DNA of 63,393 bases, counting the filler, from Licmophora abbreviata (lineage: Eukaryota): the NCBI GenBank assembly GCA_900291995.1. It is 14 parts of 14 records of this genome, joined end to end, with 100 filler letters (N's around TTAATTAATTAA, not from the genome) between each part and the next. Parts side by side here need not be neighbours in the genome. Positions count along the whole stretch, not along the records: positions 31,685 to 38,356 come from OLMU01004610.1; 13 more parts are not named here. One strand, written 5' to 3'. Under the pieces are notes generated by a model, which was given only the letters and a program-made list of their open reading frames with translations, was not told where the DNA came from and did not search any database. Positions 1-63,393 of this stretch are shown here, one piece after another; position 1 is the stretch's first letter; every line of letters begins with the position of its first letter. The position numbers were made by a program, and so were the translations under genes.

Positions 1-864
1 GGGGNGGGGGGACGTGGCCAACAGGGGTATGATCTATTCGGTGCTAAATAGTTTCATGCGAGTGCTTTAGCCATAGCTTCGAGAAGAGTAGACAAAGATC
101 TCGGCAACCAGACGGTGCTCGGCAGAGAATGTCGAGTGGTCTGGCCGACGTGCGCATCCTCTGAGCCCTCACGCGGCTTCGAAAGCAACAAATGAGGAGG
201 TTATTCACAATTCGTTGATCAAATCCGGACCTGGCATTGCTTGCCGATGACAGGTCCGGTCGGCCCTGCCGATGACGCCTCGCTCCTGCTGGCTGCTTCT
301 GATGGCTCCGCCTACTATTCCTTGCTGCCGCAGGAGGAGGAATTGCAATCCTCATACGGCCTATGCCCGTCGTCTTATTATCAATATAAAGTACACTATA
401 CCATCCACTGGTAAAGTAGCTAGCTATTGCGTTTAGCGTCAACTCTCATCCGGTATCTGTTGTACCAGTGTGAATGACTGCGTCCCGCGCGCCAGTAATA
501 GTTAACACGTACGTGAAGATTGCAAGGGAGGGGGCGGCGGCGGCGGACGGGAAAACCTGCGCGCCCCTTGACCCAAACCAAGAACCAAGGCACCTACTAG
601 GTACGACCAATTGAACTCGATCAGTCAAGAAACAATTCGGAAAGAGCGTCACAAGCGCTTTCACTTTGTGTGCTATATGCAGGTCCCATCAGTAGTTTGT
701 TACTTGTAGTATTAGATAGCTCTTCTCTAAACTGACATTCGACATTCGCGCACCTTGCGCGAGGGTTCGAAAAGTGGCGCTAGAAAGAACCGAATCAATC
801 GCGAATCTTTTTGTCACAACGCTAAGAAGAGGTTCTCATCATCACATCACCATGATTTTTCACA

Positions 865-2115
865 ATGGGGAGAACGGATCGCGATGAGACAGAAGAGACT
901 ACTATCGTTCGACTGTCCGCACCGGATGCTATCGCTGTTCGGTTTAATGGAATGCCGCCGAGGATCAGCGGGGTCTCGGAGCAGGCTTCGACCCTCGTCG
1001 CAGATATCTTGTCGCCCGGACAGATTGTCCGTCGCATGGTCGTGCCCGGGAGAATTGACATGTCAGGGCTCATGACAGGGCACCAGCTTGAGGCTGTTTT
1101 GGAAAAGTACGATGACGTAAAGGAACCTAGGATTTTATATCTCACTGAAGATGTTTCGAGAGCCACGCGTCAGACTCGAATGGTTCTCACGCTAGAAGCA
1201 GGATCGATGGGTGTCATCTTTTCCGGAACGCCTCCCGTCATCACGAGCGTCCGGAATACATCTCCATTTGTCCGAATTTTACGACCTGGTCTGGAAATAG
1301 AAGGTATGCGAGTAGGAGACGAGTACGAGAATACAGAGCCCATGACGAGCCAGCACCTTGGGGCCATGCTGTCCCAGTACGTAGAAAGAGAAGACCGTGT
1401 GCTTTTGTTGAGAAAAAGGAGGGCGCGGCCGTCTCTCCCTGCGCCGCAAGCGGAGGTTGCTGCTGGTAACTCACAGGATACGCAGACAGCGCGAGAATCA
1501 CTTGGATTTACTCGGCAGGTGTGGCGTCAGGACTACGAATCGATGTACACTTGCCGAGCAGCGCGGAAATCTTGGGAACGCGCTCGGCTAGCAAGCCATA
1601 TAATTCTTGTCGTGGCTATGTTTGCAACAGTCCTGAGTATTTTTGCTGTTTGCAGTGGTGAGGAAATGGGAAGCGCGAGTAGTTGCTATCTGATTTTCAT
1701 GCTTCCGTTTATGGTATCATTCTCGGTCTCTGTAATGTTCGTCAATCTTTCATGGAGCAAGCGATCGATAGGCCAGTACTGCTCCAAGACACAGGCTGCT
1801 TGCAGCTTGGTCGTGCTCGCACTGATGACATTGATACTAGTCCTCGTAGACTGCGACAGTCTTGAAGAAGACTGGTGTGTTGCGGTGCCCGGTTTGGTCG
1901 GTGCATACGGTGCCGTCGTGCTAGTTCTGATCAATCTTCCATCCCTTTTCACAAAGGCAATGGAAGCGGACCAAAATCACGATGACTTGACAGAAACAGA
2001 AAGCATAGACGGGTCGGAAGATGGAAGCCAGCAGCTGAGCTTTGCGGCTCGACATGTACTAGAGTCCATCAACGAACTCGACGAAGGAGAAGCGCTTGAT
2101 TCAGAAACATCTTAG
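865..2115 (+). CDS. Hypothetical membrane protein: two tandem PDZ-like repeats followed by ~4 transmembrane helices
   Basis: 416-aa ORF. Two similar ~80-aa units (AVRFNGMPPRISGV...ILSPGQIV...MTGHQLEAVL...RILYL / GVIFSGTPPVITSV...ILRPGLEI...MTSQHLGAML...RVLLL), then four hydrophobic stretches and an acidic tail. Confidence 0.6.
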   Translation: MGRTDRDETEETTIVRLSAPDAIAVRFNGMPPRISGVSEQASTLVADILSPGQIVRRMVVPGRIDMSGLMTGHQLEAVLEKYDDVKEPRILYLTEDVSRATRQTRMVLTLEAGSMGVIFSGTPPVITSVRNTSPFVRILRPGLEIEGMRVGDEYENTEPMTSQHLGAMLSQYVEREDRVLLLRKRRARPSLPAPQAEVAAGNSQDTQTARESLGFTRQVWRQDYESMYTCRAARKSWERARLASHIILVVAMFATVLSIFAVCSGEEMGSASSCYLIFMLPFMVSFSVSVMFVNLSWSKRSIGQYCSKTQAACSLVVLALMTLILVLVDCDSLEEDWCVAVPGLVGAYGAVVLVLINLPSLFTKAMEADQNHDDLTETESIDGSEDGSQQLSFAARHVLESINELDEGEALDSETS

Positions 2116-2611
2116 GCTCGTCTAGACTGCACGTTAGAAAGAGTGCTTTAGCGATGATGCATTGTCTGATGCCGTACCTAGTACCAAACTCGATTAGAAG
2201 AAACAACAAAAGGTTACGAGAGTGTGTAACGTCTACTAGCTGTCATGGAAATATCGTATATTCAAATATGTATTGGAAACTCTTTTGGTGTTTTTCACAA
2301 ATACAGAAAAGTCGTCTAGAATCTCTATTCCATCGGTTTCCGCCGCGCCGAGATGGCACACGCGACGCAACGAACCACAGTGTGATGCGCCCAATGCCAT
2401 CACAAAAAAGTGGAAGGAGTTGACAGCCGAGACCCCCCTTCCTGATCCTCAGAAGAGCCACCCGCGACGCCTGAGTGCTGTCGAGAGCACGCATACCAAG
2501 ATCCGTCAGAGCAAGCTTTGTAAAGAACTATCGAGTCAGCCAAGTGCATTGAAACAGAGAAGACTGTCATCAGCAAGCTCGTAAGCGCTCTCTGAAGAAG
2601 ACCTCACTACA

Positions 2612-3310
2612 ATGGCGACAGCGCAACAGACTGTGGTAGAATCGGCAGCCGAGGAATGGGCTGGGCCGGTCGACGAGGCTATTGCTCGAGTACTCGAACG
2701 TAAGTGTAATGACTGAGAAAATTTGTCGCCTCTTTACAAAGCCGTTGCTCAACTGCTTCTCTCGCTTCGTCTATCCTCTACAGTGGACATTCAATTTCTG
2801 GCCATTGACTTTGATTGTACCATATTGGACATTCACACCGGTGGAAACTATAAGGGAAGCCTGGATGATCTACTGGCGCATGTCCGACCCATGTTTGCCA
2901 TGCTCTTGCAGAAGGCAGTCTCCAATGAAAAGCTGGTGGTCGCAATCGTCACGTTCTCCTATCAAGTAAATTTGATTCGCGCGTTACTAGAAAAGATTAT
3001 GGGACAGAAGTTGGCTGATCAGATTGTTATTCGAGGGGGAAGTGGAAGTGGGCCTAGCAACGGACAACATCAAAACGCCTCGTGGGCCTACCATGGGACC
3101 GGTGTCAAGACGGGAAAGCAATCGCACATGGCGAGCGCAGTGGAAGAGCTCGAAGGGGTGCACAAGGTGCAGTTGACGAAATCTACAACACTACTGATTG
3201 ATGATGATGTCAAAAATATCAAGATTGCCTTACGGGAAGGCGTGAGAGCTCTCTGGTTGAATCCGAACCAACCAGATCGGCTTGTACGGGACATGCAGAG
3301 GCTCGTGTAA
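2612..3310 (+). CDS. HAD-superfamily hydrolase/phosphatase (exons 2612-2699, 2784-3310)
   Basis: Motif I LAIDFDCT and motif IV LLIDDDVKN. An 84-nt GTAAGT...CAG intron (2700-2783) joins MATAQQ...ARVLE in frame to LDIQFLAIDFD. Confidence 0.75.
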
Positions 3311-3989
3311 ACCTGTACGGGACCTTCGTTAGATTGAAGCTATGCCTATGCAGTGATATGACTACGCTTGGAAGCGCTTCGTCTCTTGCCTCTAACTTAT
3401 AGTCTGTGCGGCCAGTAATTTGTGTTTTAGCTACCAATAGTCATCATCGTTTGATTGTAGCAAAATGTAGAGAGACAACGTCTGTCCGACGCCGTCTCCT
3501 TGATTGAAGTATTTTTACATAATTCTTACATACGTGATGTCAGTAGTATTTGTACAGGAATCCTCTGACGCCATCAGCCACAGGAGAGCAAAAAACTCGC
3601 GAGAACCTCAAATCGGGAGCAACAAAATTTGACGTCAACGTCTAGACTAATCGGGGAGCCCATTTGATCGACCGTTTGCATTTTTCAGACCTCATATAGC
3701 TCTACTTGACCTTCAAAGGTGTGTGTCTAGGCAGCGAGCTCATTGACTCGCTCGTATCTGTCCCTGTTTTGGCGAATTTTCGATGTTGTTTTGTTCTGTT
3801 TCTCGTTGTGACTTATCGTACATCGAAACTGGACCTATTGGGTTATGAGGGAAATAAATATGACGTGGCATGAGATAGGCCATAAGTAATCACGGTTCCC
3901 ACTATGATGATCCCGTCTCACCTTCGTCCGCTGTGACCGGCATTCGCCTCCTCATCAACGCAGGCTAATTTTCCTTTGCTTTTGTGACC

Positions 3990-6791
3990 ATGAAAGGACG
4001 CCGCGTAGCCTTGTTGTTGACGGGTGTGCTGCCTCTGCTAGCCGAAGATGATATACCAGCGGCTCCGACCATTCCGGAAGCTGTATCGGCAATCGTCGAC
4101 ACGAATGACGAAAACGACGACGTTTCTGAGCTTCATAATGCGGCCAAGGCATTGCATGAGGACGAGGCTCTGAGGACGTTGCCAGCACTTCCTTTTGATC
4201 TCTTGGAGTATGACAGAAGTAGTAAGGGACTCATGCTCGTGGACTCCATAGTAATGGATAATGAGGAGAATCAGCAGTGTCTGCTGGACGTTTACAATTT
4301 TACAGCGGCCGGGAATGGAACGGGCGTCTGCTGTAAGGTGGGAGACGACGCGGAGAAGGATAAGCTACCAGGGGACACGTCGTCAGCAGGATCAGTTCAC
4401 GACACAGACGCTGGCGTTGTATCATCAGACGGCACAGCTCACTCGGAATCTGTCGGGGATGAGTCTTTGACCGCTTCGGAAGAAGAGGATGACGAGGCAT
4501 CGCCGGAACGAGCGCTCATGGTCGATTATGCCAGCAAGTCCGCCGGAGGACTCGTGTTGGAGAGCTCACCGGCCATGAGTGGCACGTCGAACTTATTGAA
4601 CAGTGACAAAGACAAGTACGCAATCGCACCCTGCGAAGAGAGGAAAAAGGTCGTGATTGGCCTGTCAGAAGACATTCTTGTGAAACAAGTGAAACTAGCC
4701 AATTATGAGCGGTACTCATCGAAAGTCGAGACTTTTCAGGTTTTAGGAAGTCAGACGATGGGGAACTGGGTCGACCTGGGCACGTACACTGCTGAATCCC
4801 AAAATGGAGAACAGGCGTTCGATCTGAAAGAACCGGCATGGGCTCGCTACTTGACTTTTAGATTCATCAGTCATTACGGATCGGAGCACTACTGCACTGT
4901 CAGTCAGATTAAAGTACACGGCAGTACCATGCTACAGGGGTTTCATGAACAATGGCAAGAGAGTGAGGAAGAAACGCATCAACTTGATGATTTTGATGAG
5001 GATGATGACGTTGTTTTGGACGCCACGCCCACTGAGGCAGAACAAGATCATACAGACGTCGCAGATGAAGCTGAGGAATCCTCGCGGTTGGAAGAAGATC
5101 TCTCTAGCGCAATGTCTGCAGAGGCTTCACCAGACGATTGCGAAGCTGCCCTTGGCACCGGATCCTCGCAAGAGAACGACGGTACAAAGGCCGACGTGCC
5201 ACCCTCGTTAGAAAGCGAAGAGCAAAGCCAATCGGGATCCGAGTCTACCACAATGGATACACGCGCCGATGTCAATGACGAAAACTCGACGCCAGAAAGC
5301 TCAGTTTTGTCTTCAGAAAATGACAAGCTGCAAATGGCATTGGCTAGGAAGGAAGTAGTGTCTGACTCTGACCAGATAGACCTCCCCTCGGAGGACACTC
5401 TGCTGGCGCTACCACCAGCTTCTACCGCAAAGGCCGGAAGTAGCGGCACAACAGAGCTCGGGACGGACGCGATTGTGAAGGCTAGTCAAGTGACACACGC
5501 TGTCGCGTCGGTTGTTAAGAATGCTGTAGCGGAAGCTTCTGGCGCGATCAAGGCAATCAAAGATGCACCGACAGCGTCCAACGCCATTCTTGAATTGCAG
5601 GAGAAGCTCAAGGCCACGAACAGCGGGTTGACTACGGACGACGAGATCGACGATCCAGTCGGGGAAGTGCCGTCCTCAATTATGAATGTTACTATTGAAG
5701 TGTCCACTGAGCTGAGGACAAAAGTCTTATCCACTAGCGGCCTTGATACTGCTATGAAAGACGCAGCCGCTGATGACGATAGTGTGCCGACTGAGCAAAT
5801 CGAAGAAGGACAGGCTCATGCATTATCTACAAGATTGGAAGACAACGGTCGTCATGCGGATGAAATCGATTCAGCCACGTCCGTTTCAGTGCAGAACGGC
5901 GGAACTTCCTTTGGGAGCGCTGACGGATCTGACTCCCGAAACGGTGAGAAGCCAGTGGAGGAATCGGGGGACAGAGACGAGTCCTCGTCACAAGTGGATC
6001 TCGATCCCTCCCTAGCTGAACTGCTCGACCAGTTTCCGAGCGCCGCCTGCATGAAAAATCTGAACTTCAGCGATTTCGAGTCCAAAATAGTCGCGGCTCG
6101 AAAAGGAGGGTCAACCAGTACTCCTGCAAATGCTGGAGCAGGAAGATTGGAGCCGATTTTTAAGACGCTGACCGACGAGATCAAGTCACTCCAGATAAAC
6201 AACTCTGCCCAGAAGCAGTATTCGAAAACACTGGTATCGTGTTATCAACAAATCATGGTGAATCTCATGAGCGAGTTAGATGGATTACAGCGACAGCACG
6301 ACGTACGTCTGGCTGACCTTGAGCGCGCAGTGAGAGACTTGCAGTCTAAGGGCTTGATCACGGCATGGGACGATATCGCAAACAGAGCGCTCGTCATTTG
6401 CTCTGTTGTACTCGGTCTTCTTTCCCGTTGTGCTCAATTCCTTTGGGAAGGCAGTGTTGCAAAAGAAGGCTTTGGCCTTTTAGGATGGCTATCTGTGGTA
6501 GTGGGTGTCTCGCTACTGGTAGTCTTTGCAGTGCCACTTCGTCGCACAACGTCAAGGCCCTCGAACGAGAGGATACGAGACAGTCTGACGAAGCCACCGG
6601 TCCCCGATCCTCCAGCGCCGAAGTCTTCCTCGTTGCCGTCGACACCGACACTAGTCGATAGTATTGAGACGATGAATCAGGCTGTCAAACCTCACGATTG
6701 TGCGTCACAAATGGATCCGTCGACAAGCACCCCGGCCTGTTTCAAGACCGAAAGAAGACTCATAGCCGCTCCTGCTAATGAACAACATTAA
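3990..6791 (+). CDS. Mid-SUN domain protein (Slp1/SUCO-like ER membrane protein)
   Basis: N-terminal signal peptide; SUN domain DYASKSAGG...LLNSDKDKY...LANYERYSS...HYGSEHYCTVSQIKVHG; long acidic linker; coiled coil (IFKTLTDEIKSLQIN); C-terminal TM segments. Confidence 0.88.
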   Translation: MKGRRVALLLTGVLPLLAEDDIPAAPTIPEAVSAIVDTNDENDDVSELHNAAKALHEDEALRTLPALPFDLLEYDRSSKGLMLVDSIVMDNEENQQCLLDVYNFTAAGNGTGVCCKVGDDAEKDKLPGDTSSAGSVHDTDAGVVSSDGTAHSESVGDESLTASEEEDDEASPERALMVDYASKSAGGLVLESSPAMSGTSNLLNSDKDKYAIAPCEERKKVVIGLSEDILVKQVKLANYERYSSKVETFQVLGSQTMGNWVDLGTYTAESQNGEQAFDLKEPAWARYLTFRFISHYGSEHYCTVSQIKVHGSTMLQGFHEQWQESEEETHQLDDFDEDDDVVLDATPTEAEQDHTDVADEAEESSRLEEDLSSAMSAEASPDDCEAALGTGSSQENDGTKADVPPSLESEEQSQSGSESTTMDTRADVNDENSTPESSVLSSENDKLQMALARKEVVSDSDQIDLPSEDTLLALPPASTAKAGSSGTTELGTDAIVKASQVTHAVASVVKNAVAEASGAIKAIKDAPTASNAILELQEKLKATNSGLTTDDEIDDPVGEVPSSIMNVTIEVSTELRTKVLSTSGLDTAMKDAAADDDSVPTEQIEEGQAHALSTRLEDNGRHADEIDSATSVSVQNGGTSFGSADGSDSRNGEKPVEESGDRDESSSQVDLDPSLAELLDQFPSAACMKNLNFSDFESKIVAARKGGSTSTPANAGAGRLEPIFKTLTDEIKSLQINNSAQKQYSKTLVSCYQQIMVNLMSELDGLQRQHDVRLADLERAVRDLQSKGLITAWDDIANRALVICSVVLGLLSRCAQFLWEGSVAKEGFGLLGWLSVVVGVSLLVVFAVPLRRTTSRPSNERIRDSLTKPPVPDPPAPKSSSLPSTPTLVDSIETMNQAVKPHDCASQMDPSTSTPACFKTERRLIAAPANEQH

Positions 6792-6839
6792 AATCAATTT
6801 TCAACGGTAACGCATTTCTATAAATACACCACTACATCC

Positions 6840-9800
6840 CTAGAGACAATCCATGATGTCCTCGGTCCATTCAGCGCACTGGTTAGGGAAGCTGCTCGCC
6901 GCAATCACCAGAAGAGACACCAGCTCCTCGGCGTTTCCCCTGATTAGCTCGACATTATCTGCAGATAGCATTAGGTTGCGAAGCGCAGCACACGCATGTC
7001 CTTGCAGTCTTTCAGATTTTGGAAAGTTACGCATCGCAGAGATGATGGCATTGATCTCGCCTTCACCAGCGAGCATGACCTCGCTCGTTTCCAAATCGAT
7101 AACTATGCTCGACAGTGCACGGCATGCCTCTGCTTGCAGCTGCTCCGAGCCATAATTAGCCCACATGGCATACACGACTACATCGACACCGCCTGCGTTC
7201 CGAATTGCGGCCTTAGCGTGTGGTACAAACAAAATTGTGTGAGCTTTTACCGAGAGAAGAATACGAACGAGGAAAAGAAAGGTCTCTCACCTTGTTGTCG
7301 GAATTTATAGCTAATGTACGGAGACAACCACAACCCTGCTTCTGAACGTTTTCGTGGTCAAGGTTTGCGAGCATGCCATTCAGCACATGATAAATTCCGT
7401 TCTTTCTACCGAGCGACAATCGGTTGTAATCAAGCACGGCCAGGCTCCACATTGCGGCGAAGGCTCTCTCCAGTACAGAAGGTGTCCCGACGAAGTCCTT
7501 GAGAACCGAGATCACAACACGGACGCCTCCCGATTTCGCGATTGCCCGTTTGAAATCCTTGCTTCTCATCGATAACGTCTTGAGAACGTCGAGCCCAGCC
7601 TTCTGCACTAGGGAAACACCTCTCTGTCGCTTCATTACATCAATCACCGTCTCGAGCACGTTTGCGGCTGAGAGAACTTGCTCATCCGAGTCAGCTGCCA
7701 AATTGGCCATCGCCATGAATGCATATTCAGTAAGATCCACATTACTTCGAAACGCCTGAAGAGCATTCCCTAGGAGCATTAGACCCCCCTGGGACGCGAT
7801 CAATGATCGTGCCTCAGGATCATCGCTGAGGTACAACAAACAAGCACAGGTCGCAGTTTGAATGAGTTCATTAGACCCGAAACTTGTGAGTGCTCCTACT
7901 ACCGCATCGATTCCATCCGTCTCGGTGATGCAAAGCTTTGCCTGTAGATCACCAGTGCCAGATAGAAGCGCAACCATTGCGCAACCCTTTTCTTGGATCC
8001 CTTCGTATGTTACGTAATCGCGCATTGTTTCGATCCCAAGGACGATTCCTCCACATTGAGTGACGATAGCCGGAGCGATGGCTGACAGGTTGACAATAAC
8101 GTAGAGAATATTTTCAATGAGCTCGATGTTGTACTTGTCATGCTCAAGGAAAATGTCCATCACTCCAACGACCGTATCCATGCTTTCGTTTGAAATTGGA
8201 TTTCCTTCTATAGTCTTCTCTCGCATGCCGTCAGTGATAGCACCAAGGGCGCCAGAGGCGCTCAATTGGAGATCTGACTGGAAAGAACCATATTTGTCAT
8301 GGTGGACGCACATTGCACTAACGACACTCTCAAACATTGCTTGCAAGTCGGAAGCATTCAGGGTGAATTTGGTGGCCAAAATCCATACTATTTCGCATAC
8401 CGCTTTCTTAGTCCCGACGGAAATCGTATCCACTTTTAGCAAATATGCCATTCGTTTGACAATACAATCCATGTCGATAGGCGACCCCAACGCGGGATCC
8501 AAGCCAAGGAGTAAAGTCGCAAGAACCGAACAACCTCCCGCGAGAACATCTTTGTCTTCTTCGGCGAGTACAGACTCCATGATAACAGACATAAGGTCAG
8601 CGGAAAGCGTGGCTTCTGTCTTTGGCGATCCTATGGAGGCTGGTGAGAGGCTGAATCCTTTCGCTACCTCTTCTTGGCTACCGTCGACCAAAGAAGCAAG
8701 GAGACCCATTACATGCCTCTTTCCGGGCGCAAGCTCGGGGTCCTTGAGGACATCCACAGCCAGATTGATGACGCCCAGCTGTACCAGAGCATCGCGATTC
8801 TTGTCGCTTGTCCGAGCAATCACAGCCAATGCACGGCACGTATGCCCAATTGTGGAAGGAGATGGGGCTCGGATGTGTTTCACGAATGAGCTGACACCCT
8901 CCCCGCTTATAAAGCGATTAATCTTTTCCGGAACTTTCGTGCAAATAATGGTCAACGCCCGGCACGCTTGATCTGCAACAGCTTCCTCTGTCCCACTTGA
9001 TCGCATGGCACGAAACGGGATCTCGAGCGGAATCACTGACATTTTCGTATCTGCGATAAGGCTCACGTTGGCGAGAAAGCCGCAAGCTGCACAATGCAGA
9101 GGAACAGAATCTGAAAATTCTTTGGTCGATCTGTTCAGTGCCATGACAGCATTCTTCGTTACAGATGAATCGTAAAATGCGTTCACGAAAGACATAGACC
9201 AAAGAATGCGAGCAGCAGTTTCTTGTATGACTATGTTCGAAGCAAACTTTCCCATGGAAGCAACGATCTCTATGAGTGCGTTGCTTTCGGTGAAGTGCAA
9301 CCTACTTGATCTCTCCAGCTTGCTAAGTAGCTGACAACAAGCCTCATGAAGGATTTCATCTTCGCGGTGCGTCTTCATCATGATTGCAACATATGGGAAG
9401 CACCGCTCGGATGTATTCTGAAAGAGAGCTTCACCGTTCTTAGCATGAGGTATCAGTGAGGTGACCAACGCTGCAGCATAAACAAATGCTTCTGGAGTAG
9501 CAGAGCTTGTCCCGAGAACATGTGTACAAGCAGGTATCGCTCCGGTCCGATTGAGCTTGCGAAGCATTGATGAGGTGGACTTGCTATCCTTGCGGTCGAG
9601 CAAACGAAGGAGTAGCTTGATAGCCCATCCCTGCGCACCGAGTTCCGAAGGATGCCTGTTCATGGCCTCTACAATCTTAGACAAGCCACCAGCCTGATCA
9701 ATCTTTACAATATTCTTTTCGATCGAGATTGCAGCATCGTGGGTGTACTCGTCGTCGTCGTCGTCGCAATCATTCTTATGAACCAGACCATGAAGTGCTC

Positions 9801-10935
9801 TACAAGACCACTCGAAAACTTCCGGCGATTCCATGTGCGTGGTAAGGGCCTCAAATATGGCATCGATGCCTCCCACTTCGGCAATCAACTCTCTGTTGCC
9901 GTCACCGTGTGACAAGCACGCAAGACTTCCAACGGCCCATTGAACAAAATCTTCGTTCCCTCGATTACGAGAGTTCTGGAGGGCATCGACAATGTTCTCC
10001 AGGACACCAGACTCTCTGGCTTCAACTTTACTATCGTCGTCCGTGGCGGCAATTCCCCAGACCGCACTACAAGCTACAGCAAGTAGGCTTGACTCATTCT
10101 GAAATCCGTCCATGACATCTTTGATCTCGAACATAGCTCCTACTTGGTCATCGCCCAAGTTTCTCAATCGATGTAGGTAGTGTTTGAGGGCCTCAGGATC
10201 AGCGCCACTGGCGCGCATGCCCTTCACCACAGCCCACGCGTCGTCTTGCGCAAAAGCTCCGCCGGTGAAGTCGTCTGTGGAGATACCACTTCTACGTTTG
10301 CCCTGTAAAACGCGTTGTGAACGGAGATCGACGCCTCGTGCCGAATGACCACCAAGTGAGAAGTCAACATTGTTGAAGTGTTGAGGACTATTGGGAGACG
10401 GGACTGCTTTGGGCGTAGACTTTTTCTTCTTGAGAAGCGACAGGTGATCCAAGTTGGATGCCAAATCTTCGCTACTATTCAAATCACGCCCAGAGTTGTT
10501 GTTGTCGAGCGAACCGCCCTTTCTTCGAATGCTCAGGCGATCGTAGCCCGAAGACAAGTCGGTTGATGACCCTTGCTTCGAGGAGTCGGACCCTCCGGGG
10601 ATGAGAGAGTCAGGGTCCAGTGACGTATTACTTCCATACGATCTGTAAGAGTCCTGAAAACGCGAGCTATTCAAGCCTCGGCCCGATCTATTACCTTCCA
10701 GATGGGAAGGAGATAAAGTAGCAGCGTGGACCGCTGTGTCAGTGCTCATTTCTGATTGTTCGGCCATGATAGATTCCCATTTCGTGAAGACTAGAGCCGG
10801 TACTTGCGATGGATTGCACCGGATACATATGCCATTGTATACTTCATCGTTACTCAGGGGAAGACGACGGGCGACACCCTTCAGTTCATGCGTCCGGGTA
10901 CCACACTGGAGACAGATGCCTTTCCGAACAGCCAT
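6840..10935 (-). CDS. Large armadillo (ARM)-repeat protein with N-terminal CxxC...CxxC motif (intron 7212-7290; start uncertain)
   Basis: Many ARM units (GGIDAIFEAL...EWSCRALHGL; GGVRVVISVL; GGVDVVVYAM...QAEACRALSSI). A GTGAGA...CTAAG intron joins NSDNK to AAIRNAGG in frame. Confidence 0.85.
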
Positions 10936-11905
10936 TTTCTTCCGTTCAGAGGCAGAAAGCGCTGTGCCATGCTTGTTGAACAAGGGATGCCACCACCGCT
11001 TGAATTGGCAGGAAACGGTTGGCCGGAGCTAGACATGATGATGGTTGAAATGCGGCAGAAAGCAACAGTACATTCCGAATTCCGACGATCGCGGCACTGG
11101 ATAGATAGAAAGGCTTAGAGGGTTCCCCTAGGGGCAGCAAGCGACCTCGGAAATCGATCGCTGGATCCGTCTCTTTGCAGATTCAAATCACTCGTCGACT
11201 AGCAGTTCAGGAGCGAGATGCCCGGCTGGCTGTATCCAGAACTTTTGGTTTTCTTTCAGCAGCGCCAGCGATCGACGTAACTTTCGACCTGGGTACGAGT
11301 GAACAATGAAATATTTCCGAAGACGCAACCAACCAGCCAACTGCGGTGTGGTCTGTGTGCCGTGTGCCAGTGCCAGGGGTCATCGTGATATGTCTCTCTC
11401 TTTCTCATTGAGATGCTTATCAAAGAATGTGGCATGTGGTCATCGTGATGTTTGAATTGAGATGCCGCAGAGGCTTTTTTCGCCCTTCGCGCCCAAACAT
11501 TGAAATTCTAGTCGAACGAGTCGATTCGAAGCCGATTTGAAAGTACGAGTACAGAATGCAGAAAGCTAACTTGGGACGGGTGGAGATGCTCAGCGCTACT
11601 ATTACGTCCGGAGGAGGAGGAGGGGCTACAGCCAACAAGCTCTTCACACGTAGTTTCAAGTTGCAATAGAGAGAGTTGTTCCCTTTATTGAAACCGTACG
11701 ACAAGAGTTGCTCCATTGACTGCCCAACGAGTCGCATCTTTCAAGACGGTCATACCGCGTATGGTCTACTCGCTCCTTTCCCTCTGGAGTAATGCAATGG
11801 ACTCTTGTGGCGTCTTACGACACCTTCACCCGCCTGACGACTCTGTTGCTGACATCGCTCCTAGCTAGCAGCTAGCACGGCGCAGAGCATTGGTTCCATG
11901 GTATT

Positions 11906-12118
11906 TTATCCATTCTTTGCATTCCTCCGAAACTCTTGGATTACCGCAACGATGGCATCAGGATGAACACCGACTTTCAAAAGCTCGACCACTGCCGACA
12001 ATGCCAAAGGGCTTAGTCCGGTTTGAAGTATGTTGGACATTTGGTACGCCGAATCCATTACTTCAGGAGACGGAACTGTCTCGTTCGCATTGCCAGATTC
12101 ATTCACTTCGAATCTCAT
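11906..12118 (-). CDS. MZT1: MOZART1 (gamma-tubulin ring complex attachment factor)
   Basis: 70-aa product containing MDSAYQMSNILQTGLSPLALSAVVELLKVGVHPDAIVAVIQEFRR, matching the MZT1/GIP consensus. Confidence 0.85.
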   Translation of the reverse strand: MRFEVNESGNANETVPSPEVMDSAYQMSNILQTGLSPLALSAVVELLKVGVHPDAIVAVIQEFRRNAKNG

Positions 12119-12462
12119 GACGGCGACTAATGCACGGTTCAATATGATGGAGAAAACGATGAATGTGCAGGCTGCTCTATATTGACGATGATGTCGTCGC
12201 TGATGATGTGATGCTGAGATGACGCTGACGAATGTCGTGCATGCAAAACCTTGTTTCAGAGTTTTCGTCGCATTTCTGCGAGGTCTTTGTATCGGTATCT
12301 TTGTAGAGAGATCTTGTGCGGTCGAGACTCTCATGACTCACGAGTCAGTCGAGTCACGAGATCCCGCCTCGCGATCGAGTGACGCGACGATGACGAATGA
12401 CGCCACAGAGAAAGATATGCCGAAAGGTGCCACAATCATCAATCATAGCATCAGTATTCACC

Positions 12463-13033
12463 ATGAAGCTCTCTCTTCGCGTACTAGCTGGTGCTGCCCT
12501 TGTAATGGGTTCGACAGCGGCCTTCTCCATGACGATGTCCAGGCCGTCGTCGTCGCAAAAAACCGCCGGCGAGAGTCGACGTGCTGTTCTGACTACGTCC
12601 GCCGCGAGTGTGATCGCGGGGGTGGCGACGAGCAGCGTCGGAGTACAGAAACCAGCTCTTGCTGCCGATGAAGACCTCTACAAAGACTTCATCACGACGG
12701 AGTCAGGGCTCAAGTATAAAGTCACCAATGAGGGTACCGGTGCTGTCCCCCAGCCAGGAGCCACAGTCAAAGCTCACTACACGGGGTGGTTGGATGGCTT
12801 CAACTCGCCCAAGAAGTTTGATTCGTCTCGCGATCGTGGCCGTCCCTTCCAGTTCCGTGTTGGAGCGGGACAGGTGATTCGAGGATGGGATGAATCGTTT
12901 TCTACCATGACGGTCGGCGAAAGGCGACAGTTGGTCATCCCACCGCGCTTGGGCTATGGAGACCGCGGAGCTGGAGGTCATTCCTGGTGGAGCTACCCTC
13001 TACTTTGATGTCGAACTGCTCGGCATTCTCTAA
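12463..13033 (+). CDS. Thylakoid-lumen FKBP-type peptidyl-prolyl isomerase (apparent frameshift near 12976)
   Basis: Signal peptide ending STAAF; twin-arginine SRRAVL...PALA; FKBP core KAHYTGWL...KFDSSRDRGRPFQFRVGAGQVIRGWDE...IPPRLGYG. The expected C-terminus VIPGGATLYFDVELLGIL* is in the next frame. Confidence 0.9.
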
Positions 13034-13088
13034 ATTTACTGGTCTGCAGCATGACCCGATAAGAGAGTAGCCGGTTGCGATTTTAATT

Positions 13089-14048
13089 CTAACTGCCTCG
13101 TTCTTCCGACTCTTTCTGCTTGTGTTTCTTCTTTTCCTTCTTTTGGTGCTTTTGTTCCTTCTTCGCTTTCTTTTCCGCTTTGCGCTCCTTCCTCGCCCTC
13201 TTTTTTTCCTTGCGCTCCTTCTTTGCTTGCTTCCGTGCAGACTTGTCTTCGGAAGGCGGTGAATCAGAAACCACAAGGCTCGTATCCGGGGTCGCGCCTG
13301 ATGACTCTACCTTTTTCTGTTTCGAGCCCACACCCTCCAAGGTCGTACTAGTGAGATCGGCACTTCGTTGACGTGTTGTTTCATCGGTTGGTGTCTTTAA
13401 CCCGTTGAGTTTCTGGTCGCCGGAATCTTTGGAGTCCGTTCCTCTCTTGCGCTTGTGCGTGGGAGTCGCCGTGTGTTCTGATTCTGTCGGCACTCCTGCT
13501 GGTATCCACCGTCGTTTCAGACCAGAGGCTTGAGGAATCGATGAATAGGATCGTCGTATAGGATCTGCAGGCTTGGGCGCAGTCTCTAATCGCGGCGCTA
13601 GCTCCGTTTCGGGTTTATCTCGCAAGCACGCCATATCAACCACGTTGATGTGTCGGCCAAATGTGATCGCCGATGGTCGCATGTACACTCGAGACTCTTC
13701 AGCCTCATCGTCGTTGTCGTCGCTGTCGTCTAATTCACTATCCTCGCCGCTGCGATCAGGCCGCTCTTCTGGTAACAAAAGTCGGAATGATTCATGCTCA
13801 ACAGGATGGCCGCCCACGAGTCCATATTCATGCTCGCCGTGACAAAAGGTTCCCAAAACGCCTCTAGTGCCATTCTCCAGCATCTTTATTTTCATACCGT
13901 CCAATGCTTGAACGTCAACACTCACAGGAAGTCTCACAGACCATACTTCGTAGTCGTCCTTCATGTCGTCTGGAAGCGAAAACGAGGGCGGTGCAAGCCG
14001 TGTGTTTTCCTGTCGGTCGCTGTTGTGATGTTGGCCGTTCTCAGACAT
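13089..14048 (-). CDS. RNA polymerase I subunit RPA34/A34.5-like protein
   Basis: EVWSVRLPVSVDVQALDGMKI dimerisation-module motif, IPQASGLKRRWIPAG motif, and a highly lysine-rich C-terminal tail. Confidence 0.7.
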   Translation of the reverse strand: MSENGQHHNSDRQENTRLAPPSFSLPDDMKDDYEVWSVRLPVSVDVQALDGMKIKMLENGTRGVLGTFCHGEHEYGLVGGHPVEHESFRLLLPEERPDRSGEDSELDDSDDNDDEAEESRVYMRPSAITFGRHINVVDMACLRDKPETELAPRLETAPKPADPIRRSYSSIPQASGLKRRWIPAGVPTESEHTATPTHKRKRGTDSKDSGDQKLNGLKTPTDETTRQRSADLTSTTLEGVGSKQKKVESSGATPDTSLVVSDSPPSEDKSARKQAKKERKEKKRARKERKAEKKAKKEQKHQKKEKKKHKQKESEERGS

Positions 14049-14473
14049 CTGACAATGATCTCCTCAAAGATAATGCCAGAGGCGGCAAACGAGGGATTTG
14101 AAAACTTAGAAACAATACTATCCTCCTTTACAACACGCCATCATTGTGCTGGCGCTTAATCAAACTTTCGAAAGTCGAGCACATCATAGCGCCGTCCAAA
14201 GTGAGTGGTCGGCAAGTGGCAAAGAGGTAGAATTCCTGATTCCTGTTTTCGATTCATTTGAACCCGGAAGTCTGGAAAATACATCCCGCGCTGATGTCGT
14301 CTACTACTCCGTAGTAGTAACACTCAAGTACCGGTAGGTAAGTGTCTACCCTGTCTACTTTGTCGTTGCAGCTCTGCCAACCTAATCTAAGCAAATGGCG
14401 AAGGAAAGGCAGCAGATTGCAATGCTTAGTTCAGCCAGCCATATTGACACATTATCTATTTGGCATTAGGCGA

Positions 14474-15280
14474 TCATCCCTGACGTGGAAACAGGAACGT
14501 AGCGGCAATTCCCATTACCTGATCTTCGTCCACAGCTTGAAACATGTAAAGCGGGAGTGGGCCATTGGTATCATTCGAATTTTCAAGCACCGGGTGCGGT
14601 GGTGGTCTAGGTCGTCTGTCCACGATGCATTCGTCTTTGCTGCGCAGACGTCCCAGTACCGTATGCGAAAGGGGGAGGTTGGACCCAGGCGGGTCGCCGC
14701 CCTGCAAGGTGTCCGCCAGTTGCCTAGTCTCACCACCACGCGCCAACGCACTGATACCAAGGATAGAGCTATCGGTGCACTCTGTTTCCCATGGGTTGAC
14801 TGCTGGTACTCCACCTCGTACCGTCTGGGAAAAGATTTCCGCAACATCACGAGCCCGTATGCCGAAAGCGGCAAAACACCCGATGTATCCAGCTACAGAA
14901 ATGAATAGGACAGAGCAGACAAAGAACGTTTGCAGTCTTCTTCGTTCACTTGGAGCGCCCCTTCTGTCCAGCCTGGACTGGCCGATGGGGCCGACCATCA
15001 AACTCATCGACGAGTGCACGGTAATCTCACCAGGTGGGATATCATCCTCGTCCCACGAGGGAAGGGGGCTGATCACCGGTGCATAGTTTCGGAGCACGAC
15101 TTTCGCGAGTGGGCTCTTTCCGACACTTTTCGCTCTTCGGAAGATTGATCTCGGGGTATCTTTTGTTTGCGCTTCACGGGAAGGTTTCGTTCCGGACGTG
15201 TTTGCTCTTTGAAACGGCGATCTCCATTCTTGTCGGCGGAAGTCCGGGGAAAGAGCGATCGGACCGCGACTTCGTCTCAT
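14474..15280 (-). CDS. Hypothetical single-pass membrane protein (3' end may be spliced)
   Basis: 268-aa ORF with basic N-terminus and one TM (FFVCSVLFISVAGYIGCFAAFGI). Possible donor CAG|GTAATG near the 3' end. Confidence 0.45.
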   Translation of the reverse strand: MRRSRGPIALSPDFRRQEWRSPFQRANTSGTKPSREAQTKDTPRSIFRRAKSVGKSPLAKVVLRNYAPVISPLPSWDEDDIPPGEITVHSSMSLMVGPIGQSRLDRRGAPSERRRLQTFFVCSVLFISVAGYIGCFAAFGIRARDVAEIFSQTVRGGVPAVNPWETECTDSSILGISALARGGETRQLADTLQGGDPPGSNLPLSHTVLGRLRSKDECIVDRRPRPPPHPVLENSNDTNGPLPLYMFQAVDEDQVMGIAATFLFPRQG

Positions 15281-15646
15281 TGGGGTTGAAAAGATCGGGG
15301 CAGAGGGAGTAGGAAGTTATGAGGGTCAAAGGACCAGCACAGCTTCCGACGCCCGATCCTTGAAAATAAGAGATGCACAAGGCATGCACTCTCGATCTGT
15401 CGCTCTCATCCTCTTCACTCAATCACATATGCCTGATGAATCGCGTGCGCGAGGTAGTCAAAAATGAAAAATGAAAAGGCCAGCCACAGCCTGAAGCCCT
15501 ACCGCTATCATAACAAAAATCGATTTTCTGAATCTCGCGTTCGTATTCCGGGATGGCTCTCTAGACTATTTCGTCAGCGCGTGTTTCCGTACCGGTACCG
15601 GCAAGTCTGCGTCATTTCTTACTCCAAAGCGCAAACGGCCTCAAGG

Positions 15647-17332
15647 TTAGCTTATTGTATCGTCTAGAGGGCCACACAATTCGGCGATGTCGTCGAGCGA
15701 AAGCGTCAACAGGCTCATATCCTCGAACACCTGAACGACCCCCTTTCCAGCCTTCGAGTCGCGTTCCAGCAGTTTCCCTTTCGAGAATTGATGCTTTCCT
15801 GTCAACACAATTGTATTGCCTCCGACTTTTGGTAATGCCGTCTCTAGGTATCGTTCCGGTACTCGATCCAAGACTTGTCCATCAGACATTTGCAGGGTGG
15901 CATTCGCCCCGCCATGCGTAACATCTAGTACCAGCCCCTTTTGCTTGTACTGCCTCCGCCCCAGCTTTTCTGTAACAAGGCGCACCCTAATGTTCGTCAA
16001 TAGCCAATGCTTCGGCTCTTCTTCCCGCCTGCGTTTCTTGCGATCTCGCGGGCCGTCATCTGATCGTCTTTTCTTCCTTCGCTCGCCCTCCTCGTGTCGT
16101 CGACGATCCCGGTCACGGCTGCGATCTCGTTCTGATTCGTCTTCAAGGTTGGACTTCCGTCGATCCTCCTTTCGGCAATTTCTGTTCCCATCGTCCCCCC
16201 GCCGGCTGTCGCTCGCTACTCCACGCCCTTCTGACTCTCTTCTGTTCACGTCGTTGGCGCCGTTGCTTCTCGGACGTGGTGGCTCCCGAAAGGGCCGCTC
16301 TTCCAGCTCTGACCGGTCCACCAGCCCCATGATATCTCCCCGTTTCATACTGGTGGGTTCCGCTTCGCCTTCATACTGCACCAATACACGATTCAGCCCC
16401 GGCACGCCCATGAGCTTCACCGCACGCGCCCGCTTTCCACTGGCTGTTCCGACGATGCTTCCATCTTGCAATGTACGCTGTTTGTCTTGCTGCAAACGTT
16501 TCTGACGTTCTGTTTCGTATCCTTGATGCTGTTTCATCATGCGCTCCTCCCGCTCTACCTGATCTGGTCGTCTCATCTTTCCAGTAACTGATGTAGGAGC
16601 AGGCAATTTTGGAGTCGCCCCCAGTCCCAAGCGATGTGGTCGTGGCATGCTTTCGGCCGAATCATTGTTCGTTTTTTCATTGCTGTTATCACCAGTCCAC
16701 CCCATCCCTCGTAGCATGGCAGCACCAAATTCCGATATGGGTGTCTGCGCGTATACATTCGAGTCCACTGGCACGTCGTCCGGACGTGAGTCAAGATCGC
16801 GACGCAGCTGCTGAGCATCCGTGTCGACGTGCGCACTATTTTCGCCAGATTGATGTTGAATCACCAGTGACCCGTCGGCGGAAAAATTGGTGCTTGCATC
16901 TTGCTGGCGCTTGTGGGAAAAATGGTCCGTGGCCGACTGCATGAGTGCCTCAGCGGCTGCTGCTGCGTCGGGATCCGCATCGTCATCATAATGTTTCGAG
17001 GGCTTGGGTGTTTCTTTTGTATCAGGATAACTTTGAGCTGCTTCAGTAAAATTTGTATCAGAAGCTGCAGCCATACTACCTAGCAGAAATCCTCCACCTC
17101 CTCGCTGCTGGCTCGATTCATCAGGCAACGGAATGACCAACGGTTCGCTCGAAGGACGACTGCTGCGAGGAATGTCGTTTCCGGTCGCTTGCTCCCCAAA
17201 TTCTGAAGCCACTACAGCTCTTTTCGTCTTCTTTCTTTTGCTACTATATCCAAGCGAAAAGACAACTTTCGGCTGAGGCTCGGAAGGTACGTTGTCATCG
17301 TCATCGTTGGAAATGGTGCTCGTCGTCGCCAT
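15647..17332 (-). CDS. GPKOW: G-patch and KOW domain splicing factor (Spp2/MOS2/GPKOW family)
   Basis: G-patch YAQTPISEFGAAMLRGMGW...RPHRLGLGA; RD/RE-rich linker; C-terminal KOW region WLLTNIRVRLV...YLETALPK...LDDIAE. Confidence 0.9.
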   Translation of the reverse strand: MATTSTISNDDDDNVPSEPQPKVVFSLGYSSKRKKTKRAVVASEFGEQATGNDIPRSSRPSSEPLVIPLPDESSQQRGGGGFLLGSMAAASDTNFTEAAQSYPDTKETPKPSKHYDDDADPDAAAAAEALMQSATDHFSHKRQQDASTNFSADGSLVIQHQSGENSAHVDTDAQQLRRDLDSRPDDVPVDSNVYAQTPISEFGAAMLRGMGWTGDNSNEKTNNDSAESMPRPHRLGLGATPKLPAPTSVTGKMRRPDQVEREERMMKQHQGYETERQKRLQQDKQRTLQDGSIVGTASGKRARAVKLMGVPGLNRVLVQYEGEAEPTSMKRGDIMGLVDRSELEERPFREPPRPRSNGANDVNRRESEGRGVASDSRRGDDGNRNCRKEDRRKSNLEDESERDRSRDRDRRRHEEGERRKKRRSDDGPRDRKKRRREEEPKHWLLTNIRVRLVTEKLGRRQYKQKGLVLDVTHGGANATLQMSDGQVLDRVPERYLETALPKVGGNTIVLTGKHQFSKGKLLERDSKAGKGVVQVFEDMSLLTLSLDDIAELCGPLDDTIS

Positions 17333-17554
17333 GGTCACAGCGCCACACAAAAAGAGTGTGGTGAAATCTGCAGCGATTTGGATGGGATAAATAGCGTATT
17401 CCAATAAGATGTATATATTCCGTCAATACAGATTTCTGAGCCGCGAGCGACGCACGACTCGACAACCGGCGGCAACATCAACATAGCGCGACCACACACA
17501 GTACCACACAATGATGATTATGCTCATGATACATGAAGAACCTGATGTGTGCCC

Positions 17555-18271
17555 ATGCGTCGCCGTTTCACAGTTCTTCCATTGATCCTTCTACTGTTAC
17601 CTACAATGACTTCGTCGCTTGTCAGAATCGCCACGTTTGCACTGACTCCAAGAATTTCCCTGGCAATTGTCCGGGGCTCCGTGCTGGACTTTGAACACAG
17701 CAACGGCGCGATTGTCAATGCCGCCAACGAAGAATGCCTCGGTGGGGGCGGAGTCGACGGGGCCATCACTGCAGCAGGAGGCAAGAATCTCCGTCGCGAT
17801 CGAGAAAGCTTGCCCATCCTCGACGACAGTACTGGTGTACGATGTCCCACAGGACAGGCCCGTATCACGGGTCCCAACACCTACGGCACCCTCCGCGTGA
17901 ATCATGTCATTCATGCCGTGGGACCGGATTACTGGGCGTATGACACGCCGGAAGAAGGGGATATGCTAGTCGCATTGGCCTATCGATCCTCACTGGACTG
18001 CGCACAGCAGGCCAGGTTACAAAGTGTGGCGTTTTCCCTTCTCTCGGCGGGTCTGTTTCGAGGGACGCAGAGTTTGAAACAGGTATTGCAAGTAGGGGTG
18101 GAAAGTCTGTGTGACTGGGCGGAAATGAAGGAACAACAACAGGAAGAAACCGTGCTCCAAGAAATTATTCTGTGTGGTTTCAATGAGAATGAAGTTACTA
18201 CTTTGGTCGAGATTGCAACAGAAATGGATCTGAAAAAACGAGTGGACGAATGCAGCGACGAAAGCGAATAG
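17555..18271 (+). CDS. Macrodomain ADP-ribosylhydrolase / O-acetyl-ADP-ribose deacetylase (MacroD-type)
   Basis: AIVNAANEECLGGGGVDGAITAAGG, CPTGQARIT, VIHAVGP, VAFSLLSAGLF. Confidence 0.9.
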   Translation: MRRRFTVLPLILLLLPTMTSSLVRIATFALTPRISLAIVRGSVLDFEHSNGAIVNAANEECLGGGGVDGAITAAGGKNLRRDRESLPILDDSTGVRCPTGQARITGPNTYGTLRVNHVIHAVGPDYWAYDTPEEGDMLVALAYRSSLDCAQQARLQSVAFSLLSAGLFRGTQSLKQVLQVGVESLCDWAEMKEQQQEETVLQEIILCGFNENEVTTLVEIATEMDLKKRVDECSDESE

Positions 18272-18345
18272 CAACGTTTATAGTTCTCTTACGCTACAGA
18301 GAGTCGACGCTCTCCAACAAACATACATATAGTGACCTACATCGC

Positions 18346-19494
18346 TCACGATGACCTTTCAATAAGCTTCCACGCGACTGTTTCTCCTGCACGCATCGGA
18401 GTTACGCTACGACCCTCCCCAAAGTCATAGCTCATTGGAACATCCCACGCACTCTTTTCCAATGTGATCGTTGTCGCGTTTCTAGGCAAACCATAATGGT
18501 CTGCGCCAAACGAGCTCGTAAAGTGTTCTAGCTTGTCCAACGCGCCCACGCTTTCGAAGGCTTCCGCGTAAAGTTCGACGGCCGCATGAGCCGTGAAGAC
18601 GCCGGCACAACCACAGGCGCTCTCCTTGTCGTCCGTGGCGTGAGGAGCGGAATCGGTGCCGGCGAAAAACTTGGGACTCCCTGACGCTGCAGCCTTCAAT
18701 AGGGCCTGGCGATGTACTTCGGCCTTGAGGATAGGAAGACAATACAAGTGAGGACGAATCCCGCCAACTAGTAAGTCTGAAGGAAGGTGTGTGAGGAGAG
18801 TGAGCATGCGATAGAATTGCCAGAATCCTCATCCAGTATAAAGACACATAGAGAGAGCTGCTCATCCCCACTTACGATTCCGATTATAAATCAAATGATG
18901 ACAGGTGATGGTCGCCTTGACGTTTTCCGATGCCGACAAGACATAGTCTACCGCTTGTTCAGTCGAAATGTGTTCCATGACGATCTTAAGATTTGGAAAG
19001 TCTTTCACAAGCGGCTTCATGACTTCCTCAATGAAGACTGGTTCCCGATCAAAGATATCCGCATGTGTCACTTCAGAATGAATCAAGAGTAGCATACCCA
19101 CATCTTGCATTGCCTGCAACGCCGGATACGTATTCTTGACATCGGTGACACCGAAGTCGCTGTTGGTAGTGGCACCCGCCGGATAGTACTTGCACGCAAC
19201 GACGAGTCCTGTCGCATGTGCCTTTCGAATTTCTTGAGGAGATGTCTTGTCCGTGAGATAGAGAGTCATGAGGGGTTCAAACGGCGATTCACTACTGGCC
19301 AAGACGTGCTGTCGGTATTTCAGTGCCTGCTCGGTAGTCACGACAGGAGGCTTCAGATTCGGCATCACCAGGATGCGGCCGAATCGTTGTGTCGCATGTT
19401 TCAATACCGCAGAGGTCTTGGATCCATCGCGTAAATGATGATGAAAGTCATCGGGGAGACGAATGGTGATACGAGAAGGAGACGAAGAGGCCAT
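18346..19494 (-). CDS. pyrC: Dihydroorotase, stand-alone E. coli PyrC type (exons 19494-18876, 18776-18346)
   Basis: [47 protein letters not shown] 99-nt GTAAGT...CAG intron restores [22 protein letters not shown]. Confidence 0.95.
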
Positions 19495-19518
19495 GGTCGA
19501 ACACTGATGCAAAAGTTG

Positions 19519-19618
19519 NNNNNNNNNNNNNNNNNNNNNNNNNNNNNNNNNNNNNNNNNNNNTTAATTAATTAANNNNNNNNNNNNNNNNNNNNNNNNNN
19601 NNNNNNNNNNNNNNNNNN
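19519..19618. other. Artificial scaffold linker (44 N + TTAATTAATTAA + 44 N), first of 13
   Basis: Same 100-nt structure at 19519, 22604, 28348, 29509, 31585, 38357, 40882, 42680, 45466, 49502, 50893, 52730 and 54778. The palindrome TTAATTAATTAA places TAA in all six frames. Confidence 0.97.
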
Positions 19619-20074
19619 TCGTCGAGACGAGATCTCTTTTGTGCATCACGATGAACGCGATGGGAGTTTGGAATTTGGAAATTTGAAATGTGTCAGGGCG
19701 TATCCACCTTCAAAATGCATCATACATTGATGAGGAATGAAAAGAGGGCGTCTCACTAATTGTACAGAGAAAACTGTGTAAGATTCAACGAGGACAGATC
19801 TCATCGCGCACGCCGAGGCGCGCCGGCATTCCAAACTACCCAGAGGGCCACATCATGGTATAGTATCTCATTCAGAATCAATCATACCGGTATAGTACGG
19901 GCACGACGGCATACAAACTTGATGAATATCGTCGGTAAGATCGGTGTTGCTCTACGAACACTCTGAGGCTTTTGTCACGTTCCTGTGGTATACAGGAGTG
20001 TCCGCATTGATTTTGTAATATCTTTAGAGGTTGGCATTGGTCCGCGAAGGAAGCCACCGGCAGTAAGATACCAG

Positions 20075-22372
20075 ATGAGGGTGGGTGACATCATAGCTTC
20101 ACCCCGTCGGCATAGCTGCAGCGATCCTATCGACGGGAGCGTATCAGCTTTCCTGTTTGTCATCGAAAAGACCCCGCCCGAAAAGTGGCAGCGGAGATGC
20201 GATGCCCTCGATTGTCTTGTTGGGAGCATTCCGACCCCGTTGCCGTCTGAATTGTCCTCCGCGACGCCGTGGTATCAGTCGGCCGATCAGCTTCAGCACT
20301 TGACACTTCCTCTGTCTCAGCTCTTGCGGGACCCACGAAGCTCAGTCGTCAAGCGTACATGTCAGAACTTGACCACTCTACTGGACAAGTGCCGATCGCA
20401 TGCTCGTTTGTTGATGCGCGATCTCTTTCCCAGCATTCTAGCAGTTCACGCTCAGACAATACAGGTGATTCGAAATCTTTGTCAGAGCATGATAGCGGAA
20501 TCCTTACCCAAGGTACCTTGTAAGGCCAGTCTTCCGTTGTTAATGGAACGTCTCGCTGGGGACAAGAGTCGGTGGGTTCGTGAGGCTTGTGCACTCTACA
20601 TCTGCATCGCACTCACGTCTTGGAACAGGGATGGCTACTTGCCTACCGATCTTTGGCACAAGGTCGGCGTTACTCTGTTGAATGCTGTGCACGACGCTCA
20701 CCCAACCGTTCGAAAGTATTCCAAAGATGGCTTAGCTATATTGCAGCAGTCACAACCTACCGTCTTTCAAGATCTAGAGTTCGAAACGAAGAATCCAAAG
20801 CTCAAGAAATGGATTCGCGAGCAAGTCGTCGTCAACGTCGCGCTCGTGAAGGACTTCCTGTCGGTAGAGAGCGGTGGGGCGGATGGGCACAGCGTCGTCA
20901 CGGCGGCGACGCATTCCTCCCGATGCTCGGTCCCACAGAGTGTCGTGGTCAGCACGCAGAAGAAGCCTCCGAGATCCACGTCTCGTCGCAGCGGTATGCC
21001 CACTCCACGAACGCGACGAACGCCTGTCCAGGCCCCGCAAGGCGGACGAGTCAATGGAAATTCCAGAACGACCGGCGCGACTACACCACCCGCTTTCGGC
21101 AGCGCAGCTCGAAGGGACAATGGCACCGTGGCCACCGCGTCACCTCTCTCCCCAACCAGTTTGTCGTCGTCCATTGCAACCTCAATCGCATCACCATCCC
21201 TCGTGGCCGGTGTCAAACCTGGCAGAAGAGCTACTAGCGTCAAGTCCCGAGACTGTAAGGTGGCTTCCGACCCTTCAATTCAGCAGTTTGTGAAGGTTCC
21301 AGCATCGCCTAAGAACGGTGTAACTATCGCCCTGGCGACAGCAGATGAAGATACCATCTCACTACTGGACGAAAGCTTGGTGACGGCTCGTCCCAGATCG
21401 CCGACCTCACCCAGTTCACAGGGAATGCCACGTGCTAAAACATTGTGGCCGGATGACGACATCAAGAGCAACGAGAAAAAGGAACAATGCAAGTGGAAAG
21501 CGGCTGTCGTGGCATTTTTGCTGGTCGTCTTCGTGCTTCTTCTAGTAGTGACATCGTGTTGGCAGTTGGGCTTATTGGACACGACAGTCTCCAACTTCTC
21601 AGAGATGATGATAGACGGGGCTTCTGAAAGAACAAGGAACGCTGAATTGAAAATGCTGGAGGACTTCGTGCCGGTGTCAACAAGATCTACGCCCGATGTC
21701 GTTGTGGACGACATGTCAGGCGTCAGTCCGCAAGAGACATTTGACGCTGATGACAACGATGCCAACATAGAAAGAGAAAGTGCTTCGCAAGATCAAGCCT
21801 TTACCGAAATGGACGATAGTGAAAAATCAATCGAAAGTGAGGAGGTTAGCGCCGAGCCAGAGCCAACTGCGTCCACGGCGGAGGTCAGTGCAAATGACAT
21901 TTTATCCGACGCGCAGATGTCAAACGCTACGGAGGGCAGTATCAACGGTGGCGATGAAGCTGGCTACGGTGCGTGGGATGAGATTTTATCCTCTAAAGAA
22001 CGTGCGAAAGTGAGAAGAGATGAACAGAAAGATGAAGACAATATCGTCGTATCGGGTGGAGCTTTGTTGGCCTTCGAGAGGGAGCCATTTTCCTTGGGCC
22101 CATTGGATTCATCGTTCACGGACGGAAGGAAGGACTTGTCTAGCTTTCCACCCAAGGCGGAACCCCAAACTATGCTAAATCTAACATTTCTTCCATGGGC
22201 ACCTTTCCGCGCTGGTAAAGTACTCAGAAGAAGGCCGTCCTTGCTCGAGTCTGATTCTCGGGAGTCGATCGCTTATTTGCTCAGACAGCGCATGGCCCTG
22301 AAGAGGAATGAGCTAGACAGACAGGTATGTCAGGCCTTCAGAAACGAAACAACGCCGAACAGTTCAACCTAA
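20075..22372 (+). CDS. CLASP N-terminal (TOG/HEAT)-domain protein with a single transmembrane helix
   Basis: EKWQRRCDAL...LSQLLRDPRSSVVKRTC...DKSRWVREACALY...DAHPTVRK resembles CLASP_N. Followed by an S/R/P-rich linker, TM AAVVAFLLVVFVLLLVV and an acidic C-terminal region. Confidence 0.7.
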   Translation: MRVGDIIASPRRHSCSDPIDGSVSAFLFVIEKTPPEKWQRRCDALDCLVGSIPTPLPSELSSATPWYQSADQLQHLTLPLSQLLRDPRSSVVKRTCQNLTTLLDKCRSHARLLMRDLFPSILAVHAQTIQVIRNLCQSMIAESLPKVPCKASLPLLMERLAGDKSRWVREACALYICIALTSWNRDGYLPTDLWHKVGVTLLNAVHDAHPTVRKYSKDGLAILQQSQPTVFQDLEFETKNPKLKKWIREQVVVNVALVKDFLSVESGGADGHSVVTAATHSSRCSVPQSVVVSTQKKPPRSTSRRSGMPTPRTRRTPVQAPQGGRVNGNSRTTGATTPPAFGSAARRDNGTVATASPLSPTSLSSSIATSIASPSLVAGVKPGRRATSVKSRDCKVASDPSIQQFVKVPASPKNGVTIALATADEDTISLLDESLVTARPRSPTSPSSQGMPRAKTLWPDDDIKSNEKKEQCKWKAAVVAFLLVVFVLLLVVTSCWQLGLLDTTVSNFSEMMIDGASERTRNAELKMLEDFVPVSTRSTPDVVVDDMSGVSPQETFDADDNDANIERESASQDQAFTEMDDSEKSIESEEVSAEPEPTASTAEVSANDILSDAQMSNATEGSINGGDEAGYGAWDEILSSKERAKVRRDEQKDEDNIVVSGGALLAFEREPFSLGPLDSSFTDGRKDLSSFPPKAEPQTMLNLTFLPWAPFRAGKVLRRRPSLLESDSRESIAYLLRQRMALKRNELDRQVCQAFRNETTPNSST

Positions 22373-22703
22373 CTACCATGGAAAGACTCAATCAAGTATA
22401 TATGCGGAACACACGTCAGCGACCAGCAAGTGTGGTGAACACTGAGAAAAAATACAGACAATCTTTAGTGTCTAGCAGTGTAGAACTATCAATACGATCG
22501 ACGGTAGCAGTAACTGGTTACGGTAGTGATAGTTATGTGCCTGACGTCGGAAGCTGTCCGTACCGCCGACTACCTAAACTGAGTCTCGGAGCTGATGAAG
22601 CGCNNNNNNNNNNNNNNNNNNNNNNNNNNNNNNNNNNNNNNNNNNNNTTAATTAATTAANNNNNNNNNNNNNNNNNNNNNNNNNNNNNNNNNNNNNNNNN
22701 NNN

Positions 22704-24806
22704 CGCTTTTACCTGATCTTCTAGGGTTTCTGCAGCGTTGGCTTTCGCTGCCTCCTTCTTTTTAGCTGCATTGAGTCGGTTTGACAGCAGTATTTCCTTG
22801 CGCTCGTGCTCATCCCTCGCCAAACGAAGTTTCTCTAGTTCAGCTTCCAAGCTCGTCTTCTCGGAAGTCTTTAAGGATAGCGCGGCGTTCGCTTTCTCAA
22901 GCTCGAGTTCCACATTGGCCTTTGCGGAAAGTTGTTCATTTTGTCTCTTGGCTAGCTCTTCAGCCTGTCTCGCCCGATTCTCCGCCTCCGCCCGTACACT
23001 CATTTGTTCCTGCAGCGAAGTCTGCAATTCCACCAGCATGACATCTTTTTCTGTGTCACCGGACGACTCAATGGACGCTGGTTCAGGTGGAACTGCCACT
23101 ATGGTATCTTTGGGCATAATAAGGGTACTTTCTCTCTGGTGAGTCGAAGTGCTTTTCTCTGAATGAGCTGACGTTGCAAGATCGACCGCCTCCTGTTCAT
23201 ATGTCACGTTTTTTTGTTCACTCTGTTCAACTCTTACGGGCGCGTCCTCTTCAAACAACACATCGTCATTCGCAGCGGCGGATTCGTCTGATACCTGAGC
23301 CTCTGAGCTTTCCTTGATCGCACCTACCAAAGCCCCTTGTTCTACCGTTTCTGTTAGAGTTGTCGTTCCCCCGAGAGATTCGTCGGACATGGGGCTGAGT
23401 GACCCTGTAGCAACATCCCCAGAAGAAGGTATCGCCTGCAGCAAGTTGCGATCCGTGTTAGTTTGAAGAACTGAAACGCTGCTTTCCTCCGCCGCCATGT
23501 GCTCCTCTACCACCCCCAAGTCTTCCCCGAAACTCTCATTGACTGCTGGAACGCTTCCTTTCGACTCCTGCGGCGGAGATTCCATTCCCAGCAGGTCGTC
23601 GTGACCCATCTTTGAGGCGCCGCTGTCGGCGGTTTCTGCAGACTTCTCCTCTGGCGAAGACATGGCCACCAGGTCATCTGTATTTCCGGGAGCCGCACCA
23701 ACGGACTGTGTCGCCTCGGACGACATTCCCAACATCAGAAGATCATCATCGAGACCTGTGTTGGGGGCGTGAGCAGCAGCAGCAATGGATTCTACATCTG
23801 CGACTTCCTCAGGCAGCGACGACACGCCCAATAGTAAGCTACTGTCGTCGCCTTCCTTGCCATTCGTACCGACGACGGTTTCCACAAGTGCTGCTGCTGC
23901 CGTCGTCTCTTGCGGAGGCATCACTCCCAGTAAGTCGGCATCCTTCGCATCAGTAGTTGAAGCCAAACCATTGGTAGAAGTGTTTTCGACCACAATGATA
24001 GACTCCACCGAGGCGGCGGCATGACCATTGCCCTCTGATTCTTCCTCCACGTGAGCAGTATCCCCAGGATGACTGGCTGATGGCACTGGTACGTTCGTCG
24101 CTAATTCATCATTTCCATCAGTGGGCAGTGTTCCGCGTAAGGCCATCACGTCCTTCTCCTGCTCCTCGTCAATAACGTCATTGGTGTTGACTTCAAATAT
24201 GACCCGATCATCACCTTCTGCTTGTTGTTCTATTGACGTGCCAGCCAACGACGCAGCACCGACAGACATAGTTTCTTCAGCCGCCATAGATTCTTTTACA
24301 CTCTCTAGAGTATCGCCATCTTCGTTTTCTTTCGCTGTTGCTGCACCTACGGCTTCAGTCTCGTCATCATCCTGATCATCCATCTCCGATGACTCGACTA
24401 GAATCGCTGGTGTCGTGTCGGTGACTTCCACCACCACCACTTCATCACCGTCAGAGCCTAAACCGTCCACGGGAGCAGGTTGGTTGGATACTGCAGACTT
24501 CGTACTTCTATCTAGGGTACCAACAGTCGTCGAGGCTGTTGTTTCAGCAGGAGGTGAATCACTGCTTCCAAAACTATCCAACCAGTCTGGACGAGCGTCG
24601 CCGCCATTTGTAGTATCATTTGGAGCAACGCTACTCGGCAAGGACTGCTGTTGTTGTACATCATTGCCAATGGCGATCGCTGTAGTGCTTCTATTGGAAT
24701 CTGCGGATGTCCCCTGTTGTGAGGGTGGCGACGACGCCACTGCTGTCGCTACATGTTTCAAGATTTGGGATCGCCGTGCGGCCAATTGGTCCGCAAATGA
24801 ATTCAT
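22704..24806 (-). CDS. Long acidic disordered protein with coiled coil (golgin/adaptor-like), 3' truncated by linker
   Basis: Open frame from MNSFADQLAARR to the gap; D/E-rich body; heptad-rich end (LVELQTSLQEQM...LEAELEKLR...LEDQVK). Confidence 0.7.
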
Positions 24807-25052
24807 CGAGAGGAGCAGAGGTGCTACAACGAAGCGAAGTGAGAACAAAGATACCAAAGATGGAGGAAGACAGCGCTGCAACACTTCTCTCTTTGCGATG
24901 AGGAGAGGGATGCGTTGTGTTTTTGAAACATCGAAAATTGAAAATGGCAATAGGAAGGGTGTTCGTAGACCACGAACCCTCGTCAAACGCGCTTTCTGAA
25001 CCACACACACAAAGACGCGGACACACGACACAACGACGCCCTTTTCTTCACT

Positions 25053-25948
25053 ATGTTTCTTCCCAGCAGCGCAGAGACTTCTCAACAACAGGAGGTCATC
25101 AAACGCAAAGCCTATTCAAGAGTGGAAGAATGGTCGAAAGAATTGATTCCGGAAGGCCTTCGATCGGACGTTCACATAAGCGTCCAAGAGGTTCAATGTG
25201 GGGACCCGAACTGCTCGCCGGTTGATACTTCAGGTACAATACCGGCATAGAAAGAGTAGAGCAGTAGTGAATACTGCCGCAAACCTTCCTTTTTCTTGCG
25301 ACTCACGAAGATTATGTATCCTTTCTCTTGCTCTCTCTCTCTCTCTCTCGCCTTCTTCTAATTTTGCTAGTGACCATTTTGTTCAACAGGTACGTTGCCG
25401 TAGTATATATACTAATGGGGACATTTGAACGTTGGAACAGCTTTGAAAGGTCAACCCCTGGGCACAGTCCAGGGGTGAATTGACGGGGCCTGTGATTCTC
25501 TGCTCACAAATGTTCTCTCTCTCTCTCTCTTTACAGCGGTGGCCGCGGCATGCTCGGCATTCCCATGGAAGCGAATGACGTGACTACCGAAGAACTTGAG
25601 CACGTCTTTCCTCCACCCAACATTCTAGAACAGTGGCACCAGGGAAACGACGCAGAATGGCCTCCTTCCACAGAAGCAGCTTTTGACATGCCTACTTTGC
25701 GCTTTGCCGTTGGAACGCGTGTCATGTGTCGCGTGGGGGCCGATCTCCTCACGGGATGGGCACCCGGAGTTGTCACCCAATTGTGGTACCGAGAACGTAC
25801 TTGGCCGGAAGGGTCGTGGGCGCCGTATAAAGTTCAATTGGACGATGGAAGGGATATCTTTGCGCCGGGTGACATGGATGCTATTATAAAGCAGCATCCG
25901 GGTGATGCGAGCACTGGTGATGCTGCAGCTGCGGAGGTGGCAGAGTAA
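25053..25948 (+). CDS. Hypothetical protein: CGDPNC-motif domain + SH3-like 'LRFxVG...W..G...PY' domain (exons 25053-25233, 25371-25389, 25537-25948)
   Basis: Two GT-AG introns with (CT)n pyrimidine tracts. The 19-nt middle exon gives the in-frame join PVDTS-VTILFNS-GGRGMLGIP. Confidence 0.75.
25331..25349 (+). repeat. (CT)n microsatellite serving as intron polypyrimidine tract (second copy ~25515-25530)
   Basis: ctctctct... runs just upstream of the acceptors ending at 25370 and 25536. Confidence 0.8.
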
Positions 25949-26596
25949 TCGTAGTACCTGGTAAACAAGAGTAGGAGGATGGGGGCGGTGCAGTGGTGGT
26001 AGTGGTGGATCTGATCAAAAAGTAATAGTTGGTGGCGATGTAATTAGAAGACATTGGTTGGAAGGAAGAGAGATGGAGCTGCTATCACTTTTCGATGGTG
26101 TTCTTGTCGTTCCGTCTCGACCTTTGCGCTTATATATCGTGTTCTGGACGAGCTTTTGAAGATCGTAACAAAGTCAGTGGATTACTCTTCACTATTGCTG
26201 TTGGAGTACGCTTCTGCCTAGTGACTGTAGGCCTTACACTTTGTCTGCAGTACTCGGAGTAGACTAGTTGTTGAACAGTCAGTCCCATCGCGGCCATTTT
26301 TGATCGGCGTCGCGCGTTGTTTTGCGTTTCCCGCCAAAACCCGAGTCGGGGTTGCGCGCTGTTCTGTTCCAGTACAAAGCCACGTAGAAAAAAGCGTAGA
26401 CATGTATTTCGTATACCTATGTCTGAAGCATCCGTAATAGACCTTTTGAAACGCGAGCCAACATGAAACAAAGTAGAGACCAACGCCGCCGCCACCGCTT
26501 TGCAACAGAAGAACGCACAACACACCATGCCATCCGCGGACGCAACAATTCATTTGTGCACACTGAGGGTGACGTGACTTCACGAACAAAACAGCC

Positions 26597-27967
26597 ATGT
26601 CGTTTGACAGTCCTACTAGTCCACAAGAGGAGTGGGACTCTGCTCGTCAGCGTCACTTCCGATTGGAACAGAAGAAAGTCGCCCTCCACCGTCGCCGTGC
26701 CAACTTGCAGCAGCGTATGCACGAATTTCTCGATCATGAAGTTCAGCTCGGCAGCTCCAATCACATCCCGGTTGAGGCTCCAACTGACCACGTCGAAGAT
26801 ATAGAGTGGGCCGACAAGGAGAGTGGCCTCAATGGATTCTACTCCGGACCCGTCAATGCCGACCGGCAGCCACACGGACCCGCAGGCGTGCTTCGATACC
26901 ACGCCAGCCGCGATGCGTTGATGTCGTCTCAGGAAGTTGAACAGAGTCTTCCTGATGATTCAGACAAATCATCCGGTTCGTTTGATCTGGACCAATCGGA
27001 ACGATCGTACACGGGCGACTGGTGCAACGGCCGGAAACATGGAAAGGGACTCGAGAATTGGCCTGGAATCGCGTGCTACGAGGGCGAGTACTCTCTTGGT
27101 CAGAGACATGGGCGCGGTGAGCTTCGTTGGGAGAATGGACAAATGTATGAAGGTGAATGGAAACAGGATAGTCGCGATGGACGAGGAGTACACACGTGGC
27201 CTGACAAGCGCAAGTACGTAGGCCAGTGGGAAAATGGACATATTCACGGGACGGGCGTTTTCTATTGGCCGGACGGATGTCAGTACGAAGGAATGAGTCG
27301 ACGAGGAAAGAAACACGGAAGAGGAATGCAGATATGGCCAAGCGGTAAGACGTACAACGGTATGTGGAGTGATGGAAAGAGGCACGGTGACGGTGTCCTC
27401 TCGCTCCCGGGAGGGAGAACGTATCGAGGTGAATTCGTGGCCGACCGCAAGGAAGGTCGTGGTACGCAAGTGTGGCCTTGCGGAGCAAAATATGATGGTC
27501 AGTGGCATCACAACAGATGTCATGGTCAAGGGACAAGAACATGGCGGGACGGTAGCGTGTATAACGGTCAGTGGGCAAACGGCAAGTTCAGTGGCACCGG
27601 TGTTTACACTTGGCCAAGTCAGAAATCATACGACGGAGCCTGGTACGAAGGAAAGAAGCATGGCAAAGGCACATACCGATGGCCAAGTGGAAAGGTGTTC
27701 AAAGGTGAATATCGGCACGGAGAAAAGAACGGATACGGCGTTTGCACCTGGCCGGACGGCCTGAAGTACTGTGGACATTGGAAACACGGGTTGCGGCACG
27801 GCCAAGGGATCGAGATTAAGCCGGACGGTTCGACGGCACATTGTGGCCTCTGGCGACGGAACAACCCTGTTTTCGGTTGCAGAGACGGCAGCCCTGGGCA
27901 AATTGACGGCGAGCAGACAGAAGAGAATATTTACCATATCAACACCGTCTTCGAAGAAAAGTCATGA
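26597..27967 (+). CDS. MORN-repeat protein
   Basis: More than ten 23-aa units of the form YxGxWxxGxxHGxGxxxWPDG. Confidence 0.95.
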   Translation: MSFDSPTSPQEEWDSARQRHFRLEQKKVALHRRRANLQQRMHEFLDHEVQLGSSNHIPVEAPTDHVEDIEWADKESGLNGFYSGPVNADRQPHGPAGVLRYHASRDALMSSQEVEQSLPDDSDKSSGSFDLDQSERSYTGDWCNGRKHGKGLENWPGIACYEGEYSLGQRHGRGELRWENGQMYEGEWKQDSRDGRGVHTWPDKRKYVGQWENGHIHGTGVFYWPDGCQYEGMSRRGKKHGRGMQIWPSGKTYNGMWSDGKRHGDGVLSLPGGRTYRGEFVADRKEGRGTQVWPCGAKYDGQWHHNRCHGQGTRTWRDGSVYNGQWANGKFSGTGVYTWPSQKSYDGAWYEGKKHGKGTYRWPSGKVFKGEYRHGEKNGYGVCTWPDGLKYCGHWKHGLRHGQGIEIKPDGSTAHCGLWRRNNPVFGCRDGSPGQIDGEQTEENIYHINTVFEEKS

Positions 27968-28084
27968 ACATGTATCCACTATATTTTGGGCATCAAGCGC
28001 GGAAAGCTGTAGTGTATAGTCTGGAAGTAAGTATCTGTATTGGGCGTCGAGCAAATACCATCTCCTCGTCAAGTACGGATGATA

Positions 28085-28347
28085 CTATAGATCAGGGATC
28101 TGGATCACTGGTGAATTCAAAAGCTCAGGAAACTTGGTAACAATGGTCGCCAGGATCACAATCATCATGCTGAAAATCCCAATCCAATTCTGTTTGTAGG
28201 GCGCAAATACTTCTGTCCAAAGCTTTTCTTTGGGAATCTCCCCCTCCATAGCCTGTAGAGATCAGAAACGACCGTCAATCTTGAGAGAGAAAGAACGACA
28301 TGCGAAGATCAGTCTTTGCCAGCGTGAGGATTTACCTTGCGATTCTT
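28085..28347 (-). CDS. 3' end of a gene encoding a C-terminally membrane-anchored protein (exons 28347-28336, 28252-28085), absent from the ORF track
   Basis: KNRK|GTAAAT...CTACAG|AMEGEIPKEKLWTEVFAPYKQNWIGIFSMMIVILATIVTKFPELLNSPVIQIPDL*; 83-nt phase-0 intron. Confidence 0.65.
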
Positions 28348-28542
28348 NNNNNNNNNNNNNNNNNNNNNNNNNNNNNNNNNNNNNNNNNNNNTTAATTAAT
28401 TAANNNNNNNNNNNNNNNNNNNNNNNNNNNNNNNNNNNNNNNNNNNNTTTCTACGAAATGTTCTCTCTAGCAAGAGCCTAGGCTCAGTTTCATTACAAGC
28501 TCAGCACAGAGTGCTGTGGATAATCGGGCTAAAACACCTGCT

Positions 28543-29508
28543 TCATTCACTGCTCGTGTTAGCTTTTTCACTCGCCAAGCGTTCCGCAAAGTACGCCTCA
28601 ACTATATCCGCCTGTGTACTTCCATCCAGCCCGTTGAAGCCCAAGGGTATACACGCCTTCGACAATGCCTCTTCAACGACGCGCTGTGCTCCCCCATTCA
28701 CCATAGCGACTCGACGTCTCATATTTCCAGTCAGAAAGCCCTTGAGAAGTCCATAGGCGAACTTGTGCCATCGCGGTCGATCGAAGAACATGACAAGTTT
28801 AGTCTTCAGAGGAGTTACGCTAATCATGAACTCGTCTAGCCTCATACCCAATTCGAGTGGAAGCATTGTCATAAAGGACCAGAATCGCAAGAATGCAATG
28901 TTATTGGCAAACACCATGCCGTTTCGTTGCGCTCGATCGTCAAAGACAAAGAAATGTGAAAACCAGACGAAGAGAGCCAGAATGTCGCGTGGGGGCATGG
29001 TATGAATAGTTTTCATGTCAACGGCAGCCAAATCGAGCCACCACACCAGTCGATTACAGGGATCTACCGTGACTCGCATGGAAAAGGCGTTCCATGCGGT
29101 TTGAATTGCCCTGGGTGACACATCAATTTCGCCATTGTACTGGTCGGCAGCAGTCTGCATCCACGATGCATACTTTTCGAGTCTTCGAAAGGCTTTTGAT
29201 ACATTGATCCGTTCGTGTCTTCCATTCACACCACCGCGACACTTGTAGTTACTATCTTTGTGATTTTTGCCCTTGTAGTAGGTGTTTCGATCTTTCGCAC
29301 CGTCCGCAGCAGACCAGTGGACGAAAGCATAGTACAGATCGTCCAGAGTCTTTCCAAACTCATTCACTGGCGAGTGATGAAACTGCCATTGTTTTCCATC
29401 CTTTGTTTCTAATGCGGCTTGCGATACCATTTCCTTCAATGCCAGAAGTGCCTCCTCGTCGGTATCGACAATGACATCTCCTTTCTGCGTCTTACCACCG
29501 GCGGACCC
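28543..29508 (-). CDS. CRAL-TRIO/Sec14-like lipid-binding protein, 5' truncated
   Basis: Frame is open to the linker. INVSKAFRRLEKYASW, RLVWWLDL, AQRNGMVF and PRWHKFAYGLLKGFLTGNMRRRV follow the CRAL-TRIO pattern. Confidence 0.6.
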   Translation of the reverse strand, partial: GSAGGKTQKGDVIVDTDEEALLALKEMVSQAALETKDGKQWQFHHSPVNEFGKTLDDLYYAFVHWSAADGAKDRNTYYKGKNHKDSNYKCRGGVNGRHERINVSKAFRRLEKYASWMQTAADQYNGEIDVSPRAIQTAWNAFSMRVTVDPCNRLVWWLDLAAVDMKTIHTMPPRDILALFVWFSHFFVFDDRAQRNGMVFANNIAFLRFWSFMTMLPLELGMRLDEFMISVTPLKTKLVMFFDRPRWHKFAYGLLKGFLTGNMRRRVAMVNGGAQRVVEEALSKACIPLGFNGLDGSTQADIVEAYFAERLASEKANTSSE

Positions 29509-29796
29509 NNNNNNNNNNNNNNNNNNNNNNNNNNNNNNNNNNNNNNNNNNNNTTAATTAATTAANNNNNNNNNNNNNNNNNNNNNNNNNNNNNNNNNNNN
29601 NNNNNNNNGAGAGTGCATCGATGATGAATGTGATGGAGATGTGTGTCGTGAAGCGATCTCCCGCGTGATCGCGCGCTAACATTGATGTGAGAGTGTCACA
29701 ACGCGCACCTTCCAAACGACACAAACGCAGGGGAATTTTCGAATCAAAAAGCTACAGGCAGCATGAGGAGCAACCTCTATCTCTATTGTTGCCACT

Positions 29797-31393
29797 CTAC
29801 TCTACACAACTGACACTCGCCATCGGAAGCAGAGACGAGAGCGGTCGCGGCTTACGCAGTCGTTGTTGCTTGTAGCGGGAGTAAGACAGAAACCCCCCAA
29901 ACGAGAGCATGATTCCAAACATTCCGACCCACGTAATGGGTATCCCGAATGCAATCGAGGTTACAACGACGGCAAAGATACGTCGTATGCAATTGAGCGC
30001 CGCGTGGTGGACTACTGAGATTCGAGTGAGAATATATGTCGAGGCCAAACTAAAAAAAATATAGACAACAACGAAACGGTGATCAGGCACGACTCTTTGC
30101 AATTACACGAACGGCAATTCCAGAGATTCGCACCTCGTTCACACTAGCACATGCACTCACTTGTAGCTTGCAAAGGCGACCCCATTCACGACAGACAACT
30201 GGATGTAACGGAATATAACTCCACTCCGAAATATACCCTCCGTTCGAGACAGAGTCCATACGCTCGACACAATTCCTGGAAAATCCCAAAGTAGAACAGG
30301 CAGGCATAAAACAAGTACACCCACCTGCTGCATTCGAAACTGGAGATTCATGTCATCGACAGTACCTGACTGTGGCGACGCCTGAAACAGTTTCTGGTAA
30401 AGTCCCCGAAACGAGAAACACAAATTGGACGCCATGACCATGCAGCAACTCTTGAACGATTCCAAAACCGCGCTGCTGCACCAGACGGCAACACAACCAC
30501 CCAGAAGTAAGTCAAAAGAATACAAAAGGGGAGGAGCTGCGCAGGTCGTCCACACAACGGCAACACCACCAACACTCGTCGTACCTTGCTCCACTTTCAG
30601 CCTCACTTGTTGACAATGTCGATAAGAGGCATCCCGTCACGATGACTCCCAGGGACACCATTTCTTCAGGTCCAAGCCATTCAATGCCCCACATCACCGC
30701 AATTGCAGCAGAAGTAATGGGCTCTGCGGCCTTGATTGTCTCCACGAACGCAGGAGACGAACGTCGAAACGACACGTTGGTGAGTAGGAATCCAAAGCAA
30801 AACGCCAGTCCTGCCATGAACAGTTTCGCCTGGGGTGTCTGAAATCGTGATGAGGAAGTCGTGGAATGTCGATGGCTCAGCCGGGATCTGGTCGAGGCAT
30901 TGGCAGACGGCCAGTCTTGCAGTCCTGCAGACCCGAAGGCTCTAAAATGCAACAGCAGGCGCAACATGCAAGTCCCCAAGCCAAATTGCTGCAGCGTCAG
31001 AAAGAGTGGCGGCACATTTCCAATCATCCGTGTCCATGAAGACTGCGATGATTCCTCCGTCAAGAGTAATTTGGACGTGGATATCGAGACGACCCCGAGC
31101 GTGTACCACAACGCAACAGCCAAGACGAGCGAGTACGCCTGAGACGCATTCTGGATCCATCGTACGTAGAATCGACGCGCAAAACTGGCATTTCTCGACT
31201 TTTTTGTGTTTGGTACGCTGAGTGTAGGCGTGGATCTCACTCGGATGGGTCGCTTCTTGACTGCCCCACTGTTGTCAGACTGCGATGAGAAGGATGGACG
31301 GGAGAGAGCAACGGGGAGGGATTTTGGGCTGGAGAGATCGCGTTCTGCCGCCCAGCCATTTGAGTTTTCCCTGGAATACTCTCCTCGCCTCAT
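29797..31393 (-). CDS. Triose-phosphate/nucleotide-sugar transporter family (TPT/EamA) protein (introns 30476-30584, 30050-30160)
   Basis: PLFLTLQQF, TNVSF...FVETIKAAEPITS, MASNLCFSFRGLYQK, spliced SYN-LASTYILTRISVVHHAALNCIRR. First acceptor is a tandem CAGCAG. Confidence 0.88.
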
Positions 31394-31892
31394 GGTAGTC
31401 AGAGATGCAACAATGTCGTCTCTTGAGGTACGAATCTGGACTGCGTGTGCATTGCCATGCTGTCATGCTGTGGTCTGTCGATGAGTACCTGGAGTAGTGT
31501 CTTTCGACGTCACGGCGACGACGACGAGAAAGCAAAGTCATAAACCGTCGCCGGCCAGACTTAAGAGGAATCAGGAGTCTGATGNNNNNNNNNNNNNNNN
31601 NNNNNNNNNNNNNNNNNNNNNNNNNNNNTTAATTAATTAANNNNNNNNNNNNNNNNNNNNNNNNNNNNNNNNNNNNNNNNNNNNTTGAAGTTCAACACTC
31701 GCACTGACGTATGGTGAACAACGTGTATTCTACGAGGCCCTTTGGTATGAGACGTCATGTGGGACATGACGAATGCGTTTTCGCGCCACATCCTCCCAAA
31801 AATGCCTTCCAGCCATCGGCAAATTTTGCAGTCTCCATTCTCTCCTCGCATTCTTCCACTTGGCTCACAACAGAATAATAAGAAGTTCCACC

Positions 31893-32375
31893 ATGAATGC
31901 TCTTGCTCGCTCCGCCACTCTTGCCCGCACTGTTCCCAGGTAAGCAAGATGGAAGACAAGGAGTCGATGAATACATTTTGAAAGAATAGCAAAGAAAGCG
32001 ATGCTGTAGAGTGGCGCTGATGGAGGAAGAAGCGTGTGCCAAGCAAACAAAAGCATTTCTCGCCGAAACATCAGAAATGAACGCAGTCGATGTTCGAACC
32101 TTCCTATCGACTCACTCACACTGATTTTAATGTATGCTTGCCTCTTCTATTCATTATTCTCGTTCAGAGCCGCGACTCAGACGCGCATGAACTCTGGCTT
32201 TGCTCAGTTCCGCAAGGACTGGCTGGGAGATGCTGGAACCTACCCCACCATTGCGATTCTCGGAATTGCCATTGTGGGCTGCTCGTCCAAGGGACTGCAC
32301 TACCTTTCTACGCACCCAGATGCTCGTATCACCTCGGCCAAGCGCGGCACGATTGTTCGTACGTGGGGTGCCTAA
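31893..32375 (+). CDS. NDUFA4/COXFA4 (B12D-like) cytochrome c oxidase accessory subunit (exons 31893-31939, 32168-32375)
   Basis: WLGDAGTYPTIAILGIAIVG...YLSTHPDARI motif. Upstream exon MNALARSATLARTVP joins in frame through a GTAAGC...CAG intron and looks like a mitochondrial presequence. Confidence 0.75.
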
Positions 32376-32627
32376 ACAGAACATGCGGTTTCGGATGTGA
32401 CAGACGGAGAGCACGGAAGGAGTTCGTGCATTACTGTGCTGGCACAATGTATGCGATTAGAGGAAAGAGACCAAGACGAAACTAACCATAGGTTGTCAAG
32501 TTAAAGCTCTTCGCCAGTCGATAACCTGCCTGTACGTGGACTTCATAGATCTTCGAAAGGTTTGCTTCCTAGAATGGTAAATTCTACGCTGGATCATTAT
32601 ACAGTGTCAAAGGGGTTTTCTCTATGT

Positions 32628-32710
32628 CCGATGTGATGCGTAGGGCTTGATAGCATTTTTAAGTCAGTCTGAATGAAGGGTGTCTTGCTCTGTTTCTTCC
32701 TTCTGATCGG
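32628..32710 (+). ncRNA. Candidate box C/D snoRNA
   Basis: CCGA-T-GTGATGC ... internal CTGA ... CTGA-TCGG: 4-bp terminal stem, near-consensus C box, D' and D boxes, 83 nt, intergenic. No target identified. Confidence 0.25.
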
Positions 32711-32776
32711 TTGTAGCTCGTCTACTATGGACGGGAAAAGCCCGTAGCTGGTAGTAGCTGTGTGGAAGAATAAATG

Positions 32777-35700
32777 TCATATGGGGCCGCCTTGTTCATT
32801 CAGAGCGCCCCCCAAAACATCCAGGTAGAGTTTCAAGTCGTCCGAGCCGATGCCCAGGGCGTAGCGGATGGCGTCGTACACCAGAAACTGTAGACTCACA
32901 ATGAGGGAGTAAAAGAAGATTCGAAGTGTCAGGCCCTTGAACAAGGCGCCAACCCCACCACGTTTCACCAGCTGATTCGCTGTATCGACGGGACCCACGT
33001 CGCTTCGGGCCTTTTTCATCTCACTAATCGTGGCGTCGGCTGGATTGCTCACACAGGCCGCCGTGATGCCACCCAGCGTGCCACCCAAGAGACTCACAAA
33101 AAGCGATAGTTGCAAGTCCTCTCGAGCCGCTGGGAAGCTGGTGTACATGAAGGCAGTTGACAAGTCAAACACGGTGAACTTGGCCATATTGAAAGGTATC
33201 TCCTTGGCCAGAAATACAGGAACGGCACTAAACAAGGAGAGGAAACTCTCCTCCTGTGGTCGAATCAGACGGGGCGACGTGATGAGACATGTGTTGATCC
33301 GCATGTGACAACCATACGATTGAGTGATGAGAACAACGTACCGCGACCATCCGGTTAAAGACTCCCAGAATGCTGGAAGCATAGTCGGGCTGCGCCACTG
33401 ACCGAATTCTGACAGCTTCAAAAGGGCACAAAATGAACGACCCGAGAGTGGCCGAGATTGCCGACGACGCCAAAATGATTGGAACTTCGAACTGCGATGC
33501 ACTGCTACCTGCGTACTCTGTGAAGAGGCGGCGAAGGAGCTCAGTCGTCGAGTAGGAAAGACCACCCCAGATGAAAAATCCAAAGAAGGTAGGAGCCCAT
33601 CCAGTAAAGAAAGTGGGCAAACCCTCCTCTTTGACGACGGTTCGAAACGATTGCATCACGCCAGTGTACTTGACAGGATTTGTTTGGATTTTCGTTTTGA
33701 CAACGTCAATCGGAGTCAAGAGCAGATGGACACCCGACGCACAAATGGCCCCCGATGCACAGAAGCGAGCAAAGGTACTCACGCTCAACTGAGCTTCTCG
33801 CTCAATCGGCGATCGACCGCGAGGCCCAAACTCGGGATCAAGTTGCTTGTTCGTACTATACACCTGAGTCCAAGCTGCATTCTTCTCGTCGGCCAGACTA
33901 TCGCTTACGGCCAGGACGAAACATTTCTTGCCAGTATCGTACTGGAGTCCAATACCTGCAGGAAGCAACGAAAGCAGCTGTTTCGATGACGTCGCACCTT
34001 CAGACCAGACCGGTAGCGAAGGAGGTCCGCTGTCAATACCACTCGACGTGGCGCTGATCACGTTCTCCGATCGTTTCTTCTTGATCTCCTCTTCCAATTC
34101 CTCTGGCGTTCGGTAAGACTTATAGCTATCGATCTCGGCGAGTGCATATGCTTTGGCAACAACGGGGCGGTCGTAACAGGCGCGCCCAATACAACCCCCA
34201 CCACCACCGTAGCTAGCCTCCTTCTCTGCCATGGCCATAACAGATGCAGGATCATTCGGATTTGGCATTTTCGCCTGCAGCTCCCTTGAGGGGATCGTTG
34301 TCTGTGGTAGAGGCTCATTAGGTGTAATCACTCGTGCCATCAAAGGGTCGTTCATATTGATACGTGCTGTCAACGGAGGTGGCTCCACGTAGACCATCTT
34401 TGGCTTTTCGACTGCGTAACCAGTTCCATTATTGAGAATTTCAATACGTGTCACTTCGTATTCCAAAACAGCAGTAGCAGTCGCTGATACACCACCCTGC
34501 GATGGTTTCAAGTCTGGAGGAGAAAGAATGCATCGAATGCTCTCCTTGTTTGTATATCCCGATCCAGGATCCACGAGCTGCAATCGATCCACGCGACCTT
34601 TGTTAGGTCCGCTCTTGAACAGAAAGGCTTTTGCTGTCGCCGCATATGCCGTGCTATTTTTCCGGGAAGCCTGTGGCGGCATGATGGTGACCGTTGGAGG
34701 CTTCTGATAACCATTGCCTCGATTGACTAGGTCGATGCGCAGAAGCTTGCCATTGGGCTTCAGTATCGCTCGACCCGTTGCTTGTTCGTACCCCTCCCCA
34801 GCTGCTGGCGGCGAAAAGGTCACGGCAGGCGGTCCATATCCCGGAGCGTACCCAGAGCCGCGATCCAAGACGTCTACATACGAGATGGATCCGTTATCAA
34901 TGGCCGCGAGCAACTGCGTAATCTCTTCCACCGGTTGATTGGTTTGCATCAAACCAAACAAAAGTGCAATTTGCCTTCGAGCTTCCTTAATTTCACGCTG
35001 CTGACGGTTCATTTCATTGGCACTCAGGGGTGGCAGGCCTCGCTGTTCTCGTTGCCTCTCAACGGTGTCCATGTCCGGACAGTATCTATTCAACAATGAC
35101 TCCATAAGCCTTCGCGGCCCATTCTGACCTCGATAAGACTGGAGTCCCACTTCGACCGACGCAGAAAACGCTGCAAACTGTTTGAGCCGCATATCATTCA
35201 CCTGCTCCATGGTTGCAGTTCGCGGCAGCTGCGCCGCTCTCGAATACCACCACTTTTGACAGTCGGCATCGAAACTCAGCAGGAAGCGAGTGAGGTAGGT
35301 GACGAATCGCACATTGAATCCAGCCTCTTCAGCATCAAAGAGGGTAACACCCGAGCGTTTGTTGACGGGAGAACTTTTGTACTGTAAGCCGCCCCAGCCA
35401 GAGCTATCCTCGGCCGCTGATGCAGGTGAAGCCGTGGCTCCCAGTGCGGCACCAGTCGATATGAGTGTCGATGCGAAGAATAGTCTTCGGGTTGCCACCG
35501 CCGAAGGATCTTCAAGTGAATCGACTGTTTCTTGCATAGATTCCTGTTCTACAAGTGTCTTCTCTGCCTGATCCAGTAGGGTGCTAGGTGACAGCAAAGT
35601 CGCCATGTTGTTTTCATTGTTCACAAACTGTCGCCGCTCGGGTTTGAGACTGAGACGTGACTGAGCCCCTGAATATCTCTGAACGCCTGGTCTGACGACA

Positions 35701-35789
35701 TGTGGTTGAAAAAATGCGGAGCACATGTGTATACAAGGTAGAATCAGTGCGACAACCAGAGACGGTCGTCGGCTTAGAGGTGACACCAT
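32777..35789 (-). CDS. Plastid/thylakoid-targeted mitochondrial-carrier-family protein (phosphate-carrier-like) with large N-terminal GxGY-repeat domain (intron 33254-33341)
   Basis: Signal peptide ending CSAF; TRRLFF...SPASA Tat-like signal; four GxGY repeats; carrier signatures PIDVVK, PFEAVR, PADATI; PiC-like H1 (CASGAICASGVHLLLTP) and KEIPFNMAKF. An 88-nt GT-AG intron joins RMVA to EESFLSLF. Confidence 0.85.
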
Positions 35790-36943
35790 TGTCGAATCCA
35801 CAATGATACTTTCGAAACGGAAAACTGAAAGTTGGCCAAAAATCAACGCTTTTCCAGGAAAACCTGGACTTTCTCCAAGCTTCTCTCAAGTTTCTTTAAG
35901 GACGACAGCTAGCAAAGAATCAAACTGCAGCTTTGGTTCTCATCGTCAGCAGTACGCCTGCTTGATGACACGACAAAGGAGCGATGTGTGTGTTGTTTGT
36001 TGTTGTGTCGAAAGCGCACGAAAGTTCAACGCGCGAAAGATCTGGCGATGTGCTCGTGTCAGTGTGTCTTCTTGTCTGTCTTTGATGAGAGAAGGGATCA
36101 TTTTTCAATCCCGCTTCCTCACTTGAAGTCACAGACAGAACTTCAAGGCGCGCCCAGTCATGCTTCCTGAGCAGACGACGGGCAGGCTCGCAGTTCGAAG
36201 GAGTTCGCCGCTTCAAAATTCGGCGCGAGATTCCCACTTTGAACTTCCACAAAAAAGAACTTTGGTCGGCGGCTTCGCGTTGTTGTCAACTCCAAGTGCA
36301 TCTACGGCCGATAGAATCAATCTACCGGCATTACTGTAAGTACTTTATTTTGATTGTGATTAAGTGGGAGTGTTTCTTTGAGCTTTGGTGCTCTTTCGAT
36401 TGAGTTTGGGGCAAAGCTTCTGATGGACGGGTGGTCATTGCTGTCGCCTGCTGCTGGTGTTCGGAACCGAATTCTCGAGTCTGTCCGCCGCACGTATCGG
36501 TCGTGTAGAATCCTACGTCGGACTGGTACAGCGATCGAAAGTTCTTGGCACTTGCGCAACAGCTGACACGCCCGTGTCAGCACGCGTAGCGGCACGCGCC
36601 TTAGTTTGGGACCGCGCCGGTTGATGTCATTGCATTGGCTCATTCTTTGTTGGGCATGACATGAAGGGCCATTCATTCTCATCCAAGAGGTGTGTGGGAG
36701 TAGCGGGGAGCAGCGGTAGTGTTCACTTTGGCGGATTCGATTGAGAATGAACTGAATTCTGTCGCCGTTTCGCCATTGATTTTGGCACCTTTTTTGGTCG
36801 TGGTGGTGTTCTCTGTCGGAACCCGTGTCACCTGGATCTAGAATCGCAGACACTCACCTGTCCCGTTTTATTCTTTTGCTCACTTTTTACCAACACCAGA
36901 CGAATACCATAGCACCATCACTATCACCACCACCACTACTACG

Positions 36944-39002
36944 ATGCCTTGCTTTAGCAGAGGACAACAAACCCGAAGATCAGCCGTCTGCTTGGCAGTC
37001 CTGGCAGCGGCCGCCACTACGACTGCATTCTCAACAACACTGAGCCATCGCCATCACGAACGAGTCACGACACAACGCTACTTTAGGCAAGACGGACTGA
37101 AATCACAAGATGTCGATGTACTATCCACCTCAGTATTACCTCGAGTCGACGAGATGCCGACCTGGTTGAGGCATTCGAAATCTCACAAGACGGAAGAAAA
37201 CTTTGAGATGTTGCGAACCGCCATGCTTGATTCCTTCTTTACCCAGAATGAAGCATCCAAGCTTGTCTTGGCTATCGAAGAGGCTGCCGGCAGCGATCGC
37301 AGCAAGATGGCCGGCGCCTCCGAATTCTGCTTGATTTTGGTTGAGACCATGGAAATGGGTCTCAATGCTTTGATAGCGGCCGCGTTTCATTTCTGCTCGT
37401 GCGTGACGGCGAGGGAACGAAGTCTGTTGCAGCCTCAGGGCAGCTCATACGACTATCCTGAACGCGATGAGCATCAAGCTCTTCAGTCATTTGGCGAGCA
37501 TACCATTATGATTGCTCGTGATGCTGCGCAGCTCAAGAAACTGGAAATGGTCGCCACGACGATTGTCCATGGCAGTACCAGTCGCGTCCGCGTGTCGCCG
37601 GATGCACGAGATTCCGAGAATCTGCAGCATCTGCTTTTGACTCGAACGAAAGACTGGAGGGCGCTGGCGATTCGATCAGCCGCTTGCTTGTTTCGTTTGC
37701 GGGGTCTCGACGACGAACTGACACCCGAGGCGGTACGGGTTGCGCGTGAAGCACTGCATATTTTTGCTCCCTTGGCATCTCGGTTGGGCATGCATCGTCT
37801 CAAGAACGAGTTAGAGGATGCGGCGTTTGCCCTCTTGTATCGACGTCAATACAATGTTGTCACGTCCTCTGTTGACATTGGCGAAAGCATGAAACACGTG
37901 TTGCACGATGTCACGGAACAAGTGAAGACTATGCTGGACGAGGATCCTGAGTTCACCATGCTTGCCAAGAATGTCTTCGTGACCGCGCGTGTCAAGGAAC
38001 CATTTTCGATGTGGCGAAAGATGCTTCGCAACAATTCCAAGAACATCTTGCAGGTTCCCGATGCGCTCGCATTGCGCATTGTGTTAGACGCCAAGCAGCA
38101 GTCGGAGGACGAAGACGTGACTGTGACGCGTGCGCGTGAACGTGCTCTTTGTTACTATGTACAGAAGCTGTGTACGGAGCGTTGGAAGCCTCTCCCGGAG
38201 AACCCACGCTTCAAGGACTACATTGCCAGGGCTAAGGCGAACGGCTACCAGAGCCTGCACTACACCGCCTCCACCCCTTGGCAAGGCGAAGACTGGAAGG
38301 TCGAATTTCAGATTCGTACCAATGAAATGAACAAGGTTGCCGAATACGGCTTGGCCNNNNNNNNNNNNNNNNNNNNNNNNNNNNNNNNNNNNNNNNNNNN
38401 TTAATTAATTAANNNNNNNNNNNNNNNNNNNNNNNNNNNNNNNNNNNNNNNNNNNNGAATACGGCTTGGCCTCGCACTGGGACTACAAGGCGCAAGGTCG
38501 CAACAAGGAGTACAAGCCAACGGGAGAGCAGTGCTCCGACACGTACCTTCGAAAGGTCCAAGAGTGGCACTGGCAACAGCATTCGGGCGCGATTGCCTCT
38601 GAGTGGGACGCGAGTCCTTCGTCGACCGAGCCAGTCTTCCAGGATCAGACCGAAAGCCAAGTCCGCGCCGACCGCATCCGTGCCCGAACGGCGCGTTTGG
38701 CTCCATACATTGAGGCTCTCAACGAGGCCCAGTCTGATTTGGCGCGGGAGCATGTCTTTGTGTTTCTCTCGCACTCCCAAGACAACCTTCACCCCGAGGG
38801 CAAGGTGTTGGCCCTTCCATCGGGTGCATGTGTCCTCGATGCGCTGCGCGAAGGAGAAAAAACGCTCGGTCTCCGGTTGAACTGGAGGGAAGAGCGTTCT
38901 CTTGTCAAGCACAATGGATCGATGGCGAACGTGACGCAAAAACTCAAGAATGGTGATATTCTGAGCGTTCCGTTGCAGGCAGAAAAAGTTTCCTATCAAT
39001 AG
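36944..39002 (+). CDS. RSH: Plastid RelA/SpoT homologue, (p)ppGpp synthetase with degenerate hydrolase and C-terminal TGS-like domain; spans linker 38357-38456
   Basis: Signal ending TTTAF; IFAPLASRLGMHRLKNELED, ARVKEPFSMWRKM, DALALRIV, RFKDYI...NGYQSLH, EFQIRT. AEYGLA-SHWDYK is rejoined across the gap. TGS-like LPSGACVLD...LKNGDIL. Confidence 0.92.
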
Positions 39003-39320
39003 AAGATGTGAGAATATTGTTCAAAGAAGAGTTAGTGGATGCATGTCAGGCTTTGCACGCTCTACAACAGATGGCTGCCATGCAAGTAAGACTTCCAATG
39101 TTTGCTGGGGGGTAATCGATAGCAGAGTGAAGCGCCTCCGTCACCAAATGCACAAACGACAGAGGCTGCACCCTTATAGAGCTTAGAAACCACTGCAAAA
39201 GTAATGTACTATTGTGAACAAACGATTGATTTTGTGGTCGTGCGCATTTGCCGTTGCGGAACTTTCGAACGTGTACAAACTAGATCTACTTCGTAATTGA
39301 AATTCTGTCTGCTGGCGGGG

Positions 39321-40742
39321 TTACCAGTGCACATACCCGTCGTGGTGACCGTATTCGTGACGGTATGCACAGTCTTCGCAGATAGGATCGATATCACATG
39401 TTTCGCATCGATTGCAAAAATGGATATCACGAGAGCGCACACTGGTATAGCTGTCGTTTGCTTCGTGCGTCGTAGTGTCTGAACAGGCACGGCACAAGAC
39501 AGCGTGGAGACAATCACTTTGTGAACACATACGACGAACCAAGACGCCGCCGATCAGAGATGAGTACTTTCCAAACCCAATGGTGCGTTTCTTCTCGTGA
39601 CAAGGAAACTCATTGTGCCAGCAGAATCCTGTGGGAGACACAACCCCGAATTGTTGGCATGATACGCAATGAATCGCAATGGCGTGTTTGGAATCCAACC
39701 GCCGACGCTCCCCGACCCACTTTGACGGAAACATCTGTTCGGAGTACATTGGAGGGAAGTCAAATCTGGCAGCCACATCGATCGTACGCAGTCGTTTTGC
39801 CTCACGTTCGTCACCATCTGATTCGCTGTCCTCCTCGGAAGACTGCCCAGAATCGGTCTCATCCTCCGCATCGTCTTCTCTCGGCGTATACGTAAGAAGC
39901 GGTAGTCTGAAGCCATCGATGCTCCGATATGAGTACGACGATAGCACCAACGTTCGCTCATCAGTCCGACGGCAACAGGGACAAACTAGATCTGGCGGTA
40001 GGTTGGGTATGCACTTGCTGTAGAACTGGGTCAAATTCAATCGTCTCTCGTTGCTCCCTCGCACATCCACGTATCGGTAGATAGGTTTTGATAGTTCCAT
40101 GTCGTCCGCCGTCGGGATGCGCAAACGACACGTGGGACACTTGTCTCGGGTACAAGATGGATAGACGATCGCTTCAGTCTTGTGTTCCACGTCATCCCAC
40201 TTGAGAGGAATACAGTGTCGCCCGTACTTGCCCGTAAATGCGACAGCAACGTCGGACGGCAAGTGCTTCCTGTAGGAGAGACAGACACGTATGGACATGA
40301 ACAGAACCGATTCAGGTCGAGACTGACTACATGAGTACGACTCGGTAAGTGACGGAGCTCACCGCAGCTGATGATGTACTGATACTTACAGAACTCGAAA
40401 GTATCGCATCATAACGTCAAAGGCTTTGGTCGCCCCAGAAGCATCACAGACGCCACCGGCATCGCGCAGCAATACCGCACTTAGACGCTCTCCATCCTGC
40501 ACCGGTCTGGACCAAGAGCCATACGGAAGTGAATGCATGTTTCGATCTCTCAAAGATTGTTCCAGTAGTTCACCGCACTTTTGTGGTGACAAATCTTGTA
40601 CGGCCTCGGTCACAACGGAGGAGACGGTCCTCATAGTCAGGACTTCGGGGAGTGTCCAGAATTCGGCCATGATTTCCCAAGGCAATCTCGACTCCCATGG
40701 CAAACTCACAAAAATGGCAGTTTCTGGTTGAGTTTCTGTCAT
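39321..40742 (-). CDS. F-box-like protein with cysteine-rich C-terminal region (intron 40270-40389)
   Basis: N-terminal SRLPWEIMAEFWTLPEVLTMRTVSS resembles an F-box. A GTAAGT...TACAG phase-2 intron joins FRV-L-KHLPSDV. Repeated CxxC pairs downstream. Confidence 0.6.
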
Positions 40743-41166
40743 GGTCCGTTCTCACTCCAGTAATGATTATGGCGATGAGCTATTGTGAGATTGGTCAACG
40801 GTGCTTGAACCTCTCGCGGTGTTGACGGTATGCAGCAACATGTATAGACGGTGCCACCACATTCGAGGTGTCTCTCGTCGTNNNNNNNNNNNNNNNNNNN
40901 NNNNNNNNNNNNNNNNNNNNNNNNNTTAATTAATTAANNNNNNNNNNNNNNNNNNNNNNNNNNNNNNNNNNNNNNNNNNNNCCCGGTACGTCGACGTCTG
41001 TCGTATCATACGTCCACATGTTTCCCGCGTAAAAAACTTCCGAACTGAAAATGGAACTTCTGCTCGGCAGCCTCCGTTGTCACACTTGCACTTTTGACGA
41101 TGGCCAACCCGCCTTGCCCACTAGCAACACGTTGATTTAGGATATAACTCTATTGCGTAGATCACC

Positions 41167-43619
41167 ATGGCACTGGAAGAAGAAGAAGATAGAACTGGTT
41201 TGACAAGGATGATGTCGGATGATGAGGACGTCTCTGGAAAGAGCTCACGCGGTGCCGTCATGTCAGCCCACTCGGGCATTCGTGATGCCTACCAGCGCAT
41301 GCTGCTCAAAGAAGATCACGAACATCACCGTGTATTCTTCCCCTGGAGCATCAAGTACAAGGCATGGTGGAGTTTCGCCGTTTTTTCTGCCATCTTTACC
41401 GTCTTTTTTGAGACCTACACGATCGCCTTTCAACCGGCAGGATTGAAGCCGTACAACGACGCGTCTTCGATCATTGACTACCTTCTTGTGGCTATCTTTG
41501 TGATTGACATTCTGATCAATTTTAATCTGGCCTTCTACAATGAAATCGATGAGATAATTTATGATCGAGGCCTTATTTCCAAGAACTACGTGCGACGCAT
41601 GTTTTGGGTTGATCTGGTTGGTGTATTTCCGTTCGAATGGATTGTGCTTGGTATTGCCGGTGAAGTAGGCAATGATTCGCAGACAGCGCAGTATATTTCT
41701 CTCCTGCGACTCTTTAGGCTGGTTCGGTTGCATCGTGTGGTCAAGCTCTTCAATAATCTCGAGTACAGCACCAAAGTGTCCTTCATGTCGCTCACGCTGA
41801 TTCGAAACTACTCGTTCGCGCTCGTGTGGACCCACTTTGCCGCGTGTGTCATTTACTTTATCTCTCGACAATACGGGTTCAGTGAAGATGAGACGTGGAT
41901 TGGAGGCTCGATTGACGGGTTGTCGGGCTTTGAAAGATACTGTACAACCCTGTACTGGTCCATTGTCACCTTTACAACCGTCGGCTACGGAGACTTCTCG
42001 CCGGTCAACTCGGCCGAACAGATTTGGGGAATGATCTACATGCTGGTCAACATCATCTTTCAGTCTTGGGTCATTGGTTCTATCACCCTCCTTATCGTCA
42101 AGCACGACGAGGACACGGGCGCCTATCGGGACGCTTTGCAAACGTTGAATAACTATTGCTCCGTCCACTCCTTTGATTCAAAGTTCCAGAAGCGACTCAA
42201 GACGCAAGTCAAGCTTGACTTTAGCAACCGTGAAATTGCCGATGAAGAGGTCCTCAAGAATTTTCCTAGCTCTGTCCGCCGTAGAGTTTTGAGGCGGCTC
42301 TACTTGCCTTCATTGAGGCAAACGGAGCTCATGAAGTCCGTGCGGCAGCAGTTCATCGATGCCTTCCTTTCCACCTGTAGAGTTGAGCTCTTCAGTCCAG
42401 GCGAGGAGATTTTGGAGCGTGGCTCGATTGCATCGGACTTGTACTTGCTCGTCGAGGGAACCGTGAAACTGCTTCCTTTTTCTGGAAGAGGGGTGAGTGC
42501 CTCCGAGCATGGTGGAGGCTATGGGAGTGTCGCGGACAGTGAGCTTGGAAACTCTCTTGCTCTGGCGGCAAAGGAGCTTCACGCCGGCGAGTTCATCAAT
42601 GAAATTGGTTTCTTCACCGAGTCTCCACAGGTTGAAGCAGTGCAAACGGTGAATGTCTGCAAGACACTGACCATGTCCCNNNNNNNNNNNNNNNNNNNNN
42701 NNNNNNNNNNNNNNNNNNNNNNNTTAATTAATTAANNNNNNNNNNNNNNNNNNNNNNNNNNNNNNNNNNNNNNNNNNNNCTCAAGAATCTATTGACCAAG
42801 GTTGAGAAAATTGCAGAAAGTGCGGGATCCGTCCAACAGGAAGACCTTCCCCAGCCAATCAACGCCCTTCGTGCCGGATCGATATACGACCCTACGGATG
42901 CCTCTACGCACCACGGCTCAACCTACGATGCCGACGTCCGTGATGCTGTAGCCGCAATCCAAGCGGATACCGCCTTGACGGCCGTGCAAGATCTTGTGAA
43001 GATGCACATCAACAAACAGAAAGACGACCATACGACTAGATTTTTATTCGCGGCATCGCGAGATGACATTGCGACCATCAGTCTCATGTGCGACCAAGGA
43101 TTCAATCCGAACAGTTCTGATTACGACCATCGGACGGCACTCATGATAGCAGCTATGAAGGGAAATACCGAGGCCGTCGCCAAACTTCTGGAGTACCAAG
43201 CCGATCCCAATCTAGTCGATGTACATGGCTCCTCGGCATTGTATGAGGCTACCAAGAACGGTCATGACTCCACCATGGAGGTTTTGCTGAAGAACGGCGC
43301 CGAACTGTGTATGAGCGAGAATCAAGCCGCATCGACGCTCTGTCAAAACGTCTTCGATAGCGACGTTCTGACGCTTCGACGTTTGCTGAAAGCAAAGATT
43401 CAGGTAAATGCCTCGGACTATGACAAGCGCGCAGCCGTTCATATCGCCGCGGCAGAAGGAAATGTATCGGCACTCAAGGTGCTGGTCGAGTATGACGCGG
43501 ACTTGACTGTTAAGGATCGTTGGAACAACACCTTGGAAGATGAGGCGAAAACATCTGATGCAGGCCCCGTTCTGAAGTATCTCAAAGAGCTGAAGCTTGG
43601 CGACACTGTACCCACGTAG
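41167..43619 (+). CDS. Plant-type Shaker (AKT/SKOR-like) voltage-gated K+ channel with cyclic-nucleotide-binding and ankyrin domains; spans linker 42680-42779
   Basis: S4 LLRLFRLVRLHRV; pore YWSIVTFTTVGYGD; cNBD FSPGEEILERG...LYLLVEG; after the gap, ankyrin repeats DYDHRTALMIAA and DYDKRAAVHIAAAEG. Confidence 0.92.
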
Positions 43620-43926
43620 ACGGCGATGGACGTTCTGGAGCCCTTGGTCGACGCAGTGGAACCTGAGACGACTTCGCTTGACATTGAGCCGTGGTGGGCG
43701 ACGCGTACGAACCATAGTTTATTTCTTCCCTTCCTGTTGGATATGATAATTGTAGAAGTACCCTTAGCAGTTTTTGAAGTTTCTTATAGACCAATGCAGT
43801 TTGCAGTCTGGCGGCACGCTTGCGGCACAAACATGAAACTGAGAGCTGCGTTCGTTCCCTATCACGAACGCGACTATTCCATTCCACGACGCAGAATCTA
43901 GGGTTCATGACATCAACAAAATCTAG

Positions 43927-44948
43927 TTACTTCGACTTATTGGCCGCCACGAAATCGTTGAATTTGTCCTTATACTCAGGATGCCAGCGACTGAGAGGCG
44001 GCCGGATCCATCGTAATGTCCTGCATCGTCCATGTCATGCGAAGACCGTCTGTGTCTTTATCAACATCGTTGTCGGGACAAATGATGTAGAAGCGACCTT
44101 TATCAAGTTCCTCGATCATGAAGTCCACCACCTGCGAAGGCATCCATGCACCTCCAGCAGGTTTTTCCTCGTGGAAGAAAGCGTCGTTCGGATCAAACTG
44201 TCCGCCTTCCGCTTCTGCCTTGGAACGCATCGTCTTGAGAACAATCGACGTATTCACCCAACCAGGTACCAAAAGAGCAGCTCGAACCTTTCTGTCTTCA
44301 TCCTGACGTAGCTCGTGTTCCAGGCCCTCAGTGTATGCTTTGAGCGCTGCTTTGCTTACATTGTACGTCAAGTTTCCCGGTGGCATGGTGATGCCCTGCT
44401 TGGATCCCGTGTTGACCACAAGGCCAGGTTCACCGGATTCCTTCATGCGAGGCACAAACGACAGGCAGCCATGCATCGGTCCGTACGTGTTGACTCCCAT
44501 GACGCGATGGACCATGTCCATGTCCGTCATCGCTCCTCCTCCCAGCCCGATTCCTGCGTTGTTCATGAGAAAATGGCACTTGGCTCCGTCTGCAAAAACT
44601 GCATCTGCGAGGGCATTGACCGCCGCTGGATCAGAAACATCGACCTTCATGGTTTCGATTTTCTACATAGAAATCAAAACGAAAATATGTGTTAAGTTTA
44701 GAAACGCACCGCTATCACGACAAGATGAAGCCCTCAACAGCACATCGTACCTGACTGGACGATTTGGCCTTGGACACAACCAAATCTTTGGCGGCGGCGA
44801 GCTCATCGGCGTCAATATCCGACATCCAAACGTGCATGCCCAGCGACGCACATTTAACTGCGGCAGCACGACCAATCCCACTACTCGCGCCAGTGACGAC
44901 GGCCGTGTGACCGTCCTTCAAGACGGCCGAGGCCGTCATGTCCGTCAT
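43927..44948 (-). CDS. Short-chain dehydrogenase/reductase (intron 44663-44750; apparent 1-nt insertion at ~44005)
   Basis: TGASSGIG, MNNAG, NTGSKQG, YNVSK catalytic motif. Removing one C gives C-terminus DRPPLSRWHPEYKDKFNDFVAANKSK*. Confidence 0.9.
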
Positions 44949-45601
44949 GGTGCACACACAGCTTTGAACTATGCCAAATTTTTCTATTTTTCAGATGTTG
45001 ACCATTTTTTCGAGATTTTCGGCAAAAAGCGACATCGATGTGCGAGAGATTTTGGGATCATGGAGCTCGTACAGTCGTGGGAAAGAGTCGAGACGCGATG
45101 AACACATTGAACATGATGATGACGAATGTGCTGTGACCAATGACACACATGGTGGAAGATGGATGATCGTCATCGTTGAAGATCATTTCTATGTTGCAAT
45201 TTCGAGGGAGAGAGTCGATATATGACACAAAACTAAGTTTCGATCCACACAAGAGCATCAGAGAAGGAATACCAGGGCTTCGTAAAACCATCGTCAATCC
45301 GAGTTGACTCGTTTCAGATCTTATACAGCCCAGCTTCAGTTTTAGATCATGTCGTCAGAGCCAGGAGAAAAGAATGAAGCGACAATGGCGGAAGCACGCC
45401 CAGCAAACTCAACACGTAGGGTCGACAGCAGCAACTCGTTGCTGGGCATCCAAATTGAGCACCTCNNNNNNNNNNNNNNNNNNNNNNNNNNNNNNNNNNN
45501 NNNNNNNNNTTAATTAATTAANNNNNNNNNNNNNNNNNNNNNNNNNNNNNNNNNNNNNNNNNNNNGTTAGCCGTCTCCAGCCGCCTCGTGGCTGCATATA
45601 G

Positions 45602-46602
45602 ATCAAGTTTCATTCCGATTTAGGCCTTCTGGGCCTTCCGGAAGACGTGATTCGTGAGATTGTTGAGTATAGCATGCCTCGCGATGACAAAAATGACGAG
45701 AGCCAAATCTGGATCTGGATGGCTCGAACGGGAAGCGTCTGCCACATTTTTCACGCGCTCGTCAAAGATCATTGTCCCACTGTACTGAAGTTCTTTCAGG
45801 TTCTTTGGAAGATGCCATCGCGTAAGCTTTGGGTACCGTTTTTGGAGTCATTCATAAATGCTCCCTGGAAAGGAGCACGTGTGGACTTTCTTATGTTTAC
45901 AGACTTATGGGCTTCTCCTTTCTCGGAAACCGCGACGTGTGGCTTGTGCGGGTCCTGTTTGGATGGTGCATGCCATGCAGCGGTGTTTGAGGCGATCTGC
46001 TCCCTTTTCACCTCCTCTCAAACCTTACCAAACGGGCTCAGGACACATGCATTTGCTCCTCTGCTCTTATGGGCGACGAGCTACTCTTGGCCATGTTTGA
46101 AGCTCGACCGAACCTGTCGTCACTGACCATTGAAGACCTTGCCACGCTTGCGCGCTCATTGAAATCAATGGATTATCTTCAATTATATGATGTGTCATGG
46201 ATGAAGGACGATCACGCCCTCGCTCTTCTTCGCTACTTGGGGGGCATTGAAAGTTTGAGCTTGTCGTTCGCTAGTCGTCTCTCTCACCGCTCGCTGAATG
46301 CAATCGTTCAACGCTGCTCAGCAAGAAAGGGACTATGTATCTCTGATGCCCGGATTACGACGAATGGTGTGAAATCCTTCCTAGAAATCCATGGGGCTGC
46401 TTTGGAGTACTTGACTCTGTCGCGATGTAGCTCCCTTGGGGAGGAACTGATCGATCTGATCAATCAGCACTCGCCGAACTTGAACTATCTCGCTCTGGAG
46501 GGCTACGAATGGTTCACCGACGACCTGTTCAACCGTCTGGTGCAGAACAGATTCGGCATCACTGTAGAAGACATGGACGTAGCACCATTCCACTGCGTTT
46601 AG
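45602..46602 (+). CDS. F-box/leucine-rich-repeat protein, split over two frames (unresolved intron, frameshift or pseudogene)
   Basis: F-box-like GLLGLPEDVIREIVEY in one frame; LRRs (PNLSSLTIEDL, IESLSLSFASRLS, LEYLTLSRCSSL, PNLNYLALEG) in another from about 46050. Confidence 0.6.
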
Positions 46603-46904
46603 TTGCCGTGACGCACACGAGTGTGACTCTTCAGGGGGCTCGACGGATAGTGGCCAGGCCTGAGGTAGTCTATGCGCACATGTGTGGACGCTTGGACGGC
46701 AAAAAATTAATCCGTGATCAGGAATGGCGTCGATGGCAGTTAGTCGACGCCGGTATGTCCGCCTTTGCTTCTCTGCTGTACTGGAAGAGCAATTATCCAC
46801 TGCTTGTTGCGTGAGGGGAGCAGACACCGAATGTCAAACACGCCTATTCAGTCGTTTCTGTACCATCTATTCGTTTCGCGTCTACTTTAAGATTCGTCAA
46901 TTAA

Positions 46905-48728
46905 TCAACAGTCGAGACCTTCATCTTGACTCATTTTGCGGACGATGGTGTCAACGGCCTCGTCAAATACTCTTTTGAACTCAGTGTACGATATGCGTCC
47001 GTCACCGTCCACATCCAGCTCGTGAATCAACGCGCTAACGTGTTCATTGGTACCCGCCGACCCGAGGACCTTGCACAAGTTTTCCTTCGAAATGTAGCCC
47101 GAGTCATCCGAGTCTAGTAGATCGAACGCTTCCGCAATGCGATATTCGTCTATACGCCCCTGGGTCTCAAGAGTCGCCGCCAGGAATTCGGTATACTGAA
47201 TGACCCCATCTCCGTACTACAGACAAAGAAAGGAAGAGCAGATACACCTTAGTCGGTGATTGCACAGCAATGTCAAGGATGAAAAAAGACACATGGGAGT
47301 AGGTAACACTGTACTCACGAGATCCTAGAAAAAACGAACAAGATGAGAAGGAGCGCAGCATAATGAGAAACGTACAGTGTGTGTACCATCTCCGAAACGC
47401 ACTAATGCCTAGAAGTAGAATACACGTACCACCTTGCGAAAAATAGACTTGATTTCCTCGTCGGAGTAGTTCATGTCGTCTAGGGCAGTTCGAAATTCCT
47501 TGTACGTCACTGTGCCATTATGATCCGTGTCGATCTCATGGAAACACCTGCGCAGCTCAAAGATCTCCTCTGTTGTGCTCTTTTTGGCAATCACAATCAA
47601 GGCCAGTCTCTTGAAATCGGAACCTTCTGCGTATCGGACAAGATTGGTCTGCGCATCGCTCCATGTAATGATGCTGGTACTCTGCTGTGTGGTGGGCTTC
47701 TCGTCCGACCAGACTGTGTTCTTGGAAAGCCATCGGTGTCTCAAAGCCTGTTTGGCAGTCAGTCGAGTATTCTGGTCAATGACGAGAAGCGAGCATACAA
47801 AGTCCTTGGCCAAACTCGACACGTTCTTCCTCCAATGGTACACGTGTCTCATCTGACGCGTCAGGATTCTATTCCTCATCTGCGCCCTCGTTTCCCCATC
47901 AAAGGGCATCGCTCCCGTCAAGAGCATGTACACAACGACACCGACACTCCACAGGTCCGATGGATGCGTATACTCTCCCCGTATCACCTCTGGACTCATC
48001 GTGTACAAGGTCCCACAGTGTTCTGTCAATGGTTCATTGAGATAGACCCTTGCCAGTCCAAAGTCAATCAGTTTGATATCCGCATCTGCCTTTTCACTTT
48101 CGAAAAGAATGTTTTCAAACTTGATATCCCGATGAACCACATTCCGTTCGTGCAAGTAGGCTACCGCCGACAGGATCTGTCCCGCAATGCGTGCCGCCTG
48201 TGCCTCCGTGTAGGGCACATGCGACCACAGGTCACCGCCGCTACAGTATTCCATGACGAGTGCCAGTCGAGGAGGATGATGAAGAAGAAACGCTTCGTAG
48301 GCCTTGATAATGTTTGGATGGTCGAGGGTTTTGAGGAGAGAAAGTTCATTCCGTAACTCTTGAAGTCGCACCGTCTTGACACGGGAAAGATCAATTTCCT
48401 TGAGTGCAAAGTATTCTTCGGTATGAGAACTGCTCTTCCCGGATGAAAAAGAGCCGATGCGTCGATTCGTTCCTGCATGGACAAAGCAGGGTCTCGCAGA
48501 GCCCCCCACGGCACTCTTCCTTCGTCGAATCTTGGAAATAGTAGAAATACTTCCCTCACCAATCGTACCAGCGACTACCTCGTAGACGGTGTGAAAGTCC
48601 ATGTTTTGTGTTCGAACTAAATTCTCTTGAATGTTGGACTTTCTCCCCCGCCGGCTAGGCGATGGCGGTGTACTTTCGTCTTCACTTGTGATTCTCCAAG
48701 CAGCACTACTACTGCAACATTGTCCCAT
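46905..48728 (-). CDS. CDPK: Calcium-dependent protein kinase with four EF-hands (exons 48728-47430, 47324-47319, 47216-46905)
   Basis: MGQCC acylation motif; ALKEI, HRDIKFEN, DFG, GTLYTMSPE; EF loops DTDHNGTVTYKE, DLYGDGVIQYTE, DSDDSGYISKEN, DVDGDGRISYTE. Confidence 0.93.
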
Positions 48729-49051
48729 GATGAATTGCTTCCCTCTGTCTTGCTTTCTTTTGTGTGGTTGGACCCTCGTCTATATTCTCACTCATGACAC
48801 GACTGCATCAACGACGACGAGAAGGCAAAAAAGGCGGGAAACGAAACAAGGTGTCATCTTGCAGCACCCGGAGGTGAGACTTTCATGCTGACACGTCATC
48901 GCTTCGAGCTCAATCCCGAAATATCATACCTGGTAGCTCGCCGTTCTAGACGACGCGATATTTGACACCATGAGAAACCCCATCACACAACAACACCATG
49001 GCGACACTTACAAATTCAGTGCATGTCACGAGAGCGCGTCCAAGACCCCCG

Positions 49052-49501
49052 ATGAAGTCTATCCTAGTTTTACTTTTTCTTCTTGTCACGCTGCCTCGTC
49101 TCTTGGAAGCATTTTCGCTTTCCAACAACAAGAACGAGAAAAAAATACACTTTCGAAATGGCAAAACGAGTGATGAACTCACCATCGCCACGACCATGGT
49201 GCAGGAACTCATGAATCCACTGGGCATTCAGGGAGAACGCTTCGTCGTGGCAACGATACTCCAAGACAATCATGATAAGGATACACCCATTGGATGGGCT
49301 CAAATTCGACCTCTGGGTAGCTCTACTTCAACAGCACAACGGGATCCATCGATCTACGATGCAAGACCGGGCTACTTCGATGTGGAGCGCGATGCGGACG
49401 ATGCCATGTGGGACGAGTTCGAGGAAGAAGTGGACACGGTCGTTCCAGTCGGATTGGCATCGCTGCCATGGACCAAGGAGTACCGCTCGTTTGCCAAGGC
49501 T
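49052..49501 (+). CDS. Probable plastid-targeted GNAT-family acetyltransferase, 3' truncated
   Basis: Signal peptide MKSILVLLFLLVTLPRLLEAF; ELMNPLGIQGERFVVA...IGWAQIRP resembles the N-terminal half of a GNAT fold. Confidence 0.5.
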
Positions 49502-49601
49502 NNNNNNNNNNNNNNNNNNNNNNNNNNNNNNNNNNNNNNNNNNNNTTAATTAATTAANNNNNNNNNNNNNNNNNNNNNNNNNNNNNNNNNNNNNNNNNNN
49601 N

Positions 49602-49726
49602 ACTATAATAGTCATTGAACGAGTCGCCATCCCATAGTGAAGTTCGTTGTTCGGCACCGACACTTTTTCAGCACGACCAAGATCAATTTTATCCCTTACT
49701 ATAATAGTCATTGAACGAGTCGCCAT
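49602..49726 (+). repeat. 29-bp exact direct repeat ACTATAATAGTCATTGAACGAGTCGCCAT
   Basis: Copies at 49602-49630 (contig edge) and 49698-49726; the second overlaps the ATG of the SAM-domain gene. Confidence 0.9.
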
Positions 49727-50444
49727 GTCTGCTAAAGGAAGTCCACCCAGTTCCCCTGGGCTGCAATACATGAGCCGTGCTCCCGCAGATTTTGGAGAGT
49801 GGGACAAGCATAGGATGGCTTCGTATATTGCGACAGAAGCCAACCTAGGCGAGGCTGGCAAAGCGATCTTTATTGAGAATTCAGTAACAGGTAAGACAGT
49901 TGCTCGTATAACGGAGAATCATTTGAAGGAAATGGGATTCAAGTCTGTCGGAGAGCGTCAGGAGATCATGCATTGTTTGACTTCACTTCGTCATGCTAGT
50001 CGTCAGCAAAAGCGAGAAGCCCTTATTTGGCAAGAGGAAGAGTTCAAGTATCACTCATGGTGGTCTGAATGCAATTCCACCTGCTGCGGCCTCTGCCCTC
50101 CCCCCAAGGTGGTGTACAAGTTGTTTGGAGCTCACCTTGCCGTCATCACCGAGGCCCCGTCAAGGTGTCTCGGCATCCCGTGCCCTTGCCTTGGGACAGA
50201 CAAACAAATCGACAATACCGATTTATCCTACGTGACTGATGTCGACACGGGACACAACAAGACACCTTGTTTCGAAAATACTTTCTGCTGTGGCCAATCG
50301 TCAGACTGGGTGTACGTGAGAAGCCAGGGTGGGGGATCTCGTCTCGTGCTCGCCAAGGGCAAGGGTGAGACGACGGCTAGTGTGATCAAGAATCAAGTCG
50401 AAGAGCACCAAACCGTGGTCAAGGGAGAAAACCCACATCATTGA
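49725..50444 (+). CDS. SAM-domain protein with cysteine-rich C-terminal domain
   Basis: EWDKHRMASYI...FIENSVTGKTVARITENHLKEMGFKSVGERQEIM is SAM-like; followed by TCCGLC, PCPC and FCCG clusters. Confidence 0.75.
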   Translation: MSAKGSPPSSPGLQYMSRAPADFGEWDKHRMASYIATEANLGEAGKAIFIENSVTGKTVARITENHLKEMGFKSVGERQEIMHCLTSLRHASRQQKREALIWQEEEFKYHSWWSECNSTCCGLCPPPKVVYKLFGAHLAVITEAPSRCLGIPCPCLGTDKQIDNTDLSYVTDVDTGHNKTPCFENTFCCGQSSDWVYVRSQGGGSRLVLAKGKGETTASVIKNQVEEHQTVVKGENPHH

Positions 50445-51085
50445 GACGTGCTCATTTGCTCATTTATCAAAAGGGCATCTTAGATTTCCCTCACCATGCG
50501 TCTTCCATACCGACGGTAGAAGAAGTGCCAAGATCTGAAGCTCATCGCTTCTCCTCGTCATTAAACTTACTGATTTACTCAAAAGCTTGAAGCATTTTAC
50601 TGTCTAGTGTAGTTCTGCTACTAGCTATTAGTCCAACTGAACGGCGCAGTGACAGAATGATGTTAGAGAGGACTTGGCTTGTTCTGTATTAAGCTTGCTT
50701 ACCACCGCATGCCGCCTGCAATTACTCAAGTCAGCTACGGCGATCACAAGGGCGAACAGGACGATGGTGGCTTTCTTGTAGCTAACAAAGGCGACTCAGA
50801 TGTGGAGTACTACACGGATAGTGTTGCAAGGAGCAGCACAGCCCCTGGCCCCCCAAAAAATATGTCACGGCACCACTAAAGTACTGGGTAGTNNNNNNNN
50901 NNNNNNNNNNNNNNNNNNNNNNNNNNNNNNNNNNNNTTAATTAATTAANNNNNNNNNNNNNNNNNNNNNNNNNNNNNNNNNNNNNNNNNNNNCTACTGCT
51001 ATGATACTTCGTACCAGTACTAGCTACGAGGTGCTATGTGACCTGTGCAAGTAGGAGGGTGTCTGTGCACCAAGTACTCGATAGA

Positions 51086-52414
51086 TTATGCATTCTCTTT
51101 CGGGTCCAACTGATGAACCACCTCTTGGGAAACTATGTCACGTTCACCACCATCACAGCACCACTCCATGTAGGATTGATAACACTTTAGCTCTCCCGAT
51201 ACTTCCAAAATCTCGCAGAAGGGAGGAGTCTTGATCTTGCGTTCTTCGTAAGGCCTCCCCAACACGATACTTTGCGGCATGCTGTTGACAAAGGAAGACT
51301 TCCGGACAGAAATCACGATGTCCGACATGGCAAGGAGCATCATGTCACTCCACGCTGCATTCCATCCACTCAGACACTCCCTTCCCGACTGCAGAGCGTC
51401 TTGACCAAAGAGTACACCTTCTTTCGGACGTTCTTGTGGAAAGTCCACAACGTCCATGACTCCCAACAATGCAGTGCGAAACAGATGGACCAGGAGCGAT
51501 GTGTCTGTCGCAAGAAAGAGTTTCGGAATGTATCCGTCCCATGCGTGGCGATTGTTCCAGCACAGTGTTTTCAGACGTTGCGCCACATTCTCGACAAAGT
51601 CGTGCAGATCCTCCGAGATCCCTCGATTCCTTTCTTGAAAATGTCCCGTTTCCCCATTGCCCGCTCGAATGTGCATTCCAATCATGATGATCGTTGCAGT
51701 ATTGTTGTTGTTGAACGTAAAGTGTTCTTGATGAAAGTTCTCGAGCTTGCGACGCCATCGGTATCGATTCATGAGTATCGAGTAAAAGTCCACGTCGGAT
51801 TGAATTTTGGAGGCATGGCAGATGCAAGCGGAAGTGGCATTGTTTTTGTTGACTGGCCGTCGTCGTATCAGCTTGTATCCCGGAACTTCATTGTAAAAGG
51901 TTGTAATTGTCGTCGACGATGCTGTATCGCCTCCACGACTACTACTTCTTGTGGTGTCCTTCGATTGGAGTGCTTCCTCTTGTTGTTGTTCCAACACTGC
52001 TTCCGGTCCAAACAAGAGAGGAAAGACACCCAAATGATCGCAGTTCTTCCAGTCGACCGTCAGGCTGTAGTTCCATCGCCTGGCAACGTGATAGGCATTG
52101 GCAGTTCGACACAGTCGATGCCCCAGACCACAGCAACCGACATAGTGGACGGTTCCTCTCGTTTGCTCGTTGGTTGTCGTTTCGGAGGCAATGGCGGGAG
52201 CTGCATCAGTCATACGCACTACTTCTTTTGGTCCTCCGTTTTGCAGTTTGGAAAGAGTCTGGTCACCCAACAGAGCGTACAGAACCGCCCAGAGAGACAT
52301 GAGCGAAATCAAGAGTGCCAGACGAGGACGAGAGTACGAGTAGTGTCCTTGTGGATGTCGACACTGCAATCTAGTAGTACAAGAAACACTCCTATTGATG
52401 CTTCGTCTGATCAT
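51086..52414 (-). CDS. Type II membrane fucosyltransferase-like protein (GT11/GT23/NodZ-like, GT-B fold)
   Basis: N-terminal TM; GCCGLGHRL, IGMHIRAGN, LFLATD, AWSDMMLLAMSD...SSF motifs. Confidence 0.75.
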   Translation of the reverse strand: MIRRSINRSVSCTTRLQCRHPQGHYSYSRPRLALLISLMSLWAVLYALLGDQTLSKLQNGGPKEVVRMTDAAPAIASETTTNEQTRGTVHYVGCCGLGHRLCRTANAYHVARRWNYSLTVDWKNCDHLGVFPLLFGPEAVLEQQQEEALQSKDTTRSSSRGGDTASSTTITTFYNEVPGYKLIRRRPVNKNNATSACICHASKIQSDVDFYSILMNRYRWRRKLENFHQEHFTFNNNNTATIIMIGMHIRAGNGETGHFQERNRGISEDLHDFVENVAQRLKTLCWNNRHAWDGYIPKLFLATDTSLLVHLFRTALLGVMDVVDFPQERPKEGVLFGQDALQSGRECLSGWNAAWSDMMLLAMSDIVISVRKSSFVNSMPQSIVLGRPYEERKIKTPPFCEILEVSGELKCYQSYMEWCCDGGERDIVSQEVVHQLDPKENA

Positions 52415-52829
52415 GGTGGCTACACGTCGTCGCTTTGGCGTCTCTCGTCTCGCAGAAAAAGCATCAGAGTGATGCAGTGATGGTACAAATAGACTACCAC
52501 TGTACTATCATACCTTGTATACCAGGTACGTGTATGAGATATGTCCGATGTGTCTCCTCTCTCTTTTGCATCCGCGCATTGAATTCTGCTTTTGAGTTTG
52601 ATCTGCAATGAGTGTTGGCGCGCGCCCTGTCAGACCTCGATGGTACGAGGTCCGAGCTCCGAGATCAAGACTAGCTAGACCATGGATCCATGGATCCTCT
52701 CACTCTTTTAGTGTCTGTTGCTCTAGACTNNNNNNNNNNNNNNNNNNNNNNNNNNNNNNNNNNNNNNNNNNNNTTAATTAATTAANNNNNNNNNNNNNNN
52801 NNNNNNNNNNNNNNNNNNNNNNNNNNNNN

Positions 52830-54777
52830 ATCGGATTCGGCGGACTTCGCGACGGCTCTGTTCAAGAAACTTCCTCCGTCGGCATTGACATCGTTTATCG
52901 GCGACGACAAGGCATTTTATCAATGCCACGGCATTGAGATGTTTCAACGATTGGTCGAACTCTATGAGCCGAAGACTTCAATGGCTCTCCAAAACTTGGT
53001 ATCAGCTTTGATGAATATTCGGATGGCTCCTTCCGAGTCATTTTCGGCTTACAAACTTCGTATTGAACAGATGAACCAACGTCTTCGCTCGGCCGGACAG
53101 GCTATTCCCGATACGATGTTGATTCATGTGGCTCGCCAGGGCCTTACCTCCGACTACAGTGACATGGTTCGTTTGGCCGAGACTGGTACTCTCGTCTTTA
53201 CCTCATTTGCGGAATTTGCAGACAAATTCCAGGAATATGCGACTGGTAAATCAACTGCGACGGGTCTCACTCCGGCTTCTATTGGATCGGCTCGGGCTGC
53301 AAGTGTACAAGAGTCTACTCAGCCGCCTGTGTCCAAGGATCGCGGTCAGGATACTACGTCTACGACAATGCAATACGACTGGAAGGGTGCTCAGAATCTC
53401 ACCTTGGACCAAGTGCAGTCACTTCGTTCGTGCTTCTCTTGCCCCGTGTGTCGTACACAGACACACCGGCTGGTCGACTGCCCGGGTTTGAAGCATTATG
53501 ACATCCGTCGTAAGCCCTACAATAAGCCGGCCTCTTCCAAAGACGGTATCAAGGAGTCTCCATCCCAGGCTGCGACGTCATCGACTGCCGCTCCATCGAC
53601 CAAGAAGGATAATAAGAAGCTAACCTGGGCTGCCCGCGTGGCTTCCTCTAGCTCTCCTCCTCCACCAACGACTATGGATTCCTTGTCTGCCTCTACGGAA
53701 CACCAAGGCAAGTGGTTATCGCCTGTAAAATCTGTGCCTCAGCCTCCCAGTGATTCACCTTTACTAATGCCGTCCATCACATCCTCTCGATCGTCTAATC
53801 GATTCTCTCCTCTTCAGGATGAAGATTCGTTGTTTGAGACAGATGAGTTGGATAGTGACGTTCAGTCTCTAAAGGTGTATCCTGTGAAATCTGCTGCGGA
53901 CTCAGATAATACAGTCGATAACCACTTAGTAGTTCCTTGCTCAGCCGAATCTGACAGATCTTCCGAAGTTTCGGACTCTCTCGAACAGTGGATTCCGTTG
54001 GACACCAGTATTTGTTTGGGTTGTGTTGATGCGGCTTCGATTACGCATTCCAGTTCTCCGTCAGGGTCGTCATCGATTGTGGTGGATAGTGGGTCCACTC
54101 ACCACATGGTCCCCAATCGTCAGGCATTCAGTCAGTATACTCCATTTCCGGCGGGTTCACACCATGTGAAATTGGCGGACGAAAAGGGTATGCTACCAGT
54201 GTGTGGTATCGGGAGTTGGGTTTTCAAATCCAGTTCTAAATTGATTCAAGTGAGTAATGCATTGCATGTCCCGGGGTTACGATCGCCTTTGTTTTCGGTC
54301 CGCAAACACCGTCGACAATCTGGCTGTTCTTTCATCGCAGACAATCTACAGTGTGTCTTGACATTTCCAACATTCATTCTGGATGTGGATGATACCACTG
54401 ATTGTTTACTTCCATCGGAATGCGTGACGTCTGTGACTAATCTCTCATCGGATAGTTTTGACTATCATGACATTCAGTCCCAGACTACATCCGATAACAC
54501 GTTGCAGTCATCATCGATTGGCCATCGGGATTCCAACGCGAAAATCGATTCATCCATTTTACCGATTTCTTCCAATATGGTAACCGAGTCTTCATCTGGC
54601 CCACAGCCAGATGGAGACACGAGCTGCTCGTCGTCGTCGTCTTACTAATATGACATCTACCACAGATGCAGTTGAGCCGTCACCGTTGTCTGATCCGGCT
54701 ACGATAGTGTCCCCGCTACCGGACTCTAATACTGTGTCACAGTCACCGACGTCTTCTCCACCTGCCTTAAGATCACC
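52830..54777 (+). mobile_element. Ty1/copia LTR retrotransposon fragment (gag, zinc knuckle, aspartic protease), CoDi-like
   Basis: Gag-like MAPSESFSAYKLRIE; CCHC knuckle CPVCRTQTHRLVDC; protease IVVDSGSTHHM...NALHVPGLRSPLFSV. Isolated between two gaps, as expected for a repeat. No LTR, integrase or RT is visible. Confidence 0.88.
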
Positions 54778-55352
54778 NNNNNNNNNNNNNNNNNNNNNNN
54801 NNNNNNNNNNNNNNNNNNNNNTTAATTAATTAANNNNNNNNNNNNNNNNNNNNNNNNNNNNNNNNNNNNNNNNNNNNCTCACCGCGATTGCGGTGGACAA
54901 GTTGGAAGAATCTAGCTACAGCACCATTACCTCAGTAGTCACTAATTGTGGTCTGCCAAGACTTCCACTGCAAGCATCATCTTTTCGTCATCGCGTCTCT
55001 CTTGTTTGCAATGATTGTTTAACAGTTAAGGTGAATTTTCCAAATTTCAAACTTCGGACTGTACGCTTATCGGACACGTCTCCGCATCAATGCTCGTTCT
55101 CCTCGTGATCACTGTGATGATGCTGTCTCGTTGTCTCGTGAGCTTTGTCTGTGCAATCCTCCGGCGAACTCTCCAATTGGCATTTGTTTTCCCGTAGCTC
55201 GCTGACAATTTTCCCGCGACAATCTCAAACTGAAGCAAAATGCCTCTATTTCACACAGGAAGTCTTAAGTGTGCCACCCCGGGGACAGGTCCTAAGTCTC
55301 TATCCTCCTCCTCCTCTGTTACAGTACGCTGTATTTCATCTTAACCATCCCT

Positions 55353-58300
55353 ATGCTATCCTCGAATACGAAGATCCCGTCAGCTCCATTATCCTCGGGG
55401 AGCCGTTCTCGCTCTACTGGTAGTAGTACGAATCATCATCCTCGACAGCCCAAAAGTCGACGTTCCCGCTACAAGAGCGCCCGAGGTGTTGCTGCTGCTG
55501 CTCCACATGATGTACAGTGGACACGAGTCAAGATCGCATGGGTCTGTGCCGGTGCCGTGCTGATGGGAATCTTTACTCTCACTCCGATTTTCTTACTGGA
55601 ACGAGTGAACGACACTACTGCTACTTCGAAAAAGAGTCACGTGGGTCTTCACTCGCTCCTGCGTACCTCCCAACAAGTACGAGACACCATTGCAAACTCT
55701 TCTTTTTCCATGCATTTCGTGGAAGAACGAGTCGAAGATATATGGCATCAAATGTTACGACAACCACCGATTCAGGAAGATGAGCATGAAGACTTGCATA
55801 TGGATGTAGGAGTCGATGCGGGCGAACGAGGAGGACATGAAACAGACGAGAAAGAAGAGGAGAAAGAGGATGAAACCGAGGAAGGCAGAGATGAAGAAAA
55901 TAGCCCCAAAGCGCAGAAACCGTACAAGAGTGCCGAAAAGCTGGAGAAGCAAGCATCCGTGACACTGTCAAAAATAGACACTCCTACGACAGTCTCGTGC
56001 GATACGACAGACAATCGAGGCTACTCGGTGTGTGCTCGAGGTGTAGCAGGCTTGCCCATGTCGGAAACACCAGCCTTGGTAGGTGCTCGCAGAGGACGAA
56101 TCGAGACGTGTGACAAGAACAACCCATCGTCGGCAACTACTGCTATTGGTAGTACGCTAGACGACTTGGTCTACTGGAATGACCCTCCGGGAACCACCGA
56201 TGTCGAATTTACGAGTCCCTTCTGGATGTCCTCTCGGCAACGCCATTCTCATACTTCCAGATTCCTGGTCTTTGAACCTGATCCCGGTGGATGGAACAAC
56301 ATACGCATGAGTATGGAAAATCTGTTCGTCTATGCAGCTGTCACGGGACGAACGTTGGTGTTGCCTCCCAAGCAGCCTCTCTATCTGCTGGGTATGGGAG
56401 CTCAGGGGGCGAGGGGCTTTGGGAGCTTTTATAACTTGTCCAAGATTGCTGAGCGCGTGACAATGATTTCCATGGTGGACTTTCTTAAGGAGCACGGAGA
56501 AGACTTGTTGGAATTGAGTAAGGAAAAAGTCACGGCACTCACCCCTCTCGCGGAAATGTGTCTCTACAAGGAAAATGATCCAAGGCATTGCGATATTTTG
56601 TATCAGCACTTTCGTGACAAGGGCATGCAGCCACAGTTGGAGGCAACCAAGAATTGTTTGGTCTTTGATGAGGATGTCTTTCGATCGGGTACGACCGACG
56701 ATCTGGCGCCGGATTTGAAGCATCGTATCGAGAACTTTTGTGGGGTGCGTCCGTGTGCGTGCTGTGGTATGGACGATGTCCATGATATGACTCGTCTCAT
56801 GTGTGGCACTGGTTCATTTTGTTGATGTATTGTTGCTGTGCTGATTTCTCAGGATGCTCGCACAGCAGTTTACTATACAGACGATTTGCATCATCCACCG
56901 CTGCTCCATTGGGAGGCGTCCTCGTTGGACTATCGATTGCTCAATCACTTTTACTCTTTCTTGTTCTTTACAAATCCCGCCACGGACAATCACTACAAAC
57001 GTTTCGTCCGAGACTATTTACATTACACGGACGAAATCTTTTGTGCTGCCGGCAAGATTGTCGAGGCTCTTGGGGATGACTTTTCGACTCTGCACATTCG
57101 ACGTGGAGACTTTCAATACAAAGAAGTCAAGCTGTCAGCAGAAGAGTGGTACAACAATACCAAGGAACTGTGGAAGCCTGGAGAAGTCCTATACATTTCC
57201 ACCGATGAAGGCAACAGAACGTGGTTCGATCCGATCGCTGCGCACCACCCTATCAAATTCCTGGACGACTTTGAAGACGTGGTGGACTTGGGCGACCTTG
57301 ATTCATCGTATCTCGGAATGATCGACTCAATCATTGCCAGTCGAGGGCGTGTCTTTGCTGGAACGTGGTTCTCAACGTTTACGGGGTACATCAATCGTCT
57401 TCGAGGATACTCGGGTAGGTCGATGAAGGACTCGTGGTATTCGTTTCTGCCCCGCAAAACGGCTGTGCATGAATGGCAGGCTCCCAATGGAAACCATCAT
57501 GCGCGAGAGTGGCCTGTCGGCTGGGTGGGTATCGACGGTGAGCAAGTCGTGGAGAAGGAGGGCTCGGTTGTGGCATCGGCGACTGGTTCCGACGAGATGG
57601 CACTTAGTAAGACGGTTCGTACAACAATAGCGCACATGAGATTTTGAGTGCTTGGAAGTTGGAAACGATGGATCGCTCACTCAATGTACCCTCGCTCGGA
57701 TGTATATCTGTTTCCACTCAGGTTCCGGAGGTGACCCTGTCAGATCTAAAACACGACACCGATTTCATGTCAAGGCCGATGGCACGAGGAGTCGCTGGAA
57801 GGCCAATGGCTGAAACTCCAGCACTCGAGGGCGGTTCTCGGGCTCATATTCAATGCGATGTAAACGTGGACTCAATGGCGTACTTTAATGATCCACAGGG
57901 CCTTCGAGATTATCAGTTCAAGTCGCCGTTTGCTGTCAAGGTATGTTAATGCCAGTGTGTGAACGATCCTTGGTGTCTACCAGGACTGTTGTCTCACGTC
58001 TCGTGGGTGCCCCCTCCCGCTTTTTCTTCTCTACAGAAAGATACCAAGTATATTTCGTTCACAGCTGATCGCGGCGGCTGGAACAATGTAAGCGGGCAGC
58101 CAATTCTTCTTTCTTTCAAAGAGATTGTCACTGCGTTCATCTTCTCACGCTTACCACTTGTCACTTCGTAGGTTCGCATGAGTATGGAGATTATTTTTGT
58201 TATCGCTGCAGCATCAGGCCGAACGCTCGTGCTACCTCCCGAACAAAATATGTACCTATTACATGTAAGTTGAAATTCTTTTTGTGTGAGCTCGACAGCT

Positions 58301-59683
58301 CTCTTGACACCCTCGCGTCGTTCTCACACTGTCACCTGCGTTTAACCAATAATAGCACGACAAGGGTAAGCGTCATCGTGGTTTTGCAGACTTCTTCCCG
58401 CTCCATACGTCCGATTTTCAGTCGCGCGTTCCCGTAATATCTTTTGAGGAGTTTGTGAAGCTCGAAGGAGGTCAAGAGGGTCGCCTGCCGATCCCAGAAG
58501 AGAATCGGAAGGCAGTACAGGATGCGTCGCAGCACTGTGAGAAGAGAGCGAAGAGTGAGTTTGTGGGGAATGAAGCGTACCGTACCACTCCTTTTTCTAC
58601 TTTCTCATTCTGAAGCTCTTACATGTTGTCCTATATCGTGTTTCTTCTCACATGACACAAGGCGTCAATGCATGTCAGCCGGTCGAGGATTATTTGGCTT
58701 CCGTCGGCCACTCGCCACCGTTCCGAGCGCACGATGGCTGTGTGGTCTTCGACGAGGACGTCTATGAAGGACGAGAGATCACTCCTGCCCATCGCATTGC
58801 CGTCAGTGATTTCTGCGGGGTAAGTTTATGAGAGCCATCGTTGTTGTTTGTATTGCATCTTTGCTTATCAAAATCTTTGCAAATCCTTGTTCTTGGATAC
58901 CTGTCGTTCGCTATCAACTCATAGAACCGCACCGTCGGATACTGGGACTCTGATGTACAGGAGCATGTACTGGTCCACTTTCGAGCCGGGGAAAAGCAGT
59001 ATCGCCTCCTGACTCATTTCTACAACTTTCTCTTGTTCACCGACCCGGCTATTGATCACTACTTCAAACGCTTTGTCCGAGACTATTTGCATTACCATGA
59101 TTCCATCTACTGCGCCGCCGGAAAGATTGTCAAGGCGCTGCAGAAGGAAGCTCAATCCCATGGATTTAGTGTTGACGAAGATGGGGCTGGCGGTTTTTCA
59201 TCGATGCACATTCGACGCGGTGACTTTCAATACAAAAAAGTCAAGATTCCCGCCGAAGAGTGGTACAACAATACAAAGGAAATTTGGCTCCCCAACGAGA
59301 TGTTATACATTGCTACTGACGAACGAAACAAGACTTGGTTCGATCCGATTGCCGCACATCATACCTTACGATTTCTCGACGACTATTGGGACATGGTGGG
59401 CCTCGGCGACTTGGATCCCAACTACATGGGCATGATTGACACGATCGTCGCCAGTCGCGCCCGAGCATTTGCCGGTACTTGGTTCTCAACGTTTAGCGGG
59501 TACATAAACCGAATGCGAGGGTACCACGGCATGAGTATGAAGGATTCGTGGTACTCGTTCCTGGAGCGAAAGACTGCTATACATGAATGGAAACCGGTCC
59601 CGAAGTTCGTTTATGCATACGAGTGGCCATCCGGATGGGTTGGAATCGACTCGGACGAATGGCCCTCCAAAGATAAGTTCTAG
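55353..59683 (+). CDS. Type II membrane protein with two tandem GDP-fucose O-fucosyltransferase (O-FucT/POFUT2-like) domains; 8 exons
   Basis: Exons 55353-56744, 56853-57614, 57722-57940, 58037-58087, 58172-58264, 58356-58554, 58662-58819, 58925-59683, all GT-AG and in frame. Each half has GGWNN(I/V)RMSME, GRTLVLPP, HIRRGDFQY, YI(S/A)TDE and FAGTWFSTF. Confidence 0.9.
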
Positions 59684-60231
59684 CTCTAGTAGGTGCAAGA
59701 GTGAGTGTTTGCTATGGTTCTATTGCTACAGCGGAATTATTTGTGGCTTTGGTAGCGCGCTCTGGGGATGATGGTCGCGATGGCTCCCAGTTGGACAAGA
59801 ACAAGCTGTCCTCTAGATAGCTAGGGTTGCCATCGAAAGATCGAAAGATGACCATAAACAACCGATAGTGAGGTATCAGATGGTTGGTCATGAAGCCGAA
59901 TGAATGCACGAGGCATCGTTTGAAAGCTGTGTCATCGTGAGCTCTGGTGGCATAGAAGAATGTTGCATGTAGCTCGAATGAAGTGATCGGTGGAAAGTAT
60001 CTTTGGCTCTGCTGGTCCATTCAGTACAAGTTTCTACGTGTACTGCCAAACGCTGTATACAGCGTATTTTAAGTCTTCTTCCCGTCTGTTTCGGGAATCT
60101 GTAAAAGCTCGTCAAGCAACTGATTACGATGATGTCTGGTATGAACAGTGAGCAAAGGATTTTGTCGTAGGACGCTTGTTTTCTGCTTGGCGTTTGGGCT
60201 GTTCTGGTTTGCACTACGTTTCCAGGCACGC

Positions 60232-62722
60232 ATGAGGACCGCTTCCACCCGCCTGATCGCAGGTCTCGCCCTTTTGCTCCTGCTTTTCCTCCCGACAATA
60301 TGCACTGCAGTCTTCAATTTCGAAGTCGAGAAACGCGTGACAGAACGTCTTTCTGAGTATCTTGGCAACCTTGTCGATTCGAATGAGTTTGTGGCCAAGT
60401 ATCGTGCGCACGGGGGCTTTCTGCGTGACGGCTTAGCACCAGACCGCGATGCCTACCTCAAAATAGCCTACAGTCTGCCACACCCGTTGATCTACATGGG
60501 CTTTGAGGATGGCACCGTCGCCGGATACTACCATACTGTGGCGAGCAATACTACGTACGGCATCTATCGGGAACCTGGAGAGTCGGGTTACGCACCAGAC
60601 GACGCTAGTATGCAGAAACACCTCAAATCTTGCTTCAATCTTACGGGGTCACCTCAAGACTGTATCATGCAACCTCAGGCTCCGTTCATCGAATGCGTTG
60701 ACGACTGTAAGTTGGTAGCGTGCCCAGATGAAAGCTCCCAGCAAAACTGTTCGCTGGCTCTGCTCTCGGAAGAAGAAGCAGAGTCTTGCGAACGCAACAA
60801 GAAGTGGTGTCCGAACTATGAATACTTGCAAGCTCCAACAGACAAGCCGGTTGGCTTTATTCCTTCCGTCTTCTTTTGCTTCGACGGCAATGGCACCTTC
60901 TCGCAAGAGCCTGATGACGTTATCAACGGCGTGGGCGGAGATGGCACTGTAGACAAGAGCACCTGCCACTACTTTCAACAGGCCGCTTTTCCGCCCATTC
61001 AACAGGATCGCAACCTCACCGCAGACTACGCCTACTGCGGTGGTGATGGTCAAGTCTGTAGTAATACCTTTGACGGGGGGAACCTCTTCCTCGACTTTGA
61101 TCCTCGGCTGTTTGAAGGCTACATTGCGACTAAGAAGCTACAGTTACCAAACTGGTCCCGTCCACATGAAGTGGGCAATCGTGAAATCGGTTTTACCCAT
61201 TCTCAGCCTCTCTACTCCGTGTTTGGAGGGAAGACGGTCTTTGCGGGTGTAATTGGCATAACATATTCGAGTAAGTATCGTGACTGTGCGCCCCTCCGAA
61301 AACAACTGTCTCGTATGAAACTTCAGCTGAATCGATTGCTCATGCACGCTGTGCACCACTTTTCCATTGATTCCGACATCAGATCATGCGATTGTGGAGT
61401 TTCTGTTGAGCTCATACGGAAACTCTACCCTGTCTGTCGTCATCTATGAAGATCTAGAGCCGAACTACGTAATCGGCACATCTAGCGGTAGCGACGCTGC
61501 GAAGAAAGTCTATGTAGACGATGAAACTCGCAACTGCGAGATTGGGGACCTTCTAGAATGCAAGGCGGTGCGTGTGAAGATGGCAAATCTGGAAGGCAGT
61601 GAGATGGACCCGATTCAGGTGAGGGCATTTCTGGCGCAGAAAGAAGCCAACTATCCTCAAGCTCTGGTTCCTGTAAAGAGCTCCGACGACGTCGATTCGG
61701 AACTTTTTATATCCCAGTCTTCGCTGTTCGACGGCGCAGGTCCGAACCTGAGGTGGCGTGTCATCGTAACCTCGCCAGCAGACAAGGGTATCTCGGATGA
61801 CATTCTCGTGGGCGATCCGTTGTTTGTTGTCCTCTGTGTTATTGGTGCATTGGGCGTTGTGGTTTGTGTGGTCCTGTTCATCCTGTTTTACAGGCAGCGC
61901 AACGAAAGAGCTGTGATATTTTCCGACTTTCGCTTTACATGCGCTTTCATCCTAGGCTGCGCCCTCATGAATACGTCATCGTTTACGGAGTTGGGCAAGA
62001 ACACAGATGCGACGTGTATGATGCGTATGTGGGCGTTTCATTTCTGCTTTGCCCTCGCTCTCGCTCCGCTGTTCGCAAAAAATTGGAGAATGAAGAAGCT
62101 CGTTGGTGGCAGTCGCATTGAAAGAGTATCTATCAGTCATGCGCAGGCGGCTTTGTATACCTTGCCAATCATTTTGACGCAGATCGCGCTTCTAACGATC
62201 TTCACGATTGTCGATCCTTCCAAACAAACGGAGAACCTTGATATTGACGAGGGGTCTGTTTCCCAGCACATTGTTTGCTCTCACGACACAGACGCATTCT
62301 TCATCGTCATGCTCGTCTTTGAAGGAGGACTCGTTCTCGTTGGTTGCGTTCTGTCGTACATGACTCGTAATTTGGATGAAAGGTTTGGAGAAAGCAGGCA
62401 GCTCTTTTTCGCAATGTACAATATTGCTTTCATTGCGATTGTAATCATCCTTTTGACAAGTCTCTTGGGCATCGAGCCGAATGCAGAGAGCTTGCTTCAG
62501 GTTGTTGGGGTGTTTTGGGGGTCGGTCTTCAGTTCTGCCGTTTTTGTTTTGCCGCGAATGATGCAAGCGCACGACGATCGCAACATGCAGAGACAGCGGT
62601 CTTTTGTGACAGTTTCGGGGCTTCCCAACCTTCAATCAAGTGTGAAGTTTGAAGAAACCAAACCAACCGAAGCTGGGAGCAGTGAAATGCTACGTATTGA
62701 CGATAGTACGAAGACTGCATAG
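60232..62722 (+). CDS. Class C (GABA-B-like, 7tm_3) GPCR with Cys-rich, Cache-like ectodomain (intron 61271-61382)
   Basis: Signal peptide; 7TM with CMMRMW, LFAKNWRM, CSHD, TRNLDERFGESRQLFFAMYN and VLPRM. A GTAAGT...CAG phase-1 intron joins the two ORFs. Confidence 0.88.
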
Positions 62723-63393
62723 TAATGGAGCTGTCTGTTGAATTGAAACTAGTAATTGAGCTCCAGTCGACTTTGCTTACATTTATGCAAGTGTGGCTCA
62801 GAATATCGCCACAGAGTTCTTCGGCAGCGACAGCTGCATTCGTGCACAATTGCTAGCATGTGCTCTTGCAAGGGAAGTTATAATTGGAGATGATCATGAT
62901 TGCTGGGGCACATCCTCACCGTCGTTGAGTGTCTGCTTTCGCCTGCAAGTGCTAGCTTTTGAGTATTAGCTACTCTGAAAGGTACGTTCCACTAAGGTAC
63001 GATTGAATCTCCAAGGTACCGGCGGTCGTAAGTCAGAGTCACATCAGTGGACACATCAGTTGACGAGTGTCCAAACTTGAGTTCTTCGGAGGAGCGCGCG
63101 AAACATGGCTTGAAAGATGCATCTGAGATGGAGTTCGTATTATCGGAACTGCATTCTTTAAGTATACTCCATTGCGTCCTTATTTAAATATATAGTTTTA
63201 TTAAAGTATATACAAACAATACAGCCCTTGGTACGTACATACTAATAAACTGCCAGCCCGCTGCGACTTTTTTGCTCCCATCGTGGAGGGCAAGTTCCCA
63301 AAACATCGCGTCTTGGCGAAGCAAAATGGTTCGTGAACCATTCATCCCTTGAGAACGAGCTGCGGCGCTCCGTTTACAGAACCCCTCCTTCGA

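What the first reader, a model, noticed from the sequence alone, without database searches (positions are those of the whole stretch)
32777..35789. Phosphate-carrier-type MCF protein with tripartite plastid + thylakoid-lumen (Tat) targeting
Seen: signal peptide ending CSA|FF, a transit region, then ATRRLFFASTLISTGAALGATASPASA|AED (~35410-35495). The same RR-hydrophobic-AxA layout occurs on the lumenal FKBP in this window. A ~540-aa soluble region follows, then a complete three-repeat carrier with PiC/Mir1-like motifs. Known: SLC25A3/Mir1/Pic2 carriers are ~300-aa mitochondrial Pi/H+ (and Cu) transporters whose termini face the proton-rich side, and the thylakoid lumen is the equivalent side. 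Inference: a repurposed thylakoid carrier with a large lumenal domain, moving Pi (or Cu) across the thylakoid. I know of no characterisation of this architecture.
Basis: partly seen in the sequence, partly recalled or inferred. Interest (0 to 1): 0.82.

Follow-up and report, generated by a model that had tools for sequence, protein, structure and literature searches.

The report
Lumen-targeted mitochondrial-type carrier in a diatom
A diatom gene joins a mitochondrial-type membrane carrier to a large unknown domain and carries conserved address labels for the inside of the photosynthetic membrane sacs, an arrangement not described so far, although what it transports is still unknown.

Summary
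A two-exon gene on the minus strand (35789..33342 and 33253..32777, with an 88-nt GT-AG intron) encodes 974 aa. In order it has: a signal peptide ending CSA|FF, a transit-like stretch, a twin-arginine signal (TRRLFF, uncharged stretch, ASA|A), a 535-aa region with no Pfam match, and three Mito_carr repeats.

The fusion and the RR signal are conserved. Of the 150 best homologues, 83 have both a lumenal part and a carrier part. Of 87 eligible N-termini, 80 keep RR plus a hydrophobic stretch. Named sources are diatoms, a raphidophyte, haptophytes and Chromera.

The lumenal region is a confident seven-helix bundle with no PDB match. It is followed by four GxGY beta repeats resembling cyanophage virion proteins, and it is almost free of histidine.

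The carrier descends from phosphate carriers, but the residues proposed to bind phosphate are not kept, so Pi or Cu transport is unsupported.

The P. tricornutum orthologue, Phatr3_J11866, is already catalogued as a predicted plastid carrier and appeared in a high-light CRISPR screen. My searches found no description of its Tat signal or lumenal domain.

Verdict: a new variant of a known kind. Thylakoid placement is inferred, not shown.

The parts
33342..35789 (-). Exon 1, codons 1-816 (P0001)
   Evidence: Open frame from the first ATG. It ends at a GT donor.
33254..33341 (-). Intron, 88 nt, GT..AG, inside carrier repeat 2
   Evidence: Read from the sequence. The junction matches orthologue P0003 with no indel. 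Gene predictions P0005, P0018 and P0026 run into an intron at the same codon.
32777..33253 (-). Exon 2, codons 817-974 plus stop (P0002)
   Evidence: Pfam Mito_carr E 9.3e-14.
35715..35789 (-). ER-type signal peptide, residues 1-25, cleavage motif CSA|F
   Evidence: Hydropathy peak at 8-32. F at +1. A signal peptide plus small-x-small|F, followed downstream by RR, occurs in 27 sequences: the window's own protein and 26 homologues. The signal-peptide-plus-F motif alone occurs in 97 of 2,720 shuffled N-termini.
35496..35714 (-). Transit-like region, residues 26-98
   Evidence: Residues 26-60 have net charge +4. Residues 61-98 are acidic, net -7.
35415..35495 (-). Twin-arginine (Tat-type) signal, residues 99-125: TRRLFF, uncharged stretch, ASA|A
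   Evidence: One of only two such sites in the window in six frames. Family consensus is [S/N/T]-R-R-x-F-[L/F], kept in 80 of 87 eligible homologues. The published consensus is S-R-R-x-F-L-K.
34893..35414 (-). Lumenal helical bundle, residues 126-299 (seven helices at about 160-298)
   Evidence: AlphaFold2 pLDDT 90-97. No PDB match: Foldseek gave 0 hits at E <= 1e-3 and VIA gave Z <= 3.7. No Pfam, NCBIfam or Atlas hit.
34377..34892 (-). Four GxGY beta repeats, residues 300-471
   Evidence: pLDDT 92-98. PHROG virion-structural, baseplate and tail-fibre families, E 2.6e-14 to 1e-7. 31 BFVD matches at E <= 1e-3, many of them from cyanophages.
33810..34376 (-). Linker, residues 472-660, with conserved LLxLLPxGxGL and FGPRGRxPxER just before helix 1
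   Evidence: Consensus lines. Low to middling pLDDT in both models.
33342..33809 (-). Carrier repeats 1 and 2 up to the intron, residues 661-816
   Evidence: Pfam Mito_carr, 2 stretches, E 1.5e-20. Gate motifs are PIDVVK and PFEAVR.
32780..33253 (-). End of repeat 2, repeat 3 and the conserved C-terminal tail (DDLKLYLDVLG)
   Evidence: The third gate motif is PADATI.

Best explanation
This is a nuclear gene for a six-helix SLC25 carrier of phosphate-carrier descent that has been moved to the thylakoid membrane of a complex red-type plastid.

Proposed route, all inferred from motifs:
1. The signal peptide (CSA|F) takes the protein into the ER-derived outer plastid membrane system.
2. The phenylalanine at +1 and the basic transit stretch take it on into the stroma.
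3. The roughly 58-kDa N-terminal domain folds there.
4. That domain is exported to the lumen by the Tat translocase through the conserved RR signal, which is cut at ASA|A.
5. Helix 1 of the carrier stops transfer and the remaining helices insert.

In carriers the N-terminus lies on the 'cytoplasmic' face. That face, the big domain and the conserved C-terminal tail would therefore point into the acidic lumen, and the 'matrix' loops into the stroma. This mirrors the mitochondrial orientation relative to the proton gradient.

The carrier then moves a small solute. Transport is probably proton-coupled, because His is kept in helix 1 and an acidic residue sits at contact point II. The substrate is unresolved. 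Phosphate is possible but not favoured.

The histidine-free domain (helical bundle plus phage-like beta repeats) most likely acts as a lumen-side dock or regulator of the carrier.
For: - One continuous frame joins the domain to the carrier, with no Met near helix 1.
- Of the 150 best HMMER hits, 83 have both lumenal and carrier parts and 33 have all four parts. All 17 carrier-only hits are fragments, median 203 aa.
- Transcriptome-derived members also carry the fusion: P0111 at 898 aa and P0170 at 854 aa.
- RR plus a hydrophobic stretch is kept in 80 of 87 eligible homologues. At least four of the seven exceptions keep an RR, KR or RK pair before a hydrophobic run. An Ala-x-Ala site follows in the 13 full sequences I read.
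- The motif matches the published Tat consensus.
- The same layout sits on an FKBP-type isomerase in this window.
- The full layout of signal peptide, F at +1 and RR is found in 27 sequences: the window's protein and 26 homologues.
- The domain folds confidently (pLDDT 81.8, pTM 0.77), as a Tat cargo should.
- The carrier of orthologue P0030 folds as a full carrier, with TM 0.79 to UCP1 and 16 hits at E <= 1e-3.
- The domain has 0.22% His over 57 sequences, against 2.33% in 12 other ORFs of the window.
- For the orthologue Phatr3_J11866: HECTAR predicts 'chloroplast'. The preprint reports co-expression with photosynthesis genes and enrichment in a plastid proteome, there printed as 'J11886'. 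A genome-wide CRISPR screen's section on high-light acclimation lists it among the transporter genes identified.
- Proton-coupled carriers carry acidic residues in the binding site. Contact point II here is K-E; in the family it is E in 32 and D in 4 of 59.
Against: - No localisation experiment exists for any member.
- ASAFind calls the P. tricornutum orthologue 'Other'.
- The one plastid carrier of this family that I read about as localised, MCFc, sits in the envelope (abstract).
- In the Tat review passages I read, the membrane substrates described are Rieske proteins, where Tat integrates a single or the final helix. A search-listing abstract adds tail-anchored proteins. I saw no case of a six-helix domain following a Tat-exported domain.
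- A 58-kDa domain is large for a narrow lumen.
- Seven of 87 homologues fail the strict RR test.
- I could not run any signal-prediction program.
- No RNA data for this organism could be laid on the gene.
Confidence: 0.6

Rival explanations
1. One reading: the same thylakoid protein is a true phosphate/proton (or copper) carrier that moves Pi or Cu between lumen and stroma.
For: The scaffold is of the phosphate-carrier type. The orthologue's best Arabidopsis hits are the three mitochondrial phosphate transporters, E 1e-45 to 9e-35. JGI names members SLC25A3. The third gate motif has a hydrophobic residue where R/K normally stands. His is kept in helix 1 in 43 of 59 members and Gln after motif 1 in 59 of 59.
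Against: PIC2 Q86, K90, Q176 and M275 are each needed for arsenate uptake. The matching places here hold W, S, E and F. Family majorities are Y/W/L, S/G/V, E/Q/N and F/W/Y, and no helix-2 column has Gln or Lys as its majority. The position mapping uses a spacing I recalled for canonical carriers, which agrees with the paper's residue numbers. Identity to the plant carriers is only about 33%. The lumenal domain has no conserved Cys or His.
Confidence: 0.2
2. It is a plastid inner-envelope carrier. The RR-hydrophobic stretch would then be a signal-anchor or simply a conserved hydrophobic segment, and the big domain would lie in the stroma or the intermembrane space.
For: MCFc, another diatom plastid carrier of this family, was localised to the envelope (abstract). 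ASAFind gives 'Other' for the orthologue. The plastid proteome cited did not separate sub-compartments.
Against: The RR-x-F-[L/F] motif with a following A-x-A is conserved to a degree not expected of a plain anchor. The same layout is found on an FKBP-type isomerase in the same window. The domain is ten-fold depleted in histidine.
Confidence: 0.2
3. The long frame is a gene-model artefact: two neighbouring genes, one for a lumenal protein and one for a carrier, read as one.
For: Many database hits hold only one part: 50 lumenal-only and 17 carrier-only among 150.
Against: The frame is unbroken for 853 codons, with no Met in the last roughly 120 residues before helix 1. The single-part hits are mostly short fragments, with medians of 366 and 203 aa. 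33 hits have all four parts, and transcript-derived sequences are fused.
Confidence: 0.03
4. It is a mitochondrial phosphate-type carrier with an unusual presequence.
For: The family is named for mitochondria. Two other P. tricornutum phosphate-type carriers are predicted to be dual-targeted.
Against: It has a hydrophobic signal peptide with F at +1. MitoFates finds no mitochondrial presequence and HECTAR says chloroplast for the orthologue. The preprint reports plastid-fraction enrichment.
Confidence: 0.03

Closest known systems
Mitochondrial phosphate (and copper) carriers SLC25A3 / Mir1 / Pic2 / plant MPT (PHT3)
   Same: Three carrier repeats and a six-helix fold. His five residues before the first gate proline. 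An invariant Gln after motif 1. A hydrophobic residue in place of R/K in the third gate motif. These are the nearest named relatives by BLAST and by KO naming.
   Different: It has plastid and Tat address signals instead of internal mitochondrial targeting. It has a 535-aa N-terminal domain and a conserved C-terminal tail. The proposed phosphate contact residues are not kept.
Phatr3_J11866 of Phaeodactylum tricornutum (orthologue, catalogued only)
   Same: The first roughly 400 residues shown in the supplement have the same order of parts: signal peptide VTA|FAP, TSRRILFASS, the helical domain and the first GSGY repeat. The stored cell carries a note of 1,057 characters, which I take to be the protein's length.
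   Different: It comes from a different species, because the window's N-terminal sequence is not in that table. It is described only as 'Mitochondrial carrier protein' or 'phosphate transporter'. The text I read does not mention the Tat signal or the domain.
Thylakoid ADP/ATP carrier TAAC (At5g01500) of green plants
   Same: A carrier of the same superfamily that works in plastid membranes, including thylakoids.
   Different: It belongs to a nucleotide-carrier lineage and has no large N-terminal domain. By its paper's title it is restricted to green plants (listing). P. tricornutum homologues are predicted outside the plastid.
Calcium-regulated carriers (ATP-Mg/Pi carriers, aspartate/glutamate carriers)
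   Same: The same architectural idea: a soluble N-terminal domain on the proton-rich face, fused to a carrier. This is established knowledge, recalled here.
   Different: Their domain is made of EF-hands. No EF-hand or any other Pfam family is found here, and the fold has no PDB match.
Tat-inserted membrane proteins (Rieske iron-sulphur protein; bacterial tail-anchored Tat substrates)
   Same: An RR signal on a protein that ends up in an energy-transducing membrane (abstract start).
   Different: In those, Tat integrates a single or the final helix. Here six helices follow the exported domain, and the signal appears to be cleavable (A-x-A).
Repeat modules of cyanophage virion proteins (baseplate wedge, tail fibre, virion structural proteins)
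   Same: The four GxGY beta repeats match these by sequence profile (E down to 2.6e-14) and by predicted fold (31 BFVD hits at E <= 1e-3, up to 29% identity).
   Different: Here the repeats sit in a eukaryotic plastid protein, between a helical bundle and a membrane carrier. The function of the phage repeats is itself unknown.

Membership tests
SLC25 / mitochondrial carrier family | Three tandem repeats of about 100 aa matching Mito_carr | tested here: met
   Two stretches in exon 1 (E 1.5e-20) and one in exon 2 (E 9.3e-14). Three stretches in orthologues P0003, P0137, P0125 and P0149.
SLC25 / mitochondrial carrier family | PX[DE]XX[KR] gate motif on helices 1, 3 and 5 | tested here: met
   PIDVVK, PFEAVR and PADATI are read. 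The third motif lacks the basic residue. The columns are conserved in 59 members.
SLC25 / mitochondrial carrier family | Six-helix barrel fold | tested here: met
   The model of orthologue P0030 has pLDDT above 90 over the carrier. Foldseek gives UCP1 at TM 0.79 and E 2.9e-9, and 16 hits at E <= 1e-3; the 13 of these that the output lists are carrier-fold chains. The window's own carrier could not be folded whole because of the intron.
Phosphate carrier clade (SLC25A3 / Mir1 / Pic2) | Nearest named relatives are phosphate carriers | tested here: met
   This is indirect. The orthologue J11866's listed Arabidopsis hits are AT3G48850, AT5G14040 and AT2G17270, the three mitochondrial phosphate transporters (listing). 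JGI gives SLC25A3 names to family members. I could not build a tree with canonical carriers.
Phosphate carrier clade (SLC25A3 / Mir1 / Pic2) | Hydrophobic [VL] in place of [RK] in the third gate motif (PMC9104175) | tested here: met
   The window has I. The family has I in 24, L in 23 and V in 6 of 59.
Phosphate carrier clade (SLC25A3 / Mir1 / Pic2) | Contact point I: Gln and Lys on helix 2 (PIC2 Q86, K90), each needed for arsenate uptake | tested here: not met
   No column of helix 2 between the PT motif and the gate Glu has Gln or Lys as its majority in 59 members. The window has W and S at the places given by the recalled spacing.
Phosphate carrier clade (SLC25A3 / Mir1 / Pic2) | Contact points II and III: Gln on helix 4 and Met on helix 6 (PIC2 Q176, M275) | tested here: inconclusive
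   The window has E and F. The family has E32/Q13/N8/D4 and F35/W8/Y5/L5 of 59. The mapping rests on recalled spacing, and no canonical sequence could be brought into a tool.
Phosphate carrier clade (SLC25A3 / Mir1 / Pic2) | Transport of phosphate | not testable with these tools
   This needs reconstitution or complementation.
Tat (twin-arginine) substrates | S-R-R-x-F-L-K-type motif, a moderately hydrophobic stretch and an A-x-A site | tested here: met
   T-R-R-L-F-F, then an uncharged run, then A-S-A|A. The hydrophobic stretch is below KD 1.4. The motif is kept in 80 of 87 homologues. The consensus is from PMC7317946.
Tat (twin-arginine) substrates | Transport depends on the Tat translocase and the pH gradient | not testable with these tools
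   No experiment is available and the window's genome is not held.
Diatom plastid bipartite presequence | Signal peptide with F/W/Y/L at +1, then a transit-like stretch | tested here: met
   CSA|F, with a hydropathy peak at 8-32 and net +4 over residues 26-60. 34 of 136 sequences starting with M show the motif, against 97 of 2,720 shuffles. I could not run any prediction program. For the orthologue, HECTAR says chloroplast and ASAFind says Other.
Calcium-regulated carriers (EF-hand N-domain) | EF-hand pairs in the N-terminal domain | tested here: not met
   No EF-hand family is found at E <= 1.

The most novel reading that the evidence does not exclude
Algae with red-type complex plastids (diatoms, other ochrophytes, haptophytes, chromerids) have a thylakoid-membrane SLC25 carrier whose roughly 58-kDa, histidine-free N-terminal domain is exported folded by the Tat pathway, after which six carrier helices insert. 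That would be the first Tat substrate with a polytopic membrane domain following the exported domain in a plastid. It would also be the first carrier of this family with a lumenal domain. The domain, a new helical fold plus repeats shared with cyanophage virion proteins, would gate a proton-coupled solute flux that is not phosphate and that matters for growth in high light.
Probability: 0.4. Interest if true: 0.85.

Novelty: new variant of a known kind. Interest (0 to 1): 0.7.

Why it matters
Few thylakoid solute transporters of diatoms are known at the molecular level, and the green-plant thylakoid ADP/ATP carrier is reported as restricted to green plants. A conserved carrier with lumen-directed signals would give a named candidate for solute or proton traffic across the thylakoid in some of the ocean's main primary producers. 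Its P. tricornutum orthologue already appears among the transporter genes identified in a high-light fitness screen, so the idea can be tested in a tractable model. It would also pose a new question for protein targeting: how a Tat-exported domain is followed by six membrane helices. The histidine-free domain and its phage-like repeats are further oddities that could be followed up.

Tried and rejected
- No whole genome is held for this window.
- No RNA holder was listed for the gene, so the intron and the single transcript could not be checked in this organism.
- The ESM Atlas gave no usable hit for the domain. NCBIfam gave none.
- For the lumenal domain, Foldseek against the PDB gave 0 hits at E <= 1e-3. 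VIA-align over 48,161 chains gave a best Z of 5.1 (T4 tail-sheath domain, 76 residues aligned, rmsd 3.1) and nothing at Z >= 8. The model is longer than 400 residues, so single domains may have been under-tested.
- A search for free-standing relatives of the helical domain among shorter proteins found 31 hits. All but one are close fragments with no Pfam family.
- The PDB holds no phosphate carrier detectable by sequence, so none was available as a reference.
I therefore made no tool alignment to Mir1, Pic2 or SLC25A3 and built no SLC25 tree.
- Metal binding by the domain: rejected. There is no conserved Cys or His, and the CxGRxC pair is present in only 15 of 57 sequences.
- EF-hand regulation: rejected.
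- Earlier findings of this scan: none, by place or by sequence.
- Paper searches for the architecture found no description of it.
Full report
**1. What is in the sequence**

On the minus strand an 853-codon open frame starts at 35789. A second frame carries on the protein to 32777. Reading the DNA shows a GT..AG intron of 88 nt at 33341..33254. Exon 1 (35789..33342) gives 816 residues (P0001). Exon 2 (33253..32780) gives 158 residues (P0002). The total is 974 residues.

The join lies inside carrier repeat 2 and matches orthologue P0003 residue for residue in length. Three database gene predictions (P0005, P0018, P0026) run into an intron at the same codon, so the intron position appears to be shared with other species.

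Pfam finds only Mito_carr: two stretches in exon 1 (E 1.5e-20) and one in exon 2 (E 9.3e-14). Nothing else reaches even E = 0.1 in residues 1-660.

**2. The address signals**

- Residues 1-25 form a hydrophobic signal peptide ending C-S-A, followed by F-F (hydropathy peak 8-32).
- Residues 26-60 are basic (net +4). Residues 61-98 are acidic (net -7).
- Then comes T-R-R-L-F-F, an uncharged stretch that stays below the membrane-helix threshold, and A-S-A|A-E-D.
- The published Tat consensus is S-R-R-x-F-L-K, and Phe is the most frequent residue after the arginines (passages of PMC7317946).

A strict six-frame scan of the whole window finds this layout only twice. The other site is in an FKBP-type isomerase gene at 12397-13008 (+). 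That gene also has a signal peptide ending TAA|F and an ALA|AD site.

**3. Conservation**

A HMMER scan of 1.84 billion representatives with exon 1 gave 167 hits below 1e-30. I dissected the best 150 with phmmer:

| Group | Count of 150 |
|---|---|
| Both a lumenal part and a carrier part | 83 |
| All four parts | 33 |
| Helical part plus full carrier, no repeats | 11 |
| Lumenal part only (median 366 aa) | 50 |
| Carrier part only (median 203 aa, longest 509 aa) | 17 |

The carrier-only hits begin inside the linker or inside the carrier, so they are fragments.

Of 115 hits containing the helical domain, 87 have its start plus at least 45 residues upstream. Of those 87, 80 carry RR followed by an uncharged hydrophobic run, with consensus [S/N/T]-R-R-x-F-[L/F]. 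At least four of the seven others keep an RR, KR or RK pair before a hydrophobic run.

In all 13 full sequences that I read, an Ala-x-Ala-type site follows. A stricter test asks for a signal-peptide core, small-x-small|F, and then RR downstream. Twenty-seven sequences pass it: the window's own protein and 26 homologues. The signal-plus-F motif is found in 34 of 136 sequences that start with M, against 97 of 2,720 shuffled N-termini.

Named sources are:
- Fragilaria crotonensis;
- Chattonella subsalsa (a raphidophyte);
- Chrysotila, Phaeocystis antarctica and Chrysochromulina parva (haptophytes);
- Chromera velia.

Several members come from transcript assemblies and are fused, for example P0111 at 898 aa and P0170 at 854 aa.

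**4. The lumenal region**

I folded residues 126-660 with a 57-sequence alignment. The model has mean pLDDT 81.8 and pTM 0.77, with blocks of 90-98 over mature residues 30-350.
- It has seven helices at protein residues about 160-298.
- A beta region follows, built from four repeats of the type x-G-x-G-Y ... P-x-V ... P-P.
- The last 190 residues are less certain.

Structure searches gave the following:
- Foldseek against the PDB gave no hit at E <= 1e-3.
- VIA-align over 48,161 chains gave at best Z 5.1 (a T4 tail-sheath domain, 76 residues) and helical rows at Z <= 3.7. By the tool's own notes that is within the range of common arrangements.
- The repeat region matches PHROG families of phage virion-structural, baseplate-wedge, tail-fibre and head-closure proteins, E 2.6e-14 to 1e-7.
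- It also matches 31 BFVD models at E <= 1e-3, many from Synechococcus phages, with up to 29% identity over about 175 columns.

The helical bundle has no relative outside this family in the searches I ran.

The domain is almost free of histidine. The window protein has 0 in 515 residues. Pooled over 57 sequences there are 58 in 25,854 (0.22%), against 177 in 7,593 (2.33%) in twelve other long ORFs of the window. I read this as selection against a side chain that titrates in the pH range of the lumen, or against metal binding. It is unexplained and I have not tested it against known lumenal proteins.

No Cys or His is conserved across the family. A CxGRxC pair is present in 15 of 57 sequences.

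**5. The carrier**

Orthologue P0030 (linker plus whole carrier) folds with pLDDT above 90 over the carrier. It matches solved carriers, with UCP1 at TM 0.79 and 16 hits at E <= 1e-3.

Descent from phosphate carriers is supported in four ways:
- In the supplement of PMC9546453, the P. tricornutum orthologue's listed Arabidopsis hits are AT3G48850 (1e-45), AT5G14040 (5e-41) and AT2G17270 (9e-35). These are the three mitochondrial phosphate transporter genes (search listing and abstract start).
- JGI names many family members SLC25A3.
- The third gate motif has Ile where R/K normally stands. Phosphate carriers are described as having V or L there (passage of PMC9104175). The family has I in 24, L in 23 and V in 6 of 59.
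- His five residues before the first gate proline is kept in 43 of 59 (Arg in 12). The Gln nine residues after that proline is invariant.

The substrate site, however, is not kept. PMC7924939 states that PIC2 Gln86 and Lys90 (helix 2), Gln176 (helix 4) and Met275 (helix 6) are the proposed phosphate contacts. It also reports that each alanine mutant lost arsenate sensitivity (passages).

To place these residues I used the spacing from the gate motifs that I recall for canonical carriers. That spacing is recalled and comes from no call. It does agree with the paper's numbering of His33/His75, Gln86, Lys90, Asp124 and Leu127/Leu175.

| PIC2 contact | Window protein | Family majorities (of 59) |
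|---|---|---|
| Gln86 (helix 2) | W | Y13, W11, L10 |
| Lys90 (helix 2) | S | S15, G15, V12 |
| Gln176 (helix 4) | E | E32, Q13, N8 |
| Met275 (helix 6) | F | F35, W8, Y5 |

Independently of the exact mapping, no column of helix 2 between the PT motif and the gate Glu has Gln or Lys as its majority. I therefore file the protein as a derivative of the phosphate-carrier lineage, not as a phosphate carrier.

An acidic residue next to K/R at contact point II fits the statement that proton-coupled carriers have acidic residues in the site (passage of PMC7611774).

**6. How it most likely works**

Shown by the sequence and its relatives:
- the order of the signals;
- their conservation;
- the fusion;
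- the two confident folds.

Inferred from established models of diatom plastid import and of Tat export:
- ER entry and cleavage at CSA|F;
- passage to the stroma;
- folding of the domain and Tat export;
- cleavage at ASA|A;
- helix 1 acting as a stop-transfer sequence.

The N-terminus of a carrier lies on its 'cytoplasmic' face (established knowledge of the family). A lumenal N-domain therefore forces that face, and the conserved C-terminal tail (DDLKLxLDVLG), into the lumen. The P0030 model pairs a short strand just before helix 1 with one in the tail, but at low confidence.

The domain could act as a dock or a regulator, as the EF-hand domains do in calcium-regulated carriers. That comparison is from recall.

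**7. What is known already**

The P. tricornutum orthologue Phatr3_J11866 is in the 70-transporter atlas as 'Mitochondrial carrier protein'. There HECTAR predicts chloroplast, ASAFind gives Other, no mitochondrial presequence is found, and no localisation experiment is entered in the row I read (supplement passages).

A preprint census calls it a plastid-targeted phosphate transporter co-expressed with photosynthesis and Calvin-cycle genes. It lists 'J11886', probably the same gene, as enriched in a plastid proteome (section 9 of 10.1101/2024.12.16.628690).

A CRISPR-screen preprint names it, in its section on high-light acclimation, among transporter genes identified in the screen. It suggests these as malate-shuttle candidates (one passage of 10.1101/2025.09.15.676419).

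None of these texts, as far as I read them, mentions the RR signal or the large domain. Six searches found no paper describing such an architecture. Supplements of bioRxiv papers and, from then on, of PMC papers were closed. They could hold proteome or localisation data that bear on this.

**8. Verdict**

The structural half of the interpretation (a plastid carrier with lumen-type targeting and a big lumen-side domain) is well supported by conservation but is unproven experimentally. I put it at about 0.6.

The functional half (Pi or Cu transport) is not supported. I put phosphate at about 0.2.

It is a new variant of a known kind. It is of clear interest to people working on plastid transport and on Tat biogenesis, and it can be tested directly in P. 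tricornutum.

Noticed in passing
window 12397-13008 (+): An FKBP-type peptidyl-prolyl isomerase gene (Pfam FKBP_C, E 1.4e-24) has the same three-part presequence: a signal peptide ending TAA|F, then SRRAVL plus an uncharged run, then ALA|AD. It is the only other such site in the window.
   Followed up: yes
window 33810-35414 (-) and alignment A1: The lumenal domain is almost histidine-free across 57 homologues (0.22% against 2.33% in other ORFs of the window). 23 sequences have none.
   Followed up: partly
window 34377-34892 (-); P0081: The four GxGY beta repeats resemble repeats of cyanophage virion, baseplate and tail-fibre proteins (PHROGs E to 2.6e-14; 31 BFVD hits). An unnamed 3,120-aa metagenome protein (P0081) carries a dozen or more such repeats and no carrier.
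   Followed up: partly
window 36944-38401 (+): A RelA/SpoT-homologue gene (HD_4 and RelA_SpoT domains) lies head to head with the carrier gene, about 1.15 kb between the two start codons.
   Followed up: no
window 30515-31393 (-): An ORF with a partial triose-phosphate-transporter / EamA match (E 1.5e-9) lies just downstream of the carrier gene on the same strand. It is probably one exon of a larger transporter gene.
   Followed up: no
window 34175-34192 (-), residues 533-538: A Cys-x-Gly-Arg-x-Cys pair after a glycine run is present in 15 of 57 homologues and falls in a gap in most of the others. It may be a lineage-specific disulfide loop.
   Followed up: partly
window 32780-32860 (-); alignment A2: The C-terminal tail after helix 6 (GxDDLKLxLDVLG) is highly conserved, with two Asp nearly invariant in 59 sequences. 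In the P0030 model it pairs, at low confidence, with the conserved FGPRGRxPxER segment before helix 1.
   Followed up: partly
window 52939-54645 (+): An ORF with a Pol-polyprotein beta-barrel domain (E 4.4e-14) is probably a retroelement remnant.
   Followed up: no
supplement of PMC9546453, not in the window: The row before J11866 shows another P. tricornutum carrier with a plastid-type signal (TNA|F) and motifs like those of this family's carrier (PVDVVKTR, PMEAVRIR), but only a short N-terminal region. From the table order it may be J11414. It could be a paralogue without the lumenal domain.
   Followed up: no

Follow-up and report, generated by a model that had tools for sequence, protein, structure and literature searches.

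A single gene for a mitochondrial-type carrier with a large soluble N-terminal region lies on the minus strand of record OLMU01004610.1 of the Licmophora abbreviata genome (GCA_900291995.1). Coordinates are those of the window, i.e. the whole 63,393-nucleotide stretch of joined genome parts that was analysed. The gene model is based on the ORF list, the translation and a splice check. The junction between the two exons (NRMVA joined to EESFLSLF) agrees with the ortholog consensus RMVxEEGxxSLF, and the length of the product (974 aa) compares with about 950–1000 aa for orthologs. From the N- to the C-terminus, the product consists of an ER signal, a twin-arginine signal, an ectodomain of approximately 530 residues, and a mitochondrial-carrier domain; the ectodomain is composed of a helical domain, four repeats and a Cys loop. 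Within residues 1–670, no EF-hand, no lectin-like family and no other Pfam family was found at E <= 1, except for a sub-threshold TPX2 match.

32777..35789, minus strand: whole gene, product of 974 aa
35789..33342, minus strand: exon 1, 816 aa, with the ATG at 35789
33341..33254, minus strand: intron, 88 nt, GT..AG, the single intron of the gene
33253..32777, minus strand: exon 2, stop codon included
35715..35789, minus strand: ER-type signal peptide, residues 1–25, ending in HMCSA before FF; assigned by sequence inspection rather than by a predictor
35409..35495, minus strand: candidate twin-arginine (Tat) thylakoid-transfer signal, ATRRLFFASTLISTGAALGATASPASA before AE, residues 99–127
34893..35339, minus strand: all-helical N-domain of the ectodomain, approximately residues 151–299, conserved, with the motifs FVTYLxRFLLxFDxDCQxWW and EARRQIALLFGL
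34176..34193, minus strand: C-I-G-R-A-C after a Gly run, residues 533–538, in the post-repeat part of the ectodomain
32777..33776, minus strand: mitochondrial-carrier (SLC25) domain; of its three Mito_carr repeats, exon 1 encodes two and exon 2 encodes one, and the span includes the intron (33254–33341)

Four tandem repeats in the ectodomain

The repeat array spans 34335–34910 on the minus strand and comprises four tandem units of about 47 residues each; all peptides quoted for it are minus-strand readings. Each unit has the same layout: a β-hairpin ending in A-T-A-x-A...V..I.I leads into a G-x-G-Y loop, which is followed by a P-x-V-x-I strand. The G-x-G-Y motifs are located at protein residues 311, 358, 409 and 455, giving anchor spacings of 47, 51 and 46 residues. 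A fifth motif, GEGY at residue 331, is internal to unit 1 and does not mark a separate repeat.

34767..34910, minus strand: repeat 1 (R1), residues 294–341, ISYVDVLDRGSGYAPGYGPPAVTFSPP...ATGRA; G-x-G-[YF] in 59 of 84 aligned relatives
34626..34769, minus strand: repeat 2 (R2), residues 341–388, LLRIDLVNRGNGYQKPPTVTIMPP...ATAKA; motif in 80 of 84 relatives
34473..34616, minus strand: repeat 3 (R3), residues 392–439, VDRLQLVDPGSGYTNKESIRCILSPP...ATATA; motif in 80 of 84 relatives
34335..34478, minus strand: repeat 4 (R4), residues 438–485, VTRIEILNNGTGYAVEKPKMVYVEPPP; motif in 82 of 84 relatives

These are genuine tandem repeats and not a product of chance. In all six pairs, the similarity between units exceeds that of shuffled sequences (z 3.7 to 12.5, with the observed score matched by 0 to 4 of 500 shuffles), and five GxGY motifs are observed where 0.13 would be expected from composition. 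The sequence-only reading of this locus had recognised four such repeats in the soluble domain of the carrier, and they are indeed present. It had placed them, together with the cysteines that follow, within 34150..34900; the first few residues of R1 lie outside this span, and everything else falls inside it.

The units are not equally well preserved. R1 is the most degenerate (59 of 84, against 80–82 of 84 for R2–R4), while the consensus of units 2–4 is strongly conserved beyond the structural G, Y and P residues, for example in NKGR, GYAVEKP and PPPLTAR. The number of units is fixed at four across distant algae, and each position in the array has its own characteristic sequence.

Predicted structure of the ectodomain

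The AF2 model of the repeat region (pLDDT 91.3, pTM 0.82) is β-rich, as had been anticipated, and includes a long hairpin at E44–62 of P0002 (repeat 2). The whole ectodomain is also modelled with confidence (pLDDT 85.1, pTM 0.78). The helices of the N-domain correspond to residues 24–171 of P0336 and have pLDDT values above 90; this domain gave no sequence match in Pfam, PHROG or the PDB. For the stretch that follows the repeats, pLDDT rises from about 62 when it is modelled alone to about 92 in the context of the ectodomain, as expected if this stretch packs onto the rest of the ectodomain. Judged by pTM and pLDDT, the ectodomain appears in the model as a single body; an integrated, compact head would account for this no less well than a free rod.

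Comparison with predicted folds points towards viruses. A Foldseek search of BFVD yielded 25 matches at E <= 1e-3, to structural proteins of cyanophages and uncultured Caudovirales (e.g. 96 columns superposed with an rmsd of 1.4 Å), and the nearest ESM Atlas clusters are 80–83% viral. Against the PDB, Foldseek returned 0 matches at E <= 1e-3 for either the repeat-region or the ectodomain model. Sequence searches of the PDB gave no match to the whole ectodomain and, for the repeat region, two rows at chance level (E 0.29 and 0.38).

The best VIA match of both models is of the T4 gp18 type and falls on the repeats, with Z scores of 4.6 and 4.2 against a stated noise level of about 7–8. Among solved structures, domain I of the T4 gp18 tail sheath (PDB 3foa and 3fo8; also the sheath of phage KP1, 9ev2) is the best match to units 2–3. 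The two alignments cover 77 residues (Z 4.6) and 79 residues (Z 4.2), each with an rmsd of 3.5 Å; with Z far below the level of a shared fold and an identity of 12–15%, this likeness is a lead only. A trimer prediction of the repeat region, in which the alignment was not used, scored 0.00 against a mark of 0.32 and counts neither for nor against a fibre.

Relatives of the repeat in phages and bacteria

The algal repeats are homologous to a phage repeat that has neither a Pfam or NCBIfam model nor a solved structure. The likeness to virion proteins of T4-like cyanophages, previously proposed from the repeat consensus, reflects real homology, which is borne out by PHROG profiles (E 4e-15 to 6e-10), 281 cyanophage records and the 25 BFVD folds. 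The strongest profiles are PHROG 19630 (E 3.6e-15) and PHROG 701 (E 7.9e-15), both annotated as 'virion structural protein', followed by PHROG 2885 ('baseplate wedge', E 1e-11), PHROG 5342 ('tail fiber', E 8e-11) and PHROG 460 ('head closure', E 5.8e-10). All matches are limited to residues 165–348 of the ectodomain, i.e. to the repeat region. The same profiles match the ectodomains of Chrysochromulina, Ectocarpus, Nannochloropsis and diatom paralogue B.

Ordinary eukaryotic domains were not found among the relatives of the repeat; searching Pfam and NCBIfam with the repeat region returned 0 families at E <= 10. Nor was there a repeat family in Pfam for 22 giant repeat proteins, which gave just scattered other domains, or any NCBIfam family for four of them.

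With phmmer, 1104 of 1.84 billion representative proteins match at E <= 1e-3. These include giant multi-repeat proteins of up to 7903 aa with 5–23 matched stretches and summed E values down to 2e-73; one of the giant repeat proteins (P0124) has 43 GxG[YF] motifs. All 281 matching phage records are marine cyanophages, infecting Synechococcus or Prochlorococcus. In Synechococcus phage S-MbCM6, the match lies within a 21-kb ORF downstream of gp25 and gp6. The repeat consensus is likewise visible in P0124, P0163, P0165 and P0170 and in the bacterial consensus. In two sheath proteins (P0397 and P0405), GxGY repeats are inserted where T4 gp18 carries its outer domains, at the domain I/II insertion point. 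In marine T4-like cyanophages, giant proteins of the baseplate, fibre, neck and sheath insert are assembled from this phage-type repeat.

The closest parallel is provided by the giant 'virion structural' and baseplate proteins of Kyanoviridae (PHROGs 701, 19630, 2885, 708, 5342 and 460), which have the same unit with a period of about 46–51 aa. These proteins, exemplified by the 21-kb 'gp8 baseplate wedge' ORF of S-MbCM6, share G-x-G-Y, P-x-V-x-I and A-T-A-x-A with the algal repeats, and the likeness holds at the level of both HMMs and predicted folds. There are also clear differences. The phage proteins are located on virions and run to thousands of residues, with some 10–40 units or more per chain, whereas the algal protein has exactly four position-specific units in a eukaryotic organellar membrane protein, and the identity to cultured phages is just 28–32%.

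The suggested resemblance to some bacterial surface proteins has a concrete basis as well. A Cyclobacteriaceae lipoprotein (P0163), encoded on the chromosome of a metagenome-assembled genome, carries the repeat with 15 GxG[YF] motifs. Surface lipoproteins of this Bacteroidota type (CarboxypepD_reg plus GxGY repeats) are 35–39% identical to the algal cassette over about 140 residues; unlike the algal protein, they have about 15 units and neither a carrier nor a helical domain. The repeat was found in one of 201 Bacteroidota genomes sampled, namely the Cyclobacteriaceae genome already identified, and was absent from 72,556 plasmids. A pattern scan with the repeat region, a method that detects close relatives only, gave no confirmed relative among 145 genome-contig or 22 viral-contig pattern matches.

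The carrier domain

Assignment of the C-terminal domain to the mitochondrial carrier family is supported by matches to Pfam PF00153 in both exons (E 1.4e-20 for two stretches in exon 1; E 3e-13 for one stretch in exon 2). Of the three P-x-[DE]-x-x-[KR] signatures, which in this family mark the odd-numbered helices, two are canonical (PIDVVK and PFEAVR); the third, PADATI, has no K or R. Phosphate carriers have a third signature of the PADATI kind. The names assigned automatically to relatives in the source databases ('solute carrier family 25 phosphate transporter 3', 'mitochondrial phosphate carrier protein 2') suggest phosphate as a possible substrate, and the assignment follows these names. 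PDB matches of the carrier part include no phosphate carrier, and its ESM Atlas clusters are of generic carrier type.

A soluble N-terminal domain followed by a six-helix SLC25 domain is also the architecture of ATP-Mg/Pi carriers (APC) and aspartate/glutamate carriers (AGC), in which the N-terminal EF-hand domain is on the non-matrix side, in the intermembrane space. The likeness is one of architecture only; in contrast to APC and AGC, the algal protein has no EF-hand, has a novel domain and plastid and Tat targeting, and probably resides in the thylakoid membrane. This predicted location, and possibly a role in solute or phosphate flux, would be shared with plant TAAC, a member of the mitochondrial carrier family (MCF), and with the phosphate transporter PHT4;1. 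Neither of these is known to carry a Tat signal or a lumenal ectodomain of large size.

According to the part of a 2018 review available to us, TAAC and PHT4 were not found in diatoms, brown algae, eustigmatophytes or haptophytes (PMC5948301). Plastid-targeted MCF 'phosphate transporters' such as Phatr3_J11866 are described for Phaeodactylum in a preprint (10.1101/2024.12.16.628690), the accessible portion of which does not mention thylakoid, lumen or Tat. The Phaeodactylum plastid carrier MCFc, of about 40 kDa in the accessible text (PMC12645085), is a different protein from the fusion considered here. In the literature searched, neither a description of the fusion, of a Tat-targeted carrier or of the repeat, nor localisation or transport data for the carrier-fusion family, was found.

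Predicted targeting signals

The N-terminus has the features of a bipartite plastid presequence. The residue that follows the predicted signal cleavage site is Phe, as in the presequences of complex-plastid algae; the cleavage site of such presequences carries an ASAFAP-type motif. Further downstream, TRRLFFASTLISTGAALGATASPASA followed by AE has, on inspection rather than by use of a predictor, the hallmarks of a Tat signal: an [ST]-R-R-x-F-L-type motif, a stretch of moderate hydrophobicity and small terminal residues. A Tat-like pattern, [ST]-R-R-x-[FL]-[FLM] with an uncharged Ala/Gly/Ser-rich stretch and small end residues, is conserved across paralogues. Of 72 relatives, 66 have the RR pair in the corresponding alignment column, five are without an N-terminus and one has RK. 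The Pfam TAT_signal family (PF10518) matches one relative (P0172) at E 2.9e-5, above the cut-off, and gives no match to the Licmophora protein at E <= 1.

Export of a folded domain that stays membrane-anchored is known for Tat-dependent membrane proteins such as the Rieske Fe-S protein and C-tail-anchored bacterial Tat substrates. These have one transmembrane helix, or three in the case of actinobacterial Rieske proteins; compared with them, six carrier helices behind a Tat-exported domain would be unusual.

Distribution and origin of the fusion

The fusion is present in diatoms, brown algae, xanthophytes, eustigmatophytes and one haptophyte. Named members include proteins of Chrysoparadoxa, Phaeothamnion, Laminaria, Ectocarpus, Tribonema, Nannochloropsis, Chrysochromulina and many diatoms. 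Among 40 single-stretch matches scanned, 25 contain PF00153; the other 15 have no Pfam family, and 14 of these are shorter than 620 aa. No green algal, red algal or plant protein occurs among the 77 listed matches or among the named matches. Most database matches are unnamed, and other eukaryotes may hold the repeat.

The spread of the fusion over ochrophyte lineages and a haptophyte implies that the capture was ancient and not diatom-specific. The earlier interpretation holds as regards phage and bacterial homology and the β-rich region. The capture was not an event of the diatoms, for brown algae, Tribonema, Nannochloropsis and Chrysochromulina have the fusion too. From its distribution, it can reasonably be inferred that the repeat was acquired horizontally, whichever the donor. 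The cassette would derive from a single capture from a phage or a bacterium, whether it arrived as a four-unit block or became part of one, before the gene came to be shared by ochrophyte lineages and haptophytes.

A FastTree analysis of individual units names no donor. The tree was built from 101 units and 46 columns, with 14 algal proteins and 10 prokaryotic or phage proteins, the latter sampled at one unit in three; three of its 98 branches are supported, and the algal units do not form one clade. Within this otherwise unresolved tree, algal units group by position (R1, R2 and last unit).

An origin of the repeat in the cyanobacterial or plastid lineage or another bacterium, or in an older eukaryotic domain also held by phages and bacteria, is tentative and somewhat unlikely, but it is the alternative that survives best. 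Three repeat-bearing PHROG profiles match Synechococcus elongatus and no other genome of the 14-control-genome set, which makes a cyanobacterial rather than a phage source possible. The chromosomal lipoprotein with its 15 motifs, and a unit tree that favours no donor, point in the same direction. On the other side are the lack of green algal, red algal or plant proteins among the listed or named matches, the rarity of the repeat in sampled bacteria and its absence from plasmids (see above), and its abundance in marine cyanophages.

Possible role of the repeats

Taken as a whole, the data are best explained, with about even confidence, if a thylakoid carrier bears a lumenal head exported by Tat, in which the repeats, captured once, serve as a rigid scaffold with no catalytic part. 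The four units constitute the β-rich middle of the ectodomain, between the bipartite plastid presequence plus Tat signal and the six-helix carrier. The ectodomain would fold in the stroma, and the Tat pathway would then export it, folded, to the thylakoid lumen. There it would remain tethered to the carrier, whose N-terminal side would face the lumen, a topology equivalent to the intermembrane-space side in mitochondria. As the rigid, non-catalytic scaffold of this head, the four-repeat module may keep the helical N-domain and the post-repeat segment in a constant arrangement, either at the mouth of the carrier that faces the lumen or above it.

The sequence-only reading had proposed a β-rich rod that might act as a lumenal spacer or scaffold for thylakoid or pyrenoid membranes. 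Spelled out, this would be an extended β-strut in contact with the opposite membrane, or with a partner there, that sets the lumen width of thylakoids or pyrenoid tubules, with the carrier acting mainly as an anchor. In phages, long arrays of the same unit are found in proteins of the fibre, the baseplate and the sheath surface, as is typical of structural spacers; the repeat region is β-rich and confidently modelled, and a head of about 530 residues would be very large for the thylakoid lumen. Such a strut is nevertheless unlikely. There are only four units, fixed in number and with position-specific sequences in distant algae, and the ectodomain is modelled as one body with the helical domain, its flanks gaining confidence in context. 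Furthermore, the intact carrier signatures indicate that the carrier is not a mere anchor.

It is similarly doubtful that the repeats are a co-opted decoration domain of the virion surface that binds a lumenal partner (a protein, glycan or lipid head group). Binding of this kind might position the carrier within a thylakoid subdomain or regulate it there, or make its gating depend on lumenal conditions, in the manner of the N-terminal regulatory domains of Ca-regulated mitochondrial carriers. The idea draws on the exposed virion locations of the repeat (the gp18 outer-domain insertion site in P0397 and P0405, and the tail-fibre and baseplate families), on the conservation of NKGR, GYAVEKP and PPPLTAR beyond structural residues in units 2–4, and on the soluble N-terminal domain, which recalls APC and AGC in the side of the carrier that it occupies. 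Against it, no lectin-like or EF-hand family was detected, and we know of no partner or ligand of the repeat in any organism.

It is quite improbable that the RR-hydrophobic stretch is instead a stop-transfer sequence or part of the transit peptide, with the ectodomain in the stroma or between envelope membranes and the carrier in the inner envelope: the Tat-type motif, uncharged stretch and small end residues are kept in 66 of 72 relatives across paralogues, and the motif is placed after a separate signal peptide and spacer, as is the thylakoid signal of known lumenal proteins of complex plastids. What speaks for such a location is that Pfam TAT_signal does not match the Licmophora protein, and that other plastid MCF proteins of Phaeodactylum, different from this one, are assigned to the envelope/stroma side in the accessible text of one source (PMC12645085).

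The fusion family offers a concrete candidate, open to experimental test, for a thylakoid carrier that is imported by an unusual route and has a large lumenal head. Much of aquatic photosynthesis is carried out by diatoms, brown algae, eustigmatophytes and haptophytes, whose thylakoid solute transporters are largely unknown. The fusion would also be an uncommon instance in which a eukaryotic organellar protein has kept a structural repeat of phage or bacterial type fixed over hundreds of millions of years, and it draws attention to a repeat, still lacking a family model, that is widespread in 281 cyanophage genomes and more than a thousand representative proteins.

A more specific scenario, which we consider very unlikely, is that an ancestor of chlorophyll-c algae took a virion-surface repeat from a marine cyanophage and joined it to a phosphate carrier of mitochondrial type, together with a Tat signal and a helical domain that was new. 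This would have produced a thylakoid Pi/H+ transporter that takes the place of PHT4;1 and whose phage-derived β module projects across the lumen. If so, lumen geometry or state (width, pH, or redox via the Cys loop) would be mechanically coupled to the return of phosphate to ATP synthase, in a rare six-helix membrane protein with its N-terminal half exported folded by Tat.

The cysteine pair

The two cysteines of the CIGRAC motif may form a small disulphide loop, as suggested previously, or a metal site. Of 84 relatives, 50 retain the pair (C-x-G-R-x-C) and about 31 are without the segment; the pair is restricted to one paralogue clade.

Gene structure and repeat units

The carrier gene lies on the minus strand of the window, as do the peptides picked out by the sequence-only reading. 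Its features are:

35789, minus strand: gene start, ATG
35789..33342, minus strand: exon 1, 816 codons
33341..33254, minus strand: intron, 88 nt, GT...AG
33253..32777, minus strand: exon 2, stop included
34767-34910, minus strand: repeat unit 1, G-x-G-Y at residue 311
34626-34769, minus strand: repeat unit 2, G-x-G-Y at residue 358
34473-34616, minus strand: repeat unit 3, G-x-G-Y at residue 409
34335-34478, minus strand: repeat unit 4, G-x-G-Y at residue 455
34176-34193, minus strand: CIGRAC

The product has 974 residues, in agreement with ortholog lengths of approximately 950-1000, and the exon junction (...NRMVA/EESFLSLF...) matches the ortholog consensus RMVxEEGxxSLF. The four GxGY repeats originally claimed from the sequence are borne out by three observations. 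Every one of the six unit pairs outscores its shuffled versions (z 3.7-12.5, with the real score reached by no more than 4 of 500 shuffles); five GxGY motifs are observed against 0.13 expected from composition; and G-x-G-[YF] is conserved in 59, 80, 80 and 82 of 84 aligned relatives for units 1 to 4, respectively. The fifth motif, GEGY at residue 331, falls inside unit 1.

Targeting signals and carrier domain

The N-terminus begins with a signal peptide ending CSA/FF, followed by a spacer and then by ATRRLFFASTLISTGAALGATASPASA/AE, a textbook twin-arginine (Tat) signal (35409-35495, minus strand). In 66 of 72 relatives the alignment has RR at this position; five of the others are without an N-terminus and one has RK. 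The Pfam TAT_signal model matches one relative, with no match to the window's own protein. The C-terminal 300 residues form a mitochondrial-carrier domain with three PF00153 repeats (32777-33776, minus strand) and the signatures PIDVVK, PFEAVR and PADATI. Source databases give relatives the automatic names 'SLC25 phosphate transporter 3' and 'mitochondrial phosphate carrier protein 2', and the phosphate-carrier subfamily is putative. The conserved Tat-type signal is followed, at the far end of the protein, by six carrier helices. To our knowledge, the combination of a Tat-exported domain with a polytopic membrane part is very rare.

Relatives of the repeat

Searches of Pfam-A and NCBIfam with the repeat region return no family, even at E ≤ 10. 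The same region matches 20 PHROG families. Among the leading ones, two are labelled 'virion structural protein' (19630 at E 3.6e-15, 701 at E 7.9e-15), followed by the 'baseplate wedge subunit' family 2885 (1e-11), the 'tail fiber protein' family 5342 (7.9e-11) and the 'head closure Hc2' family 460 (5.8e-10). When the full ectodomain is searched, the leading PHROG matches stay within the repeats, at residues 165-348.

In a phmmer search of 1.84 billion representatives, 1104 proteins match at E ≤ 1e-3, with 248 reaching 1e-10 and 36 reaching 1e-30. The best 150 of the 1104 fall into two classes. One, the algal family, consists of proteins between a few hundred and roughly 1000 residues long that match over one stretch; the other consists of giants that match over 5-23 stretches and reach 7903 residues. 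One giant, P0124, carries 43 GxG[YF] motifs in 3120 residues; in another, P0164, a baseplate-wedge PHROG is located outside the repeats. The consensus V..I.I.N.GSGY...PTVTI...ATATA, given in the sequence-only reading, is plain in the giant repeat proteins and in a bacterial consensus. No Pfam family for the repeat was found in 22 giant proteins scanned, and no NCBIfam model in four.

A tblastn search of 50,697 phage records matches 281, all from Synechococcus or Prochlorococcus phages (28-32% identity). The match in S-MbCM6 lies within a 21-kb ORF, the next one after gp25 and gp6, whose annotation reads 'gp8 baseplate wedge protein'. Outside phages, P0163 is a lipoprotein of 1046 residues with 15 motifs, chromosomally encoded in a Cyclobacteriaceae MAG; this MAG is the only one of 201 sampled Bacteroidota genomes matched by the algal four-unit cassette. 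None of 72,556 plasmids has a match. In the algal protein the repeats form a conserved four-unit β-module of phage and bacterial type, in keeping with the sequence-only reading.

Predicted structure

AlphaFold2 models the repeat region (alignment of 72 relatives) with pLDDT 91.3 and pTM 0.82. The model is mostly β, which agrees with the β-rich character first proposed from the sequence; a unit consists of a long hairpin, then the GxGY loop, then a short strand. In the whole-ectodomain model (residues 128-660, from 84 relatives; pLDDT 85.1, pTM 0.78), the N-domain is all-helical, the four units stand at pLDDT > 95 and a further segment follows the repeats. The pLDDT of this post-repeat segment is approximately 92 here but approximately 62 in the model of the repeat region by itself. 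The ectodomain model gives weak evidence that the units belong to a single packed head and do not hang free.

No PDB relatives were found by sequence, or by Foldseek with the repeat-region and ectodomain models. With a cut-off of E ≤ 1e-3, BFVD yields 25 matches, almost exclusively to structural proteins of cyanophages or uncultured Caudovirales, and the nearest ESM Atlas clusters are 80-83% viral. Two proteins of the giant virus Sylvanvirus sp., A0A3G5AH46 and A0A3G5AH06, also match the repeat model in BFVD, one within the 25 and the other below the cut-off; one match covers 96 columns with an rmsd of 1.4 Å and 29% identity. The repeat therefore extends beyond phages and bacteria.

VIA ranks T4-type tail-sheath domain I first for both models; the Z scores of 4.6 and 4.2 are under the noise level of the tool, and the match is a lead only. 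P0397 and P0405 are tail-sheath proteins with GxGY repeats between Gp18_domIII_N and Phage_sheath_1, the same place as the outer domains of T4 gp18. Independently, gp18 domain I tops both VIA lists; the repeat and the sheath surface domains may be distantly related.

Distribution and origin

The fusion of ectodomain and SLC25 carrier is spread across ochrophytes and reaches the haptophytes at least in Chrysochromulina, their single representative among the named matches. PF00153 is present in 25 of 40 single-stretch matches scanned; the other 15 have no Pfam family, and 14 of these are shorter than 620 residues. Named diatom members come from Cylindrotheca, Fistulifera, Nitzschia, Pseudo-nitzschia, Mayamaea, Amphora, Attheya, Leptocylindrus and Seminavis, with others under the partial names 'Fragi...' and 'Thalas...'. 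Beyond diatoms, named members from Chrysoparadoxa, Phaeothamnion, Laminaria, Ectocarpus, Tribonema, Nannochloropsis and Chrysochromulina keep three or four GxG[YF] units and match the same PHROGs. Green algal, red algal or plant names are absent among the matches listed, many of which are unnamed. A second Tribonema minus member, P0362, bears the UniRef name 'EF-hand domain-containing protein'. Diatoms have at least three paralogue clades of the fusion (P0209, P0376, P0245, P0268). The Cys loop C-x-G-R-x-C with its Gly run is restricted to the clade that includes the window's gene (present in 50 of the 84 sequences aligned).

A tree built from 101 single units has little resolution (3 of 98 branches supported). 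Within it, algal units from different lineages tend to cluster with those of equal position (R1, R2, last unit), and the algal units are not separated from prokaryotic ones as a single clade. The four-unit cassette is therefore ancestral to the sampled algae. The sequence-only reading proposed a horizontally acquired β-rich rod: the homology to phage and bacterial repeats holds, and horizontal transfer into algae is plausible but ancient, the unit tree pointing to no particular donor. A cyanobacterial source is possible, since three repeat-bearing PHROG profiles (460, 19630 and 708) each match Synechococcus elongatus alone among 14 control genomes, a hint that this repeat is also encoded on a cyanobacterial chromosome.

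Proposed mode of action

The module sits in a large N-terminal domain, behind the conserved Tat-type signal and before an intact carrier. We propose that this domain folds before its export into the thylakoid lumen, that the repeats serve as its rigid, non-catalytic scaffold, and that the head lies on the side of a phosphate-type carrier that faces the lumen. If the N-terminal half is exported by Tat, the N-terminal face of the carrier would point towards the lumen, mirroring the intermembrane-space orientation of mitochondrial carriers. Alternatively, the repeats could be a partner- or ligand-binding module, or, as in the sequence-only reading, a lumen-spanning rod or spacer that might serve thylakoid or pyrenoid membranes; a non-lumenal topology of the ectodomain is a further rival to the lumenal scaffold.

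A thylakoid phosphate carrier from another family is plausible in these algae, because PHT4 homologues were found only in green and red algae according to the part of a review consulted (PMC5948301). The characterised plastid carrier MCFc, as described in the accessible part of PMC12645085, is a different protein from the fusion. Plastid-targeted MCF 'phosphate transporters' are listed in Phaeodactylum (10.1101/2024.12.16.628690), with thylakoid, lumen and Tat unmentioned in the portion available. In the literature searched, neither the fusion nor the repeat is described, and neither is any carrier targeted by Tat. As far as that search goes, both the ectodomain and the predicted import route of this SLC25 carrier are novel, and the algal family is a new eukaryotic setting for a phage repeat that no curated model covers.

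Window surroundings

The divergent neighbour (36944-38356, plus strand) is a RelA/SpoT homologue (HD_4 E 5e-13, RelA_SpoT E 3.6e-22) whose ORF meets a masked N block at 38357. Downstream of the carrier gene, and on its strand, is a TPT/EamA-type transporter fragment (30515-31282, minus strand; PF03151 E 1e-9, PF00892 E 1.6e-7). The window holds 1145 N in total, a single N at position 5 included, in apparently masked stretches; no N runs fall inside the gene studied. Paired 44-base N runs 12 bases apart occur at 13 places in 19519-54877, for example 31585-31628 with 31641-31684.
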